The notes under the pieces: model-generated
The model's database searches: none
Told to the model about the DNA's origin: nothing
Seen by the model: the letters and a program-made list of their open reading frames with translations, nothing else
Made by a program: the position numbers and the translations under genes
Source: Utricularia gibba
Lineage: Eukaryota > Plantae > Magnoliophyta
Direction: 5' to 3'
Assembly: GCA_002189035.1 (NCBI GenBank)
Contig: NEEC01000004.1
Span: forward strand, 682,001 to 746,000
Length of the DNA: 64,000 nt
Shown: positions 1 to 64,000 of the stretch, one piece after another
How positions within the stretch are numbered: the first letter of the stretch is position 1
Layout of the letters: the number at the start of each line of letters is the position of its first letter

Positions 1-454
1 TTGAACCATGCCGCCGACGCTAAGTAACCGATAAAAATAACTATCATTAATCTTAATGTTTGAAATAAGACCAGGATGGTTAATTTTCAAAAATGTAGTC
101 GAGTTGATGCCCAGGAAACCCTAAGTTTGATTTTTGGGGATATTTTTAATTTTAATATAAAGTATATTCTTTTTTATATTGTAAATAAAAGTGTGTGTAA
201 GTAACGAGGGATGAAATATTCTGCTGTCTGATCTTGACTATGATGTTGATAATGGTTGACTTTGTGCCCCCCCGTAATTAGTAACTTTAGGTCCTAGGAA
301 TTAAGTATATAGTAAAGTGACTTGACTTTTGGCTATTTATGGCTCTAATTCTGCACATATATATCTATTTTTGGACCAGTTTCTTCAGCTAAACTGTGTT
401 GCTCCACTTCCTTTTCAAAAAGCGAAAGTTGTGAACGGACGGTGCTGGGTGGTT

Positions 455-1080
455 ATGGGTTTCCCACGGCGGCTGCCGGTTGCTAGCGTGGTGCTTCTCC
501 TGTTTCTGGCTGCGTCACTGGCATCCTCCGCCGCGATTCCGATGGCACGTAAGGCGCATATAGTCGTAAAACATCCATTCATTAATATTGTTTTTGTGTG
601 ATGTACGAGGAGCATGGCGCTGTTTATGTTACGGTAATAAATATCTCAAATCTTTGCCCTACTCTGAATTCATGAGCCGTGAAGCAGGGCAGCTATTCAT
701 TGCACCAGAGGGTCGTCTTTCCGCCGGGGTCTCCCCTCATGAGGTGAATATCGTTTTCCAACAGATAGTATGCATATTCAACTACTTATTGGGTTAACTG
801 AATTTCAAGGCTTCATGTCAAATCCCTTATCGATCCGTAGGAAAGAAAATATAAAAAGAAAAAGCAAAGAAGAAGAAGCTCACTATGCTTCCTTAGGTCA
901 ATCGTTCAGGCTCCATTTAGTTCTCTATGCATCATCTGCTTGTAGTATCTGCATCCCACTCATGTTGTGTTGTGACCTGAGAAGGGATCGGAGGTGGGCG
1001 GGAGTCGAAGAATGATGATCAAGCTTACCGATTACGATAGGACTTCGGCGAACAGGGATCATGTTCCATTCCCGGGATAG
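455..1080 (+). CDS. PSY-family (tyrosine-sulfated peptide) precursor, spliced; middle exon uncertain
   Basis: ATG at 455 begins a signal peptide MGFPRRLPVASVVLLLFLAASLASSAAIPMAR, with a GTAAG donor at 549. The last exon reads ...GSRRMMIKLTDYDRTSANRDHVPFPG* (DY at 1030-1035, TAG 1078-1080), matching the PSY pattern DY-x3-(S/G)AN-x2-H-x-P. I could not fix the phase of the internal exon (about 810-900). Confidence 0.75.
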
Positions 1081-1891
1081 TGCTGCTGGATGCTGGTAGC
1101 AGCACTGTGGGCTCTCAACTGAACCACCATTTCCCGCTTACCTGGTAGTACTAGTTCCTCTCCAGTCTCCAGCATGCTTGTATTTAATACATAAATAGAT
1201 AAAAGAGAAAGAGAAAAAGGAAAATAAAACCCTGCCGCCCGCCGATGGAATGGGGGTAATGTAATGTGCTTACAAATTACCAGAACAGGACAGCAGCGTT
1301 CTGTTTTCTACTCTAAATCTGCCTACTCAAAATCAAACATCCCCAGTGTCTCGAGTTGCAGATTTTTCCTAATTAATAGGATATATAATACCACATTATC
1401 AAATATATAAAAAAATTAGAAATCACTAATCATTATTGAATTTAATCTTTTTTATTATGATCTATGATTTTTGTATATTTGTACTTCATGTGTGTATTTA
1501 TTTAATTCATTGGATTCAGAATTTCAACATAGTATTAAAACATTTGTCTTGTGACTTGTATGACAATATGGATTTCGTACTGGTATGAGTTTCAATAAAA
1601 AAAAAGAAAAAATGAACAAGAATATACATTGAACTTAAGCAAAAAAATTAGATCGACTAATGACTTAAGTATTATCTATAATTACAAAAAAACAAGTTTT
1701 AACCGGATCAAAGTTAATTCGACTCTATGACAAGTGTTCAAATATACAATCTTACATCAAAAAATAAAATTTAAATAATAAAATATATAATAAATTATAA
1801 ATTAATATTAATCTATTTAACTTAATATTTTCTATATCACATACCATCCTGAATTTCAACACTGTTACCTCCGCCACCCAACCGAGCGGAG

Positions 1892-2123
1892 GATAACTGT
1901 CGGCATGCTACCTATCCAGCATCCCTTCCAGAAAGGTGAACTGAAGTACTAAACTATCACTGTTACCCAAGTGATGAAGATGAACCCTCGCCACCACGTC
2001 GCATCCCCTGGCAACTCACCGGAAGCGGAGAGGTACACGTGCGTCCAGCTCCTTCGGCCCATCGACACCTTCCTCCTCGGCCACGCCTATTCATATCTTA
2101 AGGCGAATCTTAGGATTGCATAA
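1892..2123 (+). pseudogene. DUF4228/PADRE-domain gene remnant
   Basis: Reads DNCR..(frameshift)..IQHPFQKGELKY*TITVTQVMKMNPRHHVASPGNSPEAERYTCVQLLRPIDTFLLGHAY. This matches the family pattern MGNCQA...IQHP.GK.E.LYW.V.A.EVMK.NPGHYVA...R.TRVKLLRP.DTL.LG..Y. There is an in-frame TAA at 1950-1952 at the conserved Trp, and no start codon. Confidence 0.75.
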
Positions 2124-3142
2124 TATCCCCACTCTCATTTCGTTTCAAACCTCTAACGTAAAAAATAAAAAAGACAAAATATGTGCAACCAAATCACCTG
2201 AATTTGTGCTGCATTGGTTGCATGGGATCTTGGGATGTTCGACATTCAAATACATAGTCCCAAATCGAAATCCCACGTCAGCCACGTGCCCGTAAGTGTG
2301 AAGAAGTATTTGGAAACTGCAAAACACGTGTGATAGTATGGCAGAATCGCAAACCCTACATTTCAAAATAGCATTCATTGTGAAGGACTGTATATGGTGT
2401 CCAAGCCTCTACCCTCATAGGGGTAGGTAGTTAGATTGAGATATGAAGGATGCTTTTAAGCCATGAGAGTAACTAGGGATACGTGGATGCCATTAATGAT
2501 GTAGTTGACCCCTCATCCCATCAAAATCATACCTAATGTTATTGATAAAATTAAAATACTTAAAATTTATAATTTTTTAAAAGTGTATTACTTAAAGGTG
2601 GTATGAATTAATTCTAATTTTAAATCCAACAAAATTTCGTATTAGTAATTTAAAATTTGACAAGTCGAATAATACTTATGTTAAAGTTACATCACGTTTG
2701 CATGTCATGATATTTGGAATTGGTAACAATGTTAGTTGTAAAAGGTCAAAGATACATTGTTAGAATGGTATTAATGTCAAATTGGTTAGTTTTTATAACA
2801 TAAAAGTTTAAATAATTGATTTAAATGTAGGTAACATGATTCCTAAGAGGTAGAATTTGGACTCGAATAATTTATAATCGATTTTTGTAATTTTTTGTTA
2901 CCTGAAATACTTTTTATCCATTGACTTTAATCCGCATGAAGTTATTTGACTTTTGATAGTCTATTATTGTGATTAAACAAGAGCAATTACTTAAGCATTG
3001 CATATTTTAAATATTTATTTGGATTTATTAATGTGTATTAACATATAACATTTTTTCTTAACAAGATTTATAATAAGAGTATTTTGCTAAGGATCATCTA
3101 AAATAGAGTAAAGCCCTAAACATGAGAAGGATCATTTTTTAA

Positions 3143-3184
3143 GGCCCAATACATCTTTTACTGGGCCTGTAATTCTGAGGCCCA
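3143..3184. promoter_or_regulatory. Site II (TGGGCC/GGCCCA) triplet upstream of the ELMO gene
   Basis: GGCCCA 3143-3148, TGGGCC 3162-3167, GGCCCA 3179-3184, about 270-310 bp upstream of the ATG at 3456. Confidence 0.5.
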
Positions 3185-3455
3185 TTTCATTTAATAAAGT
3201 ACTAAGAATTCGAAATCTTGTAGACGAAGGCATAGGAATTTGTGAAATTCTTTTGTCAAACTCTTGGGCAGTTTCGCAAATTTCGAAATCTCGACGGGAC
3301 AGAGCAGCTGCAGATCCAGGTGGATTGACTTTCGTTGAAGGTTCATGGCGATCTTGTTTTTTGTGTTTTGTGTTTTGTGTTCTGATGGGCTCATGCAAAG
3401 TCGTTGATCGAGAGCTGCAGATTTTGAGCAGGTGGATATTGGAATAGCGATCTTC

Positions 3456-5259
3456 ATGAGCACGGGAAAGTTGAGGCGGCGGCTCCACCACAGGGATGTT
3501 GATGGCGGAAAATATGATCGCTACGAGTCTTCGAGGTTTGATTCTCTGAGTGAACCGTTGCTCCGAACCGGAGACTATGACTACCAGGATCACTCCGAGG
3601 TACTACTTGGTGGTCGATAGATGGTGAAAATTGTGCAGGATATATGGTTTCCTTGAAACTGAAGCGTCTGTGGTAATTTTCAGGGACAAGCTCTACAAGA
3701 TATTTTGGATGATGAACGGAAGAAAGAGCGCATACATTGGAGTTTTCTTTTCTCTAACATAATTGCCCAGTGGGCACAGTGGTTAGGTATCATTTCCAGG
3801 GTGGGGTGATGAATGTCTTTAACATTGCATACAATTGAGAAAGTGGTTGGTTTTCGTACTAGTCCTTGTAACAAGGCTGTTTGCTCATTTAAATTGTCCA
3901 TTTCAGCAAATATTATCATTGGATCTAGCTCAGTATTGGGACGAATTATTCCGTTTGCTCAAGGCTCCCAAAGCACAGTAAACAGACTTCCTCCGGCTGT
4001 GCTGAGTCCCTTACAGGTATCATCCAGAGTCACCTCCAAAGTGTTGTTTCTTCTATGTGCATATTATCACATCATATGTACCGTTCCCCTCTTTGTTACG
4101 TATTTCTCGCTCCATAGAATTATTGTATGTACCATAGCTCCAAAAACTGTTTTTGATCGTGTTATTTGAAAATAGGAAGCGAGGTTGAAATATTTGAACC
4201 AGAGGTTGTCAATTCCTTTTGATGGAGGTTTGTTAGAGCATCAGGTATATGTCAACCATATGCTATTTCCAGAAAATGTCTCATAATGGTTGCTAATTTC
4301 TTGTCCAATGTTTTTCTGATGATTGAAATATGATGGCCAGGATGCGCTCAGAACTCTTTGGAAGTTATCTTATCCTGACAGACCACTTCCATCTCTTAAA
4401 TCGGAGCTTTGGAAGGACATGGGTTGGCAAGGATCAGATCCTTCAACGGATTTCAGGTGTACATTAATGCAGAATAAACTTATTAAGATATGCCCTGCAA
4501 ATTATGCTCACAATGAACCTTCATGGGTTTTCTTGTTCAGGGGTGGAGGATACATATCACTGGAGAATCTAATCTTTTTTGCAAGTACTTTTCCGGTTTG
4601 TATATTTTCTTTCAGGGATTTCTTACTCACATTGTGCATCACCTTCTCATTTCTTATGGTTAAAAAACTAGTGTCTCAATAAGTAGTTGCTGCTCTTGTT
4701 GCAGGAAGCATTTCAAGACTTGTTGCACAAGAGAGTTGGAGAAAGGTCCGAATGGGAGTATCCTTTTGCCGTGGCTGGAATCAACATCTCGTTTATGCTC
4801 ATCCAGATGTTAGATCTTCATTCAAGTGAATACCATACCCTGACGTACATTTAGCATTTGATTGGCGACTCAAACTTCATAATTTACAAATGCATCTTGA
4901 TACATGTCATAACTTTCAGAGAATCCCGCCACTCTTGCCGGACAACGCTTCCTAGAGTTGCTCAGTGAAGATGAGATGGCATTCGACAACCTTTTCTGTG
5001 TTGCCTTCAAACTGTTGGATGCACAATGGCTTGCCAGACGTGCTTCATACATGGAATTCAATGTAGGCATCATTCTCATGCCGTCAATCATCACTCTACA
5101 TGTTTTATGGCTTCGCTATCAATGGATTTATGCATCCGAATTTGCATTCAGGATGTCCTTAAGTCTACTCGGACTCAACTAGAACGTGAGCTGGCTTTGG
5201 AGGACATCTCAGTGGTAAGAGACCTCCCTGCATTCAATTTTCTGAGACAATACTCTTGA
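3456..5259 (+). CDS. ELMO/CED-12 domain-containing protein (9 exons)
   Basis: Exons join in frame: MSTGKLRRRLHH..., LWKLSYP...WKDMGWQGSDPSTDFRGGGYISLENLIFFA, WEYPFAVAGINISFML, AFDNLFCVAFKLLDAQWLARRASYMEFN. All introns are GT-AG; stop 5257-5259. Confidence 0.93.
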
Positions 5260-5673
5260 TGATGACCCTTCCATCCCTTGCTGCCGGTGTCTTCTTCTTC
5301 ACATCCTGTGATTACATATTTTCCAATACATCCCTTACATCTAACTGCATTGCTGCCTTGTCATGTATCTAGTTTATACAAACTTAATCATGTTCTTACT
5401 ATTGATGATATGCAATGCCATTCAGACACGCATTCAATTTTTTTTATTTAGTTACAAACTACTAAATCTGAAGAACTCTCACATATCCCAGAGATGGGAA
5501 AGCTGATCTTTCAAAACTGGAAACATACAAATGGGGAGTTGCAGAATCCAAAGATGGAGAAGAAGAAGAATCCATCAACTTGGACAACATGCATTTAGTT
5601 CCTAAAGCACAGGGCTAAAATGAAAGCAAAGCTCCTTCCTTATTGGCAGGCAGGCAGAGGGGGGAAGCCCACT

Positions 5674-6623
<950 letters not shown>

Positions 6624-7204
6624 TTCTCCTCCTCGCTAGTCCAATCTCCCAACCCCAGATGGAAAGAGAGGCGTCAAGGTGGTTCCGGGCCCTGGATATG
6701 AAATTTCTCACAAGTGCAAGCTATAAGGCTAGCAATACCCCAAATCCCATTTTCCCCGTATAAAAAGCGGAATCTTTGAGCGAAAAACGACACACTCCAA
6801 TCGCCCAGATGACTGACATTAATTGCAATCCATTGTATTTCTTGCTTTCAATTGCCTGGACGAGTCGACGTGGGTGGTGGGCCGTACGCGCCTTCCCCGC
6901 TCCGCCCATCGTTATCTCTGTGGAGAGGAGACTTTTCATCTCAGCCAGAAACACTCTTGTATCTTTCATTCTTGACAACATTTTATTTAACACAGATATA
7001 AACAAAGCTGTGATAGCCCATTTTATACACCCAACACAAAGTTTATAGCTTACGGAAGACCTCTGAAACAAGCAATACACTCACCACATAATACTTCAAA
7101 GAAAACACAATCAAAGGACAAGTCTTGGCAACTAATCGAGACGCGTACGAACTGTAGATAGTATGCTTCAGCTCTGTCCCTGGAGAAAGGAACAGTACGG
7201 AGTT

Positions 7205-8438
7205 CTAGTGTGGGATACTCTCAGCCTGCAGGAGCCCCTCCCTGATCTGTGAAGCGACATCTCTCACGGCTCCAGGGCCATGTGGGATGAACACAGCGGA
7301 TGACTTCGAAGCTGCGCCAATTTCCTTCATTGTGTCGAAGTATTGAGTCACAAGAACCATGTCCATAACATCCTTTGCAGTGGTTCCGGGGACGTTTTCA
7401 GAGAAGGCTATGACACTGTCTCTGAGCCCGTCGACGATGGCTTGACGCTGACGAGCTATACCAAGACCGGACAAGTATTTGGATTCAGCTTCGCCCTCAG
7501 CTTTCTTGATTTGAAGGATTTTCTCAGCCTCTGCTTTCTCATTAGCAGCCACCCTGAGTCGTGCAGCTAGAGAATAGAAGGTTGACAGACCGTTAGCTAG
7601 TAGTGAAATTTTGGTGTAGAGGAAAAGATGAGCATTTCTTTATATTTTAAATCAGATGATCAGGAACTCACCAGCATTTATCTCATTCATAGCTCTCTTC
7701 ACCTGTGCATCTGGCTCAATATCAACAATGAGAGTCTGGACAATCTCGTAACCATAAGCTGACATAGCCTGTAAATGAGAAAACACTCGCATGAGCAGAA
7801 TGAAGCAATGATAGTTGGTACGCCGCTTTCTTTATTAGAGTTGAATGCTACCTTTTCCAATTCATCCTCCACAGCTCTTGCTATGTCGTTCTTCTGTTCA
7901 AATGCCGTATCCAGCTCTAACCTAGGGACACTTGCCCTTATGACTGCACGGAATAAGAGATACAATTAAACGCCTTACAACCAAGCAAAGAATATTTTAA
8001 CCCAAATCCTCAAGCAATACCATCAAATACATAAGCTTGAATCTGTTCCTTCGTGTTTGTTAGCTTATAGAACGCATCAGATGCCTTCTCCGTCAAGGGT
8101 CTGTACTGGATTGAAGCAACCACGGTAACAAAAACATTATCCTGTTTTTGAAAGCCAGGGTAGGAAACCAAGAATTGCAATCAGAAATACGCGAAAGTGG
8201 AAAAGGAAATGAAGAACGTGGGCACAGCCACCAGGCAAATGACGCAAACCTTCGTTTTTGTTTCGCAACGGACATCAATCTGCTGAACACGCAGGGACAG
8301 AAACCCCGCCACTTGGTAGCCAATACACCAAGGAAGACAATGACAACCCGGTTCAAGTACTTCATCAAACTTCCCAAATTGCTCCCTCATTGCAACAGTT
8401 GACTGAGGCACCTGAATACAGCCCAAAGCTTGACCCAT
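7205..8438 (-). CDS. HIR: Hypersensitive-induced reaction protein (SPFH/Band-7 family), 5 coding exons
   Basis: [43 protein letters not shown]|[76 protein letters not shown] junctions join in frame. Confidence 0.95.
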
Positions 8439-9011
8439 TTTTCCACGTCTGCAGTTTAAGCAAGATACCCACGATCAGCTCAAAATGAAAATCCCAGGCC
8501 TTTAAACAGAATACAAAAACACAGCATCATACTCCGAAAGCAAACCCTCATACAAACATGATTCATTAGACAACGGATCCCCCCACTATCCAGTTAAAAA
8601 CAAAAAACCCAATTAACACACCAAACTGAATAGAAGCACATCGCAATCGCAATCACGCCAAAGAAAACTACCAAAACCCAAAACAACAGAAGATCACAGC
8701 GACAAGACCCAACAAATTATTCCAGAAAAAAACCCATACACAACACATCAATCACCAGACTGCCCCACGAACACGAATTCACGCCAATTCGTAGTATAGC
8801 ATAAAGGAAATTGCTTAAGAAAATCGACAATTCGTATTTCCAGGGGTGGAGGAGCTTACCACGGCTGTGAGAATGGAACTGACAACAAAACAATGCGCAG
8901 ATACCGTGTACAGTACTTTAATGGAGAGACTAAGCCCTTGGATAAGATCAACGAACTCAAGTCGTCGCTTCATTCCGCTATCCACGATTCTCCCAACGAA
9001 TTAAAAAAATC

Positions 9012-9013
<2 letters not shown>

Positions 9014-9043
<30 letters not shown>

Positions 9044-9045
9044 TA
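9014..9045. repeat. Perfect 32-bp AT palindrome made of (TAA)n/(TTA)n microsatellite arms
   Basis: taataataataataat|attattattattatta, with the dyad centre between 9029 and 9030. Confidence 0.9.
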
Positions 9046-10256
9046 ATGAATATTTCTCCAAAAAATTCACATATTTATAAAAACATGATAAAATCGTTTA
9101 TTTGTAACAGGGTACAACTCGAAATTCAGGAGATTAATAATGGGATTAGCCCAAAATGATAATCATAATTACATTTTAAATTCAGTCAAAGATATACGAG
9201 TCGTCGGTGCTATTAATTATCCACAGGAAAATTAAGCTTATTTTAATTGGTCAATGACCCGGACGCGGACTAACGCTGACACGCCAATCCTCCACGTCCA
9301 ACTTTCGAATTGGTTGCCCAAAATATCTTAAATTTGGTATTTTATTTCTAATTTTTACTTCATTATTAATATGGGAAGATACGACATGCATGAGGTGCAT
9401 TTGCGCGTTCGAGTTGACTGAGATATTTTTGTGTCTTGTACCAAAATATCTTCAAAATTATCTACTTACTGTAGTTAAGCATCACATCTACTTGAAATCT
9501 GAAAAAAAATTGTTATAAAATATTTTAAAATCACATCATTACAGAATTGATTTTAACAAAATTGGAAATATTTATTAATATTTATATTTTATAAATTTGT
9601 AAATTTAAGAATATATTTTATTTTTGAATTATAATTTAAGTTACTATTTTAATTTATATATAGTTTATATTAAAATTATAATTCAAATATTTAAATATTA
9701 TAATAATATTAATTATAATTAGTTATTTAAAAATGGTATAATTATAATTTCAATGTTTCAATAAATTCTTAAAAAATAATTCTCGTGAAGATGTATTCGT
9801 TAATATCACTATTAACTATTATGATATGAATATATTTGATTCATAAGGGAAGAGTTTGTATCAATATCTGTTTGATTCACTTTTCATGTTCTAAAAAATA
9901 TTTACCATCCGAAAAGTAGAAAAAAATGGAGTCTACTATTTTTTCCTTTTTATAAAAAATTTAATTTTTGTAAAATAAAATTTGATATGTATTTAAAAGA
10001 TAAAATCTATTTTATTAGAATAGGGTTATATTAGAATAGAAAAAATAAAAGAGTAAAGTTGAATGGCATTTAAATCAGGGTTTGGATTCCGGTCCGTCAT
10101 TTCTGGGTTGGGGAGGCGAAGGAGCAGGAGCACGCCTTTTGAAAAAAGCTAATCGAATATACTACGCGGGCGGGCGTACGCCTGCCTGCCTGCCTACCAG
10201 CAGTCGCTTCGTCTGCACCAACAATTTGAAAAGCTAACAGCTCTTCCGTTTCATCC

Positions 10257-10907
10257 ATGGCGTCCGCGATTCAAATCTACGCCGTCGACGGCGTTACGGA
10301 CAACACTCGGAGCGTCTACTATGTCGACTTTAACGACGACTCCATTCTCACAACCGTCACCCACGATCACCGCGTCGTCACTCAATGGATAGTGGAGATC
10401 GAGCGGATCCACAGCCGACGTCTCTCCCACCTAATCGTTGGGCTCGACGTCGAATGGCGCCCTAACTTCAGCCGCTACTCGCAGAACCCCGCCGCGACGC
10501 TTCAACTCTGCGTAGGCCGTCGCTGTTTGATCTACCAACTGATCTATACCCAGGGAATACCTAGATCTCTGGCCAATTTCTTGTCCAGGGGGTGCTACAC
10601 GTTCGTGGGAGTGGGAATAGAGTCTGATCTGGAGAAACTTCAGGATGATTACAACATCGGGTACAACGTGAACACTGTGGATCTGAGGGATTTGGCTGCG
10701 GATATGTGTGAGAGGGAGGATCTGAGGAACAGCGGGTTGAAGGCTATTGCGGCTCTTATTCTGGACAAAGTGGTGGATAAGCCGCGGAATGTGACCCTGA
10801 GCAGGTGGGATAACGAGTGCCTGAGTTTCAACCAGATCAAGTACGCTTGCGTCGATGCTTTTGTGAGCTTTGAGATCGGTAGAATCTTGAATGCTTCTTC
10901 TGCTTGA
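10257..10907 (+). CDS. Werner syndrome-like 3'-5' exonuclease (DEDDy), intronless
   Basis: 216-aa ORF with ExoI VGLDVEW, LQLCVGRRCLIYQL, ExoII FVGVGIESDLEKL, LSRWD and ExoIII QIKYACVDA. Confidence 0.93.
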   Translation: MASAIQIYAVDGVTDNTRSVYYVDFNDDSILTTVTHDHRVVTQWIVEIERIHSRRLSHLIVGLDVEWRPNFSRYSQNPAATLQLCVGRRCLIYQLIYTQGIPRSLANFLSRGCYTFVGVGIESDLEKLQDDYNIGYNVNTVDLRDLAADMCEREDLRNSGLKAIAALILDKVVDKPRNVTLSRWDNECLSFNQIKYACVDAFVSFEIGRILNASSA

Positions 10908-11730
10908 TTCTGTGTCTACGCATCTAGTAGTTCCCTTCAGCACCTAGTTACTTTCCTCGGCTGGTTGTGTGCTGAATATGGGGTTTTAGTAGGCAGAACC
11001 ATGCTTATCTTTTTGTGCAGCTGCACCCTGCGATCGTATTCTGCAGCGGTGCTCGCTTGTCCATCCCCTTTCTAGTTGATCTTTTTGCGGTAGTGAAGTT
11101 TCCTCCCGCGTATCTGTATAGTTACAGAAGGGAGTCCCCAGTCCAGTTCTCAGCAATGGAAGCAATGCCCTATGCTCAAGCAACGAATCAGTCCTTTACA
11201 AATGTGTCGAGTAAACCCGGTTCGCCTCCCAAACCGTTCCTTGTGTGTTTTTTGAAAAAACAATTCTGTAAATTCAGCCGGTTGAACTGCAAACCCTACG
11301 AACTTATCGACTACGACGCAAGTGAAGTTGGGAAATGTTGCGTTCGCCCGGCGCTCCGGTCTCCTTCGTACCGGACCGGTCCAACCGCGGAAAAGTCGGT
11401 GAAATAAAATCTCATGTGGGTCCACGCATTAAGAAACGGGGAGGATATTTGTCGGCATTGGGCCTGAATACGAATGGATCTTTATGTGGGCGTGATATGG
11501 GCCACGCTTGAACAGATATATGCGCTTCGGCCCGATTATTACGTTTTTTTGAGGGGGAGAGAGAGGAGAATCTCGAATTCGATTCTGTGTTCTGATTCCT
11601 TTCACGAGGACGTGGAAATGGTGTACGCGCCACCGACTAATCTTTGATTCAGTGAATCAAGTTTTATTCAACTTGGTCTCAACTGCGATTTTTTCTGGTT
11701 CTTTAGCCGCAGGTACGTGTTTCCCAGCTG

Positions 11731-12122
11731 TTTCTGCAATGCAAGCACGTCTCTCTTACGGTAAAATGTCATTTTTTAAGCTTTTGGAACGCAGTTTCGG
11801 GTACTTCTTTCTCACCTTTTTCTGCAATGCAAGGACGTCCGTCTTACCGGAAAAATAGCATCTTTTCAGCTTTTGATGCTGTTGCTTGCCTTTCTGAATC
11901 GGTGCATTTGAGGATTTGTCTGATTGAAGCTGATTTATAATTTTCATGTTTCCTTAACTCTCTCTCTCTCTCTCTCTCTCTCTATTATGGGTTTTCTGGA
12001 TTTGGGTTTCCTTTACATGAGTTATCTCTGAGATTGCATCTCGGAAAAATTCCATCTTTATTTTTACGTGTTTCTGTCCTTCGGCTAATTTCCATCCTTG
12101 CCTTTACGTGTTTCTGTCCTTC
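11731..12122. repeat. Local duplications and a (CT)13 microsatellite in the Raf-kinase leader intron
   Basis: tttctgcaatgcaag.acgtc..tcttac.g..aaat..cat..tt..agctttt at about 11731 and 11819; tttacgtgtttctgtccttc at about 12063 and 12103; (CT)n at 11958-11983. Confidence 0.75.
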
Positions 12123-13024
12123 TGCGCAACTTGGCGGTGTTTCTTATCCAGGTTTGCAGCGTTTATTTATATGCCCAATGCGAACCTGGAAGTAGGTGAC
12201 AACACGCGAAGAGAATCATTGGGATCTCCCCTTGTGGCATGATAAATTTGAATGCTTGAGTTTTCAAGCGTTTCTTGGAAGTGTAATGCTGATTGGCCAT
12301 GATCAATATACCAATCTTTAAACGCCACTTCCTGGATAACGAGTAATGGTCTTCAGTAATTTCATGATTTCTCACTCAAGCATTGGTTTCTGGAATTTTT
12401 GTAGGTGTTGAGCTTCTCGGTAATGTTCCAAACCTAATGTTCGCTGCTGCTTGTTTATGTTTTTGTATTGCTTCATTTTGTATATTATCGTGGCCTTTAT
12501 CTCTTAAGGAGTTCATCCACTGAAACTTCGTAGTTACAAACTCTTGTTTTTTTAGTTTTGATGAACTTTTTTTTTACTTTATATTTCTGTAATTTTCTCG
12601 GATATTTCATGTTCTGTTTCTCCATACATCAAAGAGACATCTTCGAGTGCATCATAGTCTGCGAATATGTTGTATTGCCGAGAATCTAGAACTTTAAGTC
12701 CTGCCTTTTCACCTGTGAAACGTGCCTTTTGTTTTCCTCCATTGGTGGAGGCCATGCTGCAAGTAGGTGTAGTTATACGTATGATAAATGACAATTTCTT
12801 ATTTGTTTCTTACCGTTTTTGCTTTTTAATATTCATTTGGAGATTATCATATTTGATCTTGGGAAATATGACCAAGGAGTGCTTTTGCAGGGGGATCTGG
12901 AAACTCAGATTTCTGGCCAATCAATCTACAGTTTAGGAAGCACCCAATGTCTGATTGAGGCATAAACTTTTGTGCAAGTAGCGCATAAATCTTTCATCTC
13001 AGGAATTGGCTACCAAGCTTGTTC

Positions 13025-16000
13025 ATGGATAGCCTTATTGTTAATGACCCATCATCTGCCAAGATTCCAAAAGATGATGGTCAGCGAGTTAGGTTCCTTT
13101 GTAGCTTCTCTGGTAGTATAATGCCAAGGCCTCGGGATGGAAAGCTTAGATATGTTGGGGGTGAGACTCGTATCATGAGTGCTCCACGGAACATAACTTA
13201 CAACGAGCTGATGGAAAAGATGAAAGAGCTTTTTGAAGGCGCAGCTGTGATGAAATACCAGCAATCAGATGAGGACCTTGATGCTCTGGTCTCTGTAGTG
13301 AATGATGACGATCTCACCATTATGTTGGAGGAGTATGATAAATTGGGGTCAGGGGACGGTTTTACTCGGCTGAGGATTTTCTTGTTTGCATCTCCAGATC
13401 AAGACATTTCTGTTATCTTTGGTCATGGAGATGAAAGGGATAATGAGAGAAGGTATACGGATGCATTGAACAGCCTTAACGAATCTCCAGATTTTGGAAG
13501 GCACCATGGTGAGTCTCTGGCAGCTGGGTTTCTGAATGATGTGAGTGCTTCTGAGCAGTACCTGAATCAGATAAGTGGTGATAGCAGCCCTGCTTTTCGT
13601 AGAAACTTGGAGTTGCCGATGGCTCAGATGAATTTAAGCACCTAACAATTCCTCGTCGAGGCTCAGGGCAGTTCCAGCAAGCTGTAAGTCACAAGTATAA
13701 TGAGATGGAGGCACCATGGAGCCCTGCATACTATTCTCCAAGGCATCCAGTTGCTGTGGATCAGAGGCTAGTTTCTGAAGGCCATGCATCACCTTCATCT
13801 TCTTTTTATCATATACCATATGGGGATTATGTAGATAAAAATTTTGATTCCGTTGGTGAGGGTAACCTGCCTCCAGTCGAGCAACAACCTCCATATGCAG
13901 ATAATGTTGTTTTGCTTCCTACAGGAGGTGTTGTTAATCTAACTCATAACCATGACCCAGGTTCCAGCAGCTATGAAGCAAATAATATTTGTGAAAATTG
14001 TCAGACGAGATTTCGTAGACATCAAGTTTATCCAAGTTCTTATCAAAGGTCTGGTGAACAACCTAATCTTGATGCCCCCAATTCATGTGTTGAGTGCCCT
14101 CCAGGCCGGGAACTTTTTGTTTTAAATTCAGCTGCAAACATCTACTGCAGGGAAAACAGTGATAATAGACACATTTACACTGAGACTCATCCTCAAGGGT
14201 GGACATCACTGCATCAACAAGTTCCTTTGTTTGAGGAGCCAAGAGCTCATTTGTCTGCGGCTGGTAGAGTGATGGATGGTTACATTGTGGATAATGGCAT
14301 GAAATTCCCAGTTGGGCATGAGAATGTGAGTGATGAACAGCTTACGAAATCACTTTTTTTGTTTATCACAACCATCGGGTTGCTCATTCTAGGTTTTAAC
14401 ATGGTAATCATTGGTTTCAGGAACCGGCTCTAGCACCTGGATCACAGGTGAGCCAGCTACATGTGGAAGAGCGTGGTGTTCGGTATGGGAATTTTCCTCC
14501 ACAAACTGTTGGGAGAAATGCTCATGGCCTGTCACAAGGGACTTACTCGTATGAAACAGCTATTCCACCTCAGTTGGTCAATAGGCCTGTTCCCATGAAA
14601 TTCACGAAAGGGAATTCAGACGACAGCCCCTGTGGTGTAACTGCACCAGAAAATCTAAACAGTTGTGTTGAATCATCACAGGGGGTCATGGGTTGTGATT
14701 TTGCTGCAATGCCAGAGTACTCCCATGCACAGGAAGTAAAGCTGGTTTCGAATGCATTAGTTCTGGAGAATCCTATGGAATATGTTCATTTAGGGGGTGC
14801 TTTGGTCGAGCCTGCATTATCAAATGATCCTCTTACCACAACTAATAGATCATCGTTAGTAGATGGTGTTTCTGTGGCCGTTGCTGCATATACTCTAGAC
14901 TCACAGAAAGATTCTGAAACTAGTAAAACATTTAAAGTAAATGAAAGCAGTTTTGATGATGATACTTGTCTGAGAAATGGTCAAGAAGCAACCGGAGTTT
15001 CTGGTGTCTGTGGTACAACTGACAGGAATCCGGAATTTTCAGATGTGCCCATCAATGTGGCTATGGCTGCGAATCTAGATGAAGGTATGGGAGCTTTGCA
15101 GAATCTTCCGGAAAACCAACTAGAGTTCTTACCTGAGTTAATCGCATCTGCAAAAGAAGCAGCCTTGAAGAGTTTGAAGGACATAAAGGCTGAAGTTAGG
15201 GAAGATAATGAGCTGAGCAATGAGCATGAAGACAATTCTAGGGATGATGCTAGAATTCATGGCGAGGTAACCTTTAATTCATTATTCATTAGGTTCCAAA
15301 TTTTAATCAGTTAATAAAGCTCCTTGAATTTTGTAGTATGGCCATGATGAACTGGAGGCTGATTCTGATAATGAAACTGCCACCCCCAGAAACATAGAGC
15401 TGATGAAGGCAGAAGCCGAGGCAATTGACAGGGGATTGCAGGTGCACACTTTGTTGGTTTTCACTATGAACTATACATAATTGCCGAGTCAGTTCGCTCT
15501 AGCCATTACGTGGCTACCTGCAGGCTTAATTTCTGAGTTTATGTATATAAATGTAGACCATTAAAAATGAAGATTTGGAGGAGATTCGGGAGCTAGGTAC
15601 TGGCACATATGGTTCTGTATATCATGGGAAGTGGAGGGGATCGGATGTGGCAATAAAAAGAATAAAACCCAGCTGCTTTGCTGGAAGGCCATCTGAAAGG
15701 GAGCGTTTGGTATGTTCATTGTTCTCTAACGTGTTAAATTATGGTTATGATCCGCATGCGGAGAATTACTATGATTTCTGTCATAAACTGGGAGTTGGTT
15801 TAGATCTTTTCAACTCTTTTTAATGCCACCTAATTCATGCGTAGTATGCTGATTTCTGGAAAGAAGCCGTGTTGCTGTTTTCATTGCACCATCCAAACGT
15901 TGTCTCTTTTTATGGAGTGGTTCGTGATGGCCCTGATGGATCACTAGCTACGGTAACAGAGTTCATGGTTAATGGATCTTTAAAACAATATTTGCGGAAA

Positions 16001-16868
16001 AAGGACAGGTAAGTTTTGTTTCCCAGAATCACGCAGTCTTGTTTGATGCTGACCACAGACGTGGATAATTTATATCTCATGTGATTACAGAACAATAGAC
16101 AGGCGTAAGAGGCTACTTATTGCAATGGATGCTGCTTTTGGTATGGAGTATTTGCATGGTAAAAATGTTGTCCATTTTGACCTGAAGTGTGAAAACCTGC
16201 TGGTAAACATCAGAGATCCACATCGTCCAGTGTGCAAGGTACCTCAATTTAGGATAAAAATTTTACATGGAATACTTTTTTCTGCGCATTACAATCTCAT
16301 CTCCCCCTATATTTCATGGATATGCTTTCATGAATCTAGATCGGAGATCTGGGATTATCGAAGGTTAAACAACACACCTTAGTATCAGGTGGGGTTCGTG
16401 GTACTTTGCCATGGATGGCACCAGAACTCCTCAGTGGGAAGACCAACATGGTCACGGAAAAGGTAATCTCAAACCAAGCAATGCATACAACCGCACTGAA
16501 TTATGCACCTTACTGCGCACTGTTGCTTGCACAGATCGATGTTTATTCCTTTGGAATCGTCATGTGGGAGTTGCTTACTGGTGATGACCCTTACGCAGAC
16601 ACGCACTGTGCTGCTATAATCGGTACGCTCTAAACCCTAAGCAACAAACAGTCTTTCAGGAATCCATATTGTTGCAATCACCAGCCTGTTTTCTGATTCA
16701 GGTGGGATCGTGAACGGCACCCTACGCCCTGAGATTCCCACATGGTGTGACCCTGAATGGAAGGCGCTGATGGAGAGATGTTGGTCCTCCGATCCATCCC
16801 AAAGACCATCATTCTCCGAAATCTCCCAGACATTGAGGACCATGGCGTCAGCCATGAATCCCAAATAG
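13025..16868 (+). CDS. PB1-domain B4 Raf-like MAPKKK; one apparent -1 frameshift near 13638
   Basis: PB1 region [30 protein letters not shown]...[15 protein letters not shown]. Kinase motifs [61 protein letters not shown]; stop 16866-16868. The frame breaks between QMNL and [10 protein letters not shown]. Confidence 0.9.
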
Positions 16869-16898
16869 CTTTCACTTCAACCCTCAACTTCATGCCTG

Positions 16899-16937
16899 CT
16901 TCTTCTTCTTCTTCTTCTTCTTCTACTACTACTACTA
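16899..16937. repeat. Compound microsatellite (CTT)8(CTA)5 in the Raf 3'UTR
   Basis: Read directly from the sequence. Confidence 0.9.
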
Positions 16938-17616
16938 CCCTTCAGAGCATCAAACCGGGAAACCATGGCTTGTTTCATCCTCATCCCTCTTCAAGGTTAG
17001 TAGTATTTCCTTCCACCCCCTCAACTTCATCACGACCATCCCTGGAGTCTCCTTCCCATGGCGTTTGATCTGTGCAGAGAACTTTTGTTTTGCCCAAGAG
17101 GCTGCCGTACTATTACATCGGTGCTTCTGCATGTTGTCCGGAGCGAGTGCTTGTAGATACATATATATATCCATCTCTCCCCTGTAATAGATTTCCCTCA
17201 TGTGCATTTTCTCTATACAATAAAAATATATATCTTTATTTTTAATAAAAAAAGGTTTTTTTATTATATCTTACGATGAGTGGACAGCCAAGCTTTCTCT
17301 GTATGGCGGCTCGAGATGTGGGCCATCCCACTGTGGATTGCATTTTTTTTTCATTATTCTCACAAAAAAATGTTTAATTTCTATATTAAAAGAGCTCAAT
17401 TTCGTGTTTTAAATTATAATAAATCGATAAAAAAAATGCTGTATTTGATCGTCATTTTGGAAAAAATAGAGTAAATTTATTCTGAATAAAATGAAAGAGG
17501 AGAAGTTAAGGGGTCGTTTTAGCATCAATATTTCTTTTCTGCATATAAAAGAAAACTTGGCATCGCATCGTTCTTCTCCTCCCTCTTCCCTTGAAGAAGA
17601 AATAACATCTTGTTAA

Positions 17617-17949
17617 ATGGAGAAACACCAGAAACCGAACTCCAGGAGCAGCAGCAGCAGAAAGAAGAAGCAGCAGCAGGAGCAGGAGGAGCAGCCTCTG
17701 AAAGTGGTGTACATAGGAAACCCTATCAGGTTTGAAACCAGTGCTTCAGAATTCAGAGCTCTTGTCCAGGGACTCACCGGACAAGATGCACCTTCTTTCT
17801 TCGGCCCCGCCGGAGTTGCTGATGAGCAGGAAGGAGGAGCTACTGATGCAGTGGAAATGGTACAGAATGGATCCGGGCCTTCAGCTTGGAGAGAGTGCAA
17901 TGATTTCTTCTATCAAGATCTGGGTGAAGCTCTCAAAGTGCTCAAGTGA
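17617..17949 (+). CDS. VQ-motif protein, sigma-factor-binding protein (SIB)-like
   Basis: 110-aa intronless ORF with KVVYIGNPIRFETSASEFRALVQGLTGQD (FxxxVQxLTG). Confidence 0.92.
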   Translation: MEKHQKPNSRSSSSRKKKQQQEQEEQPLKVVYIGNPIRFETSASEFRALVQGLTGQDAPSFFGPAGVADEQEGGATDAVEMVQNGSGPSAWRECNDFFYQDLGEALKVLK

Positions 17950-18114
17950 GTTCTGCAAGAAAGGAAGAAAAAAAATGAAATTAGGGTTTCTTAGGTAAGC
18001 TGTCTGTGTCTCTTGCTTGATTGATCTGCGCCTTGCTTTGTTTGGTTGATGCAAAGATTCATCCTTTTAGGGTTTTTTTTTTACCTTTAAATGAACTCCA
18101 ATCTCAACCTCATA

Positions 18115-18156
18115 GAATACCTCCCAAACCACATGGAATACCTCTCAAACCACATG
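18115..18156. repeat. 21-bp tandem duplication
   Basis: gaatacctcccaaaccacatg / gaatacctctcaaaccacatg (one mismatch). Confidence 0.85.
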
Positions 18157-19769
18157 GAAATAGCTGACGACTTGGTTTGTGCAACAGACAAGCAAAAACG
18201 ATCATAACCCTTTAAACCCGTTGTTGATTAGGGTATTCGGCAGCAAGAATCCAAAACTTTGGGGACAAAGTGGGTAAGAATAGAGTAGAAGATCAGAGCG
18301 AAGGATGGTTCCTCGACACGCCCAAATTTCGCAATCTGGCAAGAAGGTGTGGATATGAGTGTGGGGGATCCAGTAGGAATTTAAAAAGCAGATGGGGTTT
18401 CCATTTGCTGCAGCCGGAACCATCAGACGACAAGAATGGGGGAGGGGGAACTAAACAAAAAAAAAAAAAAAAGTGGAGAAGCCATGCAAGTTGGCCATGT
18501 TTCTCTGGTCTACATAGTAAATACTATAACCAGGTTCATTTGGATCTATTTAGTCCAAAATACAGATACAATATGCATTATCAAGCAATAAAACCCATAC
18601 TTCCTCCTCTGCTGAGTAGCCAAGAGATCCAGTAGCAGTCATCAAAACAACTCATATCATGTATCAGAAGAAGAAAAAGAAGTTGTGTTTTGAAGAAGAA
18701 GAAGGGAGTGTGGTTGATGGGTTTGGTGTTAGTTGTGTGGTCGTGGTGTGGGGGGGACGGCTGAGCTGGGGGTGCTGCAACTTGCAGGCAGGCGGCTGCT
18801 GAAACTGCGTCCGTGTCTTATCTCTTCTTGCAACCCACCGGACCCAGATCGTCGTCATCATCATCATATCATCATGCTGCTGCTCTGCTGTACACTACAA
18901 GTCTAGAATAGAATAGAATAGGGTTGCACCGACAGTCAGCAACCCCATCCCCCATTACTCCACCCCATCTACTCGCTCTCCATCGCCATTCAAACAAAAA
19001 AAAAAAAAAAACCCACTTGCTCTCGACCGTCTGATTTAGTCGTACTAATATAATATTCATAATACCAGTTTTTTGAGACAGATATCATGAGAACTAGATT
19101 TCTGAATCACCTCTCCATTCTCTCCAAAAAAAATATCAATATTTTCAGCGTCATCGTGTATGTGAACGAATATACATAATAGAAAAAAGCCCCACGCCCA
19201 GTGGGCACTGCACATCTGTACAAGTTATGTTTTAAGAAAAGTACAATGCCCTTCACCCACAATTTTTGACACTGTTCGCAACTTTCTCCATTCATCCACA
19301 CTTCAACAAAAGCAACGTCATGATGAAGAAAACAAACAACACAAACAGAGGCACCTAAAATCAAGAAGGTCCTTCTCACAAATCATGAGTCAAGAAAAAG
19401 ACAAACATAATGTCATGACAGCAGCATCAGACTTAACTTTGAAGTTTCATCGTGTTTTCCATTGGTCAAGTCCCAATGCTTATTCATAGTATGGCTGCAT
19501 GATCACTACTACTCGGAAAACGGGGGCTGGTCTTGAAATGCTTGATGCCGATCTTTGACTGTTCCTTCGGGTGGCTGATCATATGCATGCAGGCGCGCGC
19601 ACACATACCTATCCCAGGACAGACATCTAGGTGTACATCCTGAAGACTTGGTGCAGCCTTAGGACGCAACCACTGGATCAAACAATTTCGACAACCTTCG
19701 GACTTTCGTGATGTTATCCCGCTTGAACAACCAGGTAGGCAGGCTCTCCACCCTCATGAGCTAAGTAAG

Positions 19770-20068
19770 CTGCACAAGAAGTGAAAGTGAGTGGTGCAAT
19801 AGAAGGACTCTTGTGAATTGCAATGGATGAAGGTGACACGAACCTATTCTCAGCATGGGAGCCCGCAACAATTCATCAAAATCATGCTCCATTAACTCGA
19901 TGGCGTAAGCCATTAAACTTCCCAAACCTGATCCACAATACTTGAAAAACCAGCAATGGAAACTGCCTCCAGTTTGATGAGAACCACCAGAAGGGATGCG
20001 TTAAAAGTGGGACAAGAAATAAAATAGGCCTATAGCTGGAAGGGAATGCACAATAAAAAAAGAGTTAC
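19770..20068 (-). other. 3'UTR introns of SMG7 (donor at 20068; second intron 19843-19770)
   Basis: On the minus strand a donor G|GTAACT lies 28 nt after the stop. A 74-nt intron AG|GTTCGT...ctttcacttcttgtgcag lies further downstream. Confidence 0.7.
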
Positions 20069-20096
20069 CAGTTCCATGCACACGCTCTGAACCTTG

Positions 20097-23000
20097 TCAC
20101 ACAAAGAACCGATCTCCCCAGGCTGAATTTCCCAGGTGTGGTTGAAAGGAATCCATCACCTTCTGACTGTCTTCCTGAAATTGCTGTGCTAGAGTTCCGT
20201 AATGCTTCATATATTCTGGAAAAGGGTAATCATGCAACGCTTGATTTCCATAACCAGTGTTCGTAGGGCCATATTGGCTTTCCGAAGCAAATGCATGCTT
20301 CCCTTGATCCATAGATTGCAATTTCAGTCCCACCAGATTCATGGAAGTGCTGAATCCAGAATTTTGGCTTGGGGGCAGCTGGTATCCGTCCAGCCACCTG
20401 TAATCATCCAATGCAGAAGTTTTGGGACTTTCACTTTTTGAGGCTATCCCATTCGAAGGATCATCCACAACCTTCGGACCTACTGTACCAAAGCCAGGTG
20501 GTGGGCCAACACGTCTAATAGGCCGACTTACCGGAGTCTTCTTCAATCCAGATGCTCCAAGAGGAAGAACAGACTCAAATGGTAGATGGGTTCGCAGAGC
20601 CTGAGCAGGACCATGACTAGTTGCTGCAATCGAAAACTGAGGAATGGGCAAAGGAACAGTAGCAGTCTGAGAGACTCCGACCTTGCCTTGCAGCTCAGGC
20701 ATCTCAAGGGGTGGATTCACCACCTTCTGGGTACCTAAATCATTTGCAACCCTGGATATATTTAAAGACCAACTAGGCATGCTAGGTTGGACAGGCAGCA
20801 AATACTGGGAAGCTCCACTAGCAATGCCGTTACCAAAAAGTGATGAAGGTGTTGTGGCAAAAGATGCGGCGGTCTGCAACAAAGTGTTGTTGGAAACAGA
20901 GAACTTATCATCAGCGCTAATATCAATCTTGCCATTTTCACTCGACGGAGAAAGATTAACCAAAGAAGCCAAATTGGAAGACATCTCCTCAATGCTCTTA
21001 TTTTCAGTGAATGGATTAAAGACAATAACCTCCTCTTCCTCCTCAGCATCTTCGTTACTTTTTGGCACAGCATACATATCCATTTTCCCACCCACCGAGG
21101 AATCTTGAAAAGCATTACCAAAATCATGCTCTAAATGGTCTATAACAGAACCATCATCATGGATCTCAGGTTCCAGGCCAAACACAAACTTATTCTGCTT
21201 TGAATTGAAATATAATTTCCCTATGGAGGACTTAACAAAGTTAGCAAGAGCCTTTCCAGCAGCAACTATCCTTTGAACCCGTGAAATATTTTCTTTCTGG
21301 CCACCATCAGAAACAACAAAATCCTTCCTTGAAAAGTCAAGAATGCGTTGAGCAGGAAGAAGGGGAACAAATCCTCTCAACTCAATGTCCTCTGGCAAAG
21401 CAAGACGATTGCCGGTCTCATGTTCATCATAATTGCTCATGTTGGTGAAGCAGCTTTCATCTTCACCATTGTTAGCCAAGATATACCCAGTTGATAAAAG
21501 CTTGTTGAGAAAGGTGACACATCTGCTCCAATAAAAAGAACGCGCATTGGCTTCCTCCTCATCCACAGCATTAACAGCTACAAGATTTTCGTGACAGGCC
21601 AACCACTCGAAAAATACACCAATTCCAGGCAATAGAAAACTTTTTGAAGGATCTTTCAACTGATTACAACGGTCTACAATACAGCTCATAAAGTTGAATG
21701 TAGCAATAAAAGCATGCCGTAATAGAACTGACCGCTGTAGAATGTCTGCATATGATTGATTTTCATTTTCGCTTCTAACATTGTGAACAGTAAATATCAG
21801 AATGGCTACCATCCTGACAATGGCCAGTCCACACTCAGCAGCATCGGAACCAAAATTGAATTCCTCATCTGCCCCAGATGAAAGAAGCGCCACAAAGTCA
21901 TTTTTGGCAGACATGAGCAGCTCGGGAAAGGTCTCTAGGCTGTAATGGTATCAGGAAACAGTTTCAGTATCTTTATTTTAATCATATCATACTTACACAG
22001 CGCACTAAAATGCCAACAAACCTTGTTCGAGTAAATAAGATTCCATTCAACCTAATAAAGCGAGTGGTGAAGTCTTTTTCTGTAACTGCAACAGCCGCAG
22101 CTTCTACCTTATTACCCTCGATGGAAGTCCTTGATTCCACTCTCTGTCTTACTTTGGATTCAAGCTTCGATGATGACAACTTTTTTATGGCGTTTTTCGT
22201 CACACTGACCAGCTGACTGTAAGTCTGGCGATTCTGAAACATAAAAGGTGTAAAGATTTATGAATTCGTCATTCCCATTTTGCAGTGTGACTACAAGTAG
22301 ATAAATACAAAGCATATTCACGCATAGAACTGGAAAGTTGAATGACCATGGTAATTAGCGAGCTACCTTCTCAAAAGCAATGATCAAGTTTTCTCTTGCA
22401 GTAACAAAAGGGTTTTCAGCTGCTAGACTTCGAAAATATCGGTAAACTGTCAAGAGTTCATCATTGGAATATCCAGCTAGAAGAGCTAACTGAAATAAAA
22501 TGGTACTCAATTAGAAATCGAATCAAACACAGCGGATCAAATGAACTGACATCGGAGAGCTAGTAAAAATGACATGGAAATCAAAAGAAACTCACCTGAT
22601 GATGTGGATTTCCACTTGATGGCCAGATGGAAGAAGCATGCATATAGTAACTCGAGGCTGCTGATAAGTCTCGAGTTTTAGAAGTCCCTTCCCCATACAA
22701 ACCCTTATAACGAGCAAGATCCCCCAGATAAATCAAGCAACGATGACAGGAAATCAAGCCTTTTTTAACCTCATCAGATTTGGCCCCATTCTTTGATTTA
22801 GGGATCTGAGTATCTGAAACATCAGAAAAATGCCCCAAGGGCAGCCCGTACTTTGCTCTTATCTTCACCATCATATCATGATAAAATCCAGTAGCCTCGG
22901 AAAGAAAACTTTTAAACTGGGAACGAATCTTAGCAAGTCGATGAGGCCCAGACTGAACTGCACTTTTCCCATTTGAAGGTGCACCAGATCCCACAGACGC

Positions 23001-23386
23001 CATGGCTGCATTGAAGAGTGCCCTGAGCTCCTCTATCCTTCGATAATGTAATTGCCAAAGAGCATATTCAACATCATGTTTTTCAGAGAATTCATGATCT
23101 TCAAGGACAATTGTTTCATAGTTTTCACGCATAGTTTGCCACTCATTAGGATCGAAATGAGTTCTCCTATGTGCAGCATCTCTTCTTTTCTTCTCCAAAT
23201 CAATATTCTAAGAAGACAATAATATCCCACCAACGTAGCCCAGTAAACGTTTATTAGAAGTTCCAAAAGTAAAAAGAAAGACACCAAAGAATACAACTCG
23301 TGAGCGCCTACCTTGTTGAAAATATTCTGGACACGGTCTCTTGATGATTTCGCTTTGCTGCTATCCATAGTTAAAGTCATGTCCAT
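20097..23386 (-). CDS. SMG7: Nonsense-mediated decay factor SMG7 (EST1/14-3-3-like TPR), 5 coding exons
   Basis: MDMTLTMDSS...RVQNIFNK|NIDLEKKRR...FDPNEWQTMRENYETIVLEDHEFSEKHDVEYALWQLHYRRIEELR, CHRCLIYLGDLARYKGLYGEG, IWPSSGNPHHQ|LALLA, RFIRLNGILFTRT|SLETF, LALPEDIELRGFVPLLPAQ, RRVGPPPGF, C-terminal WGDRFFV. Confidence 0.96.
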
Positions 23387-24685
23387 CAAAGAAAATGTCG
23401 CAGGTATTCAGTCCGTAGGATCCAACTTCGATATGGACATACAACATCGGCTCCTAGAAACAAACTGCAGCGTACCAGCCGTCAGCATATAAGATTGATC
23501 AAACAGCCCGTGGCACGAACACCTACAGCAAGCCTAGCCCTTGTATATTCACGCATTCATAAATTATCACAGACCTATTCATCATGTGAAGAACAGATGG
23601 CTCATCAGACGCGCAATAGAAATGATCTGAAAGAAATATTTTGAAAAAGAAAATCGAAACTAGAAATATCCACGCGAAGAAATATCAAGGGAGAGCATTC
23701 ATACCAGGAAATATAAAAGATAAAGCACGAAAATTTATCCAGCAACAATGAAGAAATCCTGTTTCCCTACCTGAGCGAGTAAAATGAAAAAAAAAATTAT
23801 GAAAAGAACAATTTCTTCCTACCGAAATAGGATTCTCTCAACCTGTAGCTGCACCCGGAGGCACGTTTACCCAAAACACGCCCACCACTAGATCTTCGGC
23901 GACAACAGCAACCACTCCTAGAGGCGAACAACGCAGAATCAGGGGGAGGGTTCACCGAAAGAAGCAAGAAAATCAAGATTCTAGAGGCTCTTCCGTCGGT
24001 GAAAAAGAATAATCCAATTTCGTTGAAATCGGAATGTGAAGAAAGAGGCGCCGATTGAATGGTACAACAGAAGAAGGATGACTTTTTAGCTGAAAAACAC
24101 TATTTCATATTTTACTCCCCTGAATCCCTAATTGCAAATATATATTATTATTAAAAAACGCTGACAGTGTTTTTTTTAAAAAAAATTATAAAAAAACTCT
24201 GCCGGGTATTGTGAAATGTGAACCCCTGTGACCGCCTACCGGCGATCTGTCTCTGCTACCTATTCCGCCTGAGAAGTTTTCCGCGCCCGAAAAGGTAAAT
24301 ACTTTGCTCGATCGTGGTTATGCTTATGGAATTTATGTAATTTGTAGTGCCTTTGAAGTGGGAGGTTCATTTTTAGTGTTTTGAATGAAGCTATTTTGAA
24401 ATGGCTTGGCACTTTGTGCGAGAAGGATTCAAAAAATTGATTGCCGGAGAACCATTTGCGTCATGCGAGTATGATGTATACCGTAAAAGATGAGCTATAA
24501 TCAGGGCTTGTCTCAATACCCATTCTTGTGGACGTGATTTGAGCAGAAGTAACAATGGCACACACTCTGGATGAGATTTCTTTGTGATTGTTGCAATGTA
24601 CTAAGTTTACTTCGTATCTCTTTTTTTTTTTTTTGTGGAAAGGATTTAACAGGAATTTGTGAAGTGACAAGGAAAAACTAAAAGA

Positions 24686-26244
24686 ATGACGGAACCTTTA
24701 GGTGGATCCGATCCTTCTTCTCCAGTGTCAGTTGCATCATCTACTCAGTCCAGGAGCAGCAGTAACACGGGTTTAGATGCCAATCGAGTTGCAGAAGTGA
24801 AAGCCTGGATTGTTTCTCAATTTGATGCAGTTGGTAAAGATGTTCCTGATTTTGAGTATACTTCGCGCAGCATTGCTCATCTACACAAGATTGCTTCTGT
24901 ATCCCAAGCCAAAACTCAAACTGCCACTATAGTAGCAAATGATTTCCGTCAAAAAGCAGCCGAGTATCGGTCTCAAGGTAAACTCTGCCAGCAATGCATG
25001 TATTTGGATTTGAATCGTTGCATCCTTCTTTATTTCCTTGTGGTCTATTCGTTATATGGCGGTAAAAAGAAATTGCCCTTAATGATGCCTAGGATACGAC
25101 CATTTTCTTTTTCTATTTAATATTGTTCTATATTCTACTTCTATCTTTAACTCCAGTTACATGGCGTGCGAATATGCTTGCTTCTTCCTCAGTGTAGTGG
25201 ATCTGACTTTGTGTGCTGCTCATGTTTCCAGCTGCTAGGGTAAGAGAGATACTGGAACATGTGGGATTGGTGCAAGATAGCTTGCCAATGAATGTGGTTT
25301 CATCTGCACAAATTCTTGCTAGTACTGCAAATTTGTTAAATATAAGGGACACTGAACTAAGTAGGTGAGTCATCCTAGTTCTGTACCTTCTATGATATCC
25401 CGACACTGCTAACTTATCTGTTTGAAATGTTTTTAGTTTTCTTGTAGCAATGTCTGATTTGTCTCTGCGAAAAACATCAGTGGAAGAGAAGAGGACGAAA
25501 GTGCAAAAGGAGTCCAAAGAACTTCTAGATTACACTCGCAAGGCTATAGCGAGATTGACTTATTTAAAGAGGTTACTGTTCCATCAGTTCTTACATTCTT
25601 CATCGAACAAAAAATTGGTCATTTTGTGTTACCTTTTATTTTTGTTGTGACACATGATGAAGGAGATTTATCTGCTTATTCTTTTTTCAGGGCCCTTGCA
25701 CAGTTGGAAGACGATATCCCTCCATGTGAAGCTCAAATGGATCACTGGAAGACAAACTTGGCAATTATGGAATCCAAGGAAAGACAGTATATGCAGCAAT
25801 ACTCCAATTACAAAGTAATAATCTGACCGCACCGAAGTATTATTCTGACAAATCATCTTTAGATGTGCCTCTTTCACCTAAGATATTACTATGGAAGTGA
25901 TGACTGCAACTGAATGTGGTACAGGCGATGCTAAATCGTGTTGGTTACAGTCCCGAAATAAGTCATGGGGTACTCGTCGAAATGGCAGAGCACAAGAAAG
26001 ATTTGGAGAAGAGGACCAAACCCATTCTTGACACACTGAGAAGCTACCAAGACTTGCCTCCTGTACTCTTTCTTTATTGCTGCTTACGAGCCATCAACTT
26101 TTATTCATGAACGTTAATATCTGACTCTTCTTTTAGGACAAGGCTTTGGCTGCCCTTGCTATTGAGGATAAAAAGAGACAGTATGCCGATGCTGAGAAGT
26201 ACCTTGAAGATGTGCTCCAATCAGCTCTGGCTTCCTCAGAGTAA
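24686..26244 (+). CDS. AUG1: AUGMIN subunit 1 (HAUS1), 6 exons
   Basis: RVAEVKAWIVSQF...PDFEYTSRSIAHLH, DFRQKAAEYRSQ|AARVREILE, RDTELSS|FLVAMSDLSLRK, ARLTYLKR|ALAQLEDD, SYQDLPP|DKALAALAIEDKKRQYADAEKYLEDVL; TAA 26242-26244. Confidence 0.94.
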
Positions 26245-26597
26245 TGCTTTTCGCATATTCCCTTTTGTTTTGTAATGGATTCAATACAGTGTGAGCTTTG
26301 GTCGTTAGCCTCTTTACTGGGATTGACATTGCACATTGGCGAATTCTTGCATTGACTTCAGAGCCTTCTGAAGATCATTCTATACTCCAACTACATCTCC
26401 CAATAGTGAATAGAGAGGCGGCTCAAGGGCGAAAAGTAAATATAGATGCCACATCATCACCAGTGAAGTGTCAGCTATGACAATGAGTTACACGTGTCAA
26501 TCTTTTATTCGCTGCCTTCGCATGAATTAGTAATGAACCCAGATCGAGCGCTTCACCTCGGCAAGGGGAACAGAATTGAGTGAAATCAAGGCCTTCC

Positions 26598-28868
26598 ATG
26601 GCAGCCATCAGGAGACGTCCGCCGGCGTCAGCGCCTCCAGTACCGGAGGACGGGAATACCGGAACTTCTGCGCCTGAATCACCAATTCGTCCGCCGAAGT
26701 TGTTCCCGATCCTTATTTTCTTTCTTGTATTTGGGATCCCGTACTTGTATTTGATTTCCTTACGCTACGGGATAGATTCCGAGCTTAAAAATTCGATCTT
26801 AGTTAGTGCTTTTGTCAGCATTGTTGGTTTTTTCATCACTTTGAAAATGATTCCTGTGACGTCCAAGTATGTATCAAGGAAGAATTTGTTTGGGTATGAT
26901 ATTAACAAGAAAGGCACTCATGAAGGAACCATAAAAGTGTAAGTTTTGATTGCCTATTTCCTTTGTTCTTCGTAGCCCTTTTTTTAGTTGATGTTCTCTT
27001 GAAGGATACCTATATAGCGTATCGTTCTCTTTCATGCGTAGTCCCATAAATATGATGATGTAGCTTGTGATTGCATTAATACTGATATCCCCTACTGGAT
27101 TAGAATATGACATTACCTGTATTGACTGACTCTGCTCTAGATGCACGGTCTTATTTGTAAAGAATCTTTGGCTTCCTTTGATTAAAGTTCTCCATTTTTT
27201 AACAGACCTGAGTCCTTGGGTATTGTTGTTGGCATAGTTTTTCTAGTCGTGGCCATTTTATTCCAGGTTTTTACCATCCCTGCAGATTCAAATGTAAGCT
27301 TCCCTTCTATTACTCATATAATATATGTTTTCCAATCCCAGATTTTTGTTACTCATAGATAATTTTTTTTTTTTTTTTTTTTTTTGCGTCTTCTCTCTAG
27401 TGGCTTGTTGAATACAATGCTGCCCTGGCATCAATCTGCTTCATGATTCTGCTTGGATTTGTTGATGATGTCCTCGATGTACCCTGGAGGGTGTGAGTAT
27501 CCTTGACGTTTTTTTTTTTTTCCATATCAAGAGAATTCTTCCGAGTGATACAATTCTGATGACAGGAAACTGCTGTTGCCATCTATTGCTGCACTTCCAC
27601 TTTTGCTGGCTTATGCTGGTCATACAAATATACTCATACCAAAGCCTCTAGTTCCTTATGTTGGAATGGAGGTTTTGGACTTAGGTGATCTATCCCTCAG
27701 TTTTGTAAAAAGTTTACAGAATCCATTCTACTTTGTTTTGGCTAATTGTGTTTTGTACCGCAGGTTGGATTTATAAAATGTACATGTGGCTTTTGGCTAT
27801 ATTTTGCACGAATTCGATAAATATTCATGCTGGAATCAATGGTCTTGAAGTTGGGCAAACAGTGGTTATCGCCTGTGCTGTAAGCTGAATTCCATCTAAA
27901 GTAACTCCTCTGTAACCTGTCTTCGGGACTAAACATCTTGCTGCTGCAGATCCTAATACACAACATCATGCAAATTGGGGTGACATCTGATCCGGAAAAA
28001 CAACAAGCACATGCATTCTCCATTTACCTTGTTCAACCACTGCTTGCAACTTCTTTAGCTCTACTCTCATACAATTGGTAATGATTTCTTCTTGTTTTTC
28101 TGTGCTGACTAAGAACTCACTGCAAGTTAACCTTCTCTTCCTTCAGGTATCCATCTTCAGTTTTTGTTGGAGACACATATACGTACTTTGCAGGAATGAC
28201 CATGGCTGTAGTTGGCATTTTGGGTCACTTTAGGTATGTTGGTATGCATCAATTTTTTTGGCATGCGCCACTCTCACAAGATTGCTCTTTTTTTCACATC
28301 TGACATCACTTCTAACTGGAACACCTTTTCTCCTTTCGTTTCAGTGAGACGCTTCTGATATTCTTTCTTCCACAAGTTTTGAACTTCCTCCTTTCATTCC
28401 CTCAGGTTTTTTTCACGCAGTACTTAAATCACCACCAAAACAGTAATCCCCTTTAAATGGAAAAAAAGGACATTAAATCATTTATTTTTTTTCACAGCTT
28501 GCTGGTATCATACCATGCCCACGACATCGATTGCCAAGGCATGCTTCCAGTAGTCTCGTATTTGTCATTTGCTCCTAGTAAATGAATAATGGTTTCACAA
28601 CTTTATTTGATTACAAACAGATTTGATCCGCAATCTGGTCTGCTGACGGGGACCAAGGATGGGAATCTTGTGAATCTATTTCTCCGCCTGTTTGGCCGGA
28701 GAACTGAGAAGTCACTCTGTATTCTGCTCTTAGTTTTCCAGGTATTTGACTTCGATTTTTGCTGGATTCACCGGAAATCAGTTAAATTACTCATCTCCGT
28801 GGCTGCAGGCTGTATGCTGTGGATTCTGCTTCTTCCTCCGGTGGCTCCTTACCGGTTGGTATAAATGA
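26598..28868 (+). CDS. GPT: UDP-GlcNAc:dolichyl-phosphate GlcNAc-1-phosphotransferase (GPT/ALG7/DPAGT1), 11 exons including one GC-AG intron
   Basis: [13 protein letters not shown]|[41 protein letters not shown]|[29 protein letters not shown]|FDP, ending GWYK* at 28866-28868. Confidence 0.96.
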
Positions 28869-29221
28869 TTATTCATCACAGGATGACATCTTTTTGCTGA
28901 CAGTAACATTCAGAAACTATTGGTGATTTACTCAATATTTCGCCACTCTTTTCTGTGGGATGCCATCTTTTGATGGATCAGTTAGGAAACTGTACTGCTC
29001 ACACAGAAGCATAGAAGCTACTGCTTTTGAATTTTGTAGTTCTTGACCTGAAACAGTAAGTTAATTAGGGAAAATGCAGGCGACTTTGGTAATCTAAGCT
29101 GTTGTTGTTCGTACTACACTCGAGAAGTGACAGCATTCGTTCTACTAACTAACAACTAGACGCACATTTCCTCAGAAAATGGCTTCAAAATGAGCAACCG
29201 GAAGTGGCAGAAACAGCAGTC

Positions 29222-31346
29222 TTATGCACTACCTAATGGCTTCAGAATGAGGCCAATAGGACTGTGGTCACTTCCAGTGACATCTGGGAGAATGTACGAG
29301 TCATATACCTTGTCTGCAATAGATTCCGAGACAAGGAAATAGTCGAGCCTCCACCCTACAGAACGACATGAAACAAGTTCAATGATCTCGAAGTTGATTG
29401 AATGTTGATCATGATCTAAATGTTCATAAGAACCTTAAAAGGCAATCTTAGAGATATGCTGTACCTTTGTTTGATTTACGGCCACCATGCCTATAGCCCC
29501 AATAAGTGTAAGCAACTTTGTCTGGGTGCTGTTTCCTGAAGGTATCTACAAAGCCCTTGTCCAAAAAATTTTCCTGAAACGACTTCCTTTCTTCATCTGT
29601 GAACCCTGCACTCCTTTTGTTACCCTGAAAGATAATGATGACATGATTAAACTCTGACTCCAGAACCCCATGATTCAAACAAAATCTTGGGAAGCCAAGT
29701 CCACATAAAGGAATAGCTTCATGGAACAAACATAAATCATAATGAGACAAAAAGACATGAAAACTGGTCACTTACCGCTGGATTCCAGATGTCCATCTCT
29801 TGATGAGAACAGTTCAAGTCACCAGTCAGAATGACAGGTTTTGAGCGCTCCAAGTCCTGTTTTATTTGTGCATCAACAAGTTGTTAGTGAATCGGGTTGA
29901 GGGTTTTGAATCCTTGAGCATTTATCAGTGGAAAAAAGAAAGGATGATGCTCACTTTCATGTAGTTGGCAAGAGAAGGATCCCACTCAGTGATCCTATAA
30001 GACTAAAGAGCAGAAATTTAGAATCACACCATGAACCTAAGTAGATAAGTGAAAAACAAGTGCAGATGCTTGTAAAGTTCATGGTAGATACCAGTCTTTT
30101 AAGACCGTCGCCAGAATTTGGAACATACGCACAGAGTAAATAGAAATTCTCAAACTCGACTGTTATAAGGCGACCTTCACTATCATGGTCAGACACACCT
30201 AAACCATATCGGACAGATAGAGGTTTCATCTGTAAGAAGAAAGAAAAAGGTTTCAGATGAATTCAAAATGGTTTAATTTGATATATAAAACTGAAAAACT
30301 GAAAAAGAACCCGTGAAATGATAGCCGTTCCAGAGTAACCCAGCTTCGCCACACTACACGTCCAGTAGCTGTGTTCATAGCCTTCCAGAAGAGATTGTCC
30401 AAGAGAATTGACGTCCTTCTCCTAATTCAGTTGTTAAATTTCACATATACAGTCAGTTGTCTGTATTTTGAAAATCTTGCATTCATGGATATATTAGCTA
30501 TTAACAACACATCAAACAACACTAAGTATCGTCATCTATAAAAAAAAAAAGCAAAACAAATCCTCAGCAAACCAAATAGAACTTGCCTGTAGCTTTGTCT
30601 CTTGTAAGCACAAAACATCAAAATTTTCTCTTTGTGCAAGTTGCAAAGCAGAAACGCCCTTCTCTACCTTCATCAAGGCTCTTAAACCATTTACATTCCA
30701 TGAAATTAACTTGATATATGATGCATCAGAAATTGGAGGTGGCCTCATAGTTTTTGGGTTGTAAGCAGTCCAACTCTTCTGAGGCTTTTTGTGAGTAAGA
30801 ACTGTCCAAGTCTCATCTACGCAATGCCGAACTTCAGTATTGACAGCCACTTTTCCGACAGAGGCTTTACCTTTCGTTGTAACTGGCTTTTCAACTGATC
30901 AAATATGTAACAAAACCTCAACGAAAAAAGAATAAGGGATAGAATGCATAAGAAACCAGCATAGTCAGTAGACCACCTTCAACTTCTTTCGATTCAATCG
31001 TCACCTCTGACTGATGAGCGGATTCAAGGAACCGATCAAATCCAAAACAAAACCCTTGAGAATGATCATTACAGCATACCTAAAACCCTTTTTTTCATAC
31101 ATTTAACAATAAGGCAAGCATAAAATCCTACCTTTGAGACTTTCTTCCGAGTTTTCCGAGCGCCAACCGGACTCGCATCGTCCACATTCCCGAAGCTGAC
31201 GCAGCGAAGCCAGTGCGGGGTCGTTTAGATGACATTCTTCTCGCGTTCAGCGAAACAATGCAGAAAAGTTTTTGGGTTCCCGAATTTCGATGGAGTAAAA
31301 CTGGTAACAAATGAGCACTGCCCTTGTTAATAGAAGAGCTATTCAT
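29222..31346 (-). CDS. ARP: Apurinic endonuclease-redox protein (ExoIII/APE1 family); first exon frame uncertain
   Basis: [119 protein letters not shown]. Exon 1 does not join in frame from the available ATG. Confidence 0.9.
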
Positions 31347-31807
31347 ATTTCATAGGTTCTAAGAACTGAAACATACCGCCCCAGACCTGAAAACCGTGAC
31401 CCAAGGTTAAGAGCATGAATCATGGCATCAATAACGAGAACGTGGAAGTGGAGCGCAGTACAAACAAAACACGGTGGCGCGTACTTTCCAATCTCTCCGT
31501 CATATCCATTTCCCATTCCAGATTTGGGACAAGCCCATAATCGCATTGGTCTTCTTTGCTGCGCCCATACATTTTGGGCTATCCAAATGTCGGCTCAGTA
31601 TACAAGGTAGTGGGTACGTCGAATTTGTATTGAGCCCGTCTGCGTTGTAGGGGCTAGAATCCGGGGCTTGAAATCAAGGCCCATTTGGTGGGGTTGAAGT
31701 GCATGTCGCCGGAGTTAGACGGAGTCCTGCTACCGTGGATGCTTTCAGTGGGATGTGCTTTATGCGGATTCTAAAGTGACCAAGCAATTTTCTTCAGCTG
31801 TGGAATA
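31347..31807. promoter_or_regulatory. Short bidirectional promoter between ARP (-) and GPI1/PIG-Q (+)
   Basis: Divergent start codons about 460 bp apart, with site II-like motifs AGCCCA 31532, GCCCA 31563, TGGGCT 31574 and GGCCCA 31678. Confidence 0.6.
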
Positions 31808-34800
31808 ATGGATGGAGTGATCAAGTGCAGGCTGTGGTGGCCGATAGATATTTCACAACCTCCGGGGAATCACAGTTTCTTGTTTGGATGGTTCTTGCAA
31901 TCTTCCAGATCTTCATTTGACGTCATCGTCGCATTTTGCTGCAATGAGATAGGGATGGCATATTCTGGACATCGAGAATGTGATCTTGAGGTATAGATCG
32001 TTTTGAACCTCAAAATGTAGATGCTTTAGGGCTTAGATAATATGCATATGCATCCCTTTTTCAGTTTCCGTGGCTTGGGATGAGTTTCCATTCTACGTGT
32101 TCTCAGTTTAAGTGTAATCACTACTGTGGCATTTTTCAATTTCTTCTGTCATCTTCCGCTGCACCTTGAGTTATTTTTTTCTGCTTGCAGAAAATTCTGA
32201 AGGGGATAAATGAGTCTTTGCCTTCAGGTCTGCAGCAAAAATCTGATTTCTCTTTCCTGGGGCTTTGCGAGACAGATTTTCGTGACAACTTAGCGCCAAC
32301 TAGCTTTCAAAACGGTGAAGCTGACTCAACGACCTTAAAGAGATCGAGCTGTGGATGCCTTGAACAAAGTATACTTCCTGCTATAGAGAACTGCTGGATG
32401 AAGCTTGTAATTGAGCATTCTGATAAGACAAGAAGGAGAGTTCCTGTCATTCCGATTGTGGATCATCTGCATTTTGACAACAAGATGGTATCGCGTTTAG
32501 ATCTCCACGTATGTAAGTCACTTAGTCATGATGCTGCTTTCTTTCCTTTCCTTAATTTGTTGCCATGACTTGAAATTCTGAAAACAATCCAGGTGATATT
32601 TTATAAAGTGCCAACTTTCCGATATCTCCATTATTCCCTACATAACACCAGTTCATCAAAAATTGGACCTTCCTGTTGCAAGAAACCCTATTGGTTTGAC
32701 AGACTTCACCGCCAAGCTGCAGATACTAATTTGGTAAATATTCTGCTTGAAATGCGCTGTGTTTTCATCCTTTTTTTTAACATAAGCTTTTTTTTTCTGA
32801 TACCCTGATGTGTAGGTATATGTGATCCAGATGTTGAATAGTGTACGTTTTACACGAATGCTACTTAGTCAGCATTCACAACGTGTGCCTAGTTTTCTGT
32901 TCGTCGTTTCTCTCAAGTAAATTGCTTCACCTTCTCCCCTTATATTTCTCTGAAATCTCCTTATGAGTAATAACTTCTGTTTGTTATTTTCAGGTTCTCT
33001 ACTATTGCTTGGAAAATTTTTGCTTTTTCTGTAGCTTCCCTCTCAACCATAGTGTATATTATTCTTCAGTTTTTTCATGCTGCGTTGTGTTGGTTGTCCT
33101 TCTTCTATATTGATAAGCTTTTTATCAAAGCGATGAGCAATTCATTGAAGAATGTCAACTTCCGCTGCTGTCAATTTTTAAACTGGCCTATCTTCTTACA
33201 GGATCAAAATTCTAGGTACTATTCATGTTCTCATCTCTTATCGAGTTTTAGCCATTATTCATTCATTGTCTTGTCATTCATGTATGTTCTGTCGGTGTAT
33301 ATTGGTGTACCCATGAACCAACAGGTCGACCCGTTTGTAAACAATATTTGAAGTAGGCCAAACGCCAGCGATGGTACCCATCATTGTTAAAACAATATAA
33401 CTAGAGTAAAAATCTGTTCTTGTGATTGTATTGAATTGCTCCTACTATTCTGAGGTTTAGGGCATAGTGAAAAAGGACTTTGGTCTAACTATACCTTTGC
33501 ACCTCCCCATAAAGGGCATAGCAAAAAAGGAATTGGTTTGCTATGCCTTATCATTCTTGTACTGAATCTCTAATAGTAAGTTTGCATTTGGCCTTACTAG
33601 GTTTTTCTTTTTTGTTTCGATTTCCATGTAGGGATTATTCATGTGTTGAGCTTGCCGAGAATGCTGAATTCAAGAAGCACTCAATATGGTCGAATCTCAT
33701 TGTTGATACTCTTCTAGGAAATTTGTTTGGCATTCTGCTTTGGTATATGGCAGACCCATTGTACTTAGGGTTGTCATACCTTGCCAATGACTTAACTAAC
33801 AATTGGTTGCGCTCTGGGTGTGTATGGCTGATGGGGAATCCTGCAGGATTCAAGTTGAACACTGAGCTAGCTGGATTTCTTGGAATTATTTCTCTGAACG
33901 TTATTCAGATTTGGTGTGCACTTATGGTTTTTATGGGTTCCCTTGTTGTTCCTTTCACTAAGGCACTTGCTCTATTTGCTCTCTTTTTTGGATTCACTTC
34001 AATGGCTACTCTCGTCATTGACATGATTTCTCTAGCAACGGTGCACGTATGGATCCTTCGTGTATTCTTCTCATTGATCTATTCGATGCAAATTCAAGCA
34101 GTAGCAGCTCTATGGCGTCTTTTCAGGTAATTATTTGCTATGCTTCTTTTTCCAAATCAGCCTGCTAGGGTTTTACACCTTTTCTCTCCAAGCCTAAACT
34201 GTTTTCTAATGAGTTTTTTTCCAAAAAACAGAGGCCGGAAGTACAATCACCTTCGCCACAGACTCGACAGCTATGAGTACACAGTGGACCAGCATGTTGT
34301 TGGCTCCCTCCTGTTCATTCCAATCCTACTTCTTCTTCCAACAACATCAGTCTTTTATATTTTCTTCACTATTTCACATACCGTTCTTATCATCCTGTAC
34401 GTAGTCGTTGAGGCCAGCATTTCTGTTTTTCACCACACGCCATATGCCAAAATTTTCCTGTGGTTGAAGAGAAGACAGAGATTCCCATCTGGCATATGGC
34501 TTGATGTCCTGTCAACAAGTCCACTTGACAACAAGAATGAGAATTTCTCCCATGGGAAAATGGATTCACAGAGCATCTTGTTTCTCAGTCTCCGCAGCAA
34601 TCTACTGAGCCTTGGTAAGGGAGTTATATATCTAGCTTTCATCCCCCTCCCTTCAGTGGTTAACATGTTGCATGTCACAGGAAACTTGATATCACCATAC
34701 TATTCCAGCTTTTGGTTATCTTATTCCAAGTCATGCAAAATCACCTCAATAGCCCATGCACTTCTCACAGGAACAAGGTATCTTACTCCCCAAAACACAC

Positions 34801-35013
34801 TTTTCCAATACACACAAAAAACACCAAAATGCAATGCAGCATTTGAGTTTGTCTGACAGTTTTTTTTCCCAACTTCTGCTCTGCAGCATTCCATCACCCC
34901 CTGGTCTAGTTTTCCCCATCCACTTGGAGTGGATAGCAATCCCTTGGAAGGAGTATTGGTGTACATGCCGCGACTCAGTCTATGCCTGCCGATCAAATCC
35001 TCTTCACCCTTAA
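31808..35013 (+). CDS. GPI1: GPI-GlcNAc transferase subunit GPI1/PIG-Q
   Basis: CRLWWP, FLFGWF, KPYWFDRL, HSIWSNLIVDTLLGN, LTNNWLRSGCVWLMGNPAGFKLNTELA, ALWRLFR|GRKYNHLRHRLDSYEYTVDQHVVGSLLF. Ten exons can be joined in frame; stop at 35013. Confidence 0.93.
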
Positions 35014-35246
35014 CGTGTGTGCTCTTTTGCCTTTTGCTGCATTGTTTTAACTGTTGGTAGTGACCATACCCATATTCAGTGCATTATTTGGAATTTGTCT
35101 TGCAACGTAATGTATTATCAATATATATATTATAATGAATATTTATGGTTAATAATTTGAAAATAATAAAAATGTATAGTTGTGTTAAATCAGAAATAAG
35201 CGCTACAGGTGTGGGTGGTGGGATGTAGTGTGTTTGTTCCTACCAA

Positions 35247-37573
35247 ATGCTAGTAAGCCTTTTGAGAAGCACGAAAATCGCCGCCGTTAGTTCTCAGCTG
35301 TTCACTGAGTTTCGCCGTCGCGCCACCTCAGTCTGCTACTCGCATTGTACCGACGTCGAGCCACTCTCAAGAGTAGGGCTGCAATCCCTGGTGCGGCGTT
35401 GCAACATCAACGGCAAGTTCCATAGGCTTCTAAGGAATGCCGTCGCTTCGCCTTCCCTCCTCCTGACCGCTTGCGAAAACCTCAGAAATCATGGACTGGA
35501 GTCTCAATCTGCGCCGCTCACGGCGGAATGGCTGTCGTGTAACTTCTTCTCCATCCACGAACTGTCGTTTCAGCTTGCCCACCAGTTGTTCGACGTTGAG
35601 TCACAATGCGTGCCTATTTTCCCGCTGGGGGTGAAGGTGCGGCACTTCAGTTACCCAATTTGAAGCTTAAAGTTGTGACCCAAGCTGATAGCTTAAAGCC
35701 CTTGAAGGTTATCTATTGATGATAAGGTTCGTCACATTTTCCTACGGTGGCCGGTGGCCGTGTCAATATGGGCCGCCACACAGCTGTTCGGTATTTGAAG
35801 AACACTGTGGAAAATCCCACATGGTGGTTCTGCATTAAATTCGGGAAGGAGCACTTTGAGACTCGCCATGTTGATAAACTCTGTTTGATCCTAGGGGAGA
35901 AGATAGCAGATGATGAACTTATGGATCTTATTAAGAAGTTATTCGAGTTTAAGATTCTGTGTATTGATCTAGGAGATACTGCATGTTTTTCTAGAGGTCT
36001 CCCTCAAGAATGTGATCTGAGTTTGATTTTGATTAACGTTTACTTCAGTTGGTTCGATAAGGAGGTTCAAAGATTGCGCCTTCAAAGGGATGCAGAGAAT
36101 CCCAAGTTCAGCAAACATGAACTTCATGTGGCACATTCGGATGAGGCCCCTATTTTCTATAAGCCCTTGAAGCTTTATGCAGTTAGATATCTCAATGAGA
36201 TATTGGTGATCACAACAGGAACCAAGAAGTTGACATTAGATTTGAAGTCTTGGGCTGTTGATTTTTTGGAACAGAAATTAGACTTGAAGGCGGACCATTC
36301 CGAGACTGTCATACATAGTGCAGTTTCTGAGAAGATTGATTTCATGGGAATGGAGCTTCAAGCAGTTGCGCCTTCAATCCTGCGACCGACCAAGAGTGAA
36401 AAGGCAATCAGGGCGAGGAAGAAGTACTTAAGACAGAAAGAAGTCAGACTCCAAGAGCTGAAAAATGCTAAGGAAAGAAATAGGAAAATGTTGGGAATGA
36501 AGCTTTATAATCATGTGTTCAAGAAACTGAAGCGAAGTAATAGTGCTGTTGCTTTCAAATATGATTTCCACATAGAAAATGAAGTAAGGCAGATTTTCAG
36601 CACTTGGGCTGATGAAGTGGTCGATGAGTACCTGAAATCTATTGATGAAAGATATCAATGGCATCGGCAGCTCTCTGGTGGGGACTTTCTCATGCTTGAG
36701 AGGATCAGGCATCAGTTGCCATCAAAACTTGTTGATGCTTACGACAGCTTCCGGGATCAGATTGACAAGTACTTGAACCCACTTTATGCTCGGAAGAAAC
36801 TGGAGGAAGAAGCACGGAGAAGGGAGGAAGAAGAAGAGGAAATATATGCTAAAAAAACTGTAGATGATCTGACAAAGAAGTGCATCAAAGTAGAGGCACC
36901 CTTGGAACTCATAAAAAAGGCAGTTAGACTCGTCGGTATCACGAATCAAATGGGGCGTCCAAGGCCGCTAAGCTTCCTCACGGTTCTAGATGATGCCAGC
37001 ATTATCCAATGGTATGCAGGCATTGGAAGAAGATGGCTTGATTTCTATTGCTGCTGCCACAACTTCCGTAAGGTTAAAATCATTGTTAGCTACCATCTTC
37101 GTTTTTCCTGCATCCTAACACTAGCAGAGAAACATGAATCTACAAAACGGGAGACCATCAGACACTTCACCAAAGATCTAAAGCTTCTCCACCCCGATGG
37201 AAAAGAAGAGATGCACTTCCCTTCTGAGAGGGAGGTCAAGATGATGGGTGACAGAAATCTTCAAGATCCAAAACCGGTCGACGGATGTCTCACCGTGGCA
37301 CTCGTTAGATTGGCCTCTGATGATTCAAACAGGCGGTGTGTAGCTCATTTCTGTAGCCGAACTGATACAGTTTCTTTCAGGATTTGGTTATTACAGAGGT
37401 ATCTGAAGGTGAATCCATTGAATGGGGTTCAATGGGTTCACGGGATGAGTGCAATCCACGACAACTTGCATAGAAAATGTGCTCCCCTCTGCTGCTATCA
37501 CATGAGTGAATTCTACCTGGGAAGATTGACTTTCCAGGATTTTGATTGTGCCATTCTAGTTGATGATCAGTAA
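35247..37573 (+). CDS. NMAT3: Nuclear-encoded group II intron maturase, nMAT3 type (mitochondrial); indel cluster at 35627-35758
   Basis: LPNLKLKVV, SYGGRVNMGRHTAVRYLKN, RGLPQECDLSLILINVYF, RYLNEILVI (degenerate YADD, 36188-36199), EKAIRARKKYLRQKEVR, domain X GRPRP...IIQWYAGIGRRWLDFYCCCHNF...YHLRFSCILTLAEKH. No introns. The N-terminal ORF (35247-35663) and the 608-aa ORF are out of frame. Confidence 0.9.
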
Positions 37574-37872
37574 TTTTGATTGCAGATTAGATTTGTAGTT
37601 AATGATTACGAGGCTTCAACAAAAACTCCTGACACGAAGCCATCAGACTGAGTTCAATCTAGATGTGAATTCAACTTCTAAATTATGAGACAGCTGAGTG
37701 CAACTTCAAAAAAGGTCTAACAGGGGCAAAGCAACCAGTTCACAGATTGTAGTAATGAGAAAAGGAATCACCGAGCATCCAAATCAAAACTTCTGGAAGT
37801 AAAAGCTAAACAAGTTGATGCCACATAGATCAGTAAATACGCCACGCTTCCCAGCGACTCATCGCAGAGTTT

Positions 37873-38706
<834 letters not shown>

Positions 38707-38755
38707 GATTTTTTCGATAGGGATCAGCGACGTGCAACGCAGAAATCACAGCAGC

Positions 38756-38874
38756 TAGGGTTTCAGATGGAGAAGATGTGGCCATTTATTTCGGTCGGTT
38801 AAAGTTGGGCCTTTCAGGTTACTCGGGCTCGTTTCAAAAAAAGGTTCATTGGGCCTGAGTACTATAGAGGCCCC
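38756..38874. promoter_or_regulatory. Telo-box plus site II module in the RPS15/DDRGK1 bidirectional promoter
   Basis: AAACCCTA on the minus strand at 38756-38763, TGGGCC at 38806 and 38850, GGCCCC at 38869. Confidence 0.7.
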
Positions 38875-39000
38875 AAAACCGAACGGAGATCGGAAATTCT
38901 GCAGGTGACACCGGAAAAGGAACCACCGGCTGTGGCCAGTTTTGCCGATCTCCTGACTATCGTCATTTCTGCTTGATTTGATTCACTGAGCTTCGGAAAG

Positions 39001-40972
39001 ATGGAGGGCATAGTGGCAGGAATAGTGATGATGATGCTAGTTTTCTTGTTAATTCCGCTGTATTTCTGGAGACGTAGCCGCGATTCTACTGATTCTTATC
39101 TACGGGATGATGATCCTCAGGTATAACTCGATTTCTGAAGATTCATTTGAATTTTTGATCTTTTTTTTTTTGTTCGATTGCTTGAATTAGCGGCATATGC
39201 TTGTCCGTATTTTTTTCCCTGTGACGTAGGATGTACAAGAGGAAAGAGTGGTTAGAGCTAGTACTTCACGTCGAATGCGCAGAAGACCAATTGCTTCTTC
39301 TTCTGCGGGCGCATCATCATCTACCGTTAATGTTGAAGGTTTTTGTTGTTCGGTTTTTTCCAAAACGTTGATGCATCTCTTTTTTGCACCTCACTGGTGT
39401 GTAGATGGTTCATTAGTTTCTTCTGTTTGAGAAATATCTATCGTTTTGATTGTTTTGTCACGGTTTCTTAGCTCTATTCTTGCCACTTTAAACCCCAATT
39501 AACAAAAACTTGCTGGATTAAAGTGGATGCAGAGGATATTGATGAAAGCGAGGATGAAGTTGCTGGGGATGGGAACCAGGTTCCCAAATTCTCAAAGAAA
39601 AAGGGGAGGAAAAGGCAAGAACGGGAGGCCCGGCGCCAGGTATCGATCAATTTAATCTATTCTAGTCACTTATACTCGATCTTTGCTGCCTGGTGAATTT
39701 GAAATGTAACTAGATTTTAAGTAACTGCTTTGTTTTAATATATTCCAAATCGTTTCTTGATCCTAAAATCGAGGAGTGAACTCACACTTTCTAAAAGTTC
39801 ATTGGATTGTCTGACTATCTCTGATGAGTACTTCTAAAGGCTGAAGATGCTTCAAACGAATTGAGAAGAACTAAACAAGATCATTATGATGAGATGAGAA
39901 GGAGAAAAGATGAGGAGCGAGAAGCCGAGGAAAGAAGACTGGTAAGTTTCTTACAGTTGTTTTAGGTTACTTTTTGAACGTGCTAAATTTTTAGCATTAT
40001 ACATCAAGGAAGAAGAAGCCAGAGCCAAAAAAGCCAAAGAGGATGAAGCAGCAGCATTAGAATTTGAAAAGTGGAAAGGTGAATTTTCTGTTGATGCTGA
40101 GGGAACAACAGAAAATGAAGCGCAGGATGGAAGTCAGGGGTTGCTGTCTGATTTTGTGGAATATATCAAGGTGGATAAAATGCTCTGGTGTTCTTTGAAC
40201 TTTGCTCTTGCCTTTCTTGCATGCTGGTTTCTGAAGATCCTGTTGTTTTATTGGCATACATCCATTACATACTGTTTTCAATTTTTCGCTGCTGCTTGCA
40301 CACGTGACTGATCTTTTTTGTTCTTGAATTCACAGAAACATAAATGTGTTCCTCTGGAGGATATTGCCGCAGAATTTAAACTGCGAACTCAGGTATTCCA
40401 TTCATCTTATGTTTATTTTTTTGTTTATATCATGGTCACTAGCTTCACTTTTTCTTTCAAAATCCAGCAACCAGCCGTGACATGATTCCACAGTTCACTT
40501 TTCTCATAGACCAAATCTGTAGTATTTTCCCCAGATGCATTTTTTTGCTCTAATATCCATCACGGTTGCATTGAGCGTAGCTCCACTTAAGCGTGTGGTG
40601 TGTGGTATGCAACCTTATTTAGCATTAATACTCCCCCATTTGCTTACTGCAGGATTGCATCAACCGCATAACCTCACTAGAAAATATGGGTACGTAGCAC
40701 ACTTAACATTCCCATGCAAATTCCTTATTCCGTATCTGAGTCAGGCACTGAATGCTCTACCCAATCTAGGAAGACTATCTGGTGTGATGGACGATCGAGG
40801 GAAATATATATACATCTCCTTGGAAGAAATGAAGGCTGTTGCAGACTACATAAAGAGGCAAGGCAGGGTCAGCATTTCACACCTTGCTAGCAAGTCCAAC
40901 CAGTTCATAGATCTGGAAACGAAACCCCACACAATTGAAGAAAGCAGCAACATGGAGGCGGCTTCCGTATAA
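39001..40972 (+). CDS. DDRGK1: DDRGK domain-containing protein 1 (UFBP1, UFMylation/ER-phagy adaptor), 8 exons
   Basis: N-terminal membrane anchor, charged coiled region, FEKWKGEFSVDAEG, LLSDFVEYIK|KHKCVPLEDIAAEFKLRTQ|DCINRITSLENMG|RLSGVMDDRGKYIYIS. Confidence 0.95.
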
Positions 40973-41279
40973 ACTACCTTCGAGGGCTAGTTAGTTTCCA
41001 CCTTATAGATCTTTCGTGTTGACAAAACGATCTGCAACGTGTTGAGTTTTGAGTTCTGAAATCTTGTGTTCTTCAATCTTTGCAATATTTCTCTGTCAAC
41101 CAATTGCAGACATAGAATACCAGATACAACAAATGCAAACACCTTTCTCACTATCTATAGTACTAAGCTTCAGCGAGATAAATACCCCCACCAAATCAAA
41201 CAATCTAAAGACCTTCTTCAGCATCCATTTACAATCATGGAAACGAAGCATGATCAAGCAGGAACTTGTGAAACAACGT

Positions 41280-44200
41280 CTAAAAGAGATCCAATTTCCT
41301 TTTAAGCGCATCTTGCTTCCACTTTGGCAGCTTGTAGAAGGAAGATTTTGGGATTCCAAATACTGAAAGGAACTCTTCGTCCGATAGATAAGCCTGAAAA
41401 TCACATACTAGCTGTAAGAATGTGCAATGGAATGGTTTGGTTGCCATGGAGATCATGAGCAGTAGAGCAAACCTCTCTTCTTTTGAAATCTATTCCCTTC
41501 ACAGGGTTATCAGATTTAGCCTTCAGCTGCTCGTATCTGAACGCACATGGACTACTTTCGGAGCCATTTTCATCTTTAACTGGCTCAACTATTTCAATTC
41601 CCTTATGCTCTGGAGCTTCTTTGCTTTCTTCAGTCTCACGGGCCTCTTCTGTGTTGCTTGGAGCTACAAAAAGAAAGAGATTCACCGTAAACATTAAATG
41701 TTGCACTCAGTTACACTGCTCTTGTCAGGAAAATACTCAGCAGTTTGTTAGAATACGTCATACCGGGAGGGGTAGATTCTGTTTGTGAGATTCGATGCAA
41801 CCGAGAAAGAGGCGGATCAGGTGAATTTTTCTTTTCCTTTTCAGCAGTCAAAACTGATGATAATGCAGCCACTGCTGCTGCTCGTTGTGATCCTGGACTC
41901 TTTCCTGCAGGCTTAGGAGCTGAAGGTGCTTTTGGAGGCGAGGGGGATGAAGAAAAGGCCGAATTCAAAGCAGCTATAGCAGAAGCTCTTTGTGTTGGGC
42001 CCTCACGATTCGCACCAGCGGACTTCTCCTGAGATTGAAGATGAAACAAAAAAAACGAAGTCCAGTACTGTTTAAACAACCAGCAAATGGAAAATTGGGT
42101 TGCAGCGTCCAGGAAAAATGCTCAGAGATACAGCAACTTCAGAAAAATCAACAGCTTACCTCAACGGCGTGGCTGGAACCCAACACATGCAAGACCTTCT
42201 TTTGGAATGAATTTCCATGTGCCTGTTTTTGGAAAACTGAAATGATGAGAATTCTCATTGTATCATGGATTGAGTCTCCTATACAGAAAAACACTATCAT
42301 TATCAACTTTCAGATGCTAGACACGACAACACAAGTTGACCTACGTTTGCTTTTGCAGGATCCCATGAAAAATATGCTGAAAAGAAAGCCGGTTCATTTC
42401 CTTCAGTGACTTTATAAAGCGGAACATTTGAAGCGAGACCCTCTAGTGAAGCAGCCAACTCAATGTATTTCTGGATAAGAATCTTCATAGGTAAGCACAT
42501 CCCCCAGAATATAGTTAGCAGTTAAGCCTGTGAGACCTAATACCTGACCGATCTCAAAGGCATTCTGCTTGTCATTTGGATCAGCTAAATGGCCTATCCA
42601 AATGAAGACTTCAGCATGCGCATCAAGAATGAGGATATCCTCGCTTAAAAGGTCATCCTGAGAGAAATTATGTATCTCTTCCACCTGGAAATTCAGATAC
42701 ACCATTATTTACCTAGCCCCCATAAAATATACCTAACGTGAATCATAACTTGTAGTTATCTTCATACCTGAAACTTCCCTGGATATCAATGTGACAAAAA
42801 AAAGGAAGCAGTTAGAAAAAAAACAAGAATAATGTAGCATTGCAACTGAAAATATTTCCACCTTTATTCACGAAGAATTCAAACAGATGCGGGTCCCTGA
42901 AAAAATCGAACACAGCCTTCTTACTGGAGTAACTTTGTTTTCCCCCAAGTGGAAACCAAAATGACGAACTTTCAGTTCCTTCTTTAGCGTGTTTGATGCT
43001 TGATCCAGGCTGGACTTCATCAAGTCAACAGAAACAAAGCCATCGATCAAAATAATGAATTATGTCAGATAGTAGTTGCACGAACAGACTCTGTAATTTT
43101 GACACCCGGCATCTTTGTGATAAGAAACGAAGGCATGCTTCAGACACAACATTATTCAAACCTTCAAAAAATCAGCAACTTTTGCTGCTAATTGCTGCTG
43201 CTGAATGGTGCTTTGATTGCCATGCCAACTGAAAACTGATGTTCCAGATTGAAGAAGAAAACATTCATTTGAGTTCAGTGATGATGCCACCTATTAACAT
43301 TTTCGGTTTTAATGATTGCAGTGGAAGAATTCTTTACCTGCACAAATAACAGTGGGAAAAAAAAGTGAAATTGGTGCTGCATACCGGTTCTACTTGTACA
43401 GCTGCATTGTTATGAGGAGAAGTTCCAGATACACGAATAAGCGCAACTCCATCTTCCGTGTAAGTTTCATCATTCAAGCCCTTTTCAGAAACATGATTTT
43501 TGTACCCAGCGCTCATTCCGCCCTGCAAGCAATTGCTACAATCTTCAGATTTTCTCACGTTTCCAAATATTTATTTCCTTTCCAAAATGGAAGCAATGAA
43601 GGGCACCTTAAGGATCACCATGGGCTGAAAAATGGAAACAAATTGTGGTGGCTCTTTTCCTTGAAAAATTCGACCCTGAATAAAGCAAAAGTTAGCATTG
43701 CATGTGACATTTTCAATCTTAACAAACTACGAAAAACATAATGAGGAATATTAGAACCTGGATTGGTCTACCCTTTAGCGAATTGAACATTTTTGTCGCC
43801 AATGTAGCAGCTGACTTCTGATCCTCCTGGAGAAATAAAAGAAATTTACTGTGTTACAGTATCATTGAGCATGGCCAGTAATATTTGGAGTATCAAAGGA
43901 GGATTATAAAATAATAACTGTAGAAATGAAAGATGATTCTATGACATAGTTGGAGAAAAGTGTATAGTACAGTACCTCTGTGCTGTCTTTTCCGATCCAG
44001 CAACACAAGTAGTAATTTTCCTTTCTCTCTTGAGAAGGGTATGAATAAAGAACAATGTAGCAATCTCCACTGTAAAACTTTCCGATGTCTTCATACGGCA
44101 CCGGGGTCTTTGAACTTCCATTGATCCACCAAACCTGGATTAGAGTAAAATGCAGTTTGCAGAACACTTGGTTACGATTGATGCATTATTTATCATGATA

Positions 44201-46104
44201 AATATCTAGAAAACTTTAAAAACCTCTAATTTTCCTCCTCCTTCGAGCAATGGAGGGACTTCCTCATTCACCGATGCACTTTTACTAGCTCCCTTGGCAC
44301 CGCCTTGCTGCTTCAGAAAGGCTTCAATTCGAAAAGTAACTCCAGTTGTAAGTTGCCACATCTAAAACGACTGCCTACCACGGATCATACATGCGGCGTA
44401 CCTGCTACTTTTCCTCTAGACTCCTCAGCAACAACAGGTGAAATACCAGATGGCCAAGAATCGAAATTTGATTTGAAAGAACGTGTTTCATAACCTTGAA
44501 TCAGTCGAGTAATACGGGTAGATCTTGGTCTATCTTGGCTAATGACAAAATCCTGAAACCCCTTTTCAATGTCAAAATTCAGAAAAACTAGAGTAAAAGA
44601 TCTGAAGTAAACTTTTCACCTCCACTGCTTGAATAGCAGCTTTTCTCTCATCAACTTGAGTAACCCGGCCAACCCAAACAAAGATCTCACTACCACAGTC
44701 CAGTAGATAGCATTTGTGATTTTCTAACAGAGACTTGGAAAGTTCACCATCTACAGGCTTAACTTCACCTTCCGTGATGCTGCAAAGAAACATTTGCCAA
44801 GAAGTAGAACAACTTTATTTAAGCCCTTCCATCCTAAAATCATATTTCCCTATAACAGGCTTAATGTGGAAAATTACACATAAAGCTGAGGAGGCGTCTT
44901 CGCTGGATTTATATCATCATCAGAGGGGGCTCTCTTAGGAATTGGAGCAAAACCACCAAAGAGAACCCAAAAATCACCAGAATTCGACTCAACTTGCAGA
45001 TTTCCATCATCTGGAGATAAGGTTATCATGCAACACAAAAAGAAAAAAAAAACTGTAAATGGGGTATGTATTGAAAAAATGGCATATGTGATAGTATGAA
45101 GTGTAGCTCATTATTCACCAATAATTGCAATATCACATTTCCCGTGATGATACTTGTCCTTCAAAAACTGAATTACTTCCAACGCTTTTGCCCTCTCTTG
45201 AATATTGGAGTTCGCACCATTAAATTGATATATCTTGTCTTTGGTGTCAAGAATAAATACATCATCATGATTCAATGAGGACCGTGAAAATGGGACCTAA
45301 ATAACATCCACGAAATCAACAATCATGAGTCACCATACAGTGTACTGAATGATGAGGATGCCAACCTGTTTCAACCGTGCAACACGTTTTCCTCGACAAA
45401 CATACAACCGAGTCTCAAACTCCTCTTCTTCTGGTTTCTTAAACCCAGACACAACACCTCCTTCACAAGGAATGATACATGGTTTGAAGTATGACAGGAA
45501 CTTGTCAGACTCATGCCCTTGGAGTTCTCTATAATGCACAGCACGTCCACCAAGGATAGCATCAAGTTCAACAGTTTTAATTGCTGCTGTCCCTGCTTCA
45601 TCCTATAATAAAATGTACCATCAGAAAGAAAGCAGAACATTTTCTCAAAGAATATAGGGTGGTGAAACACAACGATAAACCACCTGGGTAGTATCTTTTC
45701 CGAGCCAGAAGTGTATGTCATAAAGATAAGCCCCACCCTTTCCAGCACTTGTCTACATAAAAAAAGGATTCGAGTACCATAAACAAAATATGTCTACAAA
45801 TATATTCAGTCATTCTTACTAGAAACAATAAGCAAACCTCGAGAATGATATATGAATCGCCAGAGTAGAATTTACCAAAATCAGACTTTGGCAATGGAAC
45901 GGGCTGAAAATTTTCAATCCTCCATATCTCAGTTCCCCTGTTATTTGTTAAGCTCGACGGGTATAACTCAATGTGAAAGAAGTGCAAATTGAACTAGACA
46001 CGGCATCACGTATTTTGCACCCAACACTAACTAAAAAAAGGATACACACTCTGACCAGAACCTTGAAAAGCTGGTTCAAGAGCTTTTGATGAGGTTGACA
46101 TCAT
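41280..46104 (-). CDS. VLN: Villin (VLN2/VLN3 type): six gelsolin repeats plus headpiece, about 22 coding exons
   Basis: [95 protein letters not shown], headpiece [13 protein letters not shown]...[17 protein letters not shown]. Includes an 11-nt micro-exon at 42768-42778. Confidence 0.96.
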
Positions 46105-46394
46105 GCGCTAAACCGAAAAACTGGCGCAGCTATCACTTACATGAACAGAATCCACGGCTGGGAGCGACAGAGTAAAAATAAGAAAGACAATAAAAAAATT
46201 CAGAAGAAACAACAGATTGATACGTAAAATGATAAACAGTTCCGATGATCAGAAATTTGGAGAACGACAGCGAAAAAATTGCCCCTTCAACCAACTCCTT
46301 TCGCAAGTGGACATTGCAAGTTCCCAGAAAAGGAAACAGTTCAGGTTTCAACAGACCAAAGAGAGAAACACAAATAATACCAATGAAAGCTTCA

Positions 46395-46424
46395 CCCCCA
46401 CCCCCCCCCCCCCCCCACCACCCC
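46395..46424 (-). repeat. G-rich tract (G16 core) on the villin sense strand upstream of the ATG
   Basis: The plus strand has C5-A-C16-ACCA-C4. Confidence 0.85.
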
Positions 46425-47330
46425 AACATGTAAAGATGATCGATCACAAGATAGCAAATTTAGTCTTAAAAATCAATTTTCAGTACAGAAAACAACTAGA
46501 TCGATCTGAAACTATATAATCCAAGGGAGAACGAAACGATAAAGTGGATCTAAAACTGCCACAACAGAACAAAACCCAGTTCAGAAACCTCCAAGCAGCG
46601 TCCAATCTCTATCTAAAGCTGGGACTAGAAGGGCAGCAGCACCAGCAGCGAAGCTGACGAATGCAAACAAATGGTAGACAGACAGAACACAACGGAAAAT
46701 TTCATTACACCCGGTAATTACAGCATCACAAGTTACGACATTGGAATTCTTTTTCTTTCAACCCACCTTTCCACTTCACAATTTACACCAAAGATTTAAC
46801 ACCCTTTACCCGACAGAAACGTACACGCAAAAAAAGTAGCAGAAGGCACAAACGCGCGTTCTCCGATACAAATTGACAGTGCATATTAAGCTCAAACAAA
46901 TTGCACTAAAGCTAACACAACCTACTGTTCAATAACGCCATGGATGCATCATTGAAAATGAAACAAAGGGGAACAACCCTACTGAAGGAGACAGGGCTGT
47001 GAAACCATTCCAACAGCTTTTCCCATTCAATGCCTCATTTTTTCATATTAATCCAAAAAAATCATTAATAAAATAAAAATAATTGTTGATTTTAGAAATT
47101 TTGTGGCGCATTTTTTTTCTTTTAAAATTATGCACAATTTAAACAGTAATAAAAAAAATGGATATTGGGCCGAAGGCGGCCCCATAGTGTCACGGGCAAC
47201 TCCATCAGGCCCAATCTAAGTAAGGTTAATTATGTTTAGTAGAGCTCTTAAGTAAGGTTAATTAAGGTATTGGAAATATCTAGAGCTTCTCCCGCCAATT
47301 TTAAACATGAAAAAGTGGCATTTGATGCAG

Positions 47331-47993
47331 GTGAAGAAGATCCATTTCCATGAGATCTGGAACGCTGTGTCGCCTCCGTGCTTCTCGTGTTGGCCGATTC
47401 TTCTCCTAGGTTAAAATTCATCATCATCGACTGTTTTTTACTGTAGAGCAGTCTATTTTAGGATCCAAAATCAATTTCTGGGAGGTGGATGCACGAGGCG
47501 AGTGAGTGCTGATGACGAATCATTATCATCATCTGGCGCTTAGCTCATGGTAACGAGGCAAGCTCATGTTCTGGTTGTCCGTTTCAGATTCTGATGCGTA
47601 TGATGGGATTTGGCATTTCCTTCATTAGCATGATTGGTGCTTTCTGAGCATTTAGGATGATGACAGAGTCTACTACCGATGGACTTGCTTTCTATATCAT
47701 CTGCACGACGAATTCAGGGATTCAGTTTGTATAGCAGGTTTCGTTTATCTAGGTTAATTGCTTATTCAACAGAAAATTCATTCATCTCTTGCCCTGAAAT
47801 TCTTTGCTTGTGGAGCAGATGGTTTGAATGAAGCGATCGAAAACCGACGTCATCTCGGACGCTACGAAATCCTAAGCCAGCAACCCCTGGTTTTACCCCA
47901 CCACGACCGCCACCATAAGGACTAGCCTCGAGTCAAAGGCAACCTGAGAAACTCTATCCAATCGGGCATGGGAAAGACCTCATTCCATCCTGA
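47331..47993 (+). pseudogene. Decayed spliced gene of unidentified family (probable membrane protein)
   Basis: Four exon-like blocks (47331-47409, 47447-47501, 47588-47737, 47819-~47993) bounded by GT/AG, with 86- and 81-nt introns. They join in one frame as GEEDPFP*DLERCVASVLLVLADSSPRAVYFRIQNQFLGGGCTRRILMRMMGFGISFISMIGAF*AFRMMTESTTDGLAFYIICTTNSGIQFV..., with several stops. Confidence 0.5.
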
Positions 47994-50775
47994 ATGCATT
48001 GCTTGGTTATAGCCCTTCAACAATCAAAGCTTTGATGAATGCCAACCAACTTTTTTGTTCATCAGCACATATCACATGGCTTTAATTTTTTTTCTTTTTT
48101 GATACCCCTTTGTAACATTATGCACCCCTCTCTTAACCAGGTTGCTCAAGCCCGATGAGGTGAAGAGAGATGGGGCTAGAGGCCGTAGAGATCCCAACGT
48201 TTACCAGGTACTCTCCCGATCCTTTCATTCAAGACTGCTTATAGTTATAGCAAATGAAGTCACTTGTTACTCATTCCATATGCGTAAATATCTTCTCACC
48301 CTCCACGCACACATGTATAGAGGAGTGCTATATGAATGCAATGCGTCCTTCCTTGGAACCTAGAATACATGGGGCGACCCAATGTGCTATCCGTAAAAGA
48401 GACACAGACAATGCATGATGTCTGTGGTCATGATGCATGTTCATTCAGCCTATGTGGCCCCATCTCAAACGCTTTTGCTCAATTCATACACCCCTAACTG
48501 CCGATGATGAAGATTAGACCTTCTTCTTTGACTCCCTTTTTCCTAGTTGATTAGTATTCATGTTAATAAAGTTTAAACATACTCCGTAATAATGATGATA
48601 TTAAATTGATCGACTTAGACACAATTTTTACACTATGTTTCACTTGCATTATAAAGTTGGCATATTCATTTGGATGGGTTTAGGGATAGCGAGCAGCACA
48701 TGTAGAGCCTGAACTACAGGTATCTTTCATTTCTTGTTTCTTTCTTTCCCTTGGCTTTATTTCAAAAGATGGCTATCCATATCACATTTCTTTATAGTTT
48801 TCTATGGATATATCTACCTCACAAGTTCCCGAAATAGAGCAGAATTTAGAAAATCCCATAAGCATCTTCAATGGATATGATTGCCACTGCATTTTTAAAA
48901 AGATGAATTATTCATGGAAATATAGAAATGTAAGTTTCTCAACCCATGGCATGCCATCTATGCTTTCATTTTATTGAATTGTAAAAAAAAAAATAGATTT
49001 TGTTTTTTATTCTTCAATCTCTATATTTCATATTTCTATTGAAATCGTTGTAAAATAATTATATGTATTTATTAACTTTGTTTGACTTAAATGTTACATT
49101 TGAAAATTTTAACTATTTGAATTAATATATTATTTCATTAAATATTATTTCTTTGTCATTGTTAAATTTCAAATTATCTATGACTAATATTTCTCACTTT
49201 CGCTGTCGTTTTCAGAGATGGGAATTTAGGGTCATTTTTTTTCTTTCACATTTTAATAATTTTAATTTTAAAAAATAAATTTATTTTGATTGAAAATACC
49301 AAAATGAAAAGAAGGTGAAAGCCAATATTTTAAAAATAGTTTAATTTTAGATTGAATTTTTTTTTATAATGAGTTGAGCCTGATGAAACTCACTATGAAT
49401 ATATTATAAAAATAAAAATAATTATATAAATTTAATATTTTAAAGTTTTTATTTTTTAAAAAAAATTACGGAATCTAATTGAATCGAGTTAAATTGGGTG
49501 AAACCCATGATTTCAAAACACTCACGGAAATAAAAATTGGTTAGTGCGCAGGGAGGTGAATACTGGGGGAATCTTTGGTTAATAACTATATCATATCTTG
49601 TTATTTAATGTGAGGAGTTGTAGGGGACATGCGATAGAAGTATATGAGGGAATAAAGAATAATTGGCTAGGCAAAGGAATAAAGAATAAAGCGCTACAGC
49701 TGCTGTCTTCCCCCCGACCCAATTAAATAGATTATTAAAACAAAAAACTTCTTCTTAGTCATATTTCCCCCCTTGAAATGACGTCCTAAATTATCGTGTC
49801 GTGTCGTCTAACACCGGAAAAAATGGCATCGATGTCCGTAAAAGGTTGTCGGCTAAAGTAATTCAAAAAAACAAAAAGCAGAGAATGGAGTCTAACGTGG
49901 AGTGTCTGGTGTAGGACGAAGATGCGGGGACTGAGGAATGAGGGAGTTCGGCTAATCCCCCTTTCAAAGAGCAACTGGGAAGTCAGTCATTCAGTGTGTT
50001 TGTGTTTCAGTTGCAGACGGGTATTTTGATAGGAAATGTAGGAATCAAAAACATCCAAAAGATTTGGCTAAAGCTATGCTTGGTTTTGATTAAAGGTGTG
50101 ATTAAACATTGAGACAAGCATAGGGTCTACATCTGTCATGGGATGCCACCTGCGTATTCATTTCCTCGAGGAAGATGGGTTCCACGTCTTGAAAGTTGTT
50201 CAATGAAAGACCTTTGTTTTTGTCAAGTGAACAACTTGAAAGTTGTTTTTGTAAGTGGGTTGTGGAGTTGGGGTTGCAGGTTTGGTATTAATTATGCAAT
50301 GAAGGTTGTATTCTGTAGAACGTGCCTGTAATTGTTTATTATTGTGTCGTTGAAGGGAGTCGTTGGATTTGAGTGTGATGGATGGAGGGTTCTTGCTTTT
50401 TGCTGCTTTGCGTCGTGCACTTGCAGTGGCTTCCGTTTCCATTTTCAATCACCCCCCGGTCTATTCTAGTTTCAATGGCAGTTTCCCGTGAGAAAAAATG
50501 GCATCTTTTTCACGGTGAAACTCTTAAATATGCAACTGAATTTGATTGACATTTGCTCCGGACATCTGGCCCGTGAATCCCTTGGAAATCTTTTCTCCGT
50601 TCGTTGGCCTCCTATGACCCCTGCCTTTACTTATTCTCTTTCCCGCTCTGTGATACTTGCTTTCTCCTCCTGAAAGTTGAGGATTTTTGGCCTTTTTTTT
50701 TTGTTCAGTTTTGGGAGGAGTTGCTTACCTTCTTGGGCATCTAAAAACTCACCCCCCCCCCCCCCGGGAAGAAAA

Positions 50776-53526
50776 ATGCGGTTTTTGGGTTTGTTGGGCA
50801 TATTGCTTCTTGGGTTGCGACTTGTGATTTCGCAGGTTGCGAACGATCAGGAGATACTGCTAGCGATTCGGGAGGAATTTAAGGTTCCTGGGTGGGGTGG
50901 AAACAGTTCAGATTATTGCGCTTGGTCCGGCATTTCTTGTAATGGCTCTTCACTCGTTGAGAGGCTTGACCTTTCTAAGCTTAGATTGCAAGGTAACCTT
51001 ACTCTGTTTTACCAACTTAAATCACTCAAATGGCTTGATCTTTCTTTCAACAACTTTCACGGGAGTATTGCTACTGCTTTCGGAGATCTGTCTGCGCTTG
51101 AGTTTCTGGATTTATCATTCAATAAGTTGGATGGGGAGATCCCCGTTGGGTTGGGTAAGCTTAAAAATCTCAGAGCCTTGAATCTTTCTGGAAACTTTCT
51201 TGTGGGGGTGATGCCAGATGAATTGGAAGGTTTGCAGAAGTTGCAGGATTTGCAAGTGTTTGCAAATAGGTTGACTGGTTCCATCCCGTTGTGGGTTGGT
51301 AATTTAACCCATCTGCGTATATTTACAGCCTACGAGAATAAGTTGAGTGGTGCCATTCCTGAAAAGTTGGGGTCTGTCTCCCAACTTGAAGTCCTGAATC
51401 TTCACTCTAATCAACTAGAGGGACCGATCCCTGAAAACATCTTTGCTCTGGAGAAGCTTGAAACGTTGGTTCTAACACAGAATCGACTAACGGGATACAT
51501 TCCCAGATCGATTGGGAACTGTAGGCAACTTTCGAGCATCAGAATTGGTCATAATAATTTGATAGGAAGTGTTCCTATTGAAATTGGCAGTGTTAGCAGC
51601 CTCACCTACTTTGAAGCAAACAACAACAATCTTTCTGGGGAGATTGTGCCTGCTTTTTCAAGATGCTCCAATCTCACTCTCTTGAATTTAGCCTCGAATG
51701 GGTTCACTGGATCGGTTCCATTGGAGTTCAGTTTACTGTCTAATTTACAGGAGCTCATTGTATATGAGAACAGTTTGTCTGGGGACATCCCTACATCAGT
51801 TCTCAAGGTGAAGAATTTGAACAAGCTTGATTTAAGCCATAACAGGTTTAGTGGTACTATTCCGAGGAGCATTTGCAGCGCATCCAGGCTGCAGTTCTTG
51901 TTGCTTGGTCACAATTGCATCTCTGGGGAGATCCCATATGAGATTGGAAACTGCACAAAACTACTTGAGTTGCATCTTGGTAGTAACCGCCTAAGTGGAA
52001 GTATTCCTCCTGAGATTGGTCATATAAGGAACTTGCAGATTTCTCTGAATTTGAGCTTCAATCATCTCCAAGGCCAACTACCTGAAGAGCTGGGGAGATT
52101 AGACAAGTTGGTTTATTTAGATGTTTCCAATAATCAGCTCAGTGGCAGCATTCCATCTGCATTAAAAGGCATGCTCAGTTTAATAGAGGTGAATTTCTCA
52201 AATAATCACTTATCTGGCCCTATACCATCCTTTTCACCGTTTCAAAAGAGCTCCAGTTCAAACTTTCTTGGAAACAGGGGGCTCTGTGGGGAGCCTTTAA
52301 GCATTTCTTGTGGAGGCTTGGGTTATCCTTCCGGTGATGATTCTTACTATCACAAGGGTTCTTACCGCGTCACATTAGCTGTTATAGGTACTGGTTTGGC
52401 TGTTTTTGCGTCTGTGGCTGTGATTGTTTTGCTCTTCATGATGAGGGAGAAACGAGAAGCAGCCACAAAAGATGTGGCTGCTGTTGCTAGTGTTGACACT
52501 ACTAACAATCCAGTGATTTTAGCAGGAGATGTGTTCAGTGAAAACCTCAGGCAAGCTATAGACTTCGAAGCTGTTCATAAAGCAATACTGAAAGAAACGA
52601 ATTTGGTCAGCAGCGGCACATTCAGCCTTGTTTACAAAGCTGAGATGCCTTCTGGGGTGGTCGTATCTGTTAGGAAACTCGTATCAATGGATAAATCCAT
52701 ACTCAGTCACCGGAACAAGATGGCTAGAGAGGTAGAAAAGTTGAGCAAGCTCACGCATGGTAACTTATTGCGGCCAATTGGGTATGTTTTTTCTGAGGAC
52801 GGCGTGTTCGTGTTGCATGAGCATTTTTCAAATGGAACACTTGCAAACTTTCTTCATGATTCGCCAAAGAAGCCGGAATACAAGCCTGATTGGCCAACCA
52901 GGCTCTCCATTGCCATTGGAGTAGCACAAGGAATGGCCTTTCTCCACCATGTAAGCATCATTCACCTGGATATTTCCTCTGGGAACGTTGTTTTAGATTC
53001 AACCTTGAATCCCTTGGTAAGCCAAGTTGAAATCTCGAGGCTTCTGGATCCATCGAGGGGCACAGCAAGCATCAGTGCTGTAGCTGGTTCCTTTGGCTAC
53101 ATCCCACCAGGTAGATCTTCCTCTGGCCTGCATTCCTATCACCCTTTGCATAATGATGTGCTTCACTAACATCCCGTTCCGCCTCGTTCTTTGTCGACAG
53201 AATATGCATACACGATGCAAGTTACGGCGCCGGGCAACGTCTACAGCTACGGTGTCATTTTGCTGGAGCTACTAACTTCACAGCTACCAGTTGATGAAGC
53301 TTTTGGTGAAGGGGTCGACCTGGTGAAATGGGTTCAGAGTGCTCCATCCAGAGGGGAAACTCCTGAGCAGATACTTGATCCAGGGCTAAGCACCCACTCG
53401 TTTTCATGGAGGAAAGAGATGCTTTCTGCCCTTAAAGTTGCATTGCTCTGCACTGATCGGATACCAGCTAAAAGACCCAAAATGACGAAGGTCGTGGAAA
53501 TGCTTCAGGAAATCAAGCAAAATTAG
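50776..53526 (+). CDS. PXC3: LRR receptor-like kinase PXC3 type (exons 50776-53110, 53201-53526)
   Basis: Signal peptide, Cys-pair cap (DYCAWSGISC), many LRRs, GNRGLCG, TM VTLAVIGTGLAVFASVAVIVLLFMM, kinase IIHLDISSGNV, EISRLLDPSRGTASISAVAGSFGYIPP|EYAYTMQVTAPGNVYSYGV. Confidence 0.93.
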
Positions 53527-53644
53527 TTGGAAATCTGCATCTCTATCTTGTACAGCTCCCTTTACTGATCCCCGGCCAAACCTGCTTACCTTCCGAGCCT
53601 GAAACTTGAAAGCTCAGGACCCGACCCGCACTCGCAGATGGTGC

Positions 53645-53717
53645 TGGTTCTCTTTTAAAAGTGGCATCATCTGGAGCAAGGAAAAGTGTAGACTTGGCCT
53701 TGGTTCTCTTTTAAAAG
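53645..53717. repeat. 17-bp direct repeat tggttctcttttaaaag
   Basis: Exact copies at 53645-53661 and 53701-53717. Confidence 0.85.
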
Positions 53718-53789
53718 ATGTCTGCCACCCATCCACCCACCCATCCCCTGTTCGGTTGAGGTCGAAACGTCGTCGTTTCATTTTGATTG

Positions 53790-53966
53790 TGAGCCCAGCA
53801 CAGACTGGCGTCGAAGTACAATAGCCCGTGGGGCGTAAAGAAATGGGCCCATGATGTGTGCTAGTTGGCGCGTCGGCCCATTCCATTAATGGGAATGGGG
53901 CTGTAGTGGGCCCACCACTGTGATCTGACCGCTTGTACGGGCTTTTAAACGCATTAATGGGAATGG
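53790..53966. promoter_or_regulatory. Dense site II/TCP-type motif cluster upstream of the guanylate kinase remnant
   Basis: AGCCCA, TGGGCCCA, GGCCCA, GTGGGCCCACC and a 15-bp repeat cattaatgggaatgg (53884 and 53952) within about 180 bp. Confidence 0.5.
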
Positions 53967-54075
53967 TGGTGAATGTTGGCATAGTACGGCCAACACATTA
54001 AGAAGATGAAGATGATCTCTGTTCCCGTGATTCAGTATGCAATGGGCTCAAAGGAGAGTGATTTCGTTTCCGCAG

Positions 54076-55234
54076 GGTCGGCTTCACATTCACAAGAAAT
54101 CTACAAACGAATGGTAATGAATAGACCACTGAACCTTCCATAATCAAGTTGAGTTGGTGAGGGGGAGTATTCACCTGTGTTCTGGGGTGAGTCCCACTGT
54201 TTTATGATTAAGTCTTCAGCTATCTGATGGCTACTCTGCTATTGCCGTGGATGAAAGTCGAGTCCTTTTCATCGCGGGGGTTTTCACCTGCCGGTTGCTT
54301 TTGGTTTCTTGGGGTTGTTCTAAACTTAAGTTATGCAGACACTGTTGTATCTGTCTGTTCCTTTGCATGATAAGAGGCAATCTTGATCCATGTCTCAGAC
54401 TGATACACCATTGCTCTCAACCAAAGTTTGCAGCTGTTCCGGCATTGTCTATGGGACCACTGTAGAGGCGGTTGAGGGTGTCACTGATCATGGATCCCCA
54501 CTCAGCATTTTAATGGTACCAACATCTTGCCTTTTCTAGGAAAATGCATGTTTTCAAAGCCGTTGAGGGAATACTTTGTTAGTCACCAGATGAAAAAATG
54601 CAAGGTTTTTGTATGCTTTCCTGTAGAGATGCATCCTTGACATTGATGTTCAAGGGGAAAGATCCTCGTTACTCACAGTAAACCAATGGTCTGCAGAGGA
54701 ACCGCAACAGAGCAGCATGTTCAGAAAAGACTTCAGCATGCCAAGACAAGCTTGATCAGGAAAAATCACCTGGGTTTCATATCACATTTTAGTCAATGAC
54801 AACCTTGAAAAATGCTATGAAGAACTTAAGGTGATTTGTGAATGCCAGATTTCAATCTCAGACACTGTCATAGTCCTGGTTGGACTCTCTCGTTTCCTGC
54901 AGACAATCCTAAAGCCTAACAGACCTTCAGGTTAATCTGATCCTTGGTCATCCAATCCCCTTGGCACATTTTCTCACTTGCATTCTAAATGTATGTCAAA
55001 TTCTTTCTGGAACTCAGCACCGGCGCCATCTCTATACATTCCATCTGGGCATACGGTTCAGAAAGATGGCCAGATGATTTTGATGAAGTGCTCTGCCTCC
55101 GGAAGGGAGAACATGTATGCCATCTCATCTCAGCAACTCTTTCTTGCAGGCTTTTTCTCGATTTATCTTCCATGAGCGGCGGAGCTGCATGCCGAACTAC
55201 TGGTATGGTCTTCATCCGCCCCCAGCGGTTTTAA
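54076..55234 (+). pseudogene. Cytosolic guanylate kinase (GK-1/GK-2 type) pseudogene with internal deletions
   Basis: Ordered fragments: DGYSAIAVDESRVLFI..CFWFLG (54226-54313), TDTP, FAAV..GIVYGTTVEAVEGVTDHG (about 54427-54495), RCILDIDVQG (54627-54656), GTATEQHVQKRLQHAK (54698-), HILVNDNLEKCYEELK| (54783-54830), C-terminal LFLDLSSMSGGAACRTTG. Several frameshifts; no GPSGVGKGT P-loop. Confidence 0.88.
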
Positions 55235-55693
55235 CTTATCAGAGTAGTCCTTAACATGCTCTGAAGTTCATTGTTACTTCCTTTCATTTCATACCCAGGA
55301 CACCCTGTTTTCGAGTTTTATGATTAATGTTATGATATGGAGGAATGAAAATAGGAACATACCATAAGTGAAAACAGAATAATACACTTTGGTTCTTCCT
55401 TCTATGACAGGTAGCTGACTCTGAGGCAAAAAAGTCTCACCGAGTCAACAATAAACAGCCGACGACTATTCTTTGTTTGCAACGAGAACAACACTGCATG
55501 GGAAGAAAACTCCCATGGGGCGTCTACCTAACAAGAAGAGAAAACTCTTAAGAGCCGAACACGAAAGGGGGACCGGTGAAGTGTTTAAAAAGCCGCCCTG
55601 GAAGCATATATTGATGTGGCTGCTCCGTTGATCTTCAACGCCAAGTATTGCATCGGCGTTCTTCGTGTTTAAGGCCGGAGACACTTCTCCCCA

Positions 55694-55900
55694 ATGTTCA
55701 ATCTGTTACTCGCCGTAGGACTCTGGGCGGCGCCAGCCACCCTATACTTCCCGCCGGTACGCTGTATCTGCTACGTCGTGGAGGCGATGGAGCTTTTGAT
55801 TTCCGACGGGATTCTGTGTGCTGTCGCAGTCCACGCTCATCTTCCATGGCTCAACTTATTCCGACGGAGGCGCATCACCGCCGGACGGTGGGACGCTTGA
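55694..55900 (+). CDS. Possible small hydrophobic ORF (68 aa), unknown function
   Basis: GC-rich island in AT-rich surroundings; MFNLLLAVGLWAAPATLYFPPVRCICYVVEAMELLISDG... No family could be named. Confidence 0.3.
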   Translation: MFNLLLAVGLWAAPATLYFPPVRCICYVVEAMELLISDGILCAVAVHAHLPWLNLFRRRRITAGRWDA

Positions 55901-56337
55901 TGCTAATTCATTTCTTCAGTCGTCCTATGGAACTGTTTATTCGTTGTAGTAGTCATTTGCTATTTTCATGGCCTTGTTCTTCCAAAAGGAGAAACACTCA
56001 CTTCATGTATTCCATTGGAATCCCATGATGATCATCAAAGGAGCATGCTATGTATCTTGTTCTACTTTAATCAAGTTATTACTGTTCATTCAACTGTAAC
56101 AGAGACAGTAGTATATTCTCTTTTGCTTCTCAAAAGCACATCCATGGTGGCCTTCGAGACAGATCCACATAACATAGAGTAAAACACGAGTTCCCATCAA
56201 ATGTAGAATATGAGCACGCTGGTAAAGTTGCACATAAAAGAGCTAATATACGTGTGTACAAAGAAGAAGAACCTGGTACTTCAAAAGAGTCATCATGTTT
56301 GTGTGTGTGGATTTGGAAGCAGACAGCAAGAGAATAA

Positions 56338-57005
56338 TCATGGCCCATCATCGCCGTCTCCAATCAAGTTGCAGATATCAGAACATTCAGACAAGCTACA
56401 AGTTTTTTGTGTATGAAAGACAACAGAGACGAAGAGTGTCAAGCAAGATTTATGTCGTTAGCTGGACCCAAAGTAGAAGATGAGGATAACCTACCAGTAT
56501 TTTCTACTGCGGAACCCATCCTTGAAAACAACAAGAGGCCTGTAGATATGAAGACTTGTAAATATGATGAAAATCACTAGCATCACCAAATCTAGCAGCT
56601 TCTACAAATCACCACATACACCAACAATGAAGAAACGGCACAAAATTTCATTGGCATTTACTTTCTGATATTCAGAGGACCTTCACCAGGAGACCCAAAG
56701 CCACCCTGAATGCAAGTGCCAACACATTTACTGGTACAAGTCTCAGCTTTCCGTGATCTGGGCTTCTGGATTCTGTACGCTTTCCTGCAATCTTTCTGCT
56801 CCGAAGTGCAGACGGAGGACAATGTCTGGGGGATGTTCGACAGCGTCTCCTCCGGGAGCTGTGGCGTCTCCTGTTGAATGGCGCTAGCTGATAACACCAG
56901 CGCGGCTGTTGCAGCCACCACAGCTGCAGCTATTTGGTGGGACGAACAGAGAAAGCTGGACGGTTTCTTGGCTAGTTCCGTTTTGCATCCAATGGGGCAT
57001 AACAT
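56338..57005 (-). CDS. Conserved uncharacterised Cys-rich plant protein, probably plastid/lumen-targeted (exons 56662-57005, 56495-56539, 56338-56395)
   Basis: Transit-like N-terminus and AAAVVAATAALVLSASA hydrophobic stretch, then ETLSNIPQTLS..C....C....IQKPRSRKAETCTSKCVGTCIQGGFGSPGEGPLNIR|KPLVVFKDGFRSRKYC|LSECSDICNLIGDGDDGP*. All junctions are in frame. Confidence 0.85.
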
Positions 57006-57377
57006 CGAACACCTGGGATGAACCGTGCAATGAAAAAGCATCATGTATGAGGATCTTCTACTTAGATGATCCGCAGCATTTTGTTATCTCCCAGATTCCC
57101 ACCCAGTTTTCTTATCCATTCATTCACTAGTCAGTATTCACAGAATCGAATTGGGCCGAACAAATAAAGGCCCAACATTACAGTAAATCCACACTTCCAT
57201 TAATGGTTAGCATGATAATCCAAATTAATTAATTGACAAAATTAGGCATCCCTAGTTCCCCTTTTTCCTCTAAATGAATAAATACCTTTTATTCAAAAAG
57301 CCCAAAATTCAAAGAACATTCATTCATTCCCTAGCCGCATGCCATAACGCACACGGCTGTGCAGGCTGGCCAGCTAC

Positions 57378-57393
57378 TTTAGGGTTTAGGTTT
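57378..57393. promoter_or_regulatory. Telo-box / degenerate telomeric repeat TTTAGGG-TTTAGG-TTT
   Basis: Read directly; lies in the divergent intergenic region between the Cys-rich gene and the NEK gene. Confidence 0.45.
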
Positions 57394-58645
57394 GTTGTTA
57401 TGTTGTATTAATTTACTGAAAAAATTCTGTTAACTTTTTTAAAATTATAATTTTTAATCATTTTGTAATAAGAATAATCATTTGTATAGTGGATTAAATC
57501 AGATTCAATAAGTTTAAATTATATTTTAAAAAAATTTAAAAAATAAAATTATTATTTAAATGATTTGAACTAATTCTTCAATTTTTTCGTGGATTGGGAT
57601 TAAATCTGATCTTATCGCAAATTAAGCATGATTTTAAGACATTGATTCCCTCTTAATTATTTCCGTATAATCAGTTGATGGACAGGCGACCGGGCCCCAC
57701 CGAATTCATGGGATGTCCTAACTCTATTTGCTTAATTATCCTAACTTAAATTAATTATGATTAATCCGGTGGTCATCATGCAATTAGTAGTTGGGAATAT
57801 GGGAGTGGATATTATTTATCATGGACACACCCTTCCTTCCAAGTGTGTTTTGAGACCAATCGCATTCGACAGAGTTGTTGCTTTCTTCATGATCTAATCA
57901 CTGTCTCAATCAATGGATTTTTTTTGGATTGCTTGGTGAAAGTTGCAATCTTTGGTTAAAAACTGGATCGTAGTTCTGCAAATTTGGTTACTTTTTTTAA
58001 GAAAATCTTGCTTTGCATATGGGTTTGCATTTTGGGACTTGCAGGAAAATTATTACTGTGGGTATTGATGGAGGCGCGTCTTTTGATCGGCGACGCCGAG
58101 GAACGGTCAGGGTTGGGTCTCAGACGGCCGGTAAATGCTGTTACAACTTGCAGGCCTACGTCTCCATTGCATTAATGAAAGAGATTGGACTGGACTGTTT
58201 TCCTTCACAGACACGGAGTGGCTTAGAAAGAAAGAACTCCCTCCCGTCTCTTCCGACATGGAAATTAGCATTAACCAAGCTGCTTCCCTTGAATAAAAAT
58301 TCTGGGTTTTCTTCTTCAAGTCATTATCTTCATCGAGGAAACCCCGTCAGCTACCTTTTTTCTTTTAACTTCTTGCTCCTAAGCGCATGCACCCTCGCCG
58401 GAGGCAAAGATTCTTAGTTTCATAGATTTTCCGTACTCCTCCTATTCTGGTTGAAGAGTGATGTTGTAACATTCAAGGGCGTGTGAGGGTTTTATTTTTA
58501 GTTTTGTTTGCCGTTGGGGCTTTGATTTCTTTTTCCTTGGAGTAACTTGTACAACAGGCGCCCGGAAACGTGAGTGATGGACTAATCTTGCTGAAAGATA
58601 ATTTTTTTATTGTGAAAATTCATCTATTTTCTTTATGGCAGCCCG

Positions 58646-61600
58646 ATGGATACAGAAAACGGGGATCCTGGTTCGAAGTTGGGAGACTATGAAGTGATAG
58701 AGCCTATTGAGAGCGGTTCTTTTGCTGCTAAGTTTCTTGTTCTCCACAAGACTGAAAATAGAAGGTAAGAAGCGGCGCCTTAGTTGTTATCTTTCGTGAT
58801 TATGTGCTTAAAGGGTGTTTAGCCAAGACGCATGACTCTACAAGGTTTCTAATTGATAGCGTTCGCCACAGAAATTTTGAGGGAATATAGATTACATTCA
58901 AGCAAGGAGTCCTTTCAACTGTTTAATGCTTTCTACATTATAAGCAAGAAAAATAGGTTCCTAGGAGTAATGTTCTTACATTATCACGTGCAGGTATATG
59001 TTAAAGAAAATTAGCCTCTCCAAGCAAACTGATAAAGTCAAGCGCACAGCTCATCAAGAGGTTGGTTCTACCATATCTTTTGTTATTTTGCACGGATGGT
59101 ATAAGACCATTGTGATGGTAGCATGATGCATGGTCATTACTTTGGCTGGAAATGAATCAAATAATACTTGAGTGTTATTGAACCGGTTTTGGATGACTTT
59201 TAGCTTCACTGCAATGCTGTGGCCCTTTTCACAGGTTGATTTAATCACAAAACTGAGGCATCCGTATATCGTTGAATTTAGAGATGCCTGGGTTGATGCG
59301 GTATTGTGCTATCTCCTAAACCTTTAAAGTCCAGTCCCTTTTTCTGGAAAATTTTGATGTTTGGCAGGTGTTGCATAGATTGTGAATATAATGCTAAAGG
59401 GGGCTTGTTTGATTTGGACTCTTTTGTAGGATAACCACGTATACATCATCACAAACTATTGTGAGCGTGGAGATATGTAAGGACTTTTGTTTATTAGCTA
59501 AAGATGGGATGGAATCTTATAGAATCTTCTTCATATTGTATCTTCTCATTTTCATTTTCGCAGGTATGAGATAATGAGGAGGGCAAAGGGATCATATTTC
59601 CCTGAGGAGGTAATTCAGTTGTTCTGAAACCAAGTTTTGTACTTCTTCATGTTTTGTAACCCACCGTCTACGTGAATGCCTTAACATTTCCCAGGTGGTT
59701 TGCAAGTGGCTGACGCAGATGCTACTAGCTGTTGACTATCTTCATTCAAACCGTGTTCATCATAGGAACTTGAAGGTTTTGATCTCTGATTGGCAAGGGC
59801 TAGCGTTCTCTTGTGTTGACGTAGTTTTCTCTAAATTGTTGTCTTCCCGTTTTGCAGCTGTCTAACATATTTGTCACAAAGGAAAACGATATCCAGATTG
59901 GTAAGAAAAAGAGGAAAAATTTTCAAAAGAGATTTTTCAGTCCTTCATCTGGTATATCAGGTCTCTTGGTTGCATGAACTGCAGGGGATGTTGCATTATC
60001 AAGGCTTCTTGATGAGGAAGGATTCCCTTCTTCGGTATGAAAAGATGCTTCTTCTTGGAGCTGATATTATCTCATCCTTCTTAAACTGAAGATCAATGAC
60101 TCAATGCAGGTCCACTATTTGATGCCTGAGCTGATTGCTGGTGCTCCATACAGCTACAAATCAGACATATGGTCTCTAGGTAATAATCCTTCAGTTCATG
60201 ATAGCCATGATTCTATATACTCCCAACACTTCTTTTTGTTTTTTTCGTTCTTTGCAGGTTGTTGCATCTTTGAGATTGCTGCACGCCAACAAGCTTTCAA
60301 AGCATCTGTAAGTCAAATATTCATTTCATCTGGTTTTGATCCTTCAAATATGCAGTGTCTGTTCATCCATGGTGCCGAAAAGTGAAAGTGAACCCTGAAA
60401 TGTAACATTAACAGGACATGACTGGCCTCATCGACAAGATAAACAGATCCGTGATTTCTCCACTCCCAATCATATACTCTGCTAATCTGTAAGTGTCGTT
60501 TCTGTTGATCTTGACACATAAAATCCTAATGTTTGTGGTGTTTGAAAAGAAATCAGAGAAAGTTTCCTGAAGTAGCATACTGGTCTTTGTAAACACAGGA
60601 AACAGATCATTAAGAGCATGCTAAGGAAGAGCCCGGAACACAGGCCAAGTGTGAGTGTTTCTCCACTTTCAGCATATTCATCTCTGTTTCTCTAGAAGAG
60701 CTGAATCTTGGTTTTCATTTACAGGCTGCAGAGCTGTTAAGGCAGCCCCATTTGCAGCCTTTCCTTCTCCATTGTCGTGATCCATCTCCCACCTTCCTTC
60801 CGGTGAAATCCCCTTCCCCGAAAAATGCAAGCGGTAAGAAAGCTAAGACGCCTAGCAGCTCAGGTTCCAAGAACATCCGGCACAGAGAAACAAAACCAAA
60901 GCAGAAAGAGCTGCTTCCATTTTTTGATGAAATCAAGAATATGCAAGTCCCAAGTCTATTGGATCCAGATCTTTCAATAGATGGCATACTGGAGACCAAA
61001 AGAGTCGATCCCACGAGCTATTCCGGCAAGATTTCAACTGACAGTGAGGATTCAAAAAGTGGGGACGCAGTTTTTGAGACTAATACCGAGTACAGAGATG
61101 ATGATAGCAAGGCGTGCTCATCTTCATCCAAGGAAAAAGCTGCACCAGTGAAGGATGTGAAAGCTGAAAAACTTGCAGCATCCGAAGAATGTGAATTTAA
61201 GAACGAAACAGGTCCCAATTTGGAGCAAAGATGTAGCAGCTCTGAGTTCATGGATCATGCAGCCCTTGAAAGGTATACCGGAGAACCTGCTATCAAGTCA
61301 GGTTCCAGTAAAAAGGTGGTGTCTGATAATTCCGGTTCGGTTCTATCCAACGAACTGGCAAATGCTCGGAGCTGTGAGCGGAGCAATGGCGCATCATCAG
61401 GGGTGATCTTTTCAAGCCAAGTCGGCAACGTTGGCCAAACGAGAGCAGATACACATGCAGCCCCAAACCCAAAGGAGAAACATGCCATACCGGCTGAAGT
61501 TCAAGAGACATCCAACTTAGCTTTGCACCCAAGAGTTGCTGCGACAGAGGGAGAGGACAGTGCAAGTAACATCCAGAAACCAGTGCCCCAGAGAGCTGAT

Positions 61601-61771
61601 GCATTAGAATCCTTGCTAGAGTTATGTGCTGACTTGCTGAGACAAGACAAACTTGATGAACTCACTGGAATACTCAAGCCCTTTGGACACGAAATAGTTT
61701 CATCCAGAGAAACAGCCATCTGGCTGACAAAGAGCCTCATGAACGCAAAGAAGATGACCAAAGACTCTTAG
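58646..61771 (+). CDS. NEK7: NIMA-related kinase NEK7-like, predicted pseudokinase, 13 exons
   Basis: [74 protein letters not shown]|[34 protein letters not shown], plant-NEK C-terminal motif [14 protein letters not shown]...[19 protein letters not shown]. All 12 GT-AG junctions keep frame. Confidence 0.9.
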
Positions 61772-62515
61772 ATTTTCTTCATCCTCCCTGTCTGAACAAA
61801 CGTGTGCAGATTATTACCTTGATTTGTTGTTTCTTTTTTCTTTTCCACCTAAAACCTCGTATTACTGCAAATGAAGCATTCTCAGTAGTCGTGTTGAAAG
61901 GTTCAAGACCATGCATGTTAGAAGACTAGAAGTTAGCAGTTCATGGTCATGATTTTTTATCTCTTATTTTCTGCAAAAAAAAAAGAAAAATTATATTCCT
62001 TTGTACGTTATGCGTTAGCTGTTGTCCATAGGCGGCATAAAGTGGGAATCTATCCAATGGAATCTGAGGATCCTACGAGATATTCAACTCGCATTAACTG
62101 AAATATTTTTTGTGCATTAAATTAAAAGAAAAAATATTATGGAATTAACTTTTTTAAAATATTTTTTTAATCAAGAAGTTTCTTTTTTTTGTTTTCGAAA
62201 ATTAGGAGGAATAAAAGAGAGGCAATATAATAATAGAAAGCTTTTAAAGGGGAAAGATTTGCGGGGGCTTTCTCTCTGATTGGGCGAAAAAAAGGTAAAG
62301 GGGGCTCTGGTTGAATGATCCAATCCTGTGTCTCGACCGCAGTCGTCCGTCAAACCTAGATTTCGTGTGTGGATCCTCATCTGCTCCGCCATACACTCGT
62401 CGCGAACTGGACTTCTCCGATATCTATGTATTGGGCGACAGTGCGATTTAGGGTTTCTTTTCGTCTCTGTTTTATTCCTCGGCGCGGGTTGATTTAGTCG
62501 CCCGACTCTGTGCCG

Positions 62516-64000
62516 ATGCTCGCCGTGCTTGGGTTTTGATTGTTTTCTTTGCTATTGTTCGTCATAAATGGAGGAATGCGGCGGCGAAGGAGGAGGAGAT
62601 TTTGAGGCTTGTAGCTATGGCTTCCGAAGAAGAGGCGGAAATTGCGATGCGAGAAAAGGATGAATCTTCTGAATCTCCTCCTCCGGACCAGCTGACCCAG
62701 CTTCAGCAGCGTTATTATTGTGCCGTTTGTCTTTCCGCCACCACCACTAGGTGCTCTCAGTGCAAGGCTGTAAGATACTGGTGAGCGCTTTTTGTACTTT
62801 ATTTGTGTTTATGCATCGTTTTGGCTGATTGAATGTAAACTGATATGGGAACGGATCTGTAGCTTGCAATTCTATATATTCTCGATTTAAAGTTAATCAA
62901 TTTTCAGTTACTTTATTTGAGATTATGGTCTAGTTTGTGTACTTCTTTTTTGAAGTTTTGTTCTTTGAGCTCAAAAAGAGTGTTGTTCTAATATATGATG
63001 TTTTATTAATTGCATTATATGAACGTTATTCAGTCTAGACTCCTCTTTTTGATAGCTCGGGAAAGTGTCAGATAATTCACTGGAGGAAAGGTCACAAGTA
63101 TGAGTGTCGACCTGCAGCTCTATCTCGTGTTAGCATTGGAAATGAATGTTTCGCGGCAGGTGTTTCTCGTAATCAGGATGAGATGCCTATTAATGATGAA
63201 GAAAGACATCTTCTTGCAGATCATGGAATTGTAAATTTCAAAACTTCGAGTGATTCAGTGCCTTCGTTTTCCTATTCCTCGGAACAAAGTGAAGTCGCTT
63301 CAACCAGTGAGATTCATGACTCAGATTCTCAATTTGGGTCAGTCCAAACAAGTTTTGAAACCACCTATTCTCATTCTTCTGAACCTACGGACTCCAATGT
63401 AGTCGATACCCACAAGCAGTCTGTATTGAATGGTGCACATTATGTACCCTTGAGTAAGAGAACTGATGGTACAGTGTTAGAAGAGCTTGTCCTGGAAAGC
63501 TCTGATGTGAGGAGTATGCCGCCTTATAGTTCTATGAGAACTTTTTCTTCATCAGAAGCTCAAAGAGCTCGACCGTTTTCAGATAGTGGAGATGTGATAA
63601 AATCCTTTTACAGGGGGGGATCAGGCAAGCGTCAAGTAATAGATACGGAGCTAAAGAATTCTTACTGTTCAAGACCTGCAAGCATTGCATCCTCTATACA
63701 GAACTGGAAAAACGAGGCTCAAATGTCCATTTCTAAGGAATCGCGACCTGTGTTGTATAGGAGTTCAGGAAATGATCAAAATAATAGCAGGAAGCCTGAT
63801 ATATTGCGTTCGTTTATTCATGAGACAGGGCCAAAGTCTAGTAACAAAGGTCTGAAAACATTCCGAAAATTTGTAGAAAACTTCAAGGCTTCAAAGCAAT
63901 CAACCCCCTATATAGTTGATATTGGCAAGAACTCGAAAGACATTTACAGCAAACAGGTTATCATCCTTTATTGTGTCGTCAAGTTTCATTAATCGAACAG
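62516..64000 (+). CDS. UBP17: Ubiquitin-specific protease UBP17-like with MYND zinc finger (5' part; runs off the window); apparent 1-nt deletion near 62535
   Basis: IVRHKWRNAAAKEEEILRLVAMASEE, MYND CAVCLSATTTRCSQCKAVRYC|SGKCQIIHWRKGHKYEC (exon 2 starts 63056, donor at 63957). The ATG at 62516 hits TGA after a T4 run, whereas T5 would give MLAVLGFLIVFF. Confidence 0.88.

What the first reader, a model, noticed from the sequence alone, without database searches (positions are those of the whole stretch)
58646..60179. NEK7-like gene has become a pseudokinase while keeping all 13 exons in frame
Seen: four catalytic elements are altered. The Gly loop is IESGSFAA (canonical IGRGAFGA), the catalytic HRD is HRN (AAC at 59767-59769), DFG is DVA (59987-59995), and the activation/P+1 segment VVGTPNYMCPE is shortened to VHYLMPE, losing GT. 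The beta3 Lys, alphaC Glu, catalytic-loop Lys/Asn, the DxG Asp, all splice sites, a 349-codon last exon and the plant NEK C-terminal motif are preserved. Established: Asp-to-Asn at HRD removes the catalytic base (as in HER3), and plant NEKs act on cortical microtubules and dimerise through their C-termini. Inference: a maintained scaffold or dominant-negative NEK. These are substitutions and an in-frame deletion, so they are not the indel-type errors seen elsewhere in the window. This is the best candidate for undescribed biology here.
Basis: partly seen in the sequence, partly recalled or inferred. Interest (0 to 1): 0.72.

Follow-up and report, generated by a model that had tools for sequence, protein, structure and literature searches.

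The report
Catalytically dead but conserved plant NEK kinase
A bladderwort-family plant carries an intact, 13-exon microtubule-kinase (NEK) gene that has lost its catalytic machinery yet appears to have stayed under selection, and relatives of this gene in other plants have lost the same catalytic residue repeatedly.

Summary
Window 58646-61771 (+) holds a 13-exon, all GT-AG, 603-codon plant NEK gene. Twelve of its 13 exon lengths equal those of six mapped orthologues. Exon 9 is 12 nt shorter, which removes the VGTP codons. The glycine loop reads [11 protein letters not shown] is HRN and DFG is DVA. The beta3 Lys, alphaC Glu, catalytic-loop Lys and Asn, DFG Asp, APE Glu and C-terminal NEK motifs are kept.

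A neighbouring gene (nMAT3) places the genome in Lentibulariaceae, a fast-evolving lineage. The NEK protein as a whole is no more accelerated than nMAT3 (2.3x against 2.2x). The kinase domain alone is 3.5x.

Kinase-domain dN/dS on this branch is about 0.14, against 0.09 between active orthologues. Changes at conserved columns concentrate in catalytic motifs (10/22 against 17/115, p=0.002). This fits a maintained pseudokinase better than a decaying gene.

Synteny makes it the orthologue of a Lamiales clade whose other sampled members all keep HRD and DFG, so the loss is lineage-specific. Loss of the HRD Asp recurs at least six times in this subfamily. Salvia HRN copies show dN/dS of 0.12-0.16.

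The mechanism (non-catalytic partner or scaffold) is inferred. The scan also noted a second NEK (HGN) elsewhere in this genome.

The parts
58646..61771 (+). Whole coding region of the NEK gene: 13 exons, 603 codons plus stop
   Evidence: One search gives the exon chain, all GT-AG, with an open 1812-nt CDS. One search gives 55% full-length identity to Lamiales 'Nek6-like' proteins.
58646..58764 (+). Exon 1, which holds the degenerate glycine loop IESGSFAA (58706-58729). G1 is changed to E and G3 to A; G2 is kept.
58994..59060 (+). Exon 2, with the retained beta3 Lys (YMLKKI, 58995-59012) and the alphaC Glu codon at its 3' end
59695..59775 (+). Exon 6, which ends in HRNLK. The catalytic Asp is replaced by Asn (AAC at 59767-59769).
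   Evidence: One search aligns this exon codon by codon with Striga and Erythranthe, where the codon is GAT.
59858..59900 (+). Exon 7, with the retained catalytic-loop Asn (LSN)
59985..60034 (+). Exon 8, where DFG is replaced by DVA (59987-59995). The Asp is kept, Phe becomes Val and Gly becomes Ala.
60110..60179 (+). Exon 9, which is 70 nt where five of six mapped orthologues have 82 nt (Erythranthe B has 79). A 12-nt in-frame deletion removes VGTP from the activation/P+1 segment. Nearby changes are N to H, M to L and C to M. The APE Glu is kept.
60725..61771 (+). Last exon, encoding the C-terminal region. Three blocks are conserved (60746-60823, 60992-61063, and the NEK C-terminal motif at 61586-61753), with a fast-evolving middle part between them.
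   Evidence: The motif blocks were 80-89% identical to the Genlisea fragment.
56338..56857 (-). Small neighbouring gene, also adjacent to the Genlisea NEK fragment. It serves as a microsynteny marker and is not part of the NEK gene.
   Evidence: 85% identity over 65 aa to L001 1085-1279.
35247..37570 (+). nMAT3 gene, used to place the genome and calibrate its rate. It is a synteny anchor and not part of the NEK gene.

Best explanation
This is the positional orthologue of the Lamiales 'A-clade' NEK5-type kinase (named 'Nek6-like' by NCBI) in a Lentibulariaceae genome. It has become a pseudokinase.

Four catalytic elements are changed. The catalytic base is lost (HRD to HRN). The DFG Phe and Gly are changed (DVA), which alters the regulatory spine and the DFG hinge. 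Two of the three glycines of the ATP-phosphate loop are replaced. Four residues, including the GT of the P+1/activation segment, are deleted, which should remove normal substrate positioning.

The kinase fold appears to have been kept by purifying selection. So have most nucleotide-pocket residues (beta3 Lys, alphaC Glu, catalytic-loop Lys and Asn, DFG Asp) and the C-terminal plant-NEK motifs.

The most likely mode of action is inferred, not shown. The protein would still reach cortical microtubules and NEK partners through its C-terminal region, and would act without catalysis. It could be a regulatory partner, a scaffold or a competitor of active NEKs such as the NEK6 type.

Shown here: gene structure, motif states, rate and dN/dS pattern, synteny, and recurrence of Asp loss in the subfamily. 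Inferred: absence of activity, possible nucleotide binding, partner binding, microtubule localisation and present-day expression.
For: **Gene integrity**
- The 13-exon ORF is intact and all introns are GT-AG.
- Exon lengths equal those of the orthologues except for the 12-nt in-frame loss in exon 9.

**Lineage and rates**
- nMAT3, 21 kb away, groups with Genlisea at 99* support.
- From the core-Lamiales node the nMAT3 branch is about 2.2x the mean of the other taxa. The full NEK protein is about 2.3x. The kinase domain alone is about 3.5x. The excess acceleration is therefore modest and confined to the kinase domain.

**Selection**
- Kinase-domain dN/dS against A-clade orthologues is 0.08-0.18.
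- A three-taxon estimate for the window's branch gives dN 0.135 and dS 0.98, so omega is about 0.14. Striga against Erythranthe gives 0.09.
- At columns at least 95% conserved in 30 canonical orthologues, the model differs at 10 of 22 catalytic-motif positions and at 17 of 115 others (Fisher p=0.0024). Most of the non-motif changes are conservative.
- The catalytic-motif codons carry roughly 0.14 substitutions per site (hand count from the codon table). Under neutral drift of that size over the whole CDS, simulation gives P(no stop) of about 7e-4 and P(all splice sites and the ATG intact) of about 8e-4.

**C-terminal region**
- The C-terminal blocks are conserved with Genlisea, Striga and Erythranthe.

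**Support from relatives**
- All six Salvia B-clade copies share HRN. Two of them, at dS 0.22-0.29, show kinase-domain omega of 0.12-0.16. HRN NEKs of this subfamily are therefore kept by selection.

**Literature**
- Kinase-dead NEK6 still localises to microtubules.
- The NEK6 C-terminal region is mainly responsible for that localisation.
- NEK6 interacts with NEK4 and NEK5 (all three points from PMC5552743).
Against: - There is no expression or read evidence. The protein database holds no close relative of this genome, so the absence of matching transcripts there says nothing either way.
- dS to the nearest available orthologues is 1.0-2.0, close to saturation, so omega is approximate.
- The branch mixes time before and after the loss of catalysis. 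A recent full loss of function cannot be excluded from omega alone. A neutral phase covering about 5% of the branch would fit.
- No other Lentibulariaceae kinase-domain sequence was available. The Genlisea contig starts inside exon 12, so the changes cannot be dated.
- Motif-site dN (about 0.2) is well below dS. The loss is therefore either fairly recent or the remaining motif residues are still constrained.
- Arabidopsis NEK5 is expressed in xylem, columella, root hairs and guard cells (PMC13714603). By my own knowledge, not tested here, such tissues are reduced in bladderworts. That could favour relaxation rather than a new function.
- The phylogeny alone cannot place the gene in clade A or clade B (AU p=0.29 and 0.38).
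Confidence: 0.6

Rival explanations
1. It is a recently inactivated gene on its way to becoming an unprocessed pseudogene. Catalysis was lost, the gene no longer does anything, and no stop or frameshift has struck yet.
For: - Four catalytic elements are hit at once.
- No expression evidence could be obtained.
- The kinase domain is somewhat more accelerated than the rest of the protein and than nMAT3 (3.5x against 2.2-2.3x).
- Branch omega of 0.14 would tolerate a short neutral phase.
- The tissues where Arabidopsis NEK5 is expressed (PMC13714603) are, by my own knowledge, reduced in this plant family.
Against: - At least 12 nucleotide changes plus one indel (hand count) sit in about 28 motif codons. 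The other conserved positions changed far less, and mostly conservatively (p=0.0024). That pattern needs selection on the rest of the gene while the motifs decayed.
- The same amount of drift across the whole gene would almost surely have produced stops or broken splice sites.
- The only indel is in frame.
- The C-terminal motifs are intact.
- HRN paralogues in Salvia are demonstrably under purifying selection.
Confidence: 0.2
2. It is an atypical kinase that is still weakly active. The Lys, Glu, Asn and DFG Asp that hold ATP and Mg are kept, so slow or specialised phosphotransfer may persist despite HRN. From memory, HER3 has been reported to retain weak activity of this kind.
For: - The beta3 Lys, alphaC Glu, catalytic-loop Lys and Asn, DFG Asp and APE Glu are retained.
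- Motif-site dN stays well below dS.
- Asp-to-Asn changes recur in the subfamily with otherwise canonical domains, as in Salvia B. Those HRN proteins may retain some catalytic role.
Against: - This copy also lacks two glycine-loop glycines, the DFG Phe and Gly, and four residues of the P+1/activation segment including GT.
- By established kinase structure-function knowledge, the combination makes ordered substrate phosphorylation unlikely.
Confidence: 0.12
3. It is an assembly or sequencing artefact, and the real gene is a canonical NEK.
For: The assembly shows at least one likely indel error in the same window: a frameshift inside the single-exon nMAT3 gene near 35564-35624. Reads could not be consulted.
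Against: - The differences are many separate substitutions in different exons plus a 12-nt in-frame deletion. They are not single-base homopolymer indels.
- The ORF is unbroken.
- The changes are accompanied by many ordinary lineage-specific substitutions throughout the gene.
Confidence: 0.03

Closest known systems
Plant NEK5-type NIMA-related kinases. Sources name them 'NIMA-related kinase 5' or 'Nek6-like'. From memory, the Arabidopsis representative is At3g20860.
   Same: - Same domain order, with an N-terminal NEK kinase domain and a C-terminal region ending in the conserved plant-NEK motif.
- Same 13-exon structure, with exon lengths equal except exon 9.
- Kinase-domain identity of 72% to Salvia.
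- Same chromosomal neighbourhood as the A-clade copy.
   Different: - HRD is HRN, DFG is DVA, the glycine loop is ExGxxA, and VGTP is deleted.
- All other sampled A-clade members keep HRD and DFG.
- The disordered middle of the C-terminal region is longer.
HRN/HGN NEKs of the same subfamily in other plants: Salvia B copies, Handroanthus (HRN plus DSG), Erythranthe B (HGN plus VGSP), Orobanche (HGN plus ARPP), and Caryophyllales sequences P0067, P0103 and P0112
   Same: - Same subfamily and the same loss of the catalytic Asp.
- The genes are otherwise intact.
- The Salvia copies are under purifying selection.
   Different: - They arose independently, with at least six state changes on the tree.
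- Most keep DFG, the glycine loop and the GT segment, so the window's gene is the most degenerate sampled.
- The Lamiales examples (Salvia, Handroanthus, Erythranthe, Orobanche) lie in paralogue clade B, and the window's gene is the A-clade orthologue by position.
HER3/ErbB3 pseudokinase
   Same: It has Asn in place of the HRD Asp while keeping the ATP-binding Lys and the DFG Asp. It works as a non-catalytic partner of active family members. This is established knowledge cited from memory.
   Different: It is an animal receptor tyrosine kinase with no homology beyond the kinase fold. Its partner mechanism (asymmetric dimer) has not been shown for NEKs.
Giardia NEK pseudokinases
   Same: They are NEK-family proteins lacking catalytic residues and associated with microtubule structures. 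The papers listed (PMC7521801, PMC12538575) deal with the Giardia Nek family and kinome.
   Different: They come from a protist-specific expansion of about 198 Neks with different accessory domains. They are unrelated to the plant C-terminal motif and represent independent losses.
Arabidopsis kinase-dead NEK6 allele ibo1-1 (E177R)
   Same: It is a catalytically dead plant NEK that still localises to microtubules (PMC5552743). This is the behaviour proposed here.
   Different: It is an induced loss-of-function allele in a different NEK subgroup. It does not complement the nek6 mutant and accumulates to lower levels. It is not a naturally maintained form.

Membership tests
Plant NIMA-related kinase (NEK) family, NEK5-type ('Nek6-like') subfamily | N-terminal protein kinase domain most similar to NEK kinases | tested here: met
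   One search gives full-length BLASTP hits at 55% identity to Lamiales Nek6-like proteins. One search gives 72% identity over the kinase domain. One search shows that the orthologue's kinase domain best matches human NEK1, NEK2 and NEK7 structures.
Plant NIMA-related kinase (NEK) family, NEK5-type ('Nek6-like') subfamily | Conserved exon-intron structure of the subfamily | tested here: met
   There are 13 exons, and 12 of the 13 lengths equal the series shared by the six mapped orthologues.
Plant NIMA-related kinase (NEK) family, NEK5-type ('Nek6-like') subfamily | Conserved C-terminal plant-NEK motif and upstream conserved blocks | tested here: met
   alignment. The blocks lie at 60746-60823, 60992-61063 and 61586-61753.
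Plant NIMA-related kinase (NEK) family, NEK5-type ('Nek6-like') subfamily | Orthology to the Lamiales A clade rather than the B clade | tested here: inconclusive
   The tree cannot decide (AU p=0.29 for A and 0.38 for B). Synteny favours A. nMAT3 lies near the A-type NEK in Striga (same scaffold, 370 kb apart) and in Paulownia (locus tags 53 apart). It shares a chromosome-scale contig with the A-type NEK in Salvia miltiorrhiza and with an unplaced copy in Buddleja. The Gpi1-nMAT3 adjacency is kept in the window.
Pseudokinase (sequence definition: lacks at least one of the beta3 Lys, HRD Asp or DFG Asp) | Loss of at least one of the three catalytic residues | tested here: met
   The HRD Asp is Asn (AAC at 59767-59769). 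The Lys and the DFG Asp are retained.
Pseudokinase (sequence definition: lacks at least one of the beta3 Lys, HRD Asp or DFG Asp) | Absence of phosphotransfer activity | not testable with these tools
   This needs a recombinant protein assay.
Functional (selected) gene as opposed to a decaying pseudogene | Open reading frame, start codon and splice sites intact | tested here: met
   One search shows by simulation that this is unlikely under neutral drift of the size seen at the motif codons.
Functional (selected) gene as opposed to a decaying pseudogene | dN/dS well below 1 on its own branch | tested here: met
   One search gives a three-taxon estimate of about 0.14 for the kinase domain. dS is near saturation, so the value is approximate.
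Functional (selected) gene as opposed to a decaying pseudogene | Transcribed and correctly spliced | not testable with these tools
The protein database holds no close relatives of this genome.

The most novel reading that the evidence does not exclude
NEK5-type proteins of flowering plants may work mainly without catalysis, as microtubule-bound partners of active NEKs. If so, their catalytic Asp is repeatedly dispensable, which would explain at least six Asp/Asn switches across Lamiales and Caryophyllales. In this Lentibulariaceae genome both subfamily copies would then be catalytically dead yet retained: this one with HRN, DVA and the deletion, and a second one noted by the scan with HGN. That would make the species a natural experiment showing that the subfamily's essential role is non-enzymatic.
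Probability: 0.25. Interest if true: 0.7.

Novelty: new member of a known kind. Interest (0 to 1): 0.5.

Why it matters
Plant NEKs are studied as tubulin kinases that shape cortical microtubule arrays and cell growth direction. The roles of NEK5 and NEK7 are poorly understood, and their mutants show only weak phenotypes (PMC13714603).

A naturally maintained, multiply inactivated NEK would point to a non-catalytic function for this subfamily, such as partner regulation, scaffolding or competition on microtubules. The recurrent loss of the catalytic Asp in otherwise conserved relatives points the same way. The Salvia copies show this clearly, with dN/dS of 0.12-0.16.

The relatives in Erythranthe and Salvia occur in plants that, to my knowledge, can be studied genetically, so the idea could be tested there. 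In three full-text searches of the held library I found no paper describing plant NEK pseudokinases.

Tried and rejected
**Reads.** There is no check of the bases, of expression or of splice junctions.

**Spliced model.** The joined protein has no reference. It was therefore not handed to any search, family-scan, structure-prediction or atlas tool. Only the last exon was searched by reference. The other exons encode 14-39 residues and are too short for those tools. The joined sequence was built only inside scripts from window.fa, for alignment, trees and dN/dS. No structure model of this protein was made.

**Genlisea.** The only Lentibulariaceae relative in the database (P0028) is a fragment whose contig begins inside exon 12. 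Its kinase motifs are unknown.

**C-terminal dN/dS.** Synonymous sites are saturated or the region is poorly alignable in the disordered middle. These values were not used.

**Clade placement by tree.** This was inconclusive because of the long branch.

**Immediate microsynteny.** Comparison with the Erythranthe A and B loci and the Striga A locus within 10 kb found no shared neighbours beyond the NEK gene itself. Larger-scale synteny through nMAT3 was used instead.

**Neighbouring genes.** Pfam scans of the small neighbouring gene and of the downstream gene's large exon gave nothing.

**Literature.** One search timed out.

**Explanations rejected.**
- A processed pseudogene is ruled out because the introns are retained.
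- A misannotated exon 9 acceptor does not explain the deletion. An in-frame AG 18 nt upstream would add INDSMQ and would not restore VGTP.
Full report
**1. What is in the sequence**

I rebuilt the gene from the window. It has 13 exons on the + strand from the ATG at 58646 to the stop at 61769-61771. All 12 introns are GT-AG. The CDS is 1812 nt and encodes 603 residues, with no internal stop or frameshift.

- The glycine loop IESGSFAA lies at 58706-58729.
- The HRN Asn codon AAC lies at 59767-59769.
- DVA lies at 59987-59995.
- The activation/P+1 segment SSVHYLMPE spans the exon 8/9 junction.

These residues are retained: the beta3 Lys (YMLKKI), the alphaC Glu (HQEV), the catalytic-loop Lys and Asn (HRNLKLSN), the DFG Asp, the APE Glu and the DIWSLG helix.

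I mapped six orthologous proteins exactly onto their genomic loci. These were Striga A, Erythranthe A and B, Salvia hispanica, Salvia divinorum and Perilla. Their shared exon lengths are 119, 67, 66, 47, 46, 81, 43, 50, 82, 50, 74 and 52, followed by a variable last exon. Three of them differ by one codon in a single exon. The window matches the shared series except at exon 9, which is 70 nt. Codon alignment shows a clean 12-nt in-frame deletion just after the acceptor, which removes VGTP. The intron upstream holds no remnant that would restore it.

**2. Handling of the spliced model**

The joined protein has no reference. I therefore searched only the last exon by reference. I left out every step that would hand the joined protein to a search, family-scan, atlas or structure tool. 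The joined sequence was used only inside scripts that read window.fa.

**3. Which genome and which gene**

The last exon finds only Lamiales proteins of about 560-600 aa as its best matches. Their identity is no more than 45% over the full length, and there is no self hit.

A single-exon neighbour lies 21 kb upstream, the mitochondrial intron maturase nMAT3. It groups with Genlisea aurea at 99* support inside core Lamiales. The genome is therefore a member of Lentibulariaceae. That it is probably a bladderwort is my inference from the equally long sister branch.

This family is a genome-wide long branch. Measured from the core-Lamiales node:
- The window's nMAT3 path is 0.50, against a mean of 0.23 for 15 other taxa (about 2.2x).
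- The full NEK protein gives 0.87 against 0.38 (about 2.3x).
- The kinase domain alone gives 0.36 against 0.10 (about 3.5x, or 4.9x against A-clade members only).

Most of the gene's divergence is therefore a lineage effect. The gene-specific excess is modest, about 1.5-2x, and confined to the kinase domain.

**4. Orthology**

Core Lamiales carry two paralogue clades of this NEK subfamily. Sources name the members 'Nek6-like', 'NIMA-related kinase 5' and, rarely, 'Nek7'.

The tree cannot place the long-branched window gene in either clade (AU p=0.29 for A and 0.38 for B). Position can:
- In Striga hermonthica the A-type NEK and nMAT3 lie 370 kb apart on one scaffold.
- The Gpi1-nMAT3 adjacency seen there is kept in the window at 34873-35055.
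- In Paulownia the A-type gene and nMAT3 have locus tags 53 apart.
- In Salvia miltiorrhiza (A-type) and in Buddleja (a copy the tree leaves unplaced) the NEK shares a chromosome-scale contig with nMAT3.

The Genlisea NEK fragment is next to the same small gene that lies next to the window's NEK, at 56338-56857 and in a different orientation.

I conclude that the window gene is the A-clade orthologue. Every other sampled A-clade member keeps HRD and DFG. The degeneration therefore arose on the Lentibulariaceae lineage.

**5. Is it maintained?**

Pairwise kinase-domain dN/dS against A-clade orthologues is 0.08-0.18. A three-taxon decomposition gives dN 0.135 and dS 0.98 for the window's own branch, so omega is about 0.14. 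Between the two active orthologues it is 0.09. dS is close to saturation, so the value is approximate. If dS is underestimated, the true omega is lower still.

I looked at the 137 kinase-domain columns that are at least 95% conserved in 30 canonical orthologues. The window differs at 10 of 22 positions in the glycine loop, catalytic loop, DFG and activation/P+1 segment. It differs at only 17 of 115 positions elsewhere (Fisher p=0.0024). Most of the changes elsewhere are conservative, such as E/D, K/R, I/V and Y/F. Random decay would not sort changes this way. Loss of constraint on catalysis alone, with the fold still constrained, would.

The motif codons can serve as an internal clock. By my hand count from the codon table they carry about 0.14 substitutions per site plus one indel. 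Simulated neutral drift of that size over the whole CDS leaves no stop codon in only 7e-4 of trials. It would leave all 24 splice dinucleotides and the ATG intact with probability about 8e-4.

The C-terminal blocks are conserved with Genlisea, Striga and Erythranthe.

None of this proves present-day function. A short recent neutral phase remains possible, covering about 5% of the branch.

**6. The wider family pattern**

Loss of the HRD Asp is not unique to this gene. The following all lack it:
- Handroanthus (HRN plus DSG)
- all six Salvia B copies (HRN)
- Erythranthe B (HGN plus VGSP)
- two Orobanche species (HGN plus ARPP)
- a Caryophyllales group (HRN)

On a 41-row tree, at least six Asp/Asn state changes are needed.

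Two Salvia copies that inherited HRN from a common ancestor differ by dS 0.22-0.29. Their kinase-domain omega is 0.12-0.16. NEKs of this subfamily without the catalytic base are therefore kept by purifying selection. This independently makes the maintained-pseudokinase reading of the window gene more plausible.

The scan's own notes list a second NEK with HGN elsewhere in this genome (s1-227956). I could not check it.

**7. How it most likely works**

From general kinase knowledge:
- Asn in place of the HRD Asp removes the catalytic base.
- Val in place of the DFG Phe weakens the regulatory spine.
- Ala in place of the DFG Gly stiffens the hinge.
- Loss of G1 and G3 of the glycine loop impairs phosphate positioning.
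- Deletion of VGTP removes the GT that ties the P+1 loop to the catalytic loop.

Together these make ordinary substrate phosphorylation very unlikely. The retained Lys, Glu, Asn and Asp leave nucleotide binding possible.

In Arabidopsis, kinase-dead NEK6 still decorates microtubules. The NEK6 C-terminal region is mainly responsible for that localisation. NEK6 binds NEK4 and NEK5 (PMC5552743). NEK5-GFP shows filamentous and punctate patterns in xylem, root hairs and guard cells (PMC13714603).

The best-supported mechanism is therefore a microtubule- and NEK-binding protein that acts without catalysis, as a partner, scaffold or competitor. This is an inference and nothing here tests it.

**8. 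Comparison with what is known, and novelty**

Pseudokinases are a well-known kind. HER3 is the classic HRN case (from memory). NEK pseudokinases are well documented in Giardia (papers listed).

I ran three full-text searches of the held library. None returned a paper describing a plant NEK pseudokinase. A fourth search timed out. That library lacks most subscription journals.

I rate this a new member of a known kind. The recurrent Asp loss across the subfamily is the more interesting part.

**9. Limits**

- No reads could be consulted.
- No within-family orthologue with a kinase domain was available.
- No structure model was made.
- dS is near saturation.
- The same window contains a probable assembly indel in nMAT3. 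The NEK differences are substitutions and a 12-nt in-frame deletion, which is not that error type.

Noticed in passing
window 35247-37570 (+): The single-exon nMAT3 gene is split by a frameshift near 35564-35624. Paulownia residues 1-132 align in frame 3 and residues 123-771 align in frame 2.
   Followed up: partly
L001 28-789 (Genlisea aurea KE528193.1) against window 60599-61771: The Genlisea copy has no intron between exons 12 and 13, so an intron has been lost. Its small downstream neighbour corresponds to window 56338-56857 on the opposite side and strand of the NEK gene, which indicates a local rearrangement between the two genera.
   Followed up: partly
Proteins P0013-P0015, P0303, P0310, P0330 (Salvia); P0005; P0012/P0017; P0023; P0067/P0103/P0112: Loss of the catalytic HRD Asp (HRN or HGN) recurs in this NEK subfamily, with at least six state changes on the tree. 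The Salvia HRN copies have kinase-domain dN/dS of 0.12-0.16. Parsimony within the B clade would even allow Asn-to-Asp reversals.
   Followed up: partly
window 60092-60109: An in-frame AG acceptor lies 18 nt upstream of exon 9. Using it would add six codons (INDSMQ) without a stop. It would not restore the VGTP segment. Whether it is used is unknown.
   Followed up: no
P0011 (Erythranthe guttata A copy), L003 exon 1: This otherwise canonical A-clade NEK has a glycine loop GRSAFAA, with G2 changed to S and G3 to A. Glycine-loop erosion is therefore not confined to the window's gene.
   Followed up: no
window 34873-35055 (+) and 35247-37570 (+): The last exon of a Gpi1-like gene sits directly upstream of nMAT3, as it does in Striga hermonthica. 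The block is syntenic despite roughly 15-fold compaction: NEK and nMAT3 are 21 kb apart here and 370 kb apart in Striga.
   Followed up: partly
window 50677-53169 (+): A long ORF encodes an LRR receptor-like kinase, with LRR repeats and a partial kinase-domain match in Pfam. It was not examined further.
   Followed up: no
window about 62570-64000 (+): The gene downstream of the NEK begins with a Cys-rich segment that looks like a MYND-type zinc finger by eye. Pfam gave no hit on its large exon, and my first-exon frame was wrong in two calls, so its identity is not established.
   Followed up: no
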